A DNA stretch of 64,000 bases, from the NCBI GenBank assembly GCA_965228875.1, contig OZ245843.1, positions 1,160,616 through 1,224,615 of the forward strand, written 5' to 3'. The notes beneath the pieces are model-generated. The model ran no database searches. It saw only the letters and a program-made list of their open reading frames with translations, and had not been told where the DNA came from. Numbering within the stretch: the first letter of the stretch is position 1; every line of letters begins with the position of its first letter. The DNA is from Thalassobaculaceae bacterium. GTDB taxonomy: Bacteria; Pseudomonadota; Alphaproteobacteria; Thalassobaculales; Thalassobaculaceae. The position numbers and the translations under genes were made by a program. Positions 1 through 64,000 of the stretch are shown here, piece after piece.

Positions 1-53
1 GCGTAAGGTCCGGCGCTCGACAATTCATCAACCGCCGACTCGGGAGACAACCG

Positions 54-956
54 ATGGGCTACGCATTCGGACAGCCGTTGTTCAAGGGATCACTCGTTGC
101 CTTGATCACGCCGTTCAAAGACGGCGCGGTGGATGAGGATGCGTTCCGAAAACTCGTGGACTGGCAGATCGAGCAGGGCACGCACGGCCTGATCCCGGTC
201 GGCACCACGGGTGAAAGCCCGACGCTCAGTCACGAAGAGCACAAGCGCGTCATCGAACTCTGCATTGAGCAGACTGCCGGCCGGGTGCCGGTCATCGCCG
301 GCGCCGGCTCGAACTCGACCCAGGAGGCGGTCGAGTTCACCCAGCACGCCGCCGATGCCGGCGCGGATGCCGTGCTGCACGTCACGCCGTACTACAACAA
401 GCCGACCCAGGAAGGCCTGTTTCGGCATTTTGAAGCGATCAACAACAGCGCCGATATCCCGATCATCATCTACAACATCCCCGGCCGGTCGATCGTCGAC
501 ATGTCGGTGGACACGATGAAGCGGTGCTACGAGCAGCTGAAGAACGTCGCCGGCGTGAAGGACGCGACCGCCGACCTGGTTCGCCCGATCAAACAGCGCA
601 TGGCCATGGGCGCCGACTTCTGTCAGCTCACCGGCGAGGATGCGTCGGTGATGCCGTTCCTGGCCCATGGCGGCCACGGGTGCATCTCGGTGACCGCGAA
701 CGTGGCGCCGAAGCAGCTCTCCGACATGCATGTGGCATGGCAGAACCGTGACCTGGACACCGCGTTCACCATCAACGAGCGGCTGCAGCCGCTGCATGCA
801 GCGCTGTTCTGCGAGACCAGCCCCGGGCCGGTGAAGTACGCCGCCAGCCTGCTCGGTCTGTGCGAGTCGACGGCGCGTCTGCCGATCTACGAGATCGCCG
901 ACGAGAGCAAGGCCAAGGTCGAGAGCGCCATGCGCCATGCCGGGCTGTTGAACTGA
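54..956 (+). CDS. dapA: 4-hydroxy-tetrahydrodipicolinate synthase
   Basis: GTTGES motif, PYYNKP, IYNIPGR, Schiff-base Lys in GVKDAT; GGGAG RBS. Confidence 0.97.
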   Translation: MGYAFGQPLFKGSLVALITPFKDGAVDEDAFRKLVDWQIEQGTHGLIPVGTTGESPTLSHEEHKRVIELCIEQTAGRVPVIAGAGSNSTQEAVEFTQHAADAGADAVLHVTPYYNKPTQEGLFRHFEAINNSADIPIIIYNIPGRSIVDMSVDTMKRCYEQLKNVAGVKDATADLVRPIKQRMAMGADFCQLTGEDASVMPFLAHGGHGCISVTANVAPKQLSDMHVAWQNRDLDTAFTINERLQPLHAALFCETSPGPVKYAASLLGLCESTARLPIYEIADESKAKVESAMRHAGLLN

Positions 957-989
957 CCACAGCCTTCCGCACCGTCGCGGACGCCTGCG

Positions 990-1015
990 CGGCCCGCCCT
1001 GACCGGGGCGGGCCG
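990..1015 (+). terminator. GC-rich hairpin after dapA (possible terminator)
   Basis: cggcccgccc / gggcgggccg 10-bp inverted repeat; weak U-tail. Confidence 0.45.
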
Positions 1016-1128
1016 TTGCCGTTCCGGGCCTCGGTTCGGTTCCCTGACCTGGCGCCCGACCGACCGCGCCCTCGACAACCGGGATGGGCTGCCTATATAC
1101 GCACGGCTGAGTTTGAGGAGAGAGCGCC

Positions 1129-1599
1129 ATGGCGGGGAAGCAGGGCGCCCGCAAAGAGGTTGCTCGCAACCGGCGGGCCCGACACGAGTACATGATCGAG
1201 GACACGCTTGAGGCCGGCCTGATGCTGACCGGCTCCGAGGTGAAGTCGCTGCGCGAGGGACGCGCGTCCATCAACGAGTCCTATGCCGGCGACGAGAAGG
1301 GCGACCTGGCCCTGATCAATGCCCATATTCCGGAGTACAAGCCGGCCGAGCCGTTCAATCACGCGCCGCGCCGGGTCCGCCGTCTGCTCGTCCACCGCAA
1401 GGAGCGCGACCGCTTGCTCGGGATGATCCGGCGCGACGGCTACACGCTGGTGCCGCTGTCGCTCTACTTCAACGATCGTGGCATCGCCAAGCTGGAGATC
1501 GGTCTGGCGCGCGGCAAGAAGATGGCCGACAAGCGCGAGGACGTGAAGAAGCGCGACTGGGAGCGCCAGAAGGCGAGGCTGATGCGCGAGAAGGGGTGA
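1129..1599 (+). CDS. smpB: SsrA-binding protein
   Basis: [27 protein letters not shown] motifs; GAGGAG RBS. Confidence 0.97.
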
Positions 1600-1698
1600 G
1601 GTTTTGGTCGATGGGATCGGCCGCCGTGACCTGTTGCCCGATCCGGACCTTGCTATTGGGATCCGGACCGTCGGAAGCGCGCGCGGGGCAAATCAGGT

Positions 1699-2337
1699 TC
1701 ACCCCCTGTCCAGCAACTCCCGCACCCGGCGGAAAACGTCTTGGAACATCTCTTCGGTCAACCGGCCGGTGTTCGTGTTGTACCGCGAGCAGTGGTAGGA
1801 GCCGACCAGGACCCGGCCATCGCTGAGATCGTGAACGGCGTTGTGGCCGAACTTCGTCGCCGACTTCTTCAGCCCCAAGGCAGACAAGGTCGCGCCATGG
1901 GCGAGGGAGCCCAGGACAAGGATCACCTTCAGCCGGCCCATCTCCGACAGGGTTTCCTGCAGGAACGGGCGGCAGGCGTTGACCTCGGCGCCGACCGGTT
2001 TGTTCTGCGGCGGCACGCAGCGCACGGCGTTGGTGATCCGGCAGTCGACCAGCGACAGCCCGTCATCGGCGCGCTTGTCGTAGGCCCCCCGGGCGAAGCC
2101 GAAGCGGACCAGGGTGTCGTAGAGCAGGTCGCCGGCATAGTCGCCGGTGAAGGGGCGCCCGGTCCGGTTCGCCCCCTTGAGGCCGGGCGCCATGCCGACG
2201 ATCAGAAGCCGTGCGTCCGGGCGGCCGAAACTGGCTACCGGCGCGTTGTGGAAGTCGGGGTACAGCCGCGCGTTCTCCGTGCGGAAATCGGTAAGCCGCG
2301 GGCAGAGCGCGCAGTCGAGCGGCGGGTCGCTGTGCAT
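1699..2337 (-). CDS. Uracil-DNA glycosylase, Fe-S type (family 5-like)
   Basis: CxxCPRL, GMAPGLKGANRTGRPFTGD, VRCVPPQNKP, HCSRYN; start moved to MHSDPP ATG. Confidence 0.9.
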   Translation of the reverse strand: MHSDPPLDCALCPRLTDFRTENARLYPDFHNAPVASFGRPDARLLIVGMAPGLKGANRTGRPFTGDYAGDLLYDTLVRFGFARGAYDKRADDGLSLVDCRITNAVRCVPPQNKPVGAEVNACRPFLQETLSEMGRLKVILVLGSLAHGATLSALGLKKSATKFGHNAVHDLSDGRVLVGSYHCSRYNTNTGRLTEEMFQDVFRRVRELLDRG

Positions 2338-2362
2338 CGAAGGTGGCGCAGGCCGGCCGCGG

Positions 2363-3043
2363 TCAGTCGCGCCGGCGCGTCGGGGTCCGGCGGACCACTG
2401 CCGGCGGCTCGTCCTCGTAGTCGTCGTCGCCGTAATCGTCGTCGAGGTCGTCATCGGCATCGGCCGGCGCGGCATTCGGGGCACCCGGTCGTTCCCGGCG
2501 CGGGCCGCGATCGGAATGGACCCGTTCGATCTGGTTGGCGAGTTGGTCGAGCTCGATGAACTGGTCGGCCTGACGACGCAGTTCGTCGGCGATCATCGGT
2601 GGCTGGGTTCGGATCGACGAGACGACAGAGGCCCGCACGCCCTTACGCTGCACCGCCTCGACCAGGGAGCGGAAGTCGCCGTCGCCGGAGAACAGGACGA
2701 CGTGATCGACCCGGTCGACGATCTCCATCATGTCGACCGCGAGTTCGATGTCCATGTTGCCCTTCACCTTGCGGCGGCCGGCGCTGTCGGTGAACTCCTT
2801 GGCCGGCTTGGTGACCAGGGTATACCCGTTGTAATCCAGCCAATCGACCAACGGGCGGATTGGAGAATATTCCTGATCCTCGAGCAGGGCGGTGTAGTAG
2901 AAGGCGCGGATCAGGCGCGCCTTGCCGGCGAACAGGTCCAGCAGGCGCTTGTAGTCGATATCGAAGCCGAGCGAGCGGGCGGCGGAGTAAAGGTTGGCAC
3001 CGTCGATGAACAGCGCTATGCGTTCGCCTGGATGGAAAAACAT
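2363..3043 (-). CDS. NYN domain protein (LabA/DUF88)
   Basis: FIDGANLY, KGNMDIELAVD, LFSGDGDF motifs; acidic tail. Confidence 0.92.
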   Translation of the reverse strand: MFFHPGERIALFIDGANLYSAARSLGFDIDYKRLLDLFAGKARLIRAFYYTALLEDQEYSPIRPLVDWLDYNGYTLVTKPAKEFTDSAGRRKVKGNMDIELAVDMMEIVDRVDHVVLFSGDGDFRSLVEAVQRKGVRASVVSSIRTQPPMIADELRRQADQFIELDQLANQIERVHSDRGPRRERPGAPNAAPADADDDLDDDYGDDDYEDEPPAVVRRTPTRRRD

Positions 3044-3260
3044 ATGCAATCCTTTCAATTGCTTTTGATGAATTCTTTAAGTGAATTCTCCGAGGTTCGT
3101 CGGGTGGCTCTACAATACGGGGCGCCGGTCGCGAACGGTGGTCAGTCTAGGTCCGAACACGGGCCGATGTACAGGCCAAAGGCCTGACGGGAAGGCGGGT
3201 GCGCATGGGCTTCGGGTGGTCGTGGAATGCCGGAATTCCGGTCCTGGTGCGGGGAGCGCG

Positions 3261-3758
3261 ATGATCGTCGTCGCCATCGGCGCCAATCTTGCCGCATCCG
3301 GATTCAGGGACCCGCTCTCGACCTGCGAGGCGGCGGTCGAGCGGCTGGACCGGGAGACCGACATCACCGTGGTCCGCAGGTCGCGCTGGTACGAGTCGGA
3401 ACCCGTTCCCAGGTCCGATCAGCCCTGGTACGTCAACGGCGCCGTCGCCGTGGAAACCGATCTGCTGCCCGACGTACTGCTGGCCCGGCTGCACGACATC
3501 GAGGGAACGTTCGGACGGGTCCGCAGGATCCGCAACGAGGCGCGACCGCTCGACCTCGACCTGATCGACTACAATGGCGTGCTGCGGGTCGGCGCCATTT
3601 CGCCCACGTTGCCGCATCCGCGGGCCGCGGAACGGGCGTTCGTCCTGCTGCCGCTGCGCGACCTGGATCCCGACTGGCGTCACCCGGTCACGGGCGCCGA
3701 CATCGCGAGCCTGATCGCCGCGCTGCCGACCGACGGTGGCGAGATCCGGGCCCTGTGA
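3261..3758 (+). CDS. folK: 2-amino-4-hydroxy-6-hydroxymethyldihydropteridine diphosphokinase
   Basis: AIGANL, RPLDLDLID, PHPRAAERAFVL; GGGGAG RBS before ATG 3261. Confidence 0.95.
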   Translation: MIVVAIGANLAASGFRDPLSTCEAAVERLDRETDITVVRRSRWYESEPVPRSDQPWYVNGAVAVETDLLPDVLLARLHDIEGTFGRVRRIRNEARPLDLDLIDYNGVLRVGAISPTLPHPRAAERAFVLLPLRDLDPDWRHPVTGADIASLIAALPTDGGEIRAL

Positions 3759-3863
3759 CGGCGGGTTCCGGTCGGCTCGGATCGGCGCTTGTTTCGCAGG
3801 CGCGAGAGCGATATATTCCGCGGCTCCGCCAGATCCCGTGCGCACCCGACCGAGAGGCTTTTC

Positions 3864-4295
3864 ATGGCCCGCGTTACCGTTGAAGACTGCATCGTCAAGA
3901 TCCCGAACCGGTTCGAGCTGGTGATGGCCGCCGCCCAGCGCTCGCGCGACATCTCCTCCGGGTCGTCCATCACCGTCGACCGCGACAACGACAAGAACCC
4001 CGTCATCGCGCTGCGCGAGATCGCCGACGAGACCGTCGACATCGACGCCCTGAACGAGGCTCTGGTGAAGGGCCTTCAGAAGCATGTCGAGGTCGACGAG
4101 CCCGAGGACGACGACATGGAACGGCTGATCGGCTCCGACGCCGGCGCCGGCAGTGCCGGGCTGGACGGCCGGCTCGCGGAAGGCGAAACTCTTGGTGAGG
4201 ATGCGGCGGCAACTCTCGGCATGGGGATCGAACAGAGTGACGGCGGCCAACAGTTCGAGGATGTCGACGCGGGCGAGCTCGACCGCGAGGGGTGA
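3864..4295 (+). CDS. rpoZ: RNA polymerase omega subunit with acidic C-terminal extension
   Basis: [31 protein letters not shown]. Confidence 0.96.
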
Positions 4296-4369
4296 TCCGG
4301 CGCGGTGCGGGCGTGCCCGTGATGCCGGCGCCGCTGCCCCCGTCAGTATCCCGGTGAGGTGCTGACACT

Positions 4370-6514
4370 GTGATCCGCCAATACGAACTCGTCGAGCGCG
4401 TCCGCGCCTACGATCCCTCGACGGATGAGGCGGCGCTCGACCGCGCCTACGTTTATGCGATGAAGATGCACGGCTCGCAGACGCGAGCCTCGGGCGACCC
4501 GTACTTCTCCCATCCGCTTGAAGTCGCCGGTATCCTGACCGAGATGAAACTCGATCACGGCACGGTCATCACGGCCCTGCTGCACGACGTGATCGAGGAT
4601 ACCGAGGCGACGCTGGACGATGTCCGTACGCTGTTCGGCGACGAGATCGCGCGGCTGGTGGACGGTGTCACGAAGCTGACCCGGATCGAGCTGCAGTCCG
4701 ACCGTACCAAGCAGGCTGAGAATTTCCGCAAGCTCGTGTTGGCCATGAGCCAGGACATCCGTGTCCTCCTGGTCAAGCTTGCGGACCGGGTGCACAACAT
4801 GCGCACCCTTCATTTCATCAAGAATCCCGATAAGCGCCGCCGCATCGCCGCCGAGACCATGGACATCTACGCCCCGCTGGCGGCGCGGATCGGCATCAAC
4901 GAGATCAAGGACGAACTCGAGGATCTGGCGTTCTCGGAGATCAATCCGGACGCGCGCGCCTCGATCAAGGCCCGGCTCGACTATCTGCGCAGCGAAGGCG
5001 GCGACATGGTCGAGCGGATCATCGACGAGCTGAAGGCGAAACTCGCCGACGCCGGTGTCGAGGCCGAGGTCTCCGGGCGGATGAAGACGCCCTATTCGAT
5101 CTGGCAGAAGATGCAGCGCAAGGAGGTCGGGATCGAGCAACTGTCCGACATCATGGCGTTTCGTCTGGTCGTCGCGGACATCGGTGCCTGCTACCAGTGT
5201 CTCGGCGTTCTGCACGGCACCTATCCGGTGGTCCCCGGCCGTTTCAAGGACTACCTGTCCACGCCGAAACCGAACGGTTACCGATCTCTTCATACGGGCG
5301 TGATCGGCCCGCACCGCCAGCGGATCGAGGTGCAGATCCGCACCCGCGAGATGCACGATATCGCCGAACTCGGCGTGGCCGCGCACTGGAACTACAAGCA
5401 ACGCGAGGCCGTCAACGAGGGTAAGCAGTACCGCTGGATCAGGGAACTCCTGGACATCCTGGAGCAGACGTCCGGGCCGGAGGAGTTTCTCGAGCACACC
5501 AAGCTCGAGATGTATCAGGATCAGGTGTTCTGCTTCACGCCCAAGGGCGACCTGATCGCATTGCCGCAGGGCGCCGTGCCGATCGATTTCGCCTATGCGG
5601 TTCACTCCGAGGTCGGCGACCGCTGCGTCGGGGCCAAGTTGAACGGCAGGCTGGTGCCGCTGATGACCCAGCTGCGCAACGGCGACCAGGTCGAGATCGT
5701 CACCTCGAAGACCTCGACGCCGTCGCCCAACTGGGATCAGATCGTCGTCACGGGGAAGGCCAAGGCGCGGATCCGCCGCTTCGTGCGCCTCAAGCGGCGT
5801 CAGCAGTTCTCCGATCTCGGCAAGGCGATGCTGCAGAAGGCGTTCCGTCAGGAAGGCCATCCGTTCTCCGAGAAGCCGCTGGAGCCGCTTCTGAACCGCT
5901 TCCATTCCGAGGCGGTCGAGGATCTCTACGCCGCGATAGGCGAGGGGCTGGAGAGCGCCCTCGAGGTGGTCCACGCCGTTCACCCGCCGGCTCCGGAGCC
6001 GAAGAAGGACGAAAACGTCGTTCCGATCGCCCGGGCCCGAGGCCGCTCCCGGAAGAGCAAGAACAAGGACGCGCTGCCGATCCGCGGGCTGATCGACGGC
6101 ATGGCCATGCATTTCGCCCGGTGCTGCCATCCACTGCCCGGCGAGCGGATCGTCGGCATCGTCACCACCGGCAAGGGCGTCACCATCCACACCATCGACT
6201 GTGAGGTGCTGGAGGGGTTCCAGGAGCAGCCGGAGCGCTGGCTCGACGTCGCGTGGGACGAGGAAGCCGAGTCGGCCCATGTCGGCCGGCTCGACGTGGT
6301 GATCGCCAACGAGCCCGGCAGCCTGGGCTCGCTTTCGACGGTGATCGGCAAGAACGGCGGCAACATCATGAACCTGAAGATCGTCAACCGCTCGATCGAT
6401 TTCTTCGAGATGCTGATCGATGTCGAGGTCGCCGACGTGCGCCATCTGACGACCATCATCGCCGCGCTCAGGGCCACGCCGGTCATCAATTCCGTCGACC
6501 GGGCGCGGGGCTGA
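4370..6514 (+). CDS. spoT: Bifunctional (p)ppGpp synthetase/hydrolase (long RSH)
   Basis: HD hydrolase (ALLHDVIED), synthetase (RFKDY, YRSLHT, EVQIRT), TGS, CCHP, ACT; GTG start; follows rpoZ. Confidence 0.97.
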   Translation: MIRQYELVERVRAYDPSTDEAALDRAYVYAMKMHGSQTRASGDPYFSHPLEVAGILTEMKLDHGTVITALLHDVIEDTEATLDDVRTLFGDEIARLVDGVTKLTRIELQSDRTKQAENFRKLVLAMSQDIRVLLVKLADRVHNMRTLHFIKNPDKRRRIAAETMDIYAPLAARIGINEIKDELEDLAFSEINPDARASIKARLDYLRSEGGDMVERIIDELKAKLADAGVEAEVSGRMKTPYSIWQKMQRKEVGIEQLSDIMAFRLVVADIGACYQCLGVLHGTYPVVPGRFKDYLSTPKPNGYRSLHTGVIGPHRQRIEVQIRTREMHDIAELGVAAHWNYKQREAVNEGKQYRWIRELLDILEQTSGPEEFLEHTKLEMYQDQVFCFTPKGDLIALPQGAVPIDFAYAVHSEVGDRCVGAKLNGRLVPLMTQLRNGDQVEIVTSKTSTPSPNWDQIVVTGKAKARIRRFVRLKRRQQFSDLGKAMLQKAFRQEGHPFSEKPLEPLLNRFHSEAVEDLYAAIGEGLESALEVVHAVHPPAPEPKKDENVVPIARARGRSRKSKNKDALPIRGLIDGMAMHFARCCHPLPGERIVGIVTTGKGVTIHTIDCEVLEGFQEQPERWLDVAWDEEAESAHVGRLDVVIANEPGSLGSLSTVIGKNGGNIMNLKIVNRSIDFFEMLIDVEVADVRHLTTIIAALRATPVINSVDRARG

Positions 6515-6524
6515 GGCCGCGACC

Positions 6525-6989
6525 ATGATCCTGGGCATCGGAGCCGACCTCGTCGACACCCGCCGGATCGGCGCGGCACTTGAGCGTTTCGGCGACCGGT
6601 TCCGCAACCGCTGCTTCGTCGAGCGCGAGATCGAACGTGCCGAGCGCGCCGCCGACCCGACCCTCGTCTATGCCAAGCGCTACGCCGCCAAGGAGGCGAT
6701 CTGGAAGGCTCTCGGCGACGATCTGCGCGACGGGATCAAGTGGCGCGAACTCGTCGTGGAGAACGCCCGCTCGGGCAAGCCCCAGGTGGTGTTGAGCGGT
6801 CAGGCGGCCGCGCATCTCGCGGCGCTCACGCCTGAAGGCATGGTCGCCCGCATCGACCTCTCGCTCTCGGACGAGCCGCCCTTTGCCCAGGCGTTCGTCG
6901 TCGTATCGGCGGCCCCCGCGGAGTACGAGGCCCGGCGGGTGCGGCCCGGCGAGCCGTCGGTCTCAGCCGAGCGGAACGGGTCGGCCTGA
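6525..6989 (+). CDS. acpS: Holo-[acyl-carrier-protein] synthase
   Basis: GIGADLV, YAKRYAAKEA, SGKP, LSLSD motifs. Confidence 0.94.
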   Translation: MILGIGADLVDTRRIGAALERFGDRFRNRCFVEREIERAERAADPTLVYAKRYAAKEAIWKALGDDLRDGIKWRELVVENARSGKPQVVLSGQAAAHLAALTPEGMVARIDLSLSDEPPFAQAFVVVSAAPAEYEARRVRPGEPSVSAERNGSA

Positions 6990-7961
6990 CTCCGGCGACC
7001 AGCGCCAGCCCCGGTCTCCGGCCCGGATCTCCAGGCCGCCCACCCAGCGCGTCGGCGCTCCGCACTCTCCCCAATCGATCCGCTGCGCCAGGAGGCCGCG
7101 TCCCACCTCGGTCAGGGTGAGGTCGCGGTCCGGCCAGGGAACCGAGGCATCCGCGACGCGGAACGGCGGTCGGTCGGCGGCCGCCATGTCCCTGAGATCG
7201 GCCCACAGCATCAGATCGCCGAGGAACGGCAGCGGCTCGGTCTTGTCGTGCAGCCGACGGAACATGGCGCTACCGGTCCTGAACCCCTCCGCGATCGCCT
7301 GAAGAACCAGACGCTGGGTGAGCGACAGGCCGTCGCCGACCCATGGCAACTCCTGCAGGTGCCGGAGTAGGGCCGGCCCCATCTGCGGGATCGTGTTGTC
7401 GGCTCGGGTCGCGATGTCGAACAGTGCGGATGGATCGGGCAGGCGCACGGTCGCCCAGACGCGGCGGCCGAGGTCGAGGTCCGCCGCGCCGATCGGGCGA
7501 CGGGTGTGCCAGAGTGCCCGCAGTGCGTCCGGTGGCAGAATGCTGAGGCCGACAAAGCGGTCGATACCGGGGTAGCTGTCGACGATCACCGCTTCAAGAT
7601 GGCGGGGCCGGACGCCCTCGGCGAACGCGGCAAGCAGGCGTGCGAGGATGAGCTGGTCGTAGCTGTCGTGTTCGAACCACAGGACCGCGCGCTCGGTCTC
7701 TCGCGCCCGGTCGATACCGGCCTCGGCCTGCGCCAGTTGCGTTGCGACCTCGTCGATGGGCAGACCGTAGTCGTCGGCAATGAACCGGCAGCGGATGTCG
7801 TTCAGGTTCCCCCCGTCGGGAACCGGGCCGCGGCACAGCGGGTCCGAGTATTCAAGGAACGCCCCCTCGAAGCCGGCCGACCGAAGGGCCTCGCGGATGT
7901 CGGAGCCACATCTGATGTGGAGGGTGTCAAGATCGCCGTCCGGGCTGCGGGAGGGAGTCAT
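6963..7961 (-). CDS. DUF1835-like protein
   Basis: LHIRCGSD, DPLCRGPV, VLWFEHDSYDQL, FLGD, RWVGG motifs. Confidence 0.75.
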   Translation of the reverse strand: MTPSRSPDGDLDTLHIRCGSDIREALRSAGFEGAFLEYSDPLCRGPVPDGGNLNDIRCRFIADDYGLPIDEVATQLAQAEAGIDRARETERAVLWFEHDSYDQLILARLLAAFAEGVRPRHLEAVIVDSYPGIDRFVGLSILPPDALRALWHTRRPIGAADLDLGRRVWATVRLPDPSALFDIATRADNTIPQMGPALLRHLQELPWVGDGLSLTQRLVLQAIAEGFRTGSAMFRRLHDKTEPLPFLGDLMLWADLRDMAAADRPPFRVADASVPWPDRDLTLTEVGRGLLAQRIDWGECGAPTRWVGGLEIRAGDRGWRWSPESGRPVPLG

Positions 7962-8139
7962 GGTCTGCACCTGTACCTGCGAACGTGGCTGACGCTACGC
8001 AAGACCAAGGCGCGCGGCAACCGCGGTGGCGTAGTCCGGGGCGCGGTCTGGCTTGTGCCGGGACGCCAAATTCGGCATACCGACCCAGACCCTTGTGTGC
8101 GGACGGGGGAGTCGAGGTTTTGTCAGGATAGGATGGTCG

Positions 8140-8868
8140 ATGGCTCAGAAGAAATCGGGCGGGTACGGTGAGTTGATCCGCACCGTGGTGATCGCCTGCG
8201 CCATCGCGCTCGGCATTCGTACGTTTCTCTATGAGCCGTTCAACATTCCTTCCGGGTCGATGATCCCGACCCTTCTGGTCGGCGACTACCTGTTCGTCTC
8301 CAAGCTGTCATATGGTTACAGCCGGTATTCGATGCCGCTGTCCGTGCCGCTGATTCCCGGACGCATCCTGTTCACCCCGCCCGAACGCGGCGACGTGGTG
8401 GTCTTCAAGCTGCCGAGCGACAACAGCACGGACTACATCAAACGCATCGTCGGCCTTCCCGGTGAGACGGTGCAGGTGAAGGACGGCATCCTGCACATCG
8501 ACGGCAAGCCGGTTCAGCGCCGCCAGATCGAGGACTTCCGCCCCGATTCCGGCACCCGCAGCATTCCCCAGTTCATCGAGACGCTGCCCGAAGGGCGCGA
8601 GCATCGCATCCTCGAACTCGGCGATCGGATGGCAGCCGACAACACGCCCGTCTACCACGTACCCGAAGGCCACTACTTCGCCATGGGCGACAACCGCGAC
8701 AATTCCCGCGACAGCCGGTTTCCGGAGGTCGGCATGATCCCGGCGGAGAACCTGGTCGGCCGCGCCGAGGTTCTGTTCTACTCGACCGACGGCAGCGCAT
8801 CCTGGCTGGAATTCTGGAAATGGCCGTTCGCCGTGCGCTATGGACGGCTGCTGGACGCCATCGAATGA
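8140..8868 (+). CDS. lepB: Signal peptidase I
   Basis: IPSGSMIPTL (Ser), YIKRIVG (Lys), GDNRDNSRDSR. Confidence 0.97.
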   Translation: MAQKKSGGYGELIRTVVIACAIALGIRTFLYEPFNIPSGSMIPTLLVGDYLFVSKLSYGYSRYSMPLSVPLIPGRILFTPPERGDVVVFKLPSDNSTDYIKRIVGLPGETVQVKDGILHIDGKPVQRRQIEDFRPDSGTRSIPQFIETLPEGREHRILELGDRMAADNTPVYHVPEGHYFAMGDNRDNSRDSRFPEVGMIPAENLVGRAEVLFYSTDGSASWLEFWKWPFAVRYGRLLDAIE

Positions 8869-9548
8869 CCACCGACGACGCAGACCTCGCGGCGCTGGCG
8901 GCGATCCTCGACCACCGCTTCACCCATATCGAGGTGCTGCGCCGCGCCGTCACCCACGCCAGCGCCGAGCCCCGCGCGTGGAACGCCTACGAGCGGCTTG
9001 AGTTTCTCGGCGATCGGGTCCTGGCCCTGATCGTGGCCGAGCAGCTTCTCGACCGCTTTCCGCATGAGCGCGAGGGGGCGATCGCCAAACGGCACGTCAA
9101 CCTGGTGCGGCGAGAGGCGCTGGCGCAGGTGGCGCGGACCATCGGTCTCGGGCGTTTCCTGATTCTGTCGCGCGGCGAGGAGGAGGCCGGATCGCGCGAC
9201 AGCGACACGATCCTGTCCGACGCGATGGAGGCGGTGATCGGGGCGCTCTACCTCGACGGCGGCATTGAGGCGGCCCGTCGGTTCATTCTGACGGAATGGA
9301 ACCGGCTCCTCGAACTCGACCTGCGTCCGCCGCAGGACCCGAAGACGACGCTTCAGGAATGGGCCCAGGGTCGGAAGCTGGCGCTGCCGCGCTATGTGAC
9401 GGTGTCCCAGTCCGGGCCGGCCCACGCGCCGGAGTTCACGGTGCAGGTCATCGTCGAAGGTCAAAGCCCGACAACCGGTGTCGGTCGTTCCAAGCGGCTG
9501 GCCGAGCAGGCCGCGGCCGCAGATCTAATCAAAAGGGTGGGCGCATGA
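8865..9548 (+). CDS. rnc: Ribonuclease III
   Basis: ERLEFLGD signature, dsRBD (DPKTTLQEW); ATGA overlap with lepB. Confidence 0.97.
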   Translation: MTTDDADLAALAAILDHRFTHIEVLRRAVTHASAEPRAWNAYERLEFLGDRVLALIVAEQLLDRFPHEREGAIAKRHVNLVRREALAQVARTIGLGRFLILSRGEEEAGSRDSDTILSDAMEAVIGALYLDGGIEAARRFILTEWNRLLELDLRPPQDPKTTLQEWAQGRKLALPRYVTVSQSGPAHAPEFTVQVIVEGQSPTTGVGRSKRLAEQAAAADLIKRVGA

Positions 9549-10447
9549 CCTCGCCTCGGACGCAGTGTGGTTTCGTTGCCCTTCTCGGGGCGCCGAACGC
9601 CGGCAAGTCGACCCTGGTGAATCAATTGGTCGGGGCCAAGGTCTCGATCGTCACCCACAAGGTGCAGACCACCCGCACGCGCATTCGCGGCATCGCGATC
9701 GAAGGCGATGCGCAGATCGTGCTCGTCGATACACCGGGCATCTTCAAGCCGAAACGGCGGCTCGACCGGGCCATGGTGCATGCCGCCTGGGCCGGGGCCG
9801 GAGACGCCGACGTGGTGGTCGTGGTCGCCGACGCCCGGATCGGGCTCGACGACGATACGCTGCGGATTGTCGAAGGTCTGAAGGAGGCGGGGCGGCCCGC
9901 GGTCCTCGCCCTGAACAAGGTCGACGACATCAAGCGCGAACGGCTGCTTCCGGTCGCGGCCGCGTTCGGCGAGGTCTTTTCCTTCGAGCGGGTCTTCATG
10001 ATCTCGGCGCTCAACGGCAGCGGCTGCGACGATCTGCGCGCCTATCTCGCCGAGCGTATGCCGGCCAGTCCCTGGCTCTACCCCGAAGACGAGCTCAGCG
10101 ACCTGCCGATGCGGCTGATGGCGGCGGAGGTGACCCGCGAGAAGGTTTTCCTCCAGTTGCATGACGAGCTCCCGTACTCGGCGACGGTGGAGACCGACCA
10201 GTGGACCGAGCGGGCGGACGGGTCGGTGCGGATCGACCAGACCCTCTACGTCGAACGCGACAGCCAGAAGAAGATCGCGCTCGGCAAGGGCGGCCGGAAG
10301 ATCCGCGAGATCGGCTCCGAGGCCCGTGTCGAGCTTGAGGAGATGCTGGAGCGGCGCGTCCACCTGTTCCTGTTCGTCAAGGTCCGCGAGAACTGGCAGG
10401 AGGACCGCCGGCGCCTGCGCGAGTGGGGCCTGGAGTGGAACGTTTAG
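9545..10447 (+). CDS. era: GTPase Era
   Basis: GAPNAGKS, DTPG, NKVD, KH domain; ATGA overlap with rnc. Confidence 0.97.
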   Translation: MTSPRTQCGFVALLGAPNAGKSTLVNQLVGAKVSIVTHKVQTTRTRIRGIAIEGDAQIVLVDTPGIFKPKRRLDRAMVHAAWAGAGDADVVVVVADARIGLDDDTLRIVEGLKEAGRPAVLALNKVDDIKRERLLPVAAAFGEVFSFERVFMISALNGSGCDDLRAYLAERMPASPWLYPEDELSDLPMRLMAAEVTREKVFLQLHDELPYSATVETDQWTERADGSVRIDQTLYVERDSQKKIALGKGGRKIREIGSEARVELEEMLERRVHLFLFVKVRENWQEDRRRLREWGLEWNV

Positions 10448-10540
10448 AGCGCGATCGCTTCAGATCGAACCGATCTGAGCCGTGAAACGCCCTCTAAGCC
10501 ATTGCAGATAAATAGAATCACGGCGACCTGAGGTGGCCGT
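10444..10540. repeat. Palindromic element resembling alphaproteobacterial short interspersed repeats
   Basis: TTAGAG...CTCTAA ends enclosing tcagatcg-aac-cgatctga, AT-rich spacer, second hairpin acggc..gccgt; only one copy seen in window. Confidence 0.5.
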
Positions 10541-12498
10541 CAGAGCGGCATTGTCGGCTCGATCTCTTCGGGAATCGCATAGAGCGTCCCTTCGCCGAAA
10601 TGGCCGCAGTAGTGGTCGAAATAGAACCGGTATCCCTCGGTCTCGCGCATCATCCGGTCGGGGATCTCGATGAACTGCTCGACGGTGTGATAGATCGAGA
10701 TCTCGATCTGCGGGCGGTGCGAGCGCATCAGCGCGATGAGCTGGTCGAGCAGGAAGCCTTCGCCACCCTCGATATCCAGCTTCACGTGGTCGATCCGCTC
10801 CAGACTCTGTTCGCGCACGAAGGTGTCCAGCCGCTTGGACGGAATGGTGCGAAGCTGGCCGAGCCGGCGCTTGGAGACGCGTGTGTCCTCCCAGCACGCC
10901 CCGGTCTCCATCTCGATCTCGCCATCGACATCGCTCAGGGCGAGTTCGTGCAGGTCGACCCGGCAGTTGCTGCCGTCGATCCAGGCCCGCGCCGGCTTGC
11001 CGAGGACGCGGTAGCCGTCGGGATCTATGTTGTGAACCGTCCCGCCCGGAGAGATCAGCGAGAGGTAGGCCGGAATCTCGAAGCCTTCGGCGACGCCAAG
11101 GTTCAGGATCACGTCTCCCGGTCGGTAGACCGCGTAATCGTAGTACTGGACCCGTCGGCACAGGCGTTCGAAGAAACCCTTGATGTAGGTCCGGCGGTCG
11201 GCCGCCAGTGTTTCGAGATACCGTTCGCGGCTGACCGCGTCGGCCATCCGCTCGGCGATCGATCGGCCGAGCGCGGCGTTCTGCGCCAGATACTGCCGTT
11301 CGTGCCCCTTCGCGTACCAGAAGGTCAGAAACTGTCGGGTCCGAATGCAGTAGGCCAGGACGCGGTCGACGTCCACCTTGCCGTCCTCGCCGAGGATCGC
11401 CGGGAGTGCCGTCCAATACGTGTGCCAATGCCCGTACAGACAGGGGAAGTACCAGGCGTCCGGATCGTCGCTGGGGACCAGCGAGAGTGTTTTTCCTGTC
11501 GCGTCGGGGGAGCGGTCGGCACGCAGGAGCCGTGCGTCCGGATTGACGAACGCCAGGATCCGCATCGCCCGTTCGACCTGATCGGCCGGACCGTGAAGCA
11601 CCCACGGTCCGTCATCGGGGAGCTTGGGATGCAGCAGAACGCCCGGCCGCGGCTGAAAGCTCGGGAAGTCGCGTTGAACGTCGAGGGGGGCGAGCGAGCG
11701 TACCTCTTCCTCGAACCGCTCGAAATCCTCTGCCGCGAAGGCTCCCTGGGCGGGGGATCCGGCGCGCGCGGACACCACACTGACCCAGCGGCGCAGTCTG
11801 ACCATGCCGCGCCAGTCGCCGCTGAGACGGAGATGGCGGACTCCGGTGTCGCCGCGTTCCGACAGGTCAGGGTCGAGGATCAGCCACCGCTTGAGGCTGT
11901 TCAGGAATCGTCGCGGCGGCGTGACGTCGATCTGGATCTGCGCCGCACGGGCCATGGCCAGGTCGTGGTGCTGACGGTAGTCCATGGGGGAGAGCAACGC
12001 GCACCGTTCGAGCAACGGGATGGCGAGGTCGTATCGGCGGGCGCCGTAGTACATTGATGCGAGGTCGGCCTGGGGCCAGGCGGAGCCTGGCGCGAGCGCG
12101 GCCGCCCGGCGCAGGCACCGTTCGGCGCGACGCGGATCGGCCGTGGCCCGGGCCTGGAGCGCCTGGATCGCCCAGAGGTCCCACCGCTCCGGCACAAGCC
12201 GGGTCAGCCGACGGATGGCGGGCCCGTTGTGGACCGATCGCCTGGCGTCCAGCAGTTCCCGCTTGAGGAACGACAGGTTGGCTTCGCTCAGCGGCATTGG
12301 GGTGGAACTCAGCGCCACGGTCGACCAGATCGCCAGCCGGCTGGCCGTCCCGGCGCGCCGCGCCCTGTCGGTTCCCTGCAGGAGGGCCAGCAGAGCGGCG
12401 GGGCGGTCGGGTGCCCTCAGGCAACCGACCACGGTTTCGAGCGACGCATTGTTCTGAGGCATCCGACGGGCGATCCTCGATCCAGGGTTACGGGCCAC
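10540..12498 (-). CDS. TPR-like repeat protein fused to FkbM-family methyltransferase; start uncertain
   Basis: TPR-like helices (CLRRAAALAP, LLERCALLSP); C-terminal VILNLGVAEG, VKLDIEGGE, ISIYH. Confidence 0.75.
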   Translation of the reverse strand: MARNPGSRIARRMPQNNASLETVVGCLRAPDRPAALLALLQGTDRARRAGTASRLAIWSTVALSSTPMPLSEANLSFLKRELLDARRSVHNGPAIRRLTRLVPERWDLWAIQALQARATADPRRAERCLRRAAALAPGSAWPQADLASMYYGARRYDLAIPLLERCALLSPMDYRQHHDLAMARAAQIQIDVTPPRRFLNSLKRWLILDPDLSERGDTGVRHLRLSGDWRGMVRLRRWVSVVSARAGSPAQGAFAAEDFERFEEEVRSLAPLDVQRDFPSFQPRPGVLLHPKLPDDGPWVLHGPADQVERAMRILAFVNPDARLLRADRSPDATGKTLSLVPSDDPDAWYFPCLYGHWHTYWTALPAILGEDGKVDVDRVLAYCIRTRQFLTFWYAKGHERQYLAQNAALGRSIAERMADAVSRERYLETLAADRRTYIKGFFERLCRRVQYYDYAVYRPGDVILNLGVAEGFEIPAYLSLISPGGTVHNIDPDGYRVLGKPARAWIDGSNCRVDLHELALSDVDGEIEMETGACWEDTRVSKRRLGQLRTIPSKRLDTFVREQSLERIDHVKLDIEGGEGFLLDQLIALMRSHRPQIEISIYHTVEQFIEIPDRMMRETEGYRFYFDHYCGHFGEGTLYAIPEEIEPTMPL

Positions 12499-12581
12499 TG
12501 TGTACCAGATCGCCCGCCCATCTGATATTTCCGAGTGCCGGACTGGCAGGGGCGCCTGGGGCCGACGGGAGTGCGTCGCAT

Positions 12582-13355
12582 ATGATCGAATGGCACGATA
12601 CGGGGATCGTTCTGTCCGCCAGGCCTCACGGCGAAGGATCGGCCGTCGCCTCGCTCCTGACCCGCGAACATGGGCGTCACGCCGGCCTCGCGCGCGGCGC
12701 GTTCGGATCGCGCGGCCGCGGTTTGTATCAGCCGGGCAACGTGGTGACCGCGGTCTGGCGCGCCCGGCTGGCCGAGCATCTCGGCGCCTGGACGTGCGAG
12801 CTCGAGACCGGTTACGCGGCCGGGCTGATGGACGACCCTCTGCGGCTCGCCGGGCTCTCGGCGGTCTGCGCCGTCGCCGACGCCGCCCTGCCGGAACGGG
12901 AACCGCACCCCCGGCTGTTCGAGGCGCTCGCCGCTTTGCTCGAGGTCATGGCCGACGAGGCTCTCGGCGATGCCTGGATCGCGGTCTATGTGCGCTGGGA
13001 GATCGGCCTGCTCGCCGAACTCGGGTATGGCCTCGACCTCGACACCTGCGCGGCAACCGGCAGCAACGACGATCTGGCCTATGTGAGCCCGCGGTCCGGT
13101 CGGGCGGTCTCGCTGGCGGCCGGGGAGCCTTACCGGGACAGGCTGCTCACGCTGCCCCGATTCCTTGTCGGAAACCCGGGGAGTCGCGGCGGCGGCGATC
13201 CGGACGACCTGTTCTCCGGCCTGGCCCTGTCGGGGTTTTTCCTGGAACGCCATGTGTTTGCGACCCATGGCCATCAGCCGCCACCGGCGCGAACGCGATT
13301 CGTTGAACGCTTCGCCGAGCGCGCTACAGTATCTGGTGGAGGTTCCATCGAATGA
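12582..13355 (+). CDS. recO: DNA repair protein RecO
   Basis: [43 protein letters not shown]. Confidence 0.95.
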
Positions 13356-15607
13356 ACACGACATCTACCGATCTTCCGCCGGGCCCGCCCGATGGCACCG
13401 GCACCGTCCGCGATACCTGGCTGGCCGACGCGCTGAGCGAGCGCTACCTGGCCTACGCGCTGTCGACGATCATGGCGCGTTCGCTGCCGGATGTGCGCGA
13501 CGGCCTGAAGCCGGTTCATCGCCGGCTGCTCTACGCCATGCGCCAGCTTCGCCTGGATCCGGACAGCGCGTTCAAGAAGTCCGCCCGCGTGGTCGGCGAT
13601 GTCATGGGTAAGTTCCACCCCCATGGCGACTCCGCGATCTACGACGCCATGGTGCGGTTGGCGCAGGACTTCGCGGTCCGCTATCCGCTGGTCGACGGCC
13701 AGGGCAATTTCGGCAACGTCGACGGCGATAACGCCGCCGCCATGCGCTACACCGAGGCACGCCTGACCGAGGTGGCCCAGCGCCTTCTGGACGGCATCGA
13801 CGAGGACACGGTCGACTTCCGCGCCACCTATGACGGGGAGGGAGAGGAACCGCTCGTCCTGCCCGCCGCCTTCCCGAACCTGCTGGCCAATGGTGCCCAG
13901 GGGATCGCGGTCGGCATGGCGACGTCGATCCCGCCGCACAATGTCGACGAGCTCTGCGCCGCCCTGCAGCATTTGATCCGGCACCCGGACGCCCGGGACG
14001 AGACGTTGGTCGACCTGATTCCGGGGCCGGATTTCCCGACCGGCGGACTTCTCGTTGAGTCCCGCGAGGCGGTGACCGAAGCCTACCGCACGGGCCGCGG
14101 CGCTTTTCGCGTTCGCGCGAAATGGGAGGTCGAGCGCCTGAAAAACGGGACCTGGCAGGTCGTGGTCACGGAGATCCCCTACCAGGTACAGAAGTCCCGC
14201 CTGGTCGAACGCATGGCCGAACTCCTGCAGAACCGCAAACTGGCGCTGCTGGGGGATATCCGCGACGAGTCCGCCGCCGACATCCGGCTAGTGCTTGAAC
14301 CGAAGAGCCGCAACGTCGATCCCGACGTGATGATGGAGAGCCTGTTCAAGCAGACCGACCTGGAGAGCCGGGTCTCGCTCAACCTGAACGTCCTGGACAA
14401 GGACAACGTGCCTCGGGTGATGAGCCTGAAGGAGGCGCTGAGGGCCTTCCTCGACCATCGCCACGAGGTTCTGGTTCGCCGGACCGAACATCGGCTGGCG
14501 AAGATCGCCCATCGCCTGGAGGTGCTTGCCGGCTACCTGATTGCCTTCCTGAACCTGGACGAGGTGATCCGGATCATCCGCGAGGAGGATGAGCCGAAGG
14601 CCGAGCTGATGCGGACCTTCGATCTCTCCGACGTCCAGGCCGAGGCGATCCTCAACATGAGGCTCCGCTCGCTGCGCAAGCTCGAGGAGATCGAACTGCG
14701 CAAGGAGCACGAGCAGCTCTCGGCCGAGCGCGACGATCTCCTCGACCTGCTCGGGGACGAGGCCCGGCGCTGGAAGACTGTCGGTCAGCAGATCGGCGAG
14801 ATCCGGCGCGAATTCGGCAAGGCGACGGAGATCGGCCGGCGGCGCACCGAGATCGGCAGCCCGCCCAGCACCGTCATTGTCCCGACCGAGGCCCTGGTCG
14901 AGCGCGAGCCGATCACCGTGATCTGTTCCGAGAAAGGATGGATCCGGGCGCTGCGCGGCCATATCGGCGCCGATCAGGAGGTGAAATACAAGGAGGGGGA
15001 CGGCGAGCGCTACCGGGTGCACGCCGAGACGACCGACAAGATCCTGGTGTTCGCCACCGACGGCCGGTTCTACACGATCGGCGGCGACAAGCTGCCATCC
15101 GGTCGCGGCCATGGCGAGCCGATCCGGTTGATGATCGACCTCGCCAATGACGAGGACATCGTCACCATCCGTCCGCACCGGGCCGGCGAGAAGCTGCTCG
15201 TGGCCTCGACCGAGGGGCGCGGCTTCATCGTGGGCGCGGATGACGTGGTTGCCCAGACCCGGGCCGGCAAGCAGGTGCTCGTCACCGACGCCAAGGCAAC
15301 GGCCCATGTCTGCATCCCGGTGAGCGGCGACACGGTCGCGGTGGTCGGCACCAATCGCAAGCTGCTGGTGTTCGACGTCGTCGACCTGCCGGAGATGGGC
15401 CGGGGCAAGGGCGTGATCCTGCAGAAGTACAAGGCGGGTGGAACGCTCGCCGACGTCACGGTGTTCAGGGCCGAGGACGGGCTGTCCTGGTCGCTGCAGG
15501 GCGGCAGGAGGCGTACGGAAAGCGACCTGACCCCATGGCGAGGCAAACGCGCTGGTGCCGGGAAACTGCCGCCGACCGGTTTCCCGCGTCCACCGAGGTT
15601 TACGTAG
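13352..15607 (+). CDS. parC: DNA topoisomerase IV subunit A
   Basis: [22 protein letters not shown] catalytic Tyr; 751 aa, no GyrA box seen; follows recO. Confidence 0.95.
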
Positions 15608-16352
15608 GGGAGGGCTCCGCCCGCTCCGGCTGCTCCTCGAAGGTCCGCCAGCCGTCGGGGCCGAGCATCTCCACCGGCCGGTACAGGGTCTTGTAGGACA
15701 TCTTGCGGCAGCCCTCGATCCAGTAGCCGAGATAGACATAGGGCAGCCCGAGCGCCGCCGACCGGCGGATGCTGTCGAGAACCATGAACCGGCCAAGCGC
15801 CCGCTTTTGCGCGCCCGGTTCGAAGAAGCTGTAGACCGCCGACAGGCCATCGTCCTGATGGTCGATCAGGATCGTCGACCACAGCGCGCCGCGGCGGTCG
15901 CGATACTCGATCAGCGCCGATTCGATCGGCGAGCGTTCGACCATGGCGCCGTAGTCGGCCTCGTCCATCAACGCCATCTCACCGTCGCCGTGGCGGCCGG
16001 CCTGATAGCGGGAGAACAGCTCGAACTGTTCGCGCGTCGCCTCGTTCGGCACAACCTCGCCGGTCAGGTCGGCATTGGCGCGCAGCACGCGCCTCTGGCC
16101 CTTGGTCCACTCGAAATCGGCGACCCTGATCCGCACCGGCACGCATGCCTGACAGGATTCGCAGGCCGGCCGGTAGGCGAGATGCTGGGTGCGGCGGAAC
16201 CCGGCGCGGGCCAGGGTGTCGTGGGCGTGCCGTCCGCGCCGCGTCGACAGATCGCAGACCAGCCGGCGTTCCTGACGTCCGGGCAGGTAGGGGCAGGCCA
16301 TCGGCAGGGTGTGGAAGAAGGTCAGCGGCGGGGCAAGCGTGGCGTCGTGCAT
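15600..16352 (-). CDS. bpt: Aspartate/glutamate leucyltransferase (ATE1-like, N-degron pathway)
   Basis: [39 protein letters not shown]. Confidence 0.92.
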
Positions 16353-16361
16353 GCTGGGGTG

Positions 16362-17444
16362 TCAGCCTCCAACCCGTGGGGCGGGGGCCCCGGTATCGTT
16401 CAGAAGCGGCCCGCCCGTATCGTTGGCGGCGGCCGGCGTACGGGACGGGGCTCCGGATGCGGCCCCCGGAACTCCGCCGCTTACCGACGGGTCGAGAAGG
16501 TTCAGATCCTCTGCCTCGCCGGGCGTCAGGTTTTTCAGCACGATGCTGATCCGCCGGTTCGTCGGGTCGGCCGGATTGTCCTCCACCAGGGGCTCGCGGT
16601 CGGCGCGTCCGGTGACCTTGACGATGCGACTGACCGGTATGCCGTTGCCTTCCAGAACCCGGCGGGAGGCGTTGGCCCGATCCGCGGACAGTTCCCAGTT
16701 GGTGTAGGTCGAACCGGCGGCGAACTGCGAGCTGTCGGTGTGCCCCGAGATCTCGATCTTGTTCGGCAGTTTCTTGATGACCTCGGCGACCTTCTGCAAC
16801 AGGCCGCGCGTCTGGTCGTACATAGCGGCGCTGCCGTTGGGGAAGAGGGCGATGCGCTCCTGGTCGATGAGCTGGATACGCAGGCCTTCCGGCACGGCGT
16901 CGATCTGCAGGGACTCCCCGGCCTCGGAGAGCTCCGGTGTCTGTTCGATGGCTTCCCGCAGCGCCGCTTCGGCCTCATCGAACTGCTGCTGCTCGCGTTC
17001 GCGCAGGAGTTGCTCGACGATCTCCTGGTTCATCGTTCCTTCCTCGTCCTCGCGCGAGCCGAGGCGGGATTCGATGTTTTCGGGGTCGTCCGAATCTGGG
17101 TCGAGGGACTCGGTGCGCTCGGCCTGAGGCCGGGCCACCTGAGGGGTTGAGATCATCGGCGGCGAACTCGCCGACTTGAGCGCGCCTGGTACCGTGATCG
17201 ACGTACCGCCCAGCACGCCACCGGAGCCGGAGCGCGTCGACCGGCTGATTGCTGTCGGGTCGAAATAGTTGGAGATGCCCATCTTCTGTTCTTCCGTGGT
17301 CGCGTTCAGCAACCAGAGCAACAGGAAGAATGCCATCATCGCGGTCACGAAATCGGCGTAAGCGACCTTCCAGGCACCGCCGTGATGGCCGCCATGACCA
17401 CCCTTCTTGACCTTCTTGATGACGATCGTGGCGTGATTGTCCAC
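16362..17444 (-). CDS. motB: Flagellar stator protein MotB
   Basis: HHGGAWKVAYADFVTAMMAFF, OmpA-like GHTD..NWELSADRA..NRRI. Confidence 0.95.
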   Translation of the reverse strand: MDNHATIVIKKVKKGGHGGHHGGAWKVAYADFVTAMMAFFLLLWLLNATTEEQKMGISNYFDPTAISRSTRSGSGGVLGGTSITVPGALKSASSPPMISTPQVARPQAERTESLDPDSDDPENIESRLGSREDEEGTMNQEIVEQLLREREQQQFDEAEAALREAIEQTPELSEAGESLQIDAVPEGLRIQLIDQERIALFPNGSAAMYDQTRGLLQKVAEVIKKLPNKIEISGHTDSSQFAAGSTYTNWELSADRANASRRVLEGNGIPVSRIVKVTGRADREPLVEDNPADPTNRRISIVLKNLTPGEAEDLNLLDPSVSGGVPGAASGAPSRTPAAANDTGGPLLNDTGAPAPRVGG

Positions 17445-17482
17445 CGTTGGCGTCCCCTAATCGTGGCCAGTGGCTACGCCCT

Positions 17483-17499
17483 TGCAAGGTCGGTGCCGG
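17483..17499 (-). promoter_or_regulatory. Candidate sigma-54 (-24/-12) promoter for motB
   Basis: Minus strand CCGGCACCGACCTTGCA, GG-N10-GC spacing, ~40 nt above the motB start. Confidence 0.55.
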
Positions 17500-17541
17500 A
17501 ACCGCCGCCGTCAACCCCGCGCCATGCCTGAACGATCATCC

Positions 17542-18402
17542 TTAGACCGGCGGCAGGGCGGCGACGGCCTCCTCGACCTCGAAGAACGAGGGGCGGTCCT
17601 TGGACAGCAGCGTCTTGCGCGCGAACTCAACGGATACGGCCGGTGCATAGCCGGACACGTGGGCCAGAAGGCCCGCCCGGATACAGCTCATGTACTTGGC
17701 ATCGGCCGCGAAAGTGTTGGCCATGGAAGCGGCCAGGGGGCTCACGAAGCCGTAGGCGAGAAGAATCCCGAGGAACGTGCCGACCAGAGCGCCGCCGATC
17801 AGCTTGCCGAGCACCTCCGGCGGTTCGGTGATGGATCCCATCGTCTTGATGATGCCGAGCACGGCCGCGACGATGCCCAGGGCCGGGAAGCCATCGCCCA
17901 TGGTCTGATAGGCCGACTGGACCGCCGCGTCCTCGGCGTGATGGGTCTCCAGTTCCTCGTCGAGAAGATCGGCCAGTTCGTGCGGATTGTCCGTGCCGAG
18001 CGTCATCATCCGAAGATAGTCACACAGGAACTCCATGGTGTGATGGTCGGCGGAGAACTTCGGGAAGGCCTGGAAGAGCGAACTCTCCTCCGGTCTCTCG
18101 ATATGGGACTCGATGGCGAGCATGCCCTTGGTCTTCGCCAGCTTGAAGATCGCGTAGAGCAGGGACAGCAGTTCGAGATAGTCGTCCTTGTTGTATTTCG
18201 GTCCCTTGAGCGCCGACTTGAAGCCGTATCCGGCCTTGCCGAGGATATGCTTCGGGTTAGCGACGATGAAGGCGCCGACACCGGCACCACCGATGATCAC
18301 GAGTTCGAACGGCTGCCACAGCGGCGCCAGTTTACCGCCCATGGCCATGTAGCCGCCGATCACGCAGGCCGTGACGACCACCCATCCGATGATAATGAAC
18401 AT
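17542..18402 (-). CDS. motA: Flagellar stator protein MotA
   Basis: WQPFELVIIGG, PALGIVAAVLG, ALVGTFLG, VEFARK; 4 TM segments. Confidence 0.95.
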   Translation of the reverse strand: MFIIIGWVVVTACVIGGYMAMGGKLAPLWQPFELVIIGGAGVGAFIVANPKHILGKAGYGFKSALKGPKYNKDDYLELLSLLYAIFKLAKTKGMLAIESHIERPEESSLFQAFPKFSADHHTMEFLCDYLRMMTLGTDNPHELADLLDEELETHHAEDAAVQSAYQTMGDGFPALGIVAAVLGIIKTMGSITEPPEVLGKLIGGALVGTFLGILLAYGFVSPLAASMANTFAADAKYMSCIRAGLLAHVSGYAPAVSVEFARKTLLSKDRPSFFEVEEAVAALPPV

Positions 18403-18560
18403 CCTCGGCTCCGCTTCCGGTGCTAATCCGCGCCACGTACGACGGGACACTCAAGGATACCCGGTCTTAGTCTCATTCGCGAGCCTTTCGCCGTGCGGCG
18501 GTTTGAATCCGGCCTGCGCGCGCGCTATGTAGCGTGGCGCTGCTGCTACACGAGGTCCCG

Positions 18561-19049
18561 ATGAACGCCCCCATCCCCGTCTCTCCCGGAGATTTTCGGG
18601 CGGTCCTCGGCCGCTACGCCACCGGCGTCACCGTCGTGACGACGCGCGCACCGGACGGCGAGCCGATCGGCCTCACGGTCAACAGCTTCACATCGGTGTC
18701 GCTGGACCCTCCGCTGGTGCTGTTCTGCCTGGACCGTTCCGCCGGCAGCCTGCCGGCCTTCGAGGCGGCGGCGGGGTTCGCGGTCAACATCCTGGGCGCC
18801 GGACAGGAGGCGGTGTCCAACCGTTTCGCCGATCCATTGGCCGCCCGCTTCACCAATGGCGGCATCGCCGACTGGTCGACAGGCGCTCCGGTCCTCTCCG
18901 ACGCGCTGGCCGCGTTGGACTGCGCGCTTCATGCCCGGCACGACGGCGGCGATCATGTCATCCTGGTCGGGCGGGTGCTGCAGCTTGCGGTTCTGACCGA
19001 CGGCGAGCCTCTGGTTTACTGGCGCGGGGCCTATCGGACGCTCAGCTAA
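18561..19049 (+). CDS. Flavin reductase (DszD/HpaC-like)
   Basis: ATGVTVVT, NSFTSVSLDPPL, GGDH, PLVYWRGAY. Confidence 0.92.
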   Translation: MNAPIPVSPGDFRAVLGRYATGVTVVTTRAPDGEPIGLTVNSFTSVSLDPPLVLFCLDRSAGSLPAFEAAAGFAVNILGAGQEAVSNRFADPLAARFTNGGIADWSTGAPVLSDALAALDCALHARHDGGDHVILVGRVLQLAVLTDGEPLVYWRGAYRTLS

Positions 19050-19113
19050 GGTCCGGCCAACCGCAGTCACCAGTCACCAGTTACCAGCCGCGTTCATTCG
19101 ATCGCCAAAAGCG

Positions 19114-20361
19114 CTAAGCGGACGGCTCGTCGGTTTCGATGCCGAGGAGCCGCGCGCGGATTCCGAGATCGCCGAACCGTCCGAGGATGTCCTCGACATG
19201 CGCCGGGTTGCGGGTCTCGATCACGACATCGAGGTCGGCGCTCTTCACCGGAATGTCCTGGAACATCCGGTGATGCAGGACCTCGACGATGTTCCCGCCG
19301 GTCCTGCCGATCGTCTCGGCGACCGTCGCCAGCATCCCGGGCTCGTCGGAAATCTGCAGGCGCAGGCGGATCAGCCGCCCGTCGCGCACCAGCCCGCGCA
19401 TCAAGACCGAGGACAGCAGGCGGGAATCGATGTTGCCGCCGCAGACGACCGTCGCCACCGACTGGCCGGCGAACCGCTCGGGCGCGTGCAGCAGGGCGGC
19501 GATACCGGCGGCGCCGGCCCCTTCGGCGACGACGCGCTGCTGTTCCACCAGCATCTGTACCGCGCGCTCGATCGCCCGCTCGGGGACCAGGACGATGTCG
19601 TCGACGAGTTCGGCGATGATCCTGCGGGTGAGGGCGCCCGGATCCTTCACGGCGATGCCCTCGGCAAGAGTAGCGCCACCGGACCTGATCGGCAGGCCCT
19701 TCACTGCGTCGTACATGGCGGGGAAGGTGTCGACCTGGACGCCGACCATCCGGATGTCGGGTCGGCGGTCCTTCAGCGCGATCGCCATGCCGGCCATCAG
19801 CCCGCCGCCGCCGATCGGCACGACCACGCAGTCCAGGGGACCCGCGTCGGCATCGAGCTCCAGACCGACCGTTCCCTGGCCGCGGATGATGTCCGGATCG
19901 TCATAGGGATGCACCAGGACCAGCCCGTCCTCGGCGATCAGGGCGTCGGTTCGCGAGATACAGTCCGCCAGCGTGCGACCTTCAAGCACGATCCGCGCGC
20001 CGTGTGCCCGGGTACGCTCCACCTTGGAGAACGGCGTGGTCGCCGGCATGACGATCGTCGCGGGGATGCCCAGGCGGGCCGCGTGGTAGGCGACACCCTG
20101 GGCGTGGTTCCCGGCGGACATCGCGACCACCCCCCGCGCGCGCTCCTCTGCGTCGAGACCGCTCAACCGCACGAAGGCGCCGCGGGCCTTGAAGGAACTG
20201 GTGACCTGGAGGTTCTCGAGCTTCAGAAACAGGTTGCACCCCAGGGAGGGACCGAGGGTCGGTGCCGGAACCAGGGGCGTGCGCAGAATCGCTCCCTCGA
20301 GAAGGTTGGCGGCATCCGCGATCATCGCGGGCGTGACGGGCGTATCGACGAGCGTGTCCAT
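19114..20361 (-). CDS. ilvA: Threonine ammonia-lyase with C-terminal ACT domain
   Basis: KLENLQVTSSFKARG (PLP Lys), SAGNHAQG, PIGGGGL, GGNID. Confidence 0.88.
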   Translation of the reverse strand: MDTLVDTPVTPAMIADAANLLEGAILRTPLVPAPTLGPSLGCNLFLKLENLQVTSSFKARGAFVRLSGLDAEERARGVVAMSAGNHAQGVAYHAARLGIPATIVMPATTPFSKVERTRAHGARIVLEGRTLADCISRTDALIAEDGLVLVHPYDDPDIIRGQGTVGLELDADAGPLDCVVVPIGGGGLMAGMAIALKDRRPDIRMVGVQVDTFPAMYDAVKGLPIRSGGATLAEGIAVKDPGALTRRIIAELVDDIVLVPERAIERAVQMLVEQQRVVAEGAGAAGIAALLHAPERFAGQSVATVVCGGNIDSRLLSSVLMRGLVRDGRLIRLRLQISDEPGMLATVAETIGRTGGNIVEVLHHRMFQDIPVKSADLDVVIETRNPAHVEDILGRFGDLGIRARLLGIETDEPSA

Positions 20362-20457
20362 GACCGGAGGATAGCAGGGATGACACCCGCGGGCGCGCGC
20401 CGCCGATAGCCGCGATTGGATTCAACTCGATTGCATGCTAGATATCGGCGATGGGGT

Positions 20458-21186
20458 ATGGGGGAGCGGACGCCACGGTGGTATGTCCGCAATTCGCGTT
20501 CTGGCTTGATTGACGGGGCGGGTCCATTGCTCGGTAAGCTGCTTCTCGGTCGACTGCGTTTAACGTTGCGGGGGTTCGCCGCTGCGGCGTTTCTGCTTGC
20601 GTCGGCATCGTTGGTCCACGCTCAGTCCGCAGACGCGCCCGCAGGCGATGATCGGACCGGCGCCTGGTACGTCGTGGGTGATCTGGGCGAGGACATGGCG
20701 CGCGGTCAGTCGAATTTGGACGGATTCGCGGGCTTCGACGACCGTCTTGTGGTGGGCGAGGATGAGCGGCGTCGCGTCACGCTCGGTCTGACCTTCTCCA
20801 ACGCCGAGGCTGATCGCACCCTGAGTTTCACCGCCCCGACGCCGGCATCGGACGCCGACGGCGAGGACCGTTTCACCTTTCTCGTTTCCGGCGCCTACGA
20901 CTGGCATACGGGCACGATCGTGACACCCCGCTTCATGGCCGGGGTCGGCATCAGCTATCTCGATCCCGATGTCGTGCCGGCCAGGATCCGTCAGGACGGT
21001 ACGGGCGACGGCGATCTGGCGCCGGCGATGCAGGTCGGGATCGGTGCCGACGTCGCCATATCCGGAACCCTCGATCTCAGCGCCGAGTATCGCGCCTCGG
21101 TGCGCGGCGCGACGGAAACCGGCCGGGCCGAATCGGATCCGCAGGTCGATCAGAAGTTCATGATCGGCGCGAGAATTCGCTTCTAA
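20458..21186 (+). CDS. Outer-membrane 8-stranded beta-barrel protein; start uncertain (TTG 20566 possible)
   Basis: Signal-peptide-like segment ending VHA|QS, amphipathic strands, terminal Phe. Confidence 0.75.
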   Translation: MGERTPRWYVRNSRSGLIDGAGPLLGKLLLGRLRLTLRGFAAAAFLLASASLVHAQSADAPAGDDRTGAWYVVGDLGEDMARGQSNLDGFAGFDDRLVVGEDERRRVTLGLTFSNAEADRTLSFTAPTPASDADGEDRFTFLVSGAYDWHTGTIVTPRFMAGVGISYLDPDVVPARIRQDGTGDGDLAPAMQVGIGADVAISGTLDLSAEYRASVRGATETGRAESDPQVDQKFMIGARIRF

Positions 21187-21205
21187 CCTACTGATATAAA
21201 AAAAA

Positions 21206-23599
21206 CTACGGAGAAAGCGTCAGTTCGTGACGCGGCTCGTCCTGAGCGATCAGACGGATGCCAGCGTTGCCGGCCCAGCCACGGTGCCAGGTTCCGCTCA
21301 GAGGCGAGAGCAGGTTACCGGAGGGGCCGAGAGCGGCCGTGAAGACGGAAGCGTCGAGATCCGCGAGGTCGTAGATCACCCGCAGACCGGCGCCGTGGCC
21401 ATGACGGAAGGGGGCGTCGTCCGGCCCGCCGTAGGTTCCGCGGGACACCGTGTAGTCGCCGCCGGCGGTGGGCGTGCGGGTCGTCAGCAGTGGGCCGACG
21501 AGGGGAACGCGGCTCCAGATGTCGTGGGCGAACCGCGCACGGTGGGCTTGGCCCCAGGACCAGGCAGCGGGGTCGCTTCCGTGCAGCCGCGCCAGCAGGG
21601 CCAGGGAGTCGTCGTAGGCGCCGCGAACCGCGTCGCCGCAGGTCTCGCGGGTGTCCGCGGTCCGTGCATCGTCGCAGAAGGCGTCCTCCTCGCGCAGCAC
21701 GGCGAGCAGGGTGGCGGCGCGCGGTCGGCGATAGTCGTCGATCAGGGGGCCTAGGTCGTCGGCGAACACCCGGTGCTGCAGGGCGCGGATCCAGGCGGCG
21801 AAGATCAGCGGCTCGGCCCGGTCCGACGCCATGGTGCCGTCCCACGCGCGCAGCATCGCAGCGGCGCGGGATTCCAGTCCGTTCCCGGTCGTGTCCGGCA
21901 AGTGCGCCAGCAGGAGCGGGAGGATCTCCACGGCGAAAGGCGACAGGGCGTCCATCTGGATCGATGCCATCGTGGCGGGCGAGGACACGCCGTCAGCAAG
22001 GCGTTCGACGATGCGACGCGCCCGGTAGGGGGCATCGAAGTGCCGGGCTAGGAACAGCTCGGGGTCCGCCCCGGTCACCTTTTCGTTGGCGTTCACGATG
22101 GCGTTGCCGGTGGGATCAAGGACTTGCGGCAGGGCGTCGAACGGCGCCCATCCGAGCCAGTCGCCGTCGTCGGTCCAGCCCGGGCTCGGGTAGAAACCGT
22201 CGCCGGTCCGGCGCAGGGGGACCCGGCCGGCGGACACCATGCCGATTCGGCCGACGGTGTCCGCGAACACGACGTTCTGCTGCGGGCTGTGGAATTTGCG
22301 GAGGGCGGCGACGACCGCATCGGCATCGACGGCGCCGCCGAGCTCGAACAGGGCTTCGGCGGTTGCATCATCCTCCGCCAGAACCGGCGATGCCAGGGCG
22401 AGCACGGTGCCGTCGGCGGCGGCGTCGGCGGCATCCTCCATCGCGTCGGAGACGACCGGTCCGTGGCGGGTGTGCCGCACCACGTGCTCGACGGCCTCGC
22501 CCGACACCGTGAAACGCTCGACCCTGGTGTCGAACGCGGCGGCTCCGTCCGGCGTCAGATAGCGCTCGGGGTCGGTCGGGTCCAGCCGCTCCACGAACAG
22601 GTCCTGGGTGTCAGAGTGGGTGGTGGTGAAGCTCCATGCGGCGGACCCGTTGTGACCGATCACCAGGAACGGAACACCGGGCACGAAGGCGCCGACACGC
22701 AGGTACCCGGGGGCTTCGATCCGGGCGAGCCACCAGAGGTTGGGACTCCTGAACCCGAGATGCGGATCGCCGGCCAGGATCGGCTTGCCGGTCGGCGACC
22801 GCAAACCGGTCACCGCCCAGACATTCGAGGCGCGGCGCGGGTGCAGCACCGGCGGGATGGCCGACCTCAGCGCGGCCAGCCTGCTGTCGGACACGCCGGC
22901 CGCGGCGGCGGCAGCGAGGTCCGGTGCCGTCAGGGACGCATCGCCGCCCTCGAACGGCGCGTAGAGCAGGTCGATGCGCTCCGCCGAGAGGCCTGCCTTC
23001 AGCATGCGGGCTCGCGTGATCTCCGAGAACCAGTTCCCGGCGAGCTGCAGCGACATCAGCCGCCCCCAGACCAGGCTGTCGGCCGGCCGCCAGGGTTCGG
23101 GCTCGATCCCCAGGATCACGAACTCGGGAGGCAGAGGTCCGCTGCGGGTGTCGAGATAGGCGTTCACCCCGGCGACATAGCTGTCCACATGGGCCCGTGC
23201 GGCCGGCGAGAGGCGCGTGTAGTTCGCCTCGGCAAGCCGGTGGAGGCCGAAAGTGCGCAAAAGCTTGTCGTAGGAGAGTCCGGCCTCGCCGATCAGTTCG
23301 GAGAGCCGACCGGCGCCGATCCGGCGCATCATCTCCATCTGCCACAGCCGGTCCTGGGCATGGGCGAAGCCGAGGGCGAAACTGGCATCCTCGGGCGTGG
23401 CCGCGCGGATGGTGACCGTGCCGGCCTCATCGCGCTCCACCAGGGCGGGGGCGGAGAGTCCCGGCAGGCCCGTGATCTCGCCGTCCAGGTCCGGCACCGA
23501 TCCCTGGAGCCAGAAAAGCCCCAGGGCAGCGGCGAAGTTCAGGCCGATGAAGACGAGGACCACGCCGATCAACAGGCGAGGGATCAGGCGCGAGGCCAT
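21206..23599 (-). CDS. Penicillin acylase family Ntn-hydrolase (S45)
   Basis: N-terminal anchor, GFAHAQDRLWQM, nucleophile SNVW, AGDPHL, IGHN. Confidence 0.92.
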   Translation of the reverse strand: MASRLIPRLLIGVVLVFIGLNFAAALGLFWLQGSVPDLDGEITGLPGLSAPALVERDEAGTVTIRAATPEDASFALGFAHAQDRLWQMEMMRRIGAGRLSELIGEAGLSYDKLLRTFGLHRLAEANYTRLSPAARAHVDSYVAGVNAYLDTRSGPLPPEFVILGIEPEPWRPADSLVWGRLMSLQLAGNWFSEITRARMLKAGLSAERIDLLYAPFEGGDASLTAPDLAAAAAAGVSDSRLAALRSAIPPVLHPRRASNVWAVTGLRSPTGKPILAGDPHLGFRSPNLWWLARIEAPGYLRVGAFVPGVPFLVIGHNGSAAWSFTTTHSDTQDLFVERLDPTDPERYLTPDGAAAFDTRVERFTVSGEAVEHVVRHTRHGPVVSDAMEDAADAAADGTVLALASPVLAEDDATAEALFELGGAVDADAVVAALRKFHSPQQNVVFADTVGRIGMVSAGRVPLRRTGDGFYPSPGWTDDGDWLGWAPFDALPQVLDPTGNAIVNANEKVTGADPELFLARHFDAPYRARRIVERLADGVSSPATMASIQMDALSPFAVEILPLLLAHLPDTTGNGLESRAAAMLRAWDGTMASDRAEPLIFAAWIRALQHRVFADDLGPLIDDYRRPRAATLLAVLREEDAFCDDARTADTRETCGDAVRGAYDDSLALLARLHGSDPAAWSWGQAHRARFAHDIWSRVPLVGPLLTTRTPTAGGDYTVSRGTYGGPDDAPFRHGHGAGLRVIYDLADLDASVFTAALGPSGNLLSPLSGTWHRGWAGNAGIRLIAQDEPRHELTLSP

Positions 23600-23639
23600 G
23601 CCGGTCCCTCGCTCGCTCTCAGCGCGGTCCGTCTCCGCA

Positions 23640-25169
23640 TCAGGTCTTGTTGAAGATGACGGTCTTCTTGTGGGTGAAGTGATCCAGCATCGCCTCCAGG
23701 GTCGCCTCCTTACCGAGGCCGGAGTTCTTCACGCCGCCGTAGCTCAGGCCCGGCTGCACAACCAGATTCTGGTTCACCTGGACGAAGCCCGCCTCCAGTT
23801 TCTCGGTGACGTTCAGGGCCGCGTGCAGGTCATTGGTCCAGAGCGTTGCCGCCAGGCCATACTCGGTGTCGTTCGCCGCGGCGACGACCTCGTCCAGGTC
23901 GGTCCAACGAATGATGCAGGTCACCGGGCCGAAGATCTCCTCGCGGCTCAGCTTGCTGTCGTTGGTCATCTCGGTGAACAGGACCGGGCGCACGAACAGG
24001 CCGTCCTTGAACTTCTCGTCGGTCGGCATGGCCGAGCACTCGATCGGCTTCGCGCCCGGCTCGGACTTCCCGTGGTCGATGTAGCCGGTCACCTTCTTGA
24101 ACTGGTCCGGCGAGATAATGGTGCCGATATCGGTCTTCTCGTCCAGCGGATCGCCCATAACCATGGCGTCGACCTGGGCGCGCAGCTTCTCGACAAAGGT
24201 GTCGTACAGGCTGTCATGCACGAAGATCCGGCTCGCCGCGGTGCAGGACTGTCCCTGGCGGGTGAAGCGCATGCCGACCACGGCGCCGTTCAGCGCCTTG
24301 TCGATATCGGCGTCCGCCATGATGATCATCGGCGACTTGCCGCCGAGCTCGAGCGTGACGGGGATCAGCTTGTCGGCGGCGGTCTTGTAGACGATCTTCC
24401 CGGTCTCGACCGAGCCGGTGAACGTCACCTTGCCGACCTTCGGGTGCTCGACCAGCGGCGCGCCGCATTCCGGGCCGAAACCCGACAGCATGTTGAACAC
24501 GCCCGCCGGCAGGATCGAGTTCATGATCTGGCAGACGCGCAGGACCGTGAGGGGTGCCTCCTCGGCGGATTTCACGACCACGGCGTTGCCCGCCAGCATC
24601 GCCGGGGCGATCTTCAGCGCCATCAGCAGCAGCGGTACGTTCCACGGGATGATCGCGCCGACCACGCCGATCGGCTCCCGCACTGTGATCGTGAGCATGT
24701 CCGGATGGTGCGGAACGGTCTCGCCCTTCAGCTCCGAACCGAGGCCGGCGTGGAAGTGGAAGGCGTCGGCCAGGATCGATGCCTCGACCCGGCTCTCGGT
24801 GCGCAGGGCCTTGCCGGTCTCCAGCGCGATCAGCCGACCGAGTTCCTCGACATGCTCCTCGAGCGCCTCGGCGCATTTGTAGAGCAGCTTGCCGCGGTCG
24901 CGTGCGCGCATCTTGCCCCAGGTCTTCTGGGCGGCGGCGGCATCCTCGACCGCGCGGTTCACGTCCTCGGCGTCGCCCTCGGCGCCGAAGCCGATCACCT
25001 CTCCGGTGGCCGGATAGATCACCTCGAAGGAATTGCCCGAGGCCGCGGGCACCAGCTTGCCGCCGATCAGGTGGCGACCGCTGAGCGCCTTGGCCAGCGC
25101 ATAGGGGTCAAGGTTCGGCTCGAGCGACGGCTCCTGGCCGAAGTCGAGATCGCTTACCATCAGGTTCAT
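23640..25169 (-). CDS. Aldehyde dehydrogenase
   Basis: IIPWNVP, FTGS, LELGGKSP, GQSCTA (Cys), EEIFGP. Confidence 0.95.
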   Translation of the reverse strand: MNLMVSDLDFGQEPSLEPNLDPYALAKALSGRHLIGGKLVPAASGNSFEVIYPATGEVIGFGAEGDAEDVNRAVEDAAAAQKTWGKMRARDRGKLLYKCAEALEEHVEELGRLIALETGKALRTESRVEASILADAFHFHAGLGSELKGETVPHHPDMLTITVREPIGVVGAIIPWNVPLLLMALKIAPAMLAGNAVVVKSAEEAPLTVLRVCQIMNSILPAGVFNMLSGFGPECGAPLVEHPKVGKVTFTGSVETGKIVYKTAADKLIPVTLELGGKSPMIIMADADIDKALNGAVVGMRFTRQGQSCTAASRIFVHDSLYDTFVEKLRAQVDAMVMGDPLDEKTDIGTIISPDQFKKVTGYIDHGKSEPGAKPIECSAMPTDEKFKDGLFVRPVLFTEMTNDSKLSREEIFGPVTCIIRWTDLDEVVAAANDTEYGLAATLWTNDLHAALNVTEKLEAGFVQVNQNLVVQPGLSYGGVKNSGLGKEATLEAMLDHFTHKKTVIFNKT

Positions 25170-26365
25170 TGCTCGATCTCCCTCAGAATTTGCTCGCGAT
25201 CCTGGTCCAGATTGGGCGCCGGCGGTCGCGTTGTCGGGTCCAGAAAGCCGGAAATCTTGATCGGATTGCCCACGACCTTCATCGGACCGGTGATCGGATC
25301 GTCCACCTCGACCACCATGTTGCGGGCGGCAGCCTGCGGGTACTCGACGGCCTGACCGATGTTGTTGATCGGCCCGGCCGGCAGCCCCGCGGCGTCCATG
25401 ACCTCCATCCAGTGACCGGTCGGCGCCGTGGTCAGGATCGCCTCGATCTCCGCCTCCAGCTCCTTAACGTGCGTCGCGCGCAGGTCGTTGGTGGTGTAGC
25501 GCGGATCGTCCTTCCACTCGGGCTTGCCCAGCGCGTCGGCCATCTTGTGGAACAGGCTGTCGTTGCCGGCGGCGATGATGATGTGTCCGTCCTGGGTGTT
25601 GAAGGCCTGGAACGGCGTGATCGAGGGGTGACGGGCACCGAGCGGGCCCGGCGCCTTGCCGGTCACGAAGTAGCGCATGGCGGCGTTTTCGAGCAGCGCC
25701 ACCTGGCAGTCGAACATGCCGATATCGACCTTCGACGCCTCGCCCGTCATCGCCCGGTTGAACAGTGCCGACATGACGCCGATGGCGGTGAACAGGCCGG
25801 CGCCGATATCGCCGATCGAGGTGCCGATGCGGGTCGGCGGCGCGCCCTCGTGGCCGGTGATGCTCATGATCCCGCCCATGCCCTGGACCACCATGTCATA
25901 GGCCGGGCGCTTCATGTCCGGACCGGAATGGCCGAAGCCGGAGGCGGCGGCGTAGATCAGCTTGGGATACTTGGCATGGAGGGTGTCCCAGCCGTAACCG
26001 AGCTTCTCCATGGTGCCGGGCCGGAAGTTCTCGACGACGACGTCGGCCTTCGCCAGCAACTTGTCGAAGGTGGCGCGGTCGCCGTCCTCCTTGAGGTTGA
26101 GGGCGATGCTCTGCTTGCCGCGGTTCACCGACTGGAAGTAGGCGGACTTGCCGTTCACGAAAGGGCCGTAGTGCCGGGCGTCGTCACCGGTGCCGGGGGT
26201 CTCGACCTTGATCACCCTGGCGCCGAGTTCGGCCATCATCAAGGTGCAGTAGGGCCCGGCGAGGATCCGACTGAGATCGACGACGGTGATGCCGCTCAGC
26301 GGGCCGGTCCTGGCCGCACCGGTGTCGCTCGTCGGTGTATCGACCACGGTATTGTCCGCTGCCAT
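25166..26365 (-). CDS. Class III CoA-transferase (CaiB/BaiF)
   Basis: LAGPYC, GARVIKVE, NRGKQS, ENFRPG; 4-nt overlap with ALDH. Confidence 0.93.
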   Translation of the reverse strand: MAADNTVVDTPTSDTGAARTGPLSGITVVDLSRILAGPYCTLMMAELGARVIKVETPGTGDDARHYGPFVNGKSAYFQSVNRGKQSIALNLKEDGDRATFDKLLAKADVVVENFRPGTMEKLGYGWDTLHAKYPKLIYAAASGFGHSGPDMKRPAYDMVVQGMGGIMSITGHEGAPPTRIGTSIGDIGAGLFTAIGVMSALFNRAMTGEASKVDIGMFDCQVALLENAAMRYFVTGKAPGPLGARHPSITPFQAFNTQDGHIIIAAGNDSLFHKMADALGKPEWKDDPRYTTNDLRATHVKELEAEIEAILTTAPTGHWMEVMDAAGLPAGPINNIGQAVEYPQAAARNMVVEVDDPITGPMKVVGNPIKISGFLDPTTRPPAPNLDQDREQILREIEQ

Positions 26366-26472
26366 CTGCAGCTCTCCCTTATGACGTCAAAGCTTTTCGT
26401 CGGTTTCTAGACCAGGGGTCAGAACGCGGCAAGATGACGTTTGCGGGAGAGGGCGCCGGGACCGGCCGGCAC

Positions 26473-27288
26473 TCACTGGTCGCCGAACAGTTCCCTGTAG
26501 GGACGGACGACGAAATCGCCGTCCGGCAGACGGACGCTGAAGGTGCCGTTCGCCTCCTGCCGGTGGCGGGTGGCCGGGCGGCTGGCGGAGGTCATGCGGA
26601 ACTCGATCGCGATGCGGGCCCGGGTCGTCGCCGGCAGAACCTGAGTGCGGTGGAGCACGGAGTTGTCGAAGAACGCGATGTCACCGGGGTTCATCGGCTC
26701 GGTCACGATCTCCGTGTTGTTCGGGCCGAAGGCACGCTTGATAGCGTCGTCGTCGAACAGTTTAGGAAAATGTCCTGACGCCTCGCGGACCGGGGCGGCC
26801 TGCTGCTCCGAAATCGGTTGGATCGGAAGGCAGAAATCAAGTCCCGGCGCGTCTCTTCCGACCGGATCGAGGGGCACCCATCCGACCAGGGACTGACGGT
26901 CGGCGCCGAAGAAGTTCGCGTCGAGATGCCAGGTCACATGGGTCGAGCCATCGCCGGGGAGATGCTGACGGATGGTGCAGAAGTTCAGCCACAGGGCGCA
27001 GGGGACCCCGTATACGGCGGTGAAGTAGTCGGGAATGCCGGAGGCCCAGAAATGACCGACCATCGCCTGGGCGGCCGCTGTCGCTTCCGGTCCGCTGCGG
27101 CCGCCGAGCGCGGCCAGTACCGCGTGCTTGGTCGCGTCGGAGCCGGCGGAGGTGATCGCCGACGCCGCCTTCTTCAGCCGCTCCAGCCGGCCCGGATTCA
27201 GGAAGGACCGCTCGATCGCCATATTGCGGGTGAGCGGACCCTTCCCGATTGTCAGGGCTGGCTGACGGGAGAGGGCGGCGCCGGCCAT
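26473..27288 (-). CDS. PhyH-like Fe(II)/2-oxoglutarate dioxygenase
   Basis: WHLD (HxD), WVPLD, PGDIAFF, LHRT, RIAIEFR. Confidence 0.72.
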   Translation of the reverse strand: MAGAALSRQPALTIGKGPLTRNMAIERSFLNPGRLERLKKAASAITSAGSDATKHAVLAALGGRSGPEATAAAQAMVGHFWASGIPDYFTAVYGVPCALWLNFCTIRQHLPGDGSTHVTWHLDANFFGADRQSLVGWVPLDPVGRDAPGLDFCLPIQPISEQQAAPVREASGHFPKLFDDDAIKRAFGPNNTEIVTEPMNPGDIAFFDNSVLHRTQVLPATTRARIAIEFRMTSASRPATRHRQEANGTFSVRLPDGDFVVRPYRELFGDQ

Positions 27289-27292
27289 TGGA

Positions 27293-27832
27293 TCAGGTGT
27301 CCGCGCCCTGCTTGGCGTTCTTCACACCCTGGCGGATCAGTTCGAGAGCCTCTTCCGCCTCGCCCCAGCGGTCGACCCGGACCCACTTGCCGGTTTCCAG
27401 GTCCTTGTAGTGGGTGAAGAAGTGCTTGATCTGGTCGGTCAGGATCACCGGCAGGTCCCGCCAGGAGGCGATGTCCTTGTAGAACGGGTGCAGCTTGTCG
27501 ACCGGCACGGCGAGGATCTTCTCGTCCATGCCGTCCTGGTCCTCCATGATGAGGACGCCGACCGGGCGCACGCGGATCACCGACTTCGGCAGGATCGGGT
27601 TGGTGCCGACCACCAGCACGTCCACCGGGTCGCCGTCATTGGCCAGCGTGTGCGGGATGAAACCGTAGTTGCACGGGTAGGTCATGGCGGTGTGCAGGAA
27701 CCGGTCGACGAACAGCGCGCCGCTGTCCTCGTCGAACTCGTACTTCACCGGGTCGGCGCCCAGCGCCACCTCGATGATGACGTTGATGTCGTAGGGCGGG
27801 TTCTTGCCGATCGGAATCTGAGAGATGCGCAT
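27293..27832 (-). CDS. ppa: Family I inorganic pyrophosphatase
   Basis: KYE, DRFL, YPCNYG, DGDPVD, HFFTHYKDLE. Confidence 0.96.
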   Translation of the reverse strand: MRISQIPIGKNPPYDINVIIEVALGADPVKYEFDEDSGALFVDRFLHTAMTYPCNYGFIPHTLANDGDPVDVLVVGTNPILPKSVIRVRPVGVLIMEDQDGMDEKILAVPVDKLHPFYKDIASWRDLPVILTDQIKHFFTHYKDLETGKWVRVDRWGEAEEALELIRQGVKNAKQGADT

Positions 27833-27970
27833 GGGACTGTCCCCGGGTGTCACGGTGGGTGCTTTTGTTGCGGTGCGAAATAAACCCACCGCGCTCTCAG
27901 GGCAAGGAGCGTTTGCGGTGCCCATGCCCGATCGGACCGGGATCGGTGAGTAAGCCCTCACCAAACGGAA

Positions 27971-27997
27971 CGGGCCGACCCTGCAGGGGCCGGCCCG
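27971..27997 (-). terminator. Hairpin downstream of coxM-like gene
   Basis: cgggccg/cggcccg stem with inner ccc/ggg pairs. Confidence 0.4.
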
Positions 27998-28020
27998 AAA
28001 CGGACATGCTGGCGGGGCCG

Positions 28021-28818
28021 TCAGCCCGCGGCGGCAACCGCCCGTGCGGCCATCACGCCGATCAGGTGGGCCCGGTATTCCGCACTCGCGTGGATGTCGG
28101 CGTTCAACCCGCCCGCATCGACCGCGATGCCGGACAGCGCATCACCCGACCAGGTCGACGCCAGCGCGCTCTCCATTTCCGGGACCCGGAAGACGCCGTC
28201 CTGGCCGGCGCCGGTGACCGCGACTCGCGCGGCACCGCCGGTCTTGGCGACGAACACGCCGACCAGGGCATAGCGCGACGCCGGGTTGTCGAACTTCTGG
28301 TAGGCGGCCTTCTCCGGCTTGGGGAAGGAGATGGAGACGATCATCTCGCCGTCGTCGAGCGCGGTTTCGAACAGGCCGCTGAAGAAGTCGTCGGCGGTGA
28401 TCTCACGCTTGTCGGTCTTGATGGTCGCGCCGAGGGCGAGACACGCCGCCGGGTAGTCGGCCGCCGGGTCGTTGTTGGCGACCGAACCGCCGATGGTGCC
28501 GCGGTTGCGGACCTGCGGATCGCCGATGCCGCCGGCCAGCGCGGCGAGGGCGGGGATCGCCGCCTGCACCTCGGCCGAGCCGGCGACCGCGGCATGGGTC
28601 GTCATCGCGCCGATGGTGACAGTATCGCCGGAGACGGTGATGCCCGACAGCTCGCCGACGCCGCCCAGATCGACCAGGTCCGACGGCTGTGCCAGACGCT
28701 GCTTGAGCGTCGGGATCAGCGTCATGCCGCCGGCGACATAGGTACCGTCCTCGGCCCCCGAACGCGCCGCGACGGCGTCCGCGACGGACGACGGCTTGTG
28801 ATACGCGAAATCGTACAT
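28021..28818 (-). CDS. coxM: Molybdenum hydroxylase FAD subunit (CoxM-like)
   Basis: AGGMTL, QVRNRGTIGGS..ADYP. Confidence 0.85.
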   Translation of the reverse strand: MYDFAYHKPSSVADAVAARSGAEDGTYVAGGMTLIPTLKQRLAQPSDLVDLGGVGELSGITVSGDTVTIGAMTTHAAVAGSAEVQAAIPALAALAGGIGDPQVRNRGTIGGSVANNDPAADYPAACLALGATIKTDKREITADDFFSGLFETALDDGEMIVSISFPKPEKAAYQKFDNPASRYALVGVFVAKTGGAARVAVTGAGQDGVFRVPEMESALASTWSGDALSGIAVDAGGLNADIHASAEYRAHLIGVMAARAVAAAG

Positions 28819-28847
28819 GGTTCTCTCCTGTAACCCTCGTCGTCAGC

Positions 28848-31223
<2,376 letters not shown>

Positions 31224-31329
31224 GGCTTCTCTCCCTAGTCACCGATGCCCACTTATTATTTTGTTGATAATGGGTTATCGGATTTGTCTGAAGCGATGGG
31301 TTAATCAGGACCTCCCCCTAAGAGGTCCG

Positions 31330-31791
<462 letters not shown>

Positions 31792-31989
31792 GCCCTTATC
31801 TCCCTCGTGAAGCATACGGATAGTTGGTTAGCGGAGCGCTTCGGCATTTCCGGATCCGGAGCCGCGCCTTTCATGGTGCAGTCTCTTTCCCCGCTCGGGT
31901 AAGGTCAAGCGGCGAGGGCGGCAATGTCGGCCGATCCGAGGTGATGGGTCGATGCGAGGTCCGGACCCGCGCCGGCGGAAGCGGGCCGA

Positions 31990-33066
31990 TCAGCCGGTGT
32001 GCTGCGCCCGGATCCCCTCGATCACCGTGTCGACCTGACCGGAGACCTCGCCCATTCGGGTGGCGATCTCGTCGGTGGCCTGACGCTGTTCCTGGGTCGC
32101 GGCCCCGGTCTCGTCCATGTCGGTAAGCATCTGGCCGACCTGGCCGGTGACGTCGCCGAAGGCGCCGCGGACCACGGCCAGGGCCTCGACCAGACGCTCG
32201 GTGTTGCGGCCGATCGTCTCGGCGGCTCCGCGGGTGCCGTTGGCCAGTTCCTTGACCTCGCGGGCGACTACGGCGAACCCGCGTCCGGCCTCGCCGGCGC
32301 GTGCCGCCTCGATGGTGGCATTGAGGGCCAGCATATTGGTCTGAGCCGCGATGGTGGTGATGTTCTTGAGGAGACCCTGGATATCCTCGATCGCCAGACG
32401 GAACGCCTCGATCTGATCGACCGCCGTTGTTACGGTCGACGAGATGGTCTGCGCCTGATCGAGATTGCGGGTGACGTTCGCCTGGATCGTGTGCATCGTC
32501 GCCGACAGTTCCTCGGAAGCCGCCGCCACACCGGCGATGGCGTCCCCGATCCCGGACCGCAGATCGCCGGTCAGGGCGTCGACGATGGACGCCGTGCGAG
32601 CTTCCTGGGCATGGGCATAGGCGGCCGACGCGATGGTCGCCTCGGCGCCCATCAGCCGGTTCACCGCGAAGACCGCCGACCGACGGTCCTCCGCGCAGTC
32701 GCCGGCGACGAGGATCCGGCTGTTGATCATGTCGGCCAGCGTCGAGAAGAACAGCCCGTAAACCGCCGGATCGAGCCCTTCGTTCAGATCGCCCCTGGCG
32801 AACTCGACGACCCGGTCGTAGTGGGCCTGGTCGATGCCGCGGGCGAAGACGTCGCGCCAACGCTCCATGTGGCTGGCGACCCAGGTCGGCTTGTCCTGGC
32901 CCCACAGGAAACTGCGCAGCGCCGGGTGCGCCTGGCAGACGTCGTAGGCCGCCCGCAGCGCGTCGTCGATCACCCGCGCCACATGCCCGTCCCAGGCGGT
33001 CCGTAGCTCGGCCTTCTCGGCCGGTGTCGCAAGCCGGCATCCCTGAAGCAGCAGTGTCAGGTCCAC
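31990..33066 (-). CDS. Soluble chemoreceptor with protoglobin-like sensor domain
   Basis: MCP hairpin [27 protein letters not shown]; no TM; N-terminal GLDPxxY globin-sensor motif; GGAGG RBS before GTG. Confidence 0.85.
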
Positions 33067-33240
33067 GAGATCCTCCTATCCGAATCCGGTCGGCAGTGCC
33101 GATAGTGTCGTCGCAATGCCGGGCGACGGAAATGCGTTTCACCACAGGGATATGCCAGCGCGACGCGTTTCCGACTCTTCACATTCCACGGAGCGAGCGC
33201 GCGAACGGGCTCCGGAGGGAACGAAGAAACCGGGAGGCGA

Positions 33241-33272
33241 ACGAAGAAGGGGAGCCGGTGCGCGGCTCCCCT
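33241..33272 (-). terminator. Intrinsic terminator after class III ADH
   Basis: aggggagccg/cggctcccct 10-bp stem followed by U-rich tail on minus strand. Confidence 0.65.
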
Positions 33273-33323
33273 CGTGGATCGGTCAGAACTGGTTAGCTGC
33301 CGGAATGTCGGACAGGTGCGGGG

Positions 33324-34433
33324 TCAGTAGACGACGACGCTGCGGATCGACTTGCCCTCGTGCATCAGGTCGAAGCCCTCGTTGATCCTGTCGAGCGGCA
33401 TGGTGTGGGTGATCAGGTCGTCGATGTTGATCTTGCCGTCCATGTACCAATCGACGATCTTCGGCACGTCGGTGCGTCCGCGCGCGCCGCCGAAGGCCGT
33501 GCCGCGCCACACCCGGCCGGTGACCAGCTGGAACGGGCGGGTGGAGATCTCCTGGCCGGCACCGGCCACGCCGATGATGACGCTCTCGCCCCAGCCCTTG
33601 TGGGCGCATTCCAGGGCCTGGCGCATGGTCGTGACGTTGCCGATGCACTCGAAGGAATAGTCCGCGCCGCCGCCCGTGAGGTCCACCAAGTGACCGACCA
33701 CGTCGCCGTCGATCTCCTTGGGATTGACGAAGTGGGTCATGCCGAACTGCTCGCCGAGGGCCTTGCGGTCCGGATTGATGTCGACGCCGACGATCATGTT
33801 GGCGCCGACCATCTTCGCGCCCTGGATCACGTTGAGCCCGATGCCGCCGAGACCGAACACAACGACGTTCGATCCGGGCTCGACCTTGGCGGTATTGACC
33901 ACGGCGCCGATGCCGGTGGTCACGCCGCAGCCGATGTAGCAGATCTTGTCGAAGGGGGCGTCCTCACGGACCTTCGCCAGGGCGATCTCCGGCAGCACCG
34001 TATGATTGGCGAAGGTCGAGCAGCCCATGTAGTGGAACAGCGGCTTGCCATCGAGCGAGAACCGCGAGGTCCCGTCCGGCATCAGCCCCTGGCCCTGCGT
34101 GACGCGGATCTTCTGGCAGAGGTTGGTCTTCGGATTCAGGCAGTACTCGCACTCCCGACATTCGGGGGTGTAGAGCGGGATGACATGATCGCCCTTCTTC
34201 AGGGTCTTCACACCGGGGCCGACATCGACCACCACGCCGGCACCCTCATGGCCGAGGATCGAGGGGAAGATGCCTTCCGGGTCGCCGCCCGACAGGGTGA
34301 AGGCGTCGGTGTGGCAGATGCCGGTCGCCTTGACCTCGACCAGGACCTCGCCCTCCCTGGGGCCTTCCAGGTCGACCTCGGCGATCTCCAGCGGCTTGCC
34401 GGCGGCGACGGCGACGGCGGCACGTGTCTTCAT
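33324..34433 (-). CDS. frmA: S-(hydroxymethyl)glutathione dehydrogenase / class III alcohol dehydrogenase
   Basis: GICHTD, GHEGAG, four-Cys Zn site, [14 protein letters not shown]. Confidence 0.96.
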
Positions 34434-34500
34434 GGCTTCCCCCTTCGGATCGGGCGCATAGTGTCCGGGACTTGGAGCCCGGTTGGTCTGTCCGGGCCGG

Positions 34501-35190
34501 TCAGGCGTATGTGACCAGCAGCACCGCGGCGACGGCGAGCGCCACCCAGCTCAGCGCGGCGCCCCAGTGAAGACTGTCGTAGACGTTCTCTGCCGGGACC
34601 CCGAGGCGCTTCATCTCTTCGCTGCGCGGGTCGGTTGCTTGTGCGGTCGCTTGTGCCATGGCGGGTTCCTCCTGTTTCTCTGTGGCCGCAGGCGCAGCCG
34701 GTTTCTCGCCCTCGGTCGCGGTCGGGGCAGCCCCGCCGGCGGCGCGTTCGGACGCGATCTTGGTGAAGGTCTCGAAGAAGTCGTTGGCGTATTTCTTGGC
34801 CGTGGAATCGATCAGCCGGCCGCCGATCTGGGCCAGCTTGCCGCCGACGCTCGCATTCACCTCGTACTTGAGGATCGTCGCGGCACCGCCATCGGTTTCC
34901 TCGAGCTCGACCTTGGCGCCACCCTTGGCGAAGCCGGCCGCACCGCCCTTGCCCTCGCCGGCGATCGTGTAGCTGACGGGCGGATTGAGGTCCTTGAGCT
35001 CGACCGCGCCCGAGAACCGGGCCTTCACCGGGCCTACCTTGGCGGCGACCTTGGCGGAGAACCCGTTGTCGCCGGTCTTCTCGATCTCCTCGCATCCGGG
35101 GATGCAGGCCTTGAGCACTTCCGGATCGTTCAGCGCCTCCCATACCGTCTCGCGGGGGGCGGGAATGGTCTGCTGGCCGGTCATGTCCAT
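34501..35190 (-). CDS. coxG: CoxG (SRPBCC) accessory protein with C-terminal membrane anchor
   Basis: [35 protein letters not shown]. Confidence 0.9.
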
Positions 35191-35392
35191 CGGGACGCTC
35201 TCCTGGGTCGGCGGAAATCGCGCATGTTCGTTTGCGCCATGGCTCTATCATGATTGCGCGCGCGTTGTCACCGATGCGCCGCCGTCCCCGGCGGTATCGC
35301 CCCGGCTTCCCGGACACGTTGGACAGGGGTTTGGGCTCGGGCGTGCGTTGAGTCATACTCAGCGCCGTGCGGAACCCTGCCAGACTCACGAG

Positions 35393-35433
35393 CAGGGCGG
35401 TCATGCAGAACGGTGGTACCGGTCGTGCCGCCG
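35393..35433 (+). ncRNA. Candidate nhaA-I-like cis-regulatory RNA
   Basis: GGGCG-[weak stem]-GGUCGUGCCGCC just before the RBS of a cation antiporter; matches consensus only as recalled. Confidence 0.4.
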
Positions 35434-35453
35434 AGCGATGGAGAGGGGACCCC

Positions 35454-36911
35454 ATGACCTTGACGGGCTGGAGCGCGGCGCGGCGTCTGACCACCAGACT
35501 TCTGGTATCCGGGGTGCTGACGGTTGCCGCGGCGGGCAGCGCGGCCGCCGCGGGCGAGGGGGCGCCGCACCTGGACGGCGCGCTGATGGGGCTCGTCTGG
35601 GTGGTTCCGTTCGCCGGGATCCTGCTGTCGATCGCCATCTTCCCGCTGGTGGCGGCCGAGTTCTGGCACCACCATTTCGGCAAGATCTCGGCGTTCTGGG
35701 CTCTCTCTCTGCTGATCCCGTTCGCGATCGTCTTCGGGCTCGAACTGATGATCTACGAGATCGTGCATGTCGGGCTGCTGGAATACATTCCGTTCATTAT
35801 CCTGCTGCTGTCGTTGTTCACCGTGGCCGGGGGCGTGCGCGTGACCGGAACGTTGCGCGGCACGCCGGAGGTCAACACCGCCATTCTGCTGCTGGGAACC
35901 CTGATCGCCAGTTGGATGGGCACCACCGGCGCGGCGATGCTGCTGATACGGCCGATCCTCAACGCCAACGAAAACCGCCGGCACAAGGTGCACGTGGTGG
36001 TGTTCTTCATCTTTCTGGTGGCCAACATCGGCGGCTCGCTTACGCCGCTCGGGGATCCACCGCTCTTTCTCGGGTTCCTGAAGGGGGTCTCTTTCTTCTG
36101 GCCGACCACCCACATGCTGGCGCCGATGGCGCTGCTTTCGGTGATGCTTCTGGTGCTGTTCTACGGCGTCGACCGCTACCTCTGGGCCCGGGAGGATGAG
36201 GAGGTTCGGGCCGCGGCCGGCGGCGAGGGCCAGAAGATCGGCCTGGAGGGCAAGATCAACATCCTGCTGCTGGCCGGCGTGGTCGGCGCCGTCCTGCTGT
36301 CCGGCGTGTGGAAGCCCGGCATCAGCATCGTCATCTATCACGTGCCCTGGGAGCTGCAGAACATCATCCGCGACGCGCTCCTGCTCGGCATCGCCTACGT
36401 CTCTTGGATGGTCACCAGCCGGGAGAGCCGGCACGCCAACGGCTTCAGCTGGTTCCCGATTCTCGAGGTGGCGAAACTGTTCGCCGGCATTTTCCTCACC
36501 ATCATTCCGGCGATCGCCATTCTGAAGGCCGGCACGGACGGCGCGTTGAGCCAGGTGATCGCCGCGGTCTCCACCGATACCGGCGAGCCGGTGGACATGG
36601 CCTATTTCTGGCTGACGGGCATTCTCTCCTCGTTCCTCGACAACGCCCCGACCTATCTGGTGTTCTTCAACACGGCCGGCGGCGACGCCCAGGAGTTGAT
36701 GGGGCCGATGGCGAGCACCCTGCTGGCGATCTCGGCCGGGGCGGTGTTCATGGGGGCGAACACCTACATCGGCAACGCGCCCAACTTCATGGTCAAGGCG
36801 ATCGCCGAAGAGCGTGGCATCCCGATGCCGAGCTTCTTCGGCTACATGATCTGGTCCGGCCTGATCCTGACGCCGATGTTCGTGCTCATCGGGTTCCTGT
36901 TCTTCGGCTGA
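35454..36911 (+). CDS. Putative sodium:proton antiporter (IT superfamily, CitMHS-like)
   Basis: Multi-TM; ANIGGSLTPLGDPPL, SSFLDNAPTY, YIGNAPNF; GAGAGGGG RBS before ATG 35454. Confidence 0.85.
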   Translation: MTLTGWSAARRLTTRLLVSGVLTVAAAGSAAAAGEGAPHLDGALMGLVWVVPFAGILLSIAIFPLVAAEFWHHHFGKISAFWALSLLIPFAIVFGLELMIYEIVHVGLLEYIPFIILLLSLFTVAGGVRVTGTLRGTPEVNTAILLLGTLIASWMGTTGAAMLLIRPILNANENRRHKVHVVVFFIFLVANIGGSLTPLGDPPLFLGFLKGVSFFWPTTHMLAPMALLSVMLLVLFYGVDRYLWAREDEEVRAAAGGEGQKIGLEGKINILLLAGVVGAVLLSGVWKPGISIVIYHVPWELQNIIRDALLLGIAYVSWMVTSRESRHANGFSWFPILEVAKLFAGIFLTIIPAIAILKAGTDGALSQVIAAVSTDTGEPVDMAYFWLTGILSSFLDNAPTYLVFFNTAGGDAQELMGPMASTLLAISAGAVFMGANTYIGNAPNFMVKAIAEERGIPMPSFFGYMIWSGLILTPMFVLIGFLFFG

Positions 36912-36931
36912 GGGCGCTCGGGACGGCGCGT

Positions 36932-37558
36932 TCAGGTAGACGTCAAGAGCGCCGTCGAAAGCGCCGTGGTCTCGCCTTCGCGGATGACGGCCGGGTCGTA
37001 GGCCCTGCGGGCGAAGACCTCTCGCACCATCGGTTCGAAATGCTCCAGCGGCCGGCTCTGATAGTCGGGGTCGAAGGAGGCCTGGTCCCAGCGCTCGCAG
37101 AACGCGGCGCAGAGGTCGAAGCAGGGGTGATCGCGGAAGCGGTCCCGGGCGTTGCGGTCCCAGCCGTAGTGATGGCCGTAGTAGAGCATCTGGAAGATGC
37201 CGTGATGCTCGACCACCCAGCTCACGTCCCAGCGCACGAACGGCCGGATCACCTCCGCCGCCATGCGATCGTGGTTCTGCGGCGCGAGGGAATCGCCGAT
37301 GTCGTGCAGCAGGGCGCCGACGATCCAGTCGAGATCCGCACCGTCCGCCTCGGCCCGGGTGGCCGACTGCAGCCCATGCTCCAACCGGGTGATGCGATAG
37401 CCCTCCAGCGTCTCCCGACCCTGGCGGCGGAGTTCGGCAAGCAGACGGTCTGCGGTCCGGACCTGATAGGCGCGTTCGTGCTCGGCGAGGAGCATGTAGT
37501 CCTCGCGGGTGCCGTCCTTCATCTGCGTGAAGGACACGGTCCGGGCGCTGTCGCTCAT
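36932..37558 (-). CDS. HD-domain metalloprotein (PhnZ-like ligand set)
   Basis: LEHGLQSA, LLHDIG, NHD, EHH, WDQ. Confidence 0.8.
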   Translation of the reverse strand: MSDSARTVSFTQMKDGTREDYMLLAEHERAYQVRTADRLLAELRRQGRETLEGYRITRLEHGLQSATRAEADGADLDWIVGALLHDIGDSLAPQNHDRMAAEVIRPFVRWDVSWVVEHHGIFQMLYYGHHYGWDRNARDRFRDHPCFDLCAAFCERWDQASFDPDYQSRPLEHFEPMVREVFARRAYDPAVIREGETTALSTALLTST

Positions 37559-37600
37559 AAACGGGGTCTCCTCGGAACCGTGCCGCCGGCCCGTGGGCGT

Positions 37601-38437
37601 TCAGTGCGACATCAAAACCGGCCTGTCGAGGTGATGGAGCATGTACTCGGACACGCCCCCCATGAGTAGTTCGCGCCAGCGCGCCCTGCTGTAGGCGCCC
37701 ATGACCAGCAGGTCGCAGTCGAACGCCGCAGCGCGGGCGAGCAACTGTTCGCCGACATTGCCGCCGGAATCGATATCGGTGTGGACCGTAGCCTTCACGC
37801 CATGCAGCGACAGGTATCGGCCGATTCCGACGCCCTTGAGCATCCGGGCCTCCTCCTGCTCGGTGAAGACATGGACCTCGTCGGCCTCCAGCAGGAACGG
37901 CATGCTCTCGCGCACCGCCCGGATGGCCTCCTTGCAGTTGCGCCAGGCCACAGCCACCTGACGGCCGACCTTGCGGCCAGGGGACCAGAAGATCTCCTCG
38001 TGGGGCAGAACCAGAGTCGCGCATCCTGCTTCGAGTGCCACCTCCTCGGGATGGTGCAGGGCGATGCTGCTGGTCACGCCCTTCGGCGGCGCCTGCGAGA
38101 CGACGACCAGATCGCTGAGGTTGGCGTGCTCCGCCAGATGCTCCACGTGATCGCCCTCGGTGAGGTGATACTCGTGGCTGCAATCGGCCTTCGAGAACCG
38201 GTCGACCAGTTCCTGGCGGATGTCCTCGGCCCGTTTCTTCGCGACGTCACGCTGTTCGGCAAGATAGGCGTTGGACGCCGCACGGCCTGCGGCACCGGCC
38301 GGCATGCTGACCGGGGCGGTGTTGTACAGCACGTCCAGGTGTCCGGAGAACCGGACCGTAAGCTCGATCGCGAGTTCCAGACGGTCGCGGTGGCGAACGT
38401 CGTTCGCCATGTGGCAGAGGATCGACTTGATGGCCAT
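37601..38437 (-). CDS. Tandem universal stress protein
   Basis: SDLVVV, DLLVMGAYSR..LMGGVS..PVLMSH. Confidence 0.92.
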   Translation of the reverse strand: MAIKSILCHMANDVRHRDRLELAIELTVRFSGHLDVLYNTAPVSMPAGAAGRAASNAYLAEQRDVAKKRAEDIRQELVDRFSKADCSHEYHLTEGDHVEHLAEHANLSDLVVVSQAPPKGVTSSIALHHPEEVALEAGCATLVLPHEEIFWSPGRKVGRQVAVAWRNCKEAIRAVRESMPFLLEADEVHVFTEQEEARMLKGVGIGRYLSLHGVKATVHTDIDSGGNVGEQLLARAAAFDCDLLVMGAYSRARWRELLMGGVSEYMLHHLDRPVLMSH

Positions 38438-38675
38438 CGTGCCGTCTCCGGTTCAGGTGGTGCGAACAGGTCTGACGAAACCCTAGCGGCCGCGCTGGGG
38501 TGAGGCAATGCGGCTGACCCGCGCCGCCGGTCGATCCGGTCGCAGCTTCCGGCGGTCACGGATCGGCGATCCACCTCGATTGTCTCGGGGACACCCGATC
38601 GCCGCAAAAGCCTTTGCGGAAATAGGTATGGAATACTGACCTAAAAAAGGACAGAACTCCTGTCGTAACAATATT

Positions 38676-39575
38676 ATGTCTCACGGGAGGATTCTCATGA
38701 ACGGTGTGTTCTACTACGAAGGCGAATGGCGAAACGAACCGCCGATGGTGTCGGGTCCGACGGACCTCGGGTTCTGGTCCGGCAATTCCGTGTTCGACGG
38801 TGCCCGGGCCATCGCCGGTTGCGCGCCGGACCTCGACCGGCATTGTGCCCGGCTGGTGCGTTCGGCGGCGGCGATCGGGCTGACCTGTCCGGTCACGTCC
38901 GAGGAGGTGCTGCGTCTCTGCATCGAGGGGTTGGAGATGCTGCCGGCGGATCGGGACTACTACATCCGGCCGATGGTGTTCTGCCGAGGCGGCACGATCC
39001 TGCCGGAGACCGGGGAGAGCCTGTTCACCCTGGCGATCTTCGAGATGGCAATGCCGGAGGCCAATGCCGGTCGGGCCACCCTGTCGCCGTTCCGACGACC
39101 GGCCCCCGACCAGGCGCCGACCGACAGCAAGGCCGGGTGCCTTTATCCGAACTCCCAGCGCGCCCGCCGGGAGGCCATGGAACGTGGGTTCAGTCTCGCG
39201 GTCATGGGCGACCACGCGGGCAACGTGGCGGAGTTCAGCCACGCCAACCTCTGGCTGGCCAAGGATGGGGTGGCGGTGACGCCGAGGCCCAACGGGACCT
39301 TTCTCGACGGCATCACCAAGAACCGGGTGATCGACCTGCTCCGCGCCGAAGGGATCGCCGTCGACCACCGGACGGTGACGACGGCGGATCTGGATGCCGC
39401 CGACGAGATCTTCATGACCGGCAATGCCGGAAAGGTGCAGACGGTCACCGGCTGGGAGGGGCGGGAGCTTCAGCCCGGGCCGATCTTCCGCACCGCCCAC
39501 GCGCTGTACGCGGCCCACATCGAAGCGAGCCGCGTCCCGAGCGCCGGCAGCCGCTATCGCAAGGCCGTCGCGTAG
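38676..39575 (+). CDS. Class IV (branched-chain-type) aminotransferase
   Basis: VFDGAR, YIRP, SKAGCLY (PLP Lys), FLDGIT, ADEIF. Confidence 0.9.
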   Translation: MSHGRILMNGVFYYEGEWRNEPPMVSGPTDLGFWSGNSVFDGARAIAGCAPDLDRHCARLVRSAAAIGLTCPVTSEEVLRLCIEGLEMLPADRDYYIRPMVFCRGGTILPETGESLFTLAIFEMAMPEANAGRATLSPFRRPAPDQAPTDSKAGCLYPNSQRARREAMERGFSLAVMGDHAGNVAEFSHANLWLAKDGVAVTPRPNGTFLDGITKNRVIDLLRAEGIAVDHRTVTTADLDAADEIFMTGNAGKVQTVTGWEGRELQPGPIFRTAHALYAAHIEASRVPSAGSRYRKAVA

Positions 39576-40486
39576 GTCTCGACCGGCGGAACGGTCTCGA
39601 CCAGCCCCGCCGCCTTCATGAAGTCCGCGAACCTTTCGTAGCGGCCGATATCGAGGGCGGCGGGCCGCAGGGCGAACCGGGGCAGGGTGTCCCGCCAGGC
39701 GCGGCGGTTGAGCTCGTCGTCCAGGTCCGGGTTCAACTCGATGAACCTGGCCCAGGACTCGTCGGGGTGGTTGACCAGGTACTGGGTGCCGATCTCGACG
39801 GCGTTCAGGAACCGCTTGAGGCGCGGATCGCCGACCAGGTCGCGGTTGGTGAGGTAGATGAGCTCGTCATAGGGCGGCACACCGTGCTCCTCGACGTAGA
39901 AGGCGCGCCCCGGCCGGCCGACGATGTCCATCTGGTTGAGCTCGAAATTCCGGTAGGCGCCGATCACCGCGTCGACCTGGCCGGCGATGAGCGACGGCGA
40001 CAGCGAGAAGTTCACGTTGACCATCTCGACCTCGTCGGTGCCGACCCCGGCCTTCTCGAGAATGGCGCCGAGCACGGCATGCTCGAAGCCACCGACGGAA
40101 AAGCCGATCTTGCGGCCCTTGAGGTCGCTGAGGTCCTCGATCGGGCCGTCGGCCAGGACCACCAGCGTGTTGAGCGGCGTGGCGACCAGGGTCCCGAAGC
40201 GCACCAGCGGCAGTCCCGCGGCCGCCTGGAGATGCAGCTGCGGCTGGTAGGAGATCGCGATCTCCGCCTTGCCGGCGGCGACCAGCTTCGGCGGGTCGTT
40301 CGGATCGGCGGGGGCGATCATCTCGACCTCCAGGCCTTCGGCTTCGTAGGCGCCGATGGCCTTGGCGACGTAGAGGGGGGCGTGGTCCGGATTGACGAAC
40401 CAGTCGAGCAGGATCGTCAGTTTCTCGGCCGCCCGCGCCGGCGAGGCCAGCGACAGGACGAGCAGGGTGGCGAGGATCAGGCGCAT
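39554..40486 (-). CDS. thiY: NMT1/THI5-like ABC substrate-binding protein (thiamine precursor)
   Basis: Signal peptide, LDWFVNPDH, ISYQP, GAYRNFE; TPP riboswitch upstream. Confidence 0.88.
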   Translation of the reverse strand: MRLILATLLVLSLASPARAAEKLTILLDWFVNPDHAPLYVAKAIGAYEAEGLEVEMIAPADPNDPPKLVAAGKAEIAISYQPQLHLQAAAGLPLVRFGTLVATPLNTLVVLADGPIEDLSDLKGRKIGFSVGGFEHAVLGAILEKAGVGTDEVEMVNVNFSLSPSLIAGQVDAVIGAYRNFELNQMDIVGRPGRAFYVEEHGVPPYDELIYLTNRDLVGDPRLKRFLNAVEIGTQYLVNHPDESWARFIELNPDLDDELNRRAWRDTLPRFALRPAALDIGRYERFADFMKAAGLVETVPPVETYATALR

Positions 40487-40507
40487 GCGTATGTCTCCGG
40501 TTGGGGG

Positions 40508-41299
40508 TCAGGAATCGGCCTCGCCGGGCTGCCAGGCCACGGCGCGGCGGAGGATCGCGTCGACGGCGGCATAAAGCGCCACCGCCAGGACGGCGAGGGT
40601 GAGGAGGGCGGCGAACATGAGGTCGATCTGCAGGCGGGCATTGGCGTGCAGCATCAGGTAGCCGAGGCCGGCGGAGGATCCGACCCACTCGCCGACCACA
40701 GCGCCGATCGGCGCGACGGCGGTGGCCACCCTGAGGCCCGACGCGAACGCCGGCAGCGCCGCCGGCAAGCGTACCCGACGGAACAGTCGGGCACCGGAGC
40801 AGCCGAGCGAGCGAGCGGCGTCGAGCCAGAGCGGATCGACCCGGCGCAGGCCGTCATACAGGGCGGCCGTGACCGGGAAGAAGATGATGAGGGCGGCCAT
40901 CGCCACCTTGCTGGCGATGCCGTAACCCAGCCACAGGACCAGGATCGGGGCGAGCGCGAACACCGGAATTGCCTGGCTGATGACCAGGATCGGCAGCAGC
41001 CAGGGCCGCAGTCGGCGCCATTCCGAGAGCATGACCGCGGTCGCCAGGCCAACCAGCACGCCGATCGCCAAGCCAAGCACGATCTCCAGCACGGTGATGG
41101 AGGCGTGGTGCAGGATGATGTTGGAACGCCTGACCCAGGTGACCGCGACCTCGGCCGGACCCGGAAGAATGAAGGCCGGCACGCCGCTCGCCCAGACGAG
41201 GATCTGCCAGGCGGCGACAAGCCCCGCGGCGATCAGCAAAGGTCGCAGACGATTGAGGAAGGCGGGTCCGGACGGACAGGCGGGCGCGCTGGCGCGCAT
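40508..41299 (-). CDS. thiX: ABC permease (thiamine precursor)
   Basis: ILPGP, IIFFPV, EAA-like loop, GAVVGEW..GLG; AAGGAGG RBS. Confidence 0.88.
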   Translation of the reverse strand: MRASAPACPSGPAFLNRLRPLLIAAGLVAAWQILVWASGVPAFILPGPAEVAVTWVRRSNIILHHASITVLEIVLGLAIGVLVGLATAVMLSEWRRLRPWLLPILVISQAIPVFALAPILVLWLGYGIASKVAMAALIIFFPVTAALYDGLRRVDPLWLDAARSLGCSGARLFRRVRLPAALPAFASGLRVATAVAPIGAVVGEWVGSSAGLGYLMLHANARLQIDLMFAALLTLAVLAVALYAAVDAILRRAVAWQPGEADS

Positions 41300-41309
41300 T
41301 CGAGCCTCC

Positions 41310-41400
41310 TTGCTCCCTACGCCGGTACAAACCGGATCAGGTTCCTGGGGTCGTCCGGGATCCGGACCTCTCAGCCGCACATGCGGCTCCCCCGAAGTGG
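41310..41400 (-). ncRNA. TPP riboswitch
   Basis: Minus strand GGGGAGCC..GGCUGAGA..ACCC..GAACCUGAUCCGGUUUGUACCGGCGUAGGGA directly above thiX. Confidence 0.93.
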
Positions 41401-41643
41401 CAGTCGCCACAATGGCCCGTGGCTTCGGCTTTGGCAATCCGTCTTGTGGGGCCGCAGCGCGGGCCGCCGACCTCCGGCGGTCGCGCAGTCGATGCGCGGA
41501 CTGGTTCGGAGCGCGCGCCCTTGGCAAGCCGTGCGACACGCTCCAGATTGCGCGTCATGGAGTCTGCGCCTTCCGAGACCGAAAACCCGATCGTCGACCC
41601 GGCCCTGACGGCGCGGCGGGATCCGACCTGGACGCAGGGGGTC

Positions 41644-42777
41644 ATGGCTGCCCCGCCACCCGCGTTTCCCCGCCGACCCATCCTGATCGCCAACGAGATC
41701 TACCGCCATTCGGTCTACGGCCAGCGCCACCCGCTGTCGATCCAGCGGGTCACCCCAGTGCTCGACATCGCCCACGCGCTCGGTTGGCTCGCCAGCGACC
41801 AATATCTCGACTGCTGTCAGGCGGGGCCGGAGCAGCTGTCCCGGTTTCACGACACCGATTACATCGCGGCTGTGGTCGAAGCCGAACGCACCCGCCACGT
41901 GCCGGAACACGTCCGCGACCGCTACAATATCGGCCGCAACGGCAATCCGGTTTTCGCCGAGATCTTCCGCCGGCCGGCCACGTCGTCCGGCGCCTCCATC
42001 CTGGCCGGCAGCCTGCTGGCTGGCGTCGAGCGTGGCGTGATCCATTCCCTGGCCGGCGGCACCCATCACGGGCGACGCGCCATGGCCTGGGGATTCTGCT
42101 TCTTCAACGATCCGGTTCTCGGCATCCTGGCGATGCTCGACCGTGGCCTCGAGCGGGTCGCCTATGTCGATCTCGACGCCCATCACGGCGACGGGGTGCA
42201 GGACGCGTTCCATCACGACGACCGGGTGCTGACGATCTCGATCCACGAGGACGGGCGCTGGCCGCGAACCGGGGCGGTCGACGACCGGGCCGGCGGTGCG
42301 GCCCGCAATCTGCCGGTGCCCCGCGGCACGAACGACAGCGAGTTCGCGCTCCTGATCGAGCGGGCGGTCGTTCCCCTGGTGGACCGGTTCTTCCCCGACG
42401 CGCTGGTGATCCAGACCGGCGCTGACGGCCTGGCCGACGATCCGCAGGCTAAACTGGAGCTGTCGAACTGGGCGTTGTGGCGCGCGGTCGAGCGGCTGGT
42501 TCCCTGCGCGCCGCGTGTCCTGGTGGTCGGAGGCGGCGGCTACAATCCCTGGTCCGTCGCCCGCGCCTGGACCGGGATCTGGGCGGTGCTGAACGGGATC
42601 GATCCGGACGTTCCGACGCAGGGGGCGGCGGAGGCGGTGTTGCGGGGGCTGGTCTGGAACCACAGCAAAGGCCGCAATCCGCCGGAACACTGGTTCACCA
42701 CGCTCGCCGACCGACCGAATCCCGGACCGGTCCGCGAGGAGATCCATCGCCTTGCGGAGGCCGTGCTGGCGCCATGA
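41644..42777 (+). CDS. Zn-dependent deacetylase (AcuC/HDAC family); alternative start 41557
   Basis: GGTHHG, GFCFFND, DLDAHHGDG, GADG..DP, GGGGY. Confidence 0.92.
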   Translation: MAAPPPAFPRRPILIANEIYRHSVYGQRHPLSIQRVTPVLDIAHALGWLASDQYLDCCQAGPEQLSRFHDTDYIAAVVEAERTRHVPEHVRDRYNIGRNGNPVFAEIFRRPATSSGASILAGSLLAGVERGVIHSLAGGTHHGRRAMAWGFCFFNDPVLGILAMLDRGLERVAYVDLDAHHGDGVQDAFHHDDRVLTISIHEDGRWPRTGAVDDRAGGAARNLPVPRGTNDSEFALLIERAVVPLVDRFFPDALVIQTGADGLADDPQAKLELSNWALWRAVERLVPCAPRVLVVGGGGYNPWSVARAWTGIWAVLNGIDPDVPTQGAAEAVLRGLVWNHSKGRNPPEHWFTTLADRPNPGPVREEIHRLAEAVLAP

Positions 42778-43229
42778 GACTGCTGCTGATCCAGGTATTG
42801 TTGCCGCTTCTTCTGGTCGCCGGAATCGCCCGGGCCGAGGAGCCCGCCCGTGTCCCGCTCGACATTCTGAGCGCAGGCGGTGTCGAGCACCGCTTCGAGG
42901 TCGAGATCGCGGCGACCCCCGAGGAGCGCGGGCGCGGGCTGATGTTCCGCGACGAACTCGCCGCCGACCGCGGCATGCTCTTTATTTTCCCGCGTCGGGA
43001 GCGCGTGGCCATGTGGATGCGGAACACCCGGATTCCGCTGGATATGCTGTTCATCGACGATGACGGTCGGGTGATCCAGATCCACCAGCGCACGGTACCT
43101 TACTCCGAGGCCACCGTCGCATCGCGCAAGCGGGTGCGCTACGTCCTGGAACTCCCCGGCGGCACCGCCGACCGGCTCGGTCTGGCGGTCGGCGACAGGG
43201 TGGTCGGCGCCGCGCTGCCGGCCCGTTAG
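42774..43229 (+). CDS. DUF192 family exported protein
   Basis: RGLMFR, GMLF, MWMRNTRIPLDMLF, VLELPGG; ATGA overlap. Confidence 0.92.
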   Translation: MRLLLIQVLLPLLLVAGIARAEEPARVPLDILSAGGVEHRFEVEIAATPEERGRGLMFRDELAADRGMLFIFPRRERVAMWMRNTRIPLDMLFIDDDGRVIQIHQRTVPYSEATVASRKRVRYVLELPGGTADRLGLAVGDRVVGAALPAR

Positions 43230-43241
43230 AACAAAGCGCGA

Positions 43242-44093
43242 TCAGCTCTGAGTCGACCGATCGCCTTCACTCGTGGCCCGGCTGGTGACGATGGACAGGT
43301 CAACCGAGCCGCTGTCGGGATCGACGCGGGCGCGGGCGATCTCGTAGCCGACATCGAGGATATCGGTCGGAAGATCGTTCCAGGCCATCACCCTGATCTC
43401 CAGCGAATAGCGCGGCCTGTCGAAGGTCGGCGACAGCATCTGTGTCCGATGCAGGAACCGGCCGTCGAAGACGATCGCTCCGCCGGCGGGCAGCCGGGGC
43501 GAGATCAGCTCGATATCGGGCCGGTCGGCGAGCGCCTCGGCGATCTCTTCGTCGTGCATGAGGGTTGCCGCCCGGCTGTCCCGGCTGAGAATCCGATCGG
43601 GATCGTCGAAAGCCGCGGTCAGTCGGCTCCAGAACGTCGATGGTTGTTCCGGGGCGGTCGCGATGGTCAGGCCCGGGGTGCGGTCGTCGACATCGTCGAC
43701 GGCGACCCAGAAGGTCAGCATCCGGTTGTTCAAGCTGGTGAGGATCGCGTCGTAATGCCAGTGCGACGGCATCAGGGCATCGACCGGATCGTAGCGGCGG
43801 AACTGGCAGTACTCGGTGACGATGGCGATATCGTCGCCGAGGGCGGCGCGGGCGAAATCGAAGAACCTGGCCTCGACCAGCGTCCGAAGCAGGGTCAGCC
43901 GGGCTTTCGGACCCTCGCCCTCGCAGATGTCGACGAAGGTCCGCCACCACTTCGACTTCGGGTCGCGAACGGGGCGCCCGGTCAGATCCGGCGGCGGCAG
44001 CGCATGCGCGTAGCGTTGCAGCAGCGCCAGCGCCGGTCCCTGAAACAGGCCTGCGACGACGATCGGACGCTCGAAGGGCGCGCGCAGATCCAT
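43242..44093 (-). CDS. PhyH-like Fe(II)/2-oxoglutarate dioxygenase
   Basis: WHYD (HxD), FWVAVD, GGAIVFD, LHRT, RYSLEIR. Confidence 0.72.
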   Translation of the reverse strand: MDLRAPFERPIVVAGLFQGPALALLQRYAHALPPPDLTGRPVRDPKSKWWRTFVDICEGEGPKARLTLLRTLVEARFFDFARAALGDDIAIVTEYCQFRRYDPVDALMPSHWHYDAILTSLNNRMLTFWVAVDDVDDRTPGLTIATAPEQPSTFWSRLTAAFDDPDRILSRDSRAATLMHDEEIAEALADRPDIELISPRLPAGGAIVFDGRFLHRTQMLSPTFDRPRYSLEIRVMAWNDLPTDILDVGYEIARARVDPDSGSVDLSIVTSRATSEGDRSTQS

Positions 44094-44116
44094 GGTCGAT
44101 TCCTCTCCGCGGAGCC

Positions 44117-44782
44117 CTACGGTCGACGTCGAACCATCGTGAGGCCGTCGCCGATACCCAGCATGGCCATCGAGACCCGCGCGTCATCGCGGATCTTGGT
44201 GTTCAGCGCCCGGATCGCTTCGGTGCTCTCGGAGCGCTCGGACGGATCGGCGACGGCGCCCGACCACAATACGTTGTCGACCAGGATCAGGCCACCTGGT
44301 CGGACCAGAACCAGCGCCGCCTCGTAGTAGGCGTCGTAGTTCGTTTTGTCCGCGTCGATGAACACGAGATCGACCGTCCCGCTCTCGCCGCCGTCGATCA
44401 TCGCCTGGAGGGTCTCCGTCGCCGGGGCGAGCCGGAGGTCGATCCTGTCGGCGACGCCGGCCTCCTCCCAGAACGGTCGCCCGATGCTGGTGTATTCGTC
44501 GCTGACGTCGCAGCAGATCAGGCGGCCGTCGTCGGGCATGGCCATCGCCATCCGCAGTGCCGAGTAGCCGGTGAAGGTGCCGACCTCGACGGCGCGGCGG
44601 ACGTCGAGAAGCTCGACCAGAAACGCCATGATGTTGCCCTGGTCGGGAGAGATCTGCATGCCGGCGTGAGGCATGCCTGCGGTGCGACCCCGCAGCCGCG
44701 CGGCGATCTCGGGCTCACGTCCCCCGGTGCCGGCGAGGTAGGCATACAGGGCGTCGTCGAAGATGAGGGAGCGGTGCGACAT
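44117..44782 (-). CDS. SAM-dependent O-methyltransferase (caffeoyl-CoA OMT-like)
   Basis: EVGTFTGYS, FIDADK, DNVLWSG, IGDGLT. Confidence 0.93.
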   Translation of the reverse strand: MSHRSLIFDDALYAYLAGTGGREPEIAARLRGRTAGMPHAGMQISPDQGNIMAFLVELLDVRRAVEVGTFTGYSALRMAMAMPDDGRLICCDVSDEYTSIGRPFWEEAGVADRIDLRLAPATETLQAMIDGGESGTVDLVFIDADKTNYDAYYEAALVLVRPGGLILVDNVLWSGAVADPSERSESTEAIRALNTKIRDDARVSMAMLGIGDGLTMVRRRP

Positions 44783-44969
44783 GGTGCTCTCGCGGTCGGG
44801 AACGGGAAGGTGGGACCGGTCGGACAAGACCGGAATCGGCGAGGGCGCATATTCCGGCGGAGGCGGCCCTCGATGCAAGCTCCGGCTCGGTTGCGCGTGA
44901 CCCTGGGGCACAAGCGACTTGCGGCGCCGGGCGGCTGCGGATATCCATCTGCGGAGGATGTCGGGGACT

Positions 44970-45046
44970 CGGGGTGTAGCGCAGCCTGGTAGCGCATCTG
45001 CTTTGGGAGCAGAGGGCCGGCGGTTCGAATCCGTCCACCCCGACCA
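44970..45046 (+). tRNA. tRNA-Pro(TGG)
   Basis: 77-nt cloverleaf, anticodon arm tctgc-tt-TGG-ga-gcaga, TTCGAAT loop, CCA end. Confidence 0.97.
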
Positions 45047-45121
45047 CGACCGCGGCAGTCCGGGGGCACAGCCGGCCGGAGCGCCCGCCGGGGTGCGGCG
45101 ATACGAAGGAGCGGCCTTGCG

Positions 45122-45427
45122 ATGATGGTGCGGATCTACAAGCCGGCGAAAACCGCGATGCAGTCGGGTCGGGCCAAGACCCGGGCCTGGATCCTGGAGT
45201 ATCGCGCGGAGACCAAGCGCATTCCCGAGCCGCTGATGGGATGGGTGTCGGCCGGCGACACCACCAATCAGGTGCGGATCGAGTTCGACAGCAAGGACGA
45301 GGCCATCGCCTTTGCCCGCAAGCACGGTTTCGCGTTCACGGTCCAGGAACCGCACGAGCGCAAGCCGCAACCCAAGGCCTATGCCGATAATTTCGCGTTC
45401 GACCGGCGCAGCAACTGGACCCATTGA
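45122..45427 (+). CDS. ETC complex I accessory subunit (NDUFS4-like)
   Basis: RIYKPAKTAMQSG, EPLMGW, YADNF. Confidence 0.92.
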   Translation: MMVRIYKPAKTAMQSGRAKTRAWILEYRAETKRIPEPLMGWVSAGDTTNQVRIEFDSKDEAIAFARKHGFAFTVQEPHERKPQPKAYADNFAFDRRSNWTH

Positions 45428-45463
45428 TGCCGCCAGCCGCAGCTTCGGGGCGGCGCGTACGGG

Positions 45464-45540
45464 GCGCCCATAGCTCAACTGGATAGAGCATCCGCCTTCT
45501 AAGCGGACGGTTGCAGGTTCGAGTCCTGCTGGGCGCGCCA
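45464..45540 (+). tRNA. tRNA-Arg(TCT)
   Basis: 77-nt cloverleaf, anticodon arm tccgc-ct-TCT-aa-gcgga, TTCGAGT loop, CCA end. Confidence 0.97.
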
Positions 45541-45657
45541 TTTCTTACGACACCAGCTTCCTTGCGCGACACAGTGGGGGACTATCCTCGGTTATCGCAG
45601 GGAACTCCCGTCAGCTTAGGACTGGTGATCCAGCCGCGCCTATTGCATCGTCCCGTC

Positions 45658-48600
45658 ATGAGACTATCGATCCGGATACCGCTGCTGGTAGCCGCCTGCG
45701 TGGTTGCTGCTGCCGCCGCAGCGACGGGCGTGTCCGCCTGGCGCATGAGTGTGGCGTTGCAGTCCGAGGCGGAGAAGCACCTGATAACGCTCCGGGAGTC
45801 GCGATCAGCATCGCTCACGGGGTATGTCGAGTCGCTTCGTGACCGTCTCATCACGATTACGACCGCAACGACAACGCTGAATGCGCTCTCGGAGTTCGAG
45901 TTCGCGGTCGGGGCGATCGACACAGACTTTGCGGCCGCCCAGGAGATCTTGCGAAACAGCTACCGACCGGCCGCGCCGGAGGGAACGCTTCACGGGCTCA
46001 GCTTCGAGGACTCGATCCGGATTGCACCGTATCGCGGAGTTCATGAGCGCTACGATCGGTGGTTCAGGGGGCTGACGGGATCGCTCGGCATTGACGACAT
46101 CATGCTGGTCTCGCGGTCTGGTATGGTCGTCTATTCGACAGACAAGTCACCTCTGTTCGCCTCGAACCTGATGTCGGGGCCATGGCGCGACGGGCCCGCG
46201 GGTCGGCTGCTTCAGCGGTTGGCAAAGGGCGAGGCCCGAGGCGAGTTGATCTTCTCGGACATCTCGCCGCATCCGGCATACGAGTATGAGAGGCGGGCAG
46301 CCGGTGCGTTCGGCGTGTTCCCATCGGATGAGGAGCCTGACTCCGCCTCCCAGATTGAAGGGGCGGTGATCGTCACCCTGTCAGCGGACGCGCTCGTTGA
46401 GATCATGTCTTCCACCGCCGGGATGGGGGCAACCGGAGAGATCCACCTTGTCGGGCCCGACCGTTTGATGCGGGCGGGCTCGCACGTCGCGGTGTCCGGA
46501 GCCGGTGCGCCGACAGTGGACAATGAACCCGTTACCCGGGCCCTGGCGGGCGAGACCGGCGTAGCCTGGTTCAGGGATGAGCGCGGCGAGGAGGTCCTCG
46601 CGGCTTTCGAGCCGATCGAGATTCTGGGGCAACGCTGGGCTCTGCTGACGGAGGCCCATCGTGACGAGATATTCTCTCCGGTTGATGAGGCGGTCGAGGA
46701 GCTCCTGGCAGCCTTTGCGCTTATCCTGCTTGTCTCGACGGCAGTCGCAGCCTGGATCGGTCATTCCATTGCCGCCCCCATTGCGCGCATCGCCGACGAG
46801 ATCGCGAACGCATCCGGATCGGTTAGCAGAGCCACGACCGACGGCCTGAGCCAACTTGCGAGCGGTCGGACGGCGGCGCCCGAAGTCCGCAGCATCGTCA
46901 ACGGTATCAGGTCATTCATCGAGGCGGTCGGGTCGAGCGAACGCCGGCTCAACGCGCTGTTGGAGTCCGCGCCCGACGGAACACTGATCATTGATCGCGA
47001 TGGCAGGATCGTCATCGCGAACAACAAAGCGGAAGAACTCTTCAAAGCAACGCGGGAGCAGCTGATTGGCATGTCGGTCGACATGGTGGTCCCGGAGGAC
47101 AGGCGGCACGAGCACGAAGCGAGGCGCAAGGGCTTCATGCAGACCTCGACAGCTCGGGAGATGGGCGCCAACCTGAATCTGACCGCCCGGCGGTTGGACG
47201 GCTCGCTCTTTCCCGTCGAGATCTCCCTTAGCCCGATTGAAACAGAAGCCGGCAAGGTCGTCTTCGCGTCGGTTCGCGACGTCACGGCACGCGTAGAGGC
47301 ACAACGAGCTCTGAAGGAAAGCCAGCGCGCTTCAAGCCTGCTCCGCGAAGCGCTCGACACGTTCGACGACTCGGTTGTCCTCTATGACAAGGACGAGCGG
47401 GTGATCTTCACCAATGACGCCTACCACCGGATCTATCCATCGGCTCCGCCACGCGACGCAATCGTCGGCCAGACCATGGAGCAACTGCTGAGAAGTTCGG
47501 TCGACGCCGGACAAGTCAGATCGCCGGAGGCGCAGAACGACCCGGAAGGTTGGATCGCGGGCGTTCTGGACGCTCGGCGGCGGGTGGAAGGCGGGACCTC
47601 TGAAACTACCCACGTGAACGGCCGCACTTACCTGGTGCGTTGGAGCCGGACGACCGAAGGCGGCATGCTCGTCGTCCGCTACGACACGACGGAACAGCGG
47701 AAAGCGGAACAGTGGGTCCGCGAACAGCGCGCCCTGCTACGGTCTCTTATCGATACGATCCCCGATCTGATTTTCGTGAAAGGACCCGATGGCCGGTTCA
47801 TAACCGTGAACGCAGGCTTTGGTTCGCTGGTGGGGATTTCGGTTGAGGAGATAGTCGGCAAGACCGACTTCGACGTTGCCCCGCGACAGATCGCGGAGGA
47901 GTTCGCCGCCCAGGATGCGGAGGTCCTGCGAACCCTGGAGCGCCGAACTGTCGAAGGTGAGATCGCTCTCTCCGATGGCAGCGTCGCCGAGTACGAAACG
48001 ACCAAGGTGGCAATGCTCGGGCCTGACGGAGAACCGTCTGGGATCATTGGCATAGCCCGCGATGTTACAGCTAGAAATCAAGCCACCAAACACCTTAGGG
48101 AAAGCGAGGAGCGGATCAAGACCATCCTCGACGCGAGCCCGGCAGGGTGCGGAATTGTCAATCAGAACGGGGGGGTCGAGTTCTGTAACGATCGCGCGTC
48201 GTTGATGCTCGGCTATACCAAGGACGAGCTTCATCGGATGGACGCCGGCCAGCTCTACGCCGACCCGAGTTCCCGGGCGGAACTGCTCGAAGAGGTGCGC
48301 GGCAGCGGCGCTGTCTGGAACCGCGAAGTCACGATGAAGCGCAAGGATGGAACCGCGTTCGAGGCGTTGCTGTCGATGCTGCGCATGAACCTGTCGGAAG
48401 GTCCACGGATCGTGACCTGGATCTACGACATCGCCGACATGAAGAAACTGGAGCGTGATCTCCTGGAGGCGAAGGGGGCGGCGGAGGCGGCGGCGGCGGC
48501 CAAGGCCAACTTCCTTGCGACGATGAGCCACGAAATCCGGACGCCGATGAACGGTATCGTCACCATGGCGGAGATTCTCGACGGCACGCGGTTGAGCGCC

Positions 48601-50508
48601 GACCAACGCGATATGACCAGGACGATCCGCCAATCCTCGGAAGCGCTGCTGACGATCATTAACGACATTCTCGACTTCTCGAAGATCGAGGCGGGAAAGC
48701 TCGCGGTCGAGCATGTTCATTTCGATCTGCTTGAGCAGATCGAAAGCGTCCTCGACCTGATCGCTCCCCGTGCCGAGGCTGCCAGCCTCCTGCTTCTGGC
48801 CAATCTCGAAAGCGCCATACCGGCGACGGTTGCCGGAGACCCCACGCGGATCCGTCAGATCCTGCTCAACCTGCTTGGCAATGCGGTCAAGTTCACGGAG
48901 GTGGGATCCGTAACGCTTCGTGTACGCGGCGTCGCCGCCGAAAACCGCCGTCACACCTTGCGCTTCGAGATCCAGGACACCGGAATCGGCATGAATGAGA
49001 CGCAGGTGGCCGGCCTGTTTGAGGCGTTCTCCCAAGCTGACGGCTCCACGGCGAGACGGTTCGGCGGAACCGGGCTCGGATTGGCGATCTCCAAACAGTT
49101 GGTTGAGATGATGGGAGGGGCGATCGGGGTCGTTTCCGAGCCCGGCGCAGGCTCGACATTCTGGTTCGAGTTGTCTCTCGATGCGGTTGGGAACGCCGTC
49201 GCGGGGCCGGACGATGATCTGTCGTCCGCTCGAGTTCTTCTCGTTGGACACGACCGCCTGGAGGCCGAATCGATCGGCTCGGCACTGCGTCTGGGCGGGA
49301 TCACCCAGGTCGCCTGGGCCGAGGACCCCGGCAACATCCCGACCCCAGCTCAGGACGGCCGGGTCGACCTGCTGGTGCTTGACGGCCGTCCCGGGATCCC
49401 CTCCGTCGTCGAGTGGGGGCGGATCGTGCCGGCCCAGCTCGAGCTGGACGATCCGCATGCGATCGTGACGGCGCCGCACATGGCACTTTCTTCCCTCCAA
49501 TTGACCCAGAGCGTGTTTCCGCACGAGAAGTTGCTCGGGACGATGACTGTGCCGGTTCGATGCCGGAGGCTTTGGGCTTATGTGGCGGTCGCTCTTGGCA
49601 AGCGGCCGCCGGAAAGCCTTGAGGAGGTATCCGATGAATCCAAGGTCTTCGCACCGCCGGACGCGGATATCGCCAGGGCGCACGATGCGATGGTGCTGGT
49701 CGCCGAAGACAACCCCACGAATCAGATGGTAATTGCTCGGGTGCTGAACCGTATGGGCGTCGCCCACGAGATCGCCGACAATGGCGAAGTCGCGCTGACG
49801 ATGCTCGCCGAACGACCATTCAATCTTCTGCTGACGGACTTCCATATGCCGGTCATGGACGGTTTCGACCTCACACGTCGGATACGCGCCCGCGAAATTA
49901 GCGAGGGCGAGGCGCATCTGCCGATCGTGGCTCTGACGGCGGATGTGCTGCCGGAAACGGCGCGGAAATGCGAGGAAGTCGGGATGGACGGTTACCTTCG
50001 CAAACCGATCGAACTCGGCCGCCTCGAAGACGTGCTTCGCACCCATGTCCCGGCCGCCTTCGAACTCCGGCGCGTTGCGCCAAGTCCCGTCGCCTCGGCG
50101 GCCGGACGGAGCGAGGCCACGGTGGAACCGTCCCCGCTGCCCGACGTGCGAAGCCGGATCGCCGGCGTGGATCCTGATGTCTTCGATCCGGACGCCTTGA
50201 ATGACGCGTTCGGAGAGTTCAATGAAGACGCTGCGGCGTTCGTGATGTCGTTTGTCGCCTCGGCAGGGCCGGAGGTCGCTGCGATCAACGTCGCCTTCGA
50301 GGACGGTGACTATGCCGAAGCCCGGCACCGTGCCCATGCAATGAAGGGGGCCGCCCTGTCGACCGGCGCCATCCGCCTGGGGCGGTTGATGAAGGACATT
50401 CAGGACAGCCTCGATGAGGATGACACGGACACCGCCGACATCTATCGGGAAGGGCTGTCTGAAACCTACGACGAACTTGTCTCGGCGCTCGCGCCGCTCG
50501 GAAGCTGA
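45658..50508 (+). CDS. Hybrid histidine kinase: TM-Cache-like-TM, 4 PAS, HisKA, HATPase, degenerate REC, REC, HPt
   Basis: MSHEIRTPMNG, NLLGNAVKFT, DTGIG, GGTGLGL, AEDN..TDFHMP..KP, AHAMKG. Confidence 0.93.
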   Translation: MRLSIRIPLLVAACVVAAAAAATGVSAWRMSVALQSEAEKHLITLRESRSASLTGYVESLRDRLITITTATTTLNALSEFEFAVGAIDTDFAAAQEILRNSYRPAAPEGTLHGLSFEDSIRIAPYRGVHERYDRWFRGLTGSLGIDDIMLVSRSGMVVYSTDKSPLFASNLMSGPWRDGPAGRLLQRLAKGEARGELIFSDISPHPAYEYERRAAGAFGVFPSDEEPDSASQIEGAVIVTLSADALVEIMSSTAGMGATGEIHLVGPDRLMRAGSHVAVSGAGAPTVDNEPVTRALAGETGVAWFRDERGEEVLAAFEPIEILGQRWALLTEAHRDEIFSPVDEAVEELLAAFALILLVSTAVAAWIGHSIAAPIARIADEIANASGSVSRATTDGLSQLASGRTAAPEVRSIVNGIRSFIEAVGSSERRLNALLESAPDGTLIIDRDGRIVIANNKAEELFKATREQLIGMSVDMVVPEDRRHEHEARRKGFMQTSTAREMGANLNLTARRLDGSLFPVEISLSPIETEAGKVVFASVRDVTARVEAQRALKESQRASSLLREALDTFDDSVVLYDKDERVIFTNDAYHRIYPSAPPRDAIVGQTMEQLLRSSVDAGQVRSPEAQNDPEGWIAGVLDARRRVEGGTSETTHVNGRTYLVRWSRTTEGGMLVVRYDTTEQRKAEQWVREQRALLRSLIDTIPDLIFVKGPDGRFITVNAGFGSLVGISVEEIVGKTDFDVAPRQIAEEFAAQDAEVLRTLERRTVEGEIALSDGSVAEYETTKVAMLGPDGEPSGIIGIARDVTARNQATKHLRESEERIKTILDASPAGCGIVNQNGGVEFCNDRASLMLGYTKDELHRMDAGQLYADPSSRAELLEEVRGSGAVWNREVTMKRKDGTAFEALLSMLRMNLSEGPRIVTWIYDIADMKKLERDLLEAKGAAEAAAAAKANFLATMSHEIRTPMNGIVTMAEILDGTRLSADQRDMTRTIRQSSEALLTIINDILDFSKIEAGKLAVEHVHFDLLEQIESVLDLIAPRAEAASLLLLANLESAIPATVAGDPTRIRQILLNLLGNAVKFTEVGSVTLRVRGVAAENRRHTLRFEIQDTGIGMNETQVAGLFEAFSQADGSTARRFGGTGLGLAISKQLVEMMGGAIGVVSEPGAGSTFWFELSLDAVGNAVAGPDDDLSSARVLLVGHDRLEAESIGSALRLGGITQVAWAEDPGNIPTPAQDGRVDLLVLDGRPGIPSVVEWGRIVPAQLELDDPHAIVTAPHMALSSLQLTQSVFPHEKLLGTMTVPVRCRRLWAYVAVALGKRPPESLEEVSDESKVFAPPDADIARAHDAMVLVAEDNPTNQMVIARVLNRMGVAHEIADNGEVALTMLAERPFNLLLTDFHMPVMDGFDLTRRIRAREISEGEAHLPIVALTADVLPETARKCEEVGMDGYLRKPIELGRLEDVLRTHVPAAFELRRVAPSPVASAAGRSEATVEPSPLPDVRSRIAGVDPDVFDPDALNDAFGEFNEDAAAFVMSFVASAGPEVAAINVAFEDGDYAEARHRAHAMKGAALSTGAIRLGRLMKDIQDSLDEDDTDTADIYREGLSETYDELVSALAPLGS

Positions 50509-50524
50509 ACCAGGGGGACCCCTC

Positions 50525-50941
50525 ATGGCCGACCCGAAGGTCACGCTCGACAGGCTCCGCATCCTGCTGGTGGAGGATCAGCCGTACATGCGGCAGATCA
50601 TTCGGCAGACCCTGGAGCGGCTCGGTGTCGAGAACATTTACGAGGCGGAGGACGGCGGCGAGGCGTTGAAGATGACCGTGCGCCTGCGTCCGGACGTCGT
50701 GTTCTGCGATGTCCACATGGAGCCGGTCAACGGGGTCGATTATCTGGCCAAGCTGCGGGCATTCAAGAACGATGAGATTGCGCGAACACCCGTCGTGTTC
50801 CTGACCGCCGACGCGGGCGAGACAACCGTGCTCCAGGGCAAGAAGCATCGGGTGGACGGTTACGTCGTCAAACCGACATCCGCTGCCAAGCTGATCGCCA
50901 ACATCAACCGGCTGCTGGGGCCGGTAATCTCGACTCGCTAA
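50525..50941 (+). CDS. Single-domain response regulator (CheY-like)
   Basis: VEDQ, CDVHM, LTA, VKP. Confidence 0.93.
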   Translation: MADPKVTLDRLRILLVEDQPYMRQIIRQTLERLGVENIYEAEDGGEALKMTVRLRPDVVFCDVHMEPVNGVDYLAKLRAFKNDEIARTPVVFLTADAGETTVLQGKKHRVDGYVVKPTSAAKLIANINRLLGPVISTR

Positions 50942-52398
50942 TCGGACCCGGAATCGGACCCGGCGGCTGTCCGCCTGACGGTCTCTGCGTCACCGGCATC
51001 CCGTATGGCCCGGGTCCAGGTTTCCAGAGTCTTTGGGCCGAGGCCCAGGTGGTCCAGCAGACGAACCATGCTCTCGCACTCTGCCGCCACCTGCCGGCCG
51101 GACGTCAGGGTAGCGAGATGACGCTCCATACCTCCGTACAGTCGCAGCACATTGTCGATCTGTTCCAGCAGTCGGCGCTTGACCGAGCCGACCTTCGAGC
51201 CGGCCATCAGGGTGGTCAGATAGAGAAGCTGCTGTGGACCGGTGTCGAGATCGACGGTGATCGTCTCCATCGCCTCTGCGAACCCTCGGGTTCCGCCGGC
51301 GGTTTCCAGCACCGCGTAGCGGTCGGTCAGACGAGCGGCAAGGCGGGGACCGCCGAGAAACTCCGGATAGATCTGCGTGCATCGGCGCACCAGCCGGAGG
51401 ATTGCCGTTCGCTCCGAAGCGGGCGTGCCGTCACCGAGGGGGGCGTCTCTTCGGAGCGCGTGGTCGAGCGATAGGAGCATCGTGTCGCGGGTTTCTCCCA
51501 GGACTCCGTCCCCGATCAGTCGGGCGAAGCGGGTCAGGTTCGGGTCGTCCGTTTCAACCCGACCCGATGCCAGCGATGCGATCCAATCCAGGCGGCCCAC
51601 CGCAAACGACTGCTTTCCTGCGAGATCTCCCGACACGGTGTGGTCCATCATGTAGTCGCTGAGCCAGCGATCGACGACTGCCAGGCCGGCGGGGTTCTCG
51701 ACTTGGGCCAACAGCGCGATCAAATGCATCATCTTTGCGAAACGCGTTCGGTCACCCGTCAGCGTTGCGGCCATGACGGCGTCGGCCTCGCCGAGGTCGT
51801 CGCCATGCGCTGGTGGCTCGAGCCCGTTCAGAAGCGCGACGGTGTCGCGATCCTTGCCGACCGGCTTGTGATGCCGGCCGATCCGTCGAACGTCGTCGAT
51901 CAGCCGGAGCAGGACATCGACCCGGCACGTCGTGTCCTCGCCCTCCGGCGTCTGCAGGGCGGCGACCCGCCGGACCGCCTTCTCGACGAGCGACCCGCGG
52001 TCGAGCAACTGATCGAACAGGTGCGGGGTCAGAAGGCATTCGAGGACACCGACGTCGTGGGTCTCGATCCATTCGTGAAACAGCAGCTTGATGCAATAGC
52101 GGGCCCGGGGTTTCAGGAGATCGGAGACGTGGTTGCAATCGGGCGCATCATGAATGGCGCCGACCGTCGGTTCCTTCGGCAGGGGAGATCGCGTCTTCTC
52201 GACCAGTATGTCTTCGGTCACCGAACCGCTGACCGCGGAGACTCGGGCACGGACCAGGCGCATGCCGGTGACCTGCGGCCGCCGGAGCAGCTCTTCACCG
52301 TAGCGTCGGGCCTCGCCAGCGCGCGCTCCCATGAACTCGATTGTCCAGACGCCGTCCCTCTCGATGTAGAGGTCGAACGTCTCATCGAACTTCGGCAT
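50938..52398 (-). CDS. Hypothetical soluble protein, 486 aa
   Basis: Long ORF 13 nt after a response regulator; protein-like composition; no motif I can name. Confidence 0.7.
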   Translation of the reverse strand: MPKFDETFDLYIERDGVWTIEFMGARAGEARRYGEELLRRPQVTGMRLVRARVSAVSGSVTEDILVEKTRSPLPKEPTVGAIHDAPDCNHVSDLLKPRARYCIKLLFHEWIETHDVGVLECLLTPHLFDQLLDRGSLVEKAVRRVAALQTPEGEDTTCRVDVLLRLIDDVRRIGRHHKPVGKDRDTVALLNGLEPPAHGDDLGEADAVMAATLTGDRTRFAKMMHLIALLAQVENPAGLAVVDRWLSDYMMDHTVSGDLAGKQSFAVGRLDWIASLASGRVETDDPNLTRFARLIGDGVLGETRDTMLLSLDHALRRDAPLGDGTPASERTAILRLVRRCTQIYPEFLGGPRLAARLTDRYAVLETAGGTRGFAEAMETITVDLDTGPQQLLYLTTLMAGSKVGSVKRRLLEQIDNVLRLYGGMERHLATLTSGRQVAAECESMVRLLDHLGLGPKTLETWTRAIRDAGDAETVRRTAAGSDSGSD

Positions 52399-52411
52399 CT
52401 TGGTTACCGTC

Positions 52412-52810
52412 TCAGATTTCCATCCCGAGTGCCTTGCCGGCCGCGATCCTGACAGCGGTCAACGACGGCGGCTTGATGACATATCCGCTGATGCGAAGCT
52501 GGCGCGAGATTACCAGGGCCTCGTCGCGCTCTTCCGACGTGACGAGGATGACCGGTGTATTTCGGACAGTGGGCGGCCCCTCGAAACGCAACTTGGTCAG
52601 GAACGTCAACCCGTCCTCCGGCCGCATATGAACGTCGCAGAATATCATGGCGGGACGGCGCGAAGTGGTTGCCTCCATCGCCGACAAGCCGTCGCCGGCC
52701 TCGTGAAGATCCGAGAATCCCAGACGCCGCAGCATGCGCTGCAACAGATCACGTGCGATCGACTGATCGTCGACAACGAGGATTGGAATGTTGGAATAGT
52801 CCAGCTTCAT
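52412..52810 (-). CDS. Single-domain response regulator (CheY-like)
   Basis: VDDQ, CDVHM, VTS, IKP. Confidence 0.92.
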   Translation of the reverse strand: MKLDYSNIPILVVDDQSIARDLLQRMLRRLGFSDLHEAGDGLSAMEATTSRRPAMIFCDVHMRPEDGLTFLTKLRFEGPPTVRNTPVILVTSEERDEALVISRQLRISGYVIKPPSLTAVRIAAGKALGMEI

Positions 52811-53054
52811 ACAGGTAGAGATCCTCGAAGGTCTTGTCCGTCATCCGTGCCGCGATGGTACTCCGACGGCTCGCGATCGGACAGGCCACGCGGCGTTTCG
52901 GGCATCGGCTGACTCGGGTGCGGCGGTGTCCGGGGCCTGTCATCGACGGCGACCCTGGCACCCGCCGTCCTGCGTCCGACCCGGGTATCTTCGACAACCG
53001 GTTGTGATCGACTTCGCCCGGTGCTCGACTCTCTCCACTGCGACGAGGGCCGAT

Positions 53055-53197
53055 GTGACACCCGATGCATTCGTCAGTATCGGGGCCGGTGAAATCCGGT
53101 GGATGCGGCGGCAGCCGCCGCCAATGGCTGGCTGTTCGACATCACCGAGGACGAGGCGCTGGAACGGTTGCTGGAGCTGAACGCGAAGCGGTCCGGC
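53055..53197 (+). pseudogene. Probable remnant of an MmeI-like restriction-modification/DNA methyltransferase gene
   Basis: DAAAAAANGWLFDITEDEALERLLELNAKR resembles the family C-terminus; GTG-TPDAFV with RBS in another frame just upstream. Confidence 0.6.
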
Positions 53198-53378
53198 TCA
53201 AACGCCGGTTCACCGCGGTCCGTCGTCACCCCACGAGGGGTTGAATGCCCGCCCGCGAGGGGATACCTGTTCGCCCGGTCGAGGCGGTCCGGGGCCGACC
53301 GTCGACGCGCCCCGGTGGGCGGCGGTGCGGCTTCCGGAGCCTCATTCGGGCCGCGGCATGCGGCAGGAACGGTCGATA

Positions 53379-54188
53379 ATGACAGCGGAACGAAACGCGC
53401 AGCAGAGGGGCGGAGACGGCGTCGCCTCCGTACCGATCGACGAGCGGGCCGTTCACATCGCCTACCGGCTGTTCAATGCGCCACGGGCCGAGTGGCCCTA
53501 TCCGCATGCCTGCTTCGCCGACGCGCTGCCGGAGGACCTTTTCGCTGCCCTGAGAGCGTTGAACCTCGCCGACCTCGACCATGACGTCCGTGCGCCGGTC
53601 ACGGGGGTCGCGGCGGCCGAGGCCCATCGCTTCACCGTGAACGTCACGCCGGAGTCGATTCGGGACGGCGCCCCGCTGCATCCGCTGATCCGATACGTCT
53701 ACGACGTGCTGTCGCATCCGATCTGCGTCCACGCGCTCTCGCGGGTCTTCGCCCGCGAGGTGGCGTCCGCCTTCGGCCGCAGCGACCTGCCGCTGGCGTC
53801 GACGATGCTGATGGTCGAGGACCGCACCGGCTACGCCCTGCTGCCGCATACCGACGTGCCGCACAAGGCGGTGACGCTGCTGATCTACCTGGCGGAGGAG
53901 GGGGACGATCCCGATCTCGGCACCGAAATCTACATTCCGGCTCCCGGTGTGTCGCTGTCTGGCGGGTTCCCGATGCGCGGCCGGTTCCGGCGAAGCCCCT
54001 TTCTGCGGGTGGCGACGGCCGCGTACCGGCCGAACGGCGCGCTGATGTTCCCGCCGTCCGCGCGCTCCTTCCACGGGGTGAAGGAGGTCGTGGGCGAGAA
54101 CCGGGTCCGCCGCCTGCTGCAGTTCCAACTCATGGTCGACGACCCGGCGATCCGGCGGGTCGACGATACGCGCGGCGCGACCGCCTGA
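53379..54188 (+). CDS. 2OG-Fe(II) oxygenase superfamily protein
   Basis: PHTD (HxD), VTLLIYL, GTEIY, SFHGV, RRLLQ. Confidence 0.8.
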   Translation: MTAERNAQQRGGDGVASVPIDERAVHIAYRLFNAPRAEWPYPHACFADALPEDLFAALRALNLADLDHDVRAPVTGVAAAEAHRFTVNVTPESIRDGAPLHPLIRYVYDVLSHPICVHALSRVFAREVASAFGRSDLPLASTMLMVEDRTGYALLPHTDVPHKAVTLLIYLAEEGDDPDLGTEIYIPAPGVSLSGGFPMRGRFRRSPFLRVATAAYRPNGALMFPPSARSFHGVKEVVGENRVRRLLQFQLMVDDPAIRRVDDTRGATA

Positions 54189-54213
54189 CCCGAAACCGCC
54201 TGACCCGGGCCCG

Positions 54214-54858
54214 TCAGAGCGCGCGGATCACACCGTAGATCACCCGGACCTTGTCGCCGAACTGCGGGTTTCCGGGCAAATAGGGCATCGCCCCGGTGGT
54301 CTCAAGGCGGGCGATCAGGCCTTCGTCCTCGAGGCCCGACAGCATGGTCTCGAAACCGCGAGTCTGCCAGAAGTCGTCGCGGCTCGTGAAGACCGCGACG
54401 CCGCCGGGGCGCAGAACCCGTATCCATTCGCGGCAGAGCGGCGCCGCCTCCACATAGGTCAGCACGCCGATGCACAGAACCCCGTCAACGGAATCGGCGC
54501 TCATGGGCAGCGGCCCGTTCAGGTCGACGGCCCGTAGATCGGCGTAGATCTCCTTGCTTCGGGCGATCTCCAGGCTGGACGCCGACATGTCGTAGCCGAT
54601 CAGCGGGCCGCCGCAGCCGGCCTCGCGCAGGGCCGCCCCGGTCATGCCGGTGCCGCAGCCGCAGTCCAGGACCCGGGCCGTCGCGAACCCGTCCAGGTGC
54701 CTGGACAGAAACTCCGCCGCGCGGGTCGGCGCCTCGTAGCCCCACTGCCTCAGATCCGCGTCGTAGTCGTCGGCCCAGGCGTCGTAGCTGGCGGCATTGG
54801 TCGTGCCGTCCATCGATACCTTGCCGTCGCCTCGGATGATCTTATCGAAATCGGTCAC
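54214..54858 (-). CDS. Class I SAM-dependent methyltransferase
   Basis: YDAWADDYD, VLDCGCGTG, RVLRPGG. Confidence 0.9.
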   Translation of the reverse strand: MTDFDKIIRGDGKVSMDGTTNAASYDAWADDYDADLRQWGYEAPTRAAEFLSRHLDGFATARVLDCGCGTGMTGAALREAGCGGPLIGYDMSASSLEIARSKEIYADLRAVDLNGPLPMSADSVDGVLCIGVLTYVEAAPLCREWIRVLRPGGVAVFTSRDDFWQTRGFETMLSGLEDEGLIARLETTGAMPYLPGNPQFGDKVRVIYGVIRAL

Positions 54859-55153
54859 GGTCGAAGCCCTTCCGGTCGTGGCGGTCGTTGTCAGGGTGAG
54901 CGGCCAAGCCTAACGGGGCGATCGCCATTGTCGACCCCGCCGGCGATCGCCGGCCTTCAGGACCGATTGGTCGAGTAGGGCAAGGTTCGGATCGTGGAGC
55001 TCTGTGGGGCGGCCCCGGCCGCCATGGGTCGCGAGGGCCGGGACCGCCTTCACACCGGACGACGCCGCCGGAGGCACGGGCTCCCCGGCGGGTCAGTTGG
55101 CAATGATGTGTCGATCGGCTCCGGCGGGTAGGCGCCCCGGCCGCAGTGACATT

Positions 55154-56341
55154 TCACGCCGCCGCACCGCGGGCGAGCGCCTTGGCCGGATCCACGAACG
55201 GCACGGGCACGATGGCGGCCGCGCGCTGGCCCTCGGGCGTGTCGACGATGGCGCCGGTGCCCACCGCGTCGTCGCCCACCGGAGCAAAGCCGAGCGCGAT
55301 GTTGCGGTGCAGGCGCGGCGAATAGATCGCGCTAGTGACCACGCCTTCATGACCCTCACCCCCGAACCGTGCCGGCCAACGATGGAGATTGGCGGCGATC
55401 GGATCGCCAAGGATCTCGATCCCGACCAGCCGCCGCTCGACACCCGCCTGCGCGAGCCGTCGCAAGTCGGCCCTGCCGACATAATCCGCGTCCAGGTCGA
55501 GGGCGACCAGCCGCTCAAGCCCGAGTTCAAAGGGATTGTTCTCCGCCGTCATGTCGGCCCCGTAGGACAGCAGGCCGGCCTCGAGACGGCGGATCGCGTT
55601 GGGCCCGGCCGGCGCCACGCCGAGGTCGGCCCCGACCTCGAAGAGCCGCTCCCACAGGGCGTCTCCGAACCGGCCGTCGCGCAGGAAAATCTCGTATCCG
55701 AACTCGCCGGACCAGCCGGTGCGGGCGACCAGCATCGGCACGCCGTCGAGATCAACCTCGCGGAATCGGAAATACTTCAGCTCGGCGATCCAGTCGCCGA
55801 AGATGCGGGTCATCAGGGCGCCGGATTTTGGCCCCTGAACCTGTAGCGGCGATACATCGGGCTCGCCCACGGCGACGGCCCAGCCACCCGCGCGCGCCAG
55901 GGCCTTGACCCAGAGCAGCAGATCGCCGTCGGCCAGCGACATCCAGAACCGGTCTTCCGCGAGTTTCAGCAGGACCGGATCGTTGAGGACGCCGCCGTCA
56001 TGATCGCAGATCAGCACGTATTTGGCCTGACCGACCTGCATCTTCGTAAGGTCGCGCGGCGTGAGGTGCTGGACGAAGGCAGCGGCATCGGGACCGGCGA
56101 TCTCAACCTGGCGTTCGGCGGCGACATCCCAGACTGTCACGTCGCGGATCAGCGACCAGTAATCGGCCTCGCCGGCATAGGCCACCGGCATGTACATGTG
56201 ATTGTAGATGGTGAACGCCGACGCTCCCCACCGTCGGGTGGCGGCGTAGAACGGCGAGGTGCGAACCCGCGGCCCGAACACGATCTGCGCCGCCGGTTCG
56301 CCGACGATGGCGGGCTGCAGGGTATCGAAATGGTCTGTCAT
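55154..56341 (-). CDS. GcvT-family THF-dependent demethylase, DmdA-like
   Basis: [62 protein letters not shown]. Confidence 0.88.
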
Positions 56342-56632
56342 GTCGGCGGTCTCCTCCCTCTCGATCGCCGGTTTGCCGGCGTATTGCCTGTCGGCCTGTT
56401 GAGCGGAGGGTAGGGATGGTGACGGAACTGTCTGTTCCAGCTGCGACGAAGACTTCGGATCTGATGTAATTCTTTCAGATTGTTCGCCAGGCGACAGAGT
56501 GTTCGTAACTGGAACATGTTGTGATGTCGGAGTATTCTGATCCTGGTCAAATAGTCGGATCGGGGATACTCGTGGGCTGCTTTCGGTCACGGTTGGCTCC
56601 TTCATCGCCATGACGAGGGGCCGGTCGGTGCC

Positions 56633-56685
56633 GAAGCGCTTTAGCTTTTGTTGACCCGGAGCAAGCTGCCCCTCAAATCGCCGGG
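56633..56685 (-). ncRNA. SAM-II-like riboswitch aptamer 2 (proximal)
   Basis: CCCGG-C-GAUUUG-AGGGGCAG-CUUGC-U-CCGGG-UCAACAAAA-GCUAAA: P1 stem plus UUGC/GCUAA pseudoknot. Confidence 0.75.
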
Positions 56686-56727
56686 GGTCCGTCTCGGTGG
56701 ACCGGGCCGCAGTTCGATACGGGGACG

Positions 56728-56765
56728 AAAAAAAACCGCCCTCGAAAGCCGATGCGGCCGGGCGG
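56728..56765 (-). terminator. Intrinsic terminator between the two SAM-II-like aptamers
   Basis: CCGCCC..GCCG-CAU-CGGC..GGGCGG followed by U8. Confidence 0.8.
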
Positions 56766-56772
56766 ATTTGGA

Positions 56773-56827
56773 CCTCCGTTTAGCCGCATTTATTAAGCGC
56801 CCGCAAGCAGGATGCAAATCGGCGCTG
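56773..56827 (-). ncRNA. SAM-II riboswitch aptamer 1 (distal)
   Basis: AGCGCC-GAUUUG-CAUCCUG-CUUGC-G-GGCGCU-UAAUAAAUGCG-GCUAAA-CGGAGG. Confidence 0.85.
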
Positions 56828-56872
56828 ACTGCAATCTGGCGATCCGCCGCCCGGGGGTCAAGCGGAATCAGG

Positions 56873-57769
56873 TTACCGTCGACGGCCGGCTACGGTTTCG
56901 CGATGCCAGATGTAGAGGCCGCTGGCGATCACCAGGAGCGAACCCGCGAGGGTCCAGAGGCCGGGAACGTCCCCCCAGAACACCAGACCGAGCAGCACGG
57001 CCCAGACCAGGCTCGTGTACTTGAACGGACCGACGAGGCCGACCTCGCCGTACTTCAGGCTCTCGATCATCAGTCCTTGGGCGAAGGCGACGAGCACGGA
57101 CGTACCGAGAAACATCAGGAAGTCGAGCGGGCGCAAGGCGACCCATCCGAACGGCAGCGTGAGAAGGCCGGCGAACCCGACGATCGCCGTCGAGACGATC
57201 AGCACCATGAGCGTCGACTCTCCTCCCGTGCCCATCTTCCGTGTCACGATATCGCGCAACGCCCCGATCAGGGCGGCGGCGATCGGGATCAGAGCGACGA
57301 TGCGGAACATCTCCGGGGTCGGGCGGACCATGACCACAACGCCGGCGAACCCGACGGCGACCGCACTCCAGCGTCGCCAGCCGACCGGCTCCGCCAGCAG
57401 CAAGGCCGCCAGCGCGGTGGCGAAGATCGGGCCGGCGAAGGAGATGGCGATGGCGTCGGCGATGGGAAGCAGGGAGAGCGAGGTCACGAACAGGAACGTC
57501 GAACTGGCCATCAGCCCACCGCGGGCCAGGTTGAGCGGCCAACTCCGGACGCGCAGGACACCGCCACGACCGGTCGCAACGGCCCAGCAGTAGACCAGCA
57601 GAACCACCAGGCCGCCACGCAGCGCCAGGACCTGACCGACCGGATAGCGCTCGGTCAGCCATTTGGCGATCGCATCGTTGACTGTCAGGATGCCGGCGGC
57701 GGCGACCATCATGATGATGGCCTTGGCCGGGGCGGAGGAGCCGGAGGCGGGCAGGGCGGGAGCAACCAT
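56873..57769 (-). CDS. DMT (EamA) family transporter
   Basis: About 10 TM, LLAEPVGWRRW, VMVRP, PFKYTSLVW. Confidence 0.9.
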   Translation of the reverse strand: MVAPALPASGSSAPAKAIIMMVAAAGILTVNDAIAKWLTERYPVGQVLALRGGLVVLLVYCWAVATGRGGVLRVRSWPLNLARGGLMASSTFLFVTSLSLLPIADAIAISFAGPIFATALAALLLAEPVGWRRWSAVAVGFAGVVVMVRPTPEMFRIVALIPIAAALIGALRDIVTRKMGTGGESTLMVLIVSTAIVGFAGLLTLPFGWVALRPLDFLMFLGTSVLVAFAQGLMIESLKYGEVGLVGPFKYTSLVWAVLLGLVFWGDVPGLWTLAGSLLVIASGLYIWHRETVAGRRR

Positions 57770-57867
57770 CGCGATCAGTCATACGCCTGTCGCGACGTGC
57801 AGGGAAGGCGTCCCGAGGGCGCGTTCCCGCTTGGCCGGCTCCCGCTCGCGGTGCTATCACCCGCCCC

Positions 57868-59754
57868 ATGCTCTCGATCCGCAACATCACCGTGCGCGTG
57901 GCCGGCCGCGTCCTGATCGAGGACGCCTCGGCGACGATTCCGCCCGGCCACCGGGTCGGACTGGTCGGGCGCAACGGCACCGGCAAGTCGACCCTGCTGA
58001 AGGTCATCGTCGGCGAACTGCAGACCGATACGGGATCGGTCAGCCTGACCGGGCCTTTCGCCCTCAACAACGCCATCGGCTGGGTCCGCCAGGAAGCACC
58101 GGGCGGCACCGAGACGCCGATCGACCATGTTCTGGCCGCCGACAAGGAGCGCGCCGACCTGCTCGCCGAGGCGGAGACCGCGACCGATCCCAACCGGATC
58201 GCCGAGGTCCAGACCCGTCTGGTCGATATCGACGCCCATGCCGCGCCGGCGCGGGCGGCGCGGATCCTGGCCGGCCTGGGGTTCACCGAGGACATGCAGA
58301 ACCGTCCGCTCTCGGAGTATTCCGGTGGCTGGCGGATGCGCGTGGCGCTCGCCGCCGTGCTGTTCCAGGAGCCGGAGCTGCTTCTGCTCGACGAGCCGAC
58401 CAACCACCTGGATCTGGAAACCACGGTCTGGCTGGAGCAGCACCTCAAGGCCTATCCCAAGACCCTGGTGATCGTCAGCCATGACCGCGACCTGCTGAAC
58501 GCGGTGCCGACATCGATCCTGCATGTCGAGCGGCTCGGCCTGACCCAGTACACCGGCAACTACGACACCTTCGAGAAGATGCGTGAGGAGCGCCTGGCGC
58601 AGATCGAGGCCGAGCGCAGTAAGCAGGACGCCCAGCGCAAGCACCTGCAGGCTTTCGTCGACCGGTTCCGGTACAAGGCCTCGAAGGCCCGCCAGGCCCA
58701 GAGTCGGATCAAGATGCTGGAGAAGATGGAGGTGATCCCGGCGGCCGTGGCCGACCCGGAGACCCGCTTCCGCTTCCCCGAGCCCGACGAACTGGCACCG
58801 CCGCTGCTGGCGATCGACAAGGCGTCGGTCTCCTATACGCCGGGCAAACCGGTGCTGCGGCACCTGGACCTGCGGCTCGACCCGGACGACCGCATCGGCC
58901 TGCTGGGCGCGAACGGCAATGGCAAGACCACGCTGGCGCGCCTGATCGCGGGCGAGCTTCAGAACGAGACCGGCGAGGTTCACCGGGCGGCCAAGCTGCG
59001 CGTCGGCTACGTCGCCCAGCACCATGCAGACGAGCTCGACCCGAGCGAGACCGCGGTCGAACACCTGTCGCGCCGGCTGAAGGGCCAGGCGGTCGACCGG
59101 GTGCGGGCCCGGCTCGGCTCGGTCGGACTGACCCAGGACAAGCAGACGACCCGGGTCGGGGCGCTGTCCGGCGGCGAGAAGGCGCGGCTGTCGCTCGCCC
59201 TGGTGATGGCCGACGACCCGCACGTCCTGGTGCTGGACGAACCGACGAACCACCTCGATATCGACGCGCGCACCGCGCTGGTTCAGGCGATGAACGACTT
59301 TCCGGGCGCCGTCATCCTGATCAGCCACGACCGGCGCCTGATGGAGCTGACGGTCGACCGGCTGTGGTTGGTGGCGGACGGCACCGTATCGCGGTTCGAC
59401 GGCGACCTGGCGGCCTATCGCGACCGCATCCGCGACGATCGGCGGGGCGAGAGGACGCGCGACAGGGACGGGGACAAGGTCAACAAGAAGGACCAGCGGC
59501 GACAGAATGCCGAGGTCCGCCGCCAGACGGCTGAACTGCGCAAGGCCGCGAAGGATGCGGAGAAGGCGCTCGAGAAGCTGGTGTCGCAGCGCGACGCCGT
59601 TGTCCAGAAGCTGGGCGACGCCAGCACCTATGACGGCTCGACCGCCGAGTTGCAGCGACTGATCCAGCGCAAGGCGGAACTGGACGCGGCCATTGCAAAG
59701 GCCGAGGAACACTGGCTGGAGACCGCCGAGGCGCTCGAGGCGACGGCGGCCTGA
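57868..59754 (+). CDS. ABC-F family ATPase (YheS/Uup-like)
   Basis: Two Walker A motifs, YSGGW/LSGGE, LDEPTNHLD x2, C-terminal coiled coil, no TM. Confidence 0.95.
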   Translation: MLSIRNITVRVAGRVLIEDASATIPPGHRVGLVGRNGTGKSTLLKVIVGELQTDTGSVSLTGPFALNNAIGWVRQEAPGGTETPIDHVLAADKERADLLAEAETATDPNRIAEVQTRLVDIDAHAAPARAARILAGLGFTEDMQNRPLSEYSGGWRMRVALAAVLFQEPELLLLDEPTNHLDLETTVWLEQHLKAYPKTLVIVSHDRDLLNAVPTSILHVERLGLTQYTGNYDTFEKMREERLAQIEAERSKQDAQRKHLQAFVDRFRYKASKARQAQSRIKMLEKMEVIPAAVADPETRFRFPEPDELAPPLLAIDKASVSYTPGKPVLRHLDLRLDPDDRIGLLGANGNGKTTLARLIAGELQNETGEVHRAAKLRVGYVAQHHADELDPSETAVEHLSRRLKGQAVDRVRARLGSVGLTQDKQTTRVGALSGGEKARLSLALVMADDPHVLVLDEPTNHLDIDARTALVQAMNDFPGAVILISHDRRLMELTVDRLWLVADGTVSRFDGDLAAYRDRIRDDRRGERTRDRDGDKVNKKDQRRQNAEVRRQTAELRKAAKDAEKALEKLVSQRDAVVQKLGDASTYDGSTAELQRLIQRKAELDAAIAKAEEHWLETAEALEATAA

Positions 59755-59777
59755 CAGCGGCAAAGGGAGGAACGGGA

Positions 59778-61376
59778 ATGGCCAAGACGATCGACGCCGC
59801 GAGCCTGAAGGCGGCACTGGACGGCGGCAGCGAGATCGCGCTGATCGACGTGCGCGAGCAGGCGGAGTACGGCGCGTCGCACCCGATCCTGGCGGCCAAC
59901 ATCCCGCTCGGTCAGCTGGAGCTGCGGGTTGGCGAACTGATCCCGCGCCGCTCGACCCCGATCGTGGTCGAGGACGCGGGCGAAGGGCTGGCACAGCGAG
60001 CTGCCGACCTGCTCGAGCGGTTCGGTTACAGCGATGTGGCGGTGCTCGACGGCGGTACGCCGGCCTGGGGGGCGGCCGGTTTCGAGCTGTTCAGCGGCAT
60101 GTACGTGCCATCCAAGGCGTTCGGCGAATTCGTCGAGCATGCCTACGAGACGCCATCGGTCTCCGCCGACGAACTGAAGGCGATGATGGAGTCCGGAGAG
60201 AAGCTGGTGGTGCTCGACAGCCGGCCGATGGACGAGTACCGGGTCATGAACATCCCGAAGGGGATCGATGTGCCCGGCGCCGAACTGGTCTACCGGGTCG
60301 GCGAGGTGGCGCCGGATCCGGACACCACCATCGTGGTCAACTGCGCCGGCCGCACCCGGTCGATCATCGGCGCCCAGTCGCTGATCAATGCGGGCCTGCC
60401 GAACAAGGTCGTCGCCCTGCGCAACGGGACCATGGGATGGCACCTGTCCGGATACGGGCTGGAGCACGGCAACGACCGCACCGCGCCTGCGCCGGATTCC
60501 GAGACCCTCGCGCAGGCGGTCGCCCGCGCCGAGGCCTGCGCGGCGCGCTTCGGGGTGCAGTCGGTCGATGCGGCCACGCTCGAGACATGGCGCGGCGAGC
60601 GCGACCGTCGGACGCTGGCGCTTCTCGACGTGCGCACGGTCGAGGAGTTCGAGGCGTCGCGCATCGCCGACAGCCGCCACGCGCCGGGCGGCCAGCTCGT
60701 CCAGGCGACCGACAGTTATCTGCCGGTGCGCAACGCCCGGGTGGTCCTTGTCGACGACCGCAGGGTGCGGGCGCTGATGACCGCGAGCTGGCTGGTCCAG
60801 CTCGGCTGGACGGACGTCCATGTGCTCGAGAGCGGGCTAGACGGGCAGGAGATCGCCTCGGGTCCCTATGTCCCGGACGTGCTCGGCCTCGACGCGCTGC
60901 CGTCGGTGAGCGCCGTTACCGCAGACAAGGCGCGGGAACTGGCCGGTGCCGGAGCGGTGATCCTCGATCTCGCCAAGGCGCTGGACTACCGCGACGCCCA
61001 TCCCGAGGGCGCCTGGTGGGCCGGCCGCGTGGCGATCGCCGACAATCTGGCGAAGATACCGTCGGACGGCACGCTGGTGCTGACGTCGCCGGACGGCGTG
61101 CTGGCGCGTTTTGCCGCCGCCGATCTGGCCGAAAGCGGGCGCGACGTCCGGGTCATCAATGGCGGCACGGCGGCGTGGAAGGCCGCCGGGCTGCCGATGC
61201 AGAGCGGCATGACTGCGGTTCTGTCGGAGCCCAACGACAGCTACCTGCGGCCCTACGACCGGACCAACAAGGCCGAGATCGAAAAGGCGATGAACGACTA
61301 TCTCACCTGGGAGGTGGCGCTGGTCGAGCAGATCAAGAAGGCGGGGGGCATCAGCTTCCGCCACTACCCGGCCTGA
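59778..61376 (+). CDS. Four-domain rhodanese-like sulfurtransferase
   Basis: Repeated (I/L)D(V/S)R starts and GGT..W motifs; active-loop Cys in NCAGRTRS. Confidence 0.88.
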   Translation: MAKTIDAASLKAALDGGSEIALIDVREQAEYGASHPILAANIPLGQLELRVGELIPRRSTPIVVEDAGEGLAQRAADLLERFGYSDVAVLDGGTPAWGAAGFELFSGMYVPSKAFGEFVEHAYETPSVSADELKAMMESGEKLVVLDSRPMDEYRVMNIPKGIDVPGAELVYRVGEVAPDPDTTIVVNCAGRTRSIIGAQSLINAGLPNKVVALRNGTMGWHLSGYGLEHGNDRTAPAPDSETLAQAVARAEACAARFGVQSVDAATLETWRGERDRRTLALLDVRTVEEFEASRIADSRHAPGGQLVQATDSYLPVRNARVVLVDDRRVRALMTASWLVQLGWTDVHVLESGLDGQEIASGPYVPDVLGLDALPSVSAVTADKARELAGAGAVILDLAKALDYRDAHPEGAWWAGRVAIADNLAKIPSDGTLVLTSPDGVLARFAAADLAESGRDVRVINGGTAAWKAAGLPMQSGMTAVLSEPNDSYLRPYDRTNKAEIEKAMNDYLTWEVALVEQIKKAGGISFRHYPA

Positions 61377-61397
61377 GGTCGCGCCAGGCCGGCTCCG

Positions 61398-62537
61398 TCA
61401 GAGGGTCGGCCCATCCGCCAGACGGCTGTCGAGCACGAGTTCGCGGAACCGGCCGTAGAGCCTGCGTTCCAGGTGGTGGCCGACCATGGAATCCATGATG
61501 GAGAACGCCGCGTCGCGCTCCATCGCTGGCTTGTAGTCGCGGCGGTCTGTCAGGGCCGTGAAGACGTCGACCACCGCCGTGCAGAGCGACATCTCGTGGA
61601 TCTGTCCCCGGGTCTGGCCGTCGGGATACCCGCCGCCGTCGAGCCGTTCGTGGTGATGGCGCACGGCGGCCACGAGGTCGGGCAGATCGCGGTAGCCGTC
61701 GGCGACGATCTGGGCGCCGAGCACCGGATGCTCGTTCATCACGACGCGCTCCTCGGTGGTCAGCCGGTCGGGCTTGGCCAGGATGGACAGCGGCACTTTG
61801 AGTTTGCCGACATCGTGGAGCAGCCCGGTTTCCGCCATGAGCTGAAGCTGGTCCTCGGGCACGCCGATCGCCCGCCCGAATGACGCCATCAGAATCCCGA
61901 CCCGCAGGCTGTGGGCGAACGTGTTGTCGTGATGGCCGCGCAACTGGTGCAGCATGGGGGCGACGCTCGGGTCGTCGGCCAGCGCGACCACGTTGTCCGC
62001 TGCCCGGGCCACCGCCCGCCGTCCGTCCCGGTCGATTCCGCCGTCTGCGACCATGTCCTCCAGCCGGGAAAACAGCTGGCGGCCGCTGGTCATCACCTTG
62101 GCGGCGGGCCTGGAGATGGCGCTGACGGCCTCGTCCTCGCTGCCGCTGCCATAGGCCCGCCAGAACGCGTCGAGGAATTCGCCGGGGGAGAGGTCGCCGG
62201 TCAGTGCCGCATCGATGATTCCCTCCTCGAGCAGACGCCCGAGGCTGAGGGTCATCTTCGGGCCGATCATGACGACGAGGGTGCCACGCCCCTGGGAGAC
62301 CATCCGTGCCTGCTGCGCCAGCCAGGCGCCATCTCCGCCGACCAGCTGGTCCTCGATCATCACCACGTCGGGAACGGTTTCGAACGCTTCCGCAGCGGCC
62401 GGGTTGTTCTTCGTCACGGTGATGTCGAAGGTGTTGCGCAGCGTGTTCAGCACGGCGGCGTATCGCCCCGGCCGTCCGGTGCAGAACACCAGCCGCGCGC
62501 CCCGCCCGTTTGTCGCCCCCGTTATCGCCACCCGCAT
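61398..62537 (-). CDS. HD-GYP cyclic-di-GMP phosphodiesterase with degenerate REC-like N-terminus
   Basis: HSLRV, LLHDVGK, HP, HHERLDGGGYP, RRDYK. Confidence 0.9.
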   Translation of the reverse strand: MRVAITGATNGRGARLVFCTGRPGRYAAVLNTLRNTFDITVTKNNPAAAEAFETVPDVVMIEDQLVGGDGAWLAQQARMVSQGRGTLVVMIGPKMTLSLGRLLEEGIIDAALTGDLSPGEFLDAFWRAYGSGSEDEAVSAISRPAAKVMTSGRQLFSRLEDMVADGGIDRDGRRAVARAADNVVALADDPSVAPMLHQLRGHHDNTFAHSLRVGILMASFGRAIGVPEDQLQLMAETGLLHDVGKLKVPLSILAKPDRLTTEERVVMNEHPVLGAQIVADGYRDLPDLVAAVRHHHERLDGGGYPDGQTRGQIHEMSLCTAVVDVFTALTDRRDYKPAMERDAAFSIMDSMVGHHLERRLYGRFRELVLDSRLADGPTL

Positions 62538-62608
62538 CCCCCGGTCATTCGCTCGCCTGCATTCGGCCGCCTGGATCCGGCCACGCAGACGAACTATGCG
62601 CGAACCGA

Positions 62609-62624
62609 TTGAAAAGGCGTTAAC
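62609..62624. promoter_or_regulatory. Candidate CtrA box
   Basis: TTGA-AAAGGCG-TTAAC, one mismatch to TTAA-N7-TTAA, ~70 nt above HD-GYP. Confidence 0.45.
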
Positions 62625-63851
62625 TCACCCGCCGCCGGCAACATCGGCGATATCCGAAAGCCGGTCGAGGCCGGCGGCGACATCGGCGATCAGATCGTCG
62701 GGATCCTCAATACCGGTGTAGAAACGAACGATCGGGCCGGCATACGGCCAGTCGGTCGCGCTGCGTTCCAGGGTGATGTCCGTCGGTTTGACCAGGCTCT
62801 CGAAACCACCCCAGCTGGCGCCCATGCCGAACAGTTCGAGGCCGTCGTAGAACGCGGCCAGCGCCTGGTCTGGAACAGGCTTGAACACCGCCGAGAACAG
62901 GCCGCTGCAGCCGGTGAAGTCGCGTTTCCACAAGGCGTGGTCGGGGTGACTCTCGAGGCCCGGGTGGAGGACGCACTCGATCTCCGGTCGGCTTTCCATC
63001 CAGCGCGCCAGGGCGAGGCCGTTGGCTCCGGTCTCGCGCAGCCGCAGTTCCATGGTCCGCAGACCGCGTGCCGCCAGGAACAGGTCGTCCGGCGCCACGT
63101 AGTGCCCGTGCAGGCGGACCGTGCTGCGGATCCTCTCGCTGTATTCTCGCGTGCTGGCGATGAGCCCCATGATCAGGTCGGAATGACCGCCGATGTACTT
63201 GGTCACCGCCTCGTTCACGATGTCGACCCCGAGCGCGAAGGGGTCGCAGAACAGCGGGGTGCCCCAGGTGTTGTCCATCATCACCACCGCGCCGGCCTTG
63301 TGGGCCGCTTCGGCGATGGCCGGAATGTCCTGCACCTCGAAGGTCTGCGATCCCGGGCTTTCGGTGTAGACGCATCGGGTGTTCGGCCGGATCAGCGCGG
63401 CGATACCGCCGCCGATCCTCGGGTCGTAGTAGGTCGTCTCGACGCCGTATTTCGCCAGCACGTGATCGCAGAACCTGCGGGTCGGGAAGTAGGCGGTGTC
63501 GGTCATCAGCAGGTGGTCGCCGGCCTGCAGCACGGCGAGCAGGCCGGCCGTGATCGCCGATAGACCGGAGGAGGTCATGACCACGTCACCGGCGCGATAG
63601 ATCTCGCAGAGCGCGGCTTCGAGACGGAAGGTGGTCGGCGTACCGCTCACCCCGTAGGTGACAGGGGCGTCGACGCCCTCGGGGTAGTTGGGCGGCGGCG
63701 CCGCGCGAACACCGCGCCAGGCATCGAGGCTGGGGGCGAGAACCGTGGAGGCGTGGAATACAGGTGTATTTACCACGCCTTTGAACTCATGCGGCGTGCG
63801 CCCGGCATGGACGAGACGGGTGCGGGTCTTGTGGCGGCGGTCTTCGGCCAT
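62625..63851 (-). CDS. metC: Cystathionine beta-lyase
   Basis: VNTPVFHAST, ESPGS, DNTW, TKYIGGHSD (PLP Lys), GASWGGFES; GAGGA RBS. Confidence 0.93.
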   Translation of the reverse strand: MAEDRRHKTRTRLVHAGRTPHEFKGVVNTPVFHASTVLAPSLDAWRGVRAAPPPNYPEGVDAPVTYGVSGTPTTFRLEAALCEIYRAGDVVMTSSGLSAITAGLLAVLQAGDHLLMTDTAYFPTRRFCDHVLAKYGVETTYYDPRIGGGIAALIRPNTRCVYTESPGSQTFEVQDIPAIAEAAHKAGAVVMMDNTWGTPLFCDPFALGVDIVNEAVTKYIGGHSDLIMGLIASTREYSERIRSTVRLHGHYVAPDDLFLAARGLRTMELRLRETGANGLALARWMESRPEIECVLHPGLESHPDHALWKRDFTGCSGLFSAVFKPVPDQALAAFYDGLELFGMGASWGGFESLVKPTDITLERSATDWPYAGPIVRFYTGIEDPDDLIADVAAGLDRLSDIADVAGGG

Positions 63852-64000
63852 CGGATCCTCGGTTCGGTTGCGGCGTCTAACAGTCGGGAAGTCGGTGGAG
63901 ACAGCGTCGGATCGCAGTCTCGGATTGTCTTGTCGCAAGAACAAGTGCGTGTGGTCCGCAGACCTCGAAAGCTTGCTTTTCAGGTATTCACCATGTTGGA

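Follow-up and report, generated by a model that had tools for sequence, protein, structure and literature searches.

The minus strand upstream of a DmdA-like gene in the 64,000-nt window (the whole stretch of DNA that was analysed) appears to carry two SAM-II riboswitches in series, of the 'bi-mechanism' type, which would control this DmdA-clade, tetrahydrofolate (THF)-dependent demethylase gene and turn it off twice; we put the probability of this reading at about 0.7. SAM binding and both switching directions are predictions, and the nature of the regulated genes suggests that these directions are OFF. We propose a single leader RNA of ~237 nt, which would run from a conserved CTTGAC promoter to the start codon GTG at 56590 and contain both riboswitches. 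The first-pass annotation of this DNA had proposed a two-stage SAM sensor in an arrangement not described before; the folds, the terminator and the alternative pairings support the two-stage sensor in silico, whereas the novelty of the arrangement did not hold.

Locus layout and promoter

The intergenic gap from an EamA-family transporter gene (56873-57769; Pfam EamA) to the next ORF is 282 nt. Read directly on the minus strand, the gap contains, in this order, CTTGAC, a first SAM-II unit, a hairpin with U8, a P0 hairpin, a second SAM-II unit, GCCCCUC, AAGGAG and GTG, and all of the coordinates given in the first-pass annotation proved correct on re-reading. The -35 box CTTGAC (56857-56862, minus strand) is invariant in the alignment of tandem leaders, and TTGAC lies 34-38 nt 5' of the AGCGCC of aptamer 1 in 25 of 25 tandem loci. 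A scan of the window for E. coli-type promoters and simple terminators returned no minus-strand sites, and the -10 box of this leader is not E. coli-like. As a -10-like CAGATT is inferred at 56838-56833 (minus strand), transcription probably starts near 56826-56828.

Across the tandem loci, the spacing between the U-run and the aptamer 2 GAUUUG is 34-74 nt. In one genus (g2), this distance is 34 nt in nine of ten leaders and 35 nt in the tenth, and P0 and P1 fill most of it, leaving no room for a second promoter. Given this spacing and a single conserved -35 box, both aptamers are presumably co-transcribed on one RNA. Of nine sequencing runs compared with the locus, none recorded as RNA matched more than 0.05 of the sampled words.

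Identity of the two aptamers

The assignment of both aptamers to SAM-II stood up to covariance models in part. At the Rfam gathering threshold, the only families returned for the window were a TPP switch and two tRNAs, with no SAM family among them. When positions 56400-57000 were scanned by E-value, RF00521 matched twice on the minus strand, at 31.5 bits (E 2.8e-5; aptamer 1, 56760-56835) and at 23.5 bits (E 0.0044; aptamer 2, 56620-56694), both below the RF00521 gathering score of 36 bits, which is a curated cut-off and not a structural feature. The two sites are two of the four RF00521 matches in the whole genome, with E-values per genome of 5.6e-5 and 0.0087, and SAM-V (RF01826), which had also been considered, had no match anywhere in the genome. 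The other two RF00521 matches scored 44.3 bits before a MetY-like gene and 34.2 bits before a CysG-like gene (names from N-terminal translations).

In both copies, GAUUUG...GCUUGC lies within a P1 hairpin, an A-rich L3 and GCUAAA come next on the 3' side, and the pairing of the hairpin loop with the 3' tail gives an H-type pseudoknot (P2). For P2 we assumed the SAM-II pairing scheme of the 2QWY literature and of excerpts of PMC11508383. The two P1 stems are unlike in sequence and both pair (AGCGCC/GGCGCU versus CCCGG/CCGGG), as had been noted before. In an alignment of 12 sequences, 93.2% of the cells of the named helices are paired, compared with 38-59% in slid controls, and four pairs change on both sides, a result equalled by 4 of 500 shuffles. 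In this set of close relatives, variation in most helices is slight; therefore, the main support comes from conservation combined with a few compensatory changes.

The E-values and the conservation in relatives indicate that the aptamer matches are more than chance. That both motif sets arose by chance in a GC-rich intergenic region would fit the empty scan at the gathering threshold; against it stand the two E-values and the named pairs, which lie far above the slid controls, and we consider this explanation, with a probability close to nil, to be refuted by an architecture kept in 25 of 63 genomes. The RF00521 matches, the core motifs and their conservation thus bear out the claim of two SAM-II-type aptamers, and the tandem very probably consists of two SAM-II units. 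In sequence and fold, the first putative riboswitch is joined to a terminator and the second is placed at the ribosome-binding site (RBS), as in a bi-mechanism tandem.

Conservation and distribution

The entire tandem block turned up in 11 of 41 genomes in a DNA search that covered 40 relatives and the genome of the window itself. We then drew on 63 genomes of the order, which form one family with 17 genera. In 24 of them, the covariance model RF00521 matched twice on the same strand, at a spacing of 120-145 nt; with one further genome (G006), the second copy of which was found by alignment and regular expression only, the leader is kept in 25 of 63 genomes and in 5 of 17 genera, confirming the conservation in relatives that the first-pass annotation had put forward as a check. 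By genus, the tandem is present in 8 of 11 genomes of g1, the single genome of g4 (1/1), 1 of 2 of g11, 5 of 6 of g13 and 10 of 10 of g2, and in none of the 12 other genera. It precedes a dmdA-like gene in g1, g4 and g11 (10 loci), metZ in g2 (10 loci) and a small conserved ORF (MIPF...) in g13 (5 loci). At the only g13 locus that was read further (G022), a rhodanese-like gene follows the small ORF.

The window's genus groups with Thalassobaculum and Thalassobaculaceae. When 80 homologous loci from other taxa were evaluated with a regular expression, not a covariance model, a SAM-II core was found upstream only in eight Thalassobaculaceae loci (at least 73% identity). The apparent link of the tandem to a DmdA-clade gene, seen only in Thalassobaculaceae, is possibly a new detail.

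Aptamer 1 and the terminator

Aptamer 1 is of the canonical SAM-II type. On the minus strand, its P1 pairs AGCGCC (56826-56821) with GGCGCU (56801-56796), its motifs are GAUUUG in L1 (56820-56815), GCUUGC (56808-56803) and GCUAAA (56784-56779), and it ends in CGGAGG, which extends to 56773; P2a pairs UCC (56812-56810) with GGA (56777-56775). Orthologous first aptamers score 36.7-41.9 bits on RF00521. P1 (P1a) pairs in 12 of 12 aligned sequences yet is invariant, and the core never varies; P2a differs between genera (AUCC:GGAU versus CUC:GAG), which is weaker evidence for the pseudoknot. We rejected the GGAGG after aptamer 1 as a Shine-Dalgarno (SD) sequence because it is not conserved, reading GGAUC in the other seven tandem-bearing genomes of the genus; this stretch is therefore taken as P2a and antiterminator material.

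A terminator follows the first aptamer in 25 of 25 tandem loci, in agreement with the hairpin and U8 described earlier between the aptamers. In the window, this intrinsic terminator (56728-56765, minus strand) consists of a branched GC-rich hairpin (CCGCCC...GGGCGG, 56765-56736), which folds alone at -18.1 kcal/mol (z -2.2), and U8 (56735-56728), and the hairpin adjoins a run of 5-8 U in all 25 loci. The simple terminator scan missed it because the loop limit of that scan was 8. An alternative antiterminator (56752-56789, minus strand) pairs AUGCGGCU (56789-56782) with GGCCGCAU (56759-56752), with a second pairing of CGGA (56778-56775) to UCCG (56766-56763).

We propose that SAM bound to aptamer 1 would lock the 3' tail (AUGCGGCUAAACGGA) into the pseudoknot, allowing the hairpin at 56765-56736 and U8 to form and transcription to stop; without SAM, the tail would pair with the 5' half of the hairpin as the antiterminator and the polymerase would read through. 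With the aptamer 1 tail free, the antiterminator is the minimum free energy (MFE) structure of the window sequence (-23.6 versus -18.1 kcal/mol for the terminator). However, an antiterminator-type fold is the MFE structure in only 10 of 25 tandem loci, which counts against this model, and in the g2 leaders the terminator wins despite a free tail in all but one of ten. Taken together, we consider it likely, with good confidence, that the first stage is an OFF switch.

Aptamer 2 and its subtype

Aptamer 2 is directly adjoined by the P0 hairpin (56686-56703, minus strand), in which GGUCC (56703-56699) pairs with GGACC (56690-56686). P0 folds at -7.5 kcal/mol and pairs in all 12 aligned sequences, where one double-sided change (GAUCC/GGAUC) preserves the stem. 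The P1 of aptamer 2 pairs CCCGG (56685-56681) with CCGGG (56659-56655), and the SAM-II motifs are GAUUUG in L1 (56679-56674), GCUUGC (56666-56661) and GCUAAAG (56645-56639), all on the minus strand. The purine loop GAGGGGC occupies 56674-56668, U56660:A56646 forms the junction pair, and GCUUC (56637-56633) is a candidate for a proximal P2a strand.

We compared 45 aptamer-2-type sequences, comprising 25 second aptamers of tandems and 20 stand-alone copies, the latter preceding cysG, cysH and DUF2061-like genes; here and below, the names metZ, cysG, cysH, DUF2061-like and dmdA-like were assigned from N-terminal sequences without a family scan. Subtype features were parsed by regular expression instead of being taken from the MAFFT alignment, in which neither the junction base nor the optional base 5' of GAUUUG was placed correctly. 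A hairpin adjoining P1 is the MFE structure in 36 of the 45 leaders, with unrelated stem sequences. P1 (P1b) reads CGCGG/CCGCG in 35 and CCCGG/CCGGG in 10, a compensatory change. The base after GCUUGC is complementary to the base before GCUAAA in 45 of 45 sequences (G:C 18, A:U 13, U:A 10 and G.U 4), and this complementarity with four pair types supports the aptamer 2 pseudoknot. The SAM-II core motifs are present in all 45, as the parsing pattern itself demanded, and they are invariant in the 25 tandem loci.

These comparisons bear on the explanation that only aptamer 1 works and that aptamer 2 has lost SAM binding, whether as a duplicate in decay or as a structural spacer. Its score of only 23.5 bits, its atypical purine-rich loop and its unclear P2a would agree with decay; such an origin is, however, very improbable in view of the invariant core of the tandem loci, the co-varying junction pair in 45 of 45 and the stand-alone copies before cysG and cysH, some of which pass the Rfam cut-off (37.0-37.5 bits).

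In most members of the subtype, GCUAAAGCG and GCCC flank a hairpin of 6-8 bp, CCACGG(G)...(C)CCGUGG, and the dmdA leaders have a reduced version of this switch hairpin, followed by GCCCCUC. Among the matches listed in a pattern scan of genomes of all species, the hairpin form also occurs in Kiloniellaceae, Dongiaceae, Nisaea, Minwuia and others, and at least 39 loci, 39 of the 120 matches listed, have the full SAM-II core; these are counts, not frequencies. A T-run lies just 5' of 31 of the 63 unique copies among the matches listed, and because of this position those 31 copies are probably also parts of tandems. Aptamer 2 would thus represent a sub-threshold SAM-II subtype, set apart by a switch hairpin and by an additional hairpin on its 5' side, which is possibly a new detail.

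Proposed control of translation

The pyrimidine strand GCCCCUC (56615-56621, minus strand) is a perfect 7-bp partner of the aptamer 2 loop and an imperfect partner of the region around the SD AAGGAG (56602-56597), which serves the start codon GTG (56590-56588). GCCCCUC had been regarded as an alternative partner of the loop; it can pair with either the loop or the SD. The duplex of the loop with GCCCCUC has -15.4 kcal/mol, compared with -5.3 kcal/mol for the loop with the proximal strand, and the SD hairpin GGCCCCUC...GAAGGAGCC has -13.2 kcal/mol (z -1.3). The proximal P2a is weak, with 5 bp including two G.U in the window and 3 bp in the hairpin subtype.

In the second stage, aptamer 2 would set the translation of the RNA that is read through, with its purine loop GAGGGGC mimicking the SD. 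Without SAM, the loop would hold GCCCCUC, leaving AAGGAG and GTG free; with SAM, the loop would pair with the proximal GCUUC to form the canonical P2a, with a 2-nt spacer as in the Rfam consensus, and the released GCCCCUC would pair with the SD region and turn translation off. The net effect would be that the gene is expressed only at low SAM, which is checked twice.

In constrained folds, the SD was less accessible with the distal strand free than with it masked in 17 of 19 tandem loci, although the distal mask covered only four of the seven bases in g1-type sequences and thereby understates there the alternative in which the bound aptamer uses the distal strand. The SD of one genome (G013, GGAGGGGCC) contains the entire loop motif GAGGGGC, and GCCCCUC therefore fits that SD perfectly. 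In the hairpin subtype, the SD together with the bases that follow it is complementary to the hairpin loop and 3' strand, and this match follows the lineage-specific sequence: the 3' half pairs with the cognate SD region at a mean of -9.87 kcal/mol and with non-cognate regions at -9.19 kcal/mol, and 4 of 5,000 permutations were as low. A competition among loop, anti-SD and SD is therefore a well supported prediction.

The direction of this competition is less certain, as the sequence alone does not discriminate between the proximal and the distal P2a. The genes behind aptamer-2-type switches are metZ, cysG, cysH, a gene for a DUF2061-like membrane protein and dmdA-like genes; we take the DUF2061-like gene to belong with the sulfate-assimilation genes. 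Because the regulated genes feed sulfur or methyl groups toward SAM, and many of these aptamers follow an OFF-type terminator switch, we prefer the OFF model, and repression through the anti-SD is the probable mode of the second stage, held with somewhat more than even confidence and less firmly than OFF control by the first.

The strength and near-invariance of the pairing between the loop and the distal strand keep the inverse model alive. Here, SAM-bound aptamer 2 would use GCCCCUC as its P2a strand, with the stretch from GCUAAAG to GCCCCUC inserted, and SAM would turn translation on; behind an OFF terminator this would produce a band-pass or, should the pocket favour SAH, a gate that opens at low SAM combined with high SAH. 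The loop pairs far more strongly with the distal than with the proximal strand (energies above), and, in its topology, a SAM-bound pseudoknot with a hairpin inserted could accommodate the loop:distal helix. No linker separates the hairpin from the distal strand, which is a good geometry for stacking. GGGC...GCCC and the intervening hairpin are nearly invariant across genes and families, as expected of a part of the aptamer, and six of the seven loop bases are invariant among 12 tandem leaders, with GGGC as the pairing core; this compatibility and near-invariance would fit ON logic. Loop and distal strand also co-vary in one lineage (GAAGGGC:GCCCUUU versus GAGGGGC:GCCCCUC), and cysG and a downstream methyltransferase gene use SAM. 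Nevertheless, metZ, cysH and cysG lie downstream of this same subtype, which itself often follows an OFF-type SAM-II terminator. Induction of methionine and sulfate-assimilation genes by SAM would be physiologically senseless, and OFF followed by ON would leave almost no expression. All of the SAM-II core pocket motifs are retained, and in a natural variant with the loop GCGC (L028) the distal pairing is disrupted (-3.5 kcal/mol), whereas the proximal duplex stays similar (-3.1 kcal/mol). We therefore regard the inverse model as unlikely. It is equally doubtful that aptamer 2 belongs to a distinct, widespread SAM-II subclass, defined by P0, the purine SD-mimic loop and the inserted switch hairpin and mostly scoring under the Rfam cut-off, whose bound fold uses the distal strand and which would be the first SAM-II-type ON switch or would prefer SAH. 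If true, this subclass would, behind an OFF-type SAM-II terminator, act as a band-pass or as a SAM/SAH-ratio (methylation-potential) gate on a demethylase that produces methyl-THF.

Aptamer 2 could also repress with SAM by a route other than the hairpin between GCCCCUC and the SD, namely through a standby site (withdrawal of the A-rich L3/GCUAAA stretch), mRNA decay or Rho loading (exposure of a C-rich loading site). The modest SD hairpin (energy and z above), the only partial difference in SD accessibility between the modelled states and a second in-frame start 249 nt downstream are compatible with such a route. There is also a precedent: in excerpts of PMC9373788, the S. meliloti metA SAM-II riboswitch, with an SD and two in-frame starts, controls a translation start 74 nt away as well as mRNA stability. 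The anti-SD complementarity, however, recurs across lineages with different sequences (AGUCUCCC:GGGAGACU versus AAUCUCCC:GGGAGAUU), reaches a 10-bp fit in L181 (identified by hand) and agrees with the permutation test of cognate pairs. We thus give repression outside the anti-SD hairpin a low probability, if a slightly higher one than the inverse model, and retain OFF control through the anti-SD as the preferred reading.

The DmdA-like gene and its start codon

The gene next to aptamer 2 encodes a DmdA-like aminomethyltransferase core of 395 aa (55154-56341, minus strand; Pfam GCV_T and GCV_T_C). The ORF 55154-56611 matches the GCV_T folate-binding domain (E 1.1e-50) and the GCV_T_C barrel (E 7.6e-12), placing its product in the GcvT/aminomethyltransferase superfamily, whereas it scores 398 bits on the NCBIfam DMSP demethylase equivalog (NF009133), 12 under the cut-off of 410. 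Among its relatives of solved structure, 3tfh scores best with 275 bits and the next has 141, and 3tfh is labelled a GcvT-like aminomethyltransferase in the results table; we take 3tfh to be Pelagibacter DmdA. Because the equivalog cut-off was missed and 3tfh was the best match, we filed the gene as DmdA-like, with DMSP as a putative substrate. The earlier call of a DmdA-like demethylase is thus upheld: this is a GcvT-family gene, its best family match is DmdA and it adjoins aptamer 2. Expression at low SAM would fit an enzyme that would supply the synthesis of methionine and SAM with 5-methyl-THF and, further downstream, with methanethiol.

An SD-like purine box before GTG or ATG aligns in 10 of 10 dmdA-type leaders, with a spacing of 5-8 nt in the eight of the window's genus. 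Of the two starts considered in the first-pass annotation, ATG 56611 was rejected, as it has no counterpart in relatives, and AAGGAG-N6-GTG at 56590 was retained as a conserved SD-start pair; judged from this alignment, the true start is GTG 56590. It opens a low-GC, in-frame N-terminal extension of 83 codons (56342-56590, minus strand), which ends in an internal SD, GGGAGGAG (56358-56351), and ATG 56341. In five of five genomes with the extension, it is exactly 249 nt long and open in frame 0, whereas the other frames contain 1-8 stops, and its GC content is 0.45-0.53, compared with about 0.65-0.75 around it. The extension had no Pfam match, and a search for it as a repeat found none; it is unique in the genome. 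The 83-codon extension in five genomes is possibly a new detail, and the internal SD with ATG 56341 could let the core protein escape the second stage.

Implications

A DmdA-clade demethylase in some marine Thalassobaculaceae is probably under double SAM control, which would tie DMSP-type demethylation to methionine and SAM supply, not to carbon use; Pelagibacter DmdA, according to excerpts of PMC5069961, is constitutive. For annotation, the second aptamers of such tandems and the stand-alone copies before cysG and cysH fall under the Rfam gathering score and are hence missed, the gene start should be moved to GTG 56590, and the protein may carry an unannotated 83-residue extension. The aptamer-2 subtype would be a compact natural three-strand design made of an SD mimic, an anti-SD and an SD.

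Comparison with known systems

Contrary to the claim of the first-pass annotation, tandems of this arrangement are known. Excerpts of Sherlock et al. 2022 (RNA Biol 19:1059; PMC9481103) count 44 tandem SAM-II riboswitches, in some of which a terminator comes first and control of the RBS follows; these 'bi-mechanism' tandems have the same arrangement as ours, with a terminator after the first aptamer and the second next to the RBS, and the present loci may already be among the 44. A full-text literature search found no paper linking SAM-II to dmdA or Thalassobaculum, and the excerpts of PMC5069961 give constant DmdA levels in Pelagibacter and report no riboswitch for DmdA.

Like the RF00521 SAM_alpha consensus, the aptamers described here combine a P1 hairpin, GAUUUG, GCUUGC, an A-rich L3, GCUAAA and an H-type pseudoknot. 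Aptamer 2 differs from that consensus in having P0 and a purine-rich instead of a pyrimidine-rich loop, in the 18 nt between its GCUAAAG and the strongest partner of the loop, and, in relatives, in the 6-8 bp switch hairpin. The SAM-II/SAM-V tandem of 'Ca. Pelagibacter ubique' (Poiata et al. 2009, as cited in excerpts of PMC9481103 and PMC5069961) likewise places a terminator-type SAM-II before a translational SAM aptamer, in a marine alphaproteobacterium and at methionine-related genes; unlike in that tandem, the second aptamer here is SAM-II-like, not SAM-V. In S. meliloti, metZ has a single SAM-II with a terminator (Scheuer et al. 2022; excerpts of PMC9373788), and our first stage would follow the usual OFF design as predicted for that gene. 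The in-frame starts, 74 nt apart in S. meliloti metA, are 249 nt apart here; and whereas the metZ and metA switches in the same excerpts are single, the leader of the dmdA-like gene would unite both modes of control in one RNA.

Possible N-terminal extension of the dmdA-like gene

The riboswitch-controlled GTG start of the dmdA-like gene (56590) is separated from the core DmdA start, an ATG at 56341 on the minus strand with its own SD, by a low-GC stretch of 83 codons (56342-56590, minus strand; GC 0.45-0.55). This stretch is carried by five genomes, that of the window and those of loci L009, L010, L011 and L012, and in all five its length is exactly 249 nt and it reads open in frame 0 only. 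A PKSSS..EQT-like motif is kept within it, a Pfam search of the stretch returned no match, and it is present in a single copy within its own genome; five other dmdA-type loci were found without it. The 83 codons may give rise to long and short protein isoforms, or may function as an in-frame leader.

In the window, the dmdA-like gene is followed downstream, after a 295-nt gap, by a gene for a class I SAM-dependent methyltransferase (54214-54858, minus strand), and loci L006-L008 show this gene order as well. The minus strand of the window also carries an ordinary TPP riboswitch (41296-41403; Rfam, 65.5 bits).

Tandem leaders in other genomes

In g13, another genus of the same family, the tandem lies upstream of a small ORF opening with a conserved MIPF (L015, L025-L028); at L015, the sole g13 locus read through, this ORF encodes 61 aa and is followed by a rhodanese-like gene. 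The dmdA-like gene of L013 (genome G013) contains an in-frame TAA inside the conserved NHMYMP motif, so that it is either a pseudogene or affected by an error in the assembly. Within the window's genus, G002 and G010, which at 1.5 Mb each are far smaller genomes, gave no match whatever in a search with RF00521, the Rfam SAM-II model.

Stand-alone aptamers and metY leaders

Stand-alone SAM-II switches of the aptamer-2 type (L002, L019 and L038-L055), including one in the window's own genome (L002; G000:C1:4257118-4257192, minus strand), were located upstream of genes reading as cysG, cysH and a DUF2061-like membrane protein. Their RF00521 scores were 25-37.5 bits, mostly below the Rfam cut-off. 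In the cysG leaders of the window's genus, the 3' strand of the switch hairpin is repeated as a 7-11 nt copy at the start codon.

The metY leaders, represented in the window's own genome by L001 (G000:C1, about 3336100-3336290, minus strand) and elsewhere by L018, L021 and L024, contain a canonical SAM-II aptamer and a terminator and, about 100 nt beyond these, a further conserved element, GGCUGCGUUU..hairpin..GGCCGCUAAAACGGAG-N7-AUG. A comparison of this element with the Rfam families gave no match at E values up to 1; it may represent a second aptamer of SAM-II/V-like type that is degenerate or has gone unrecognised.
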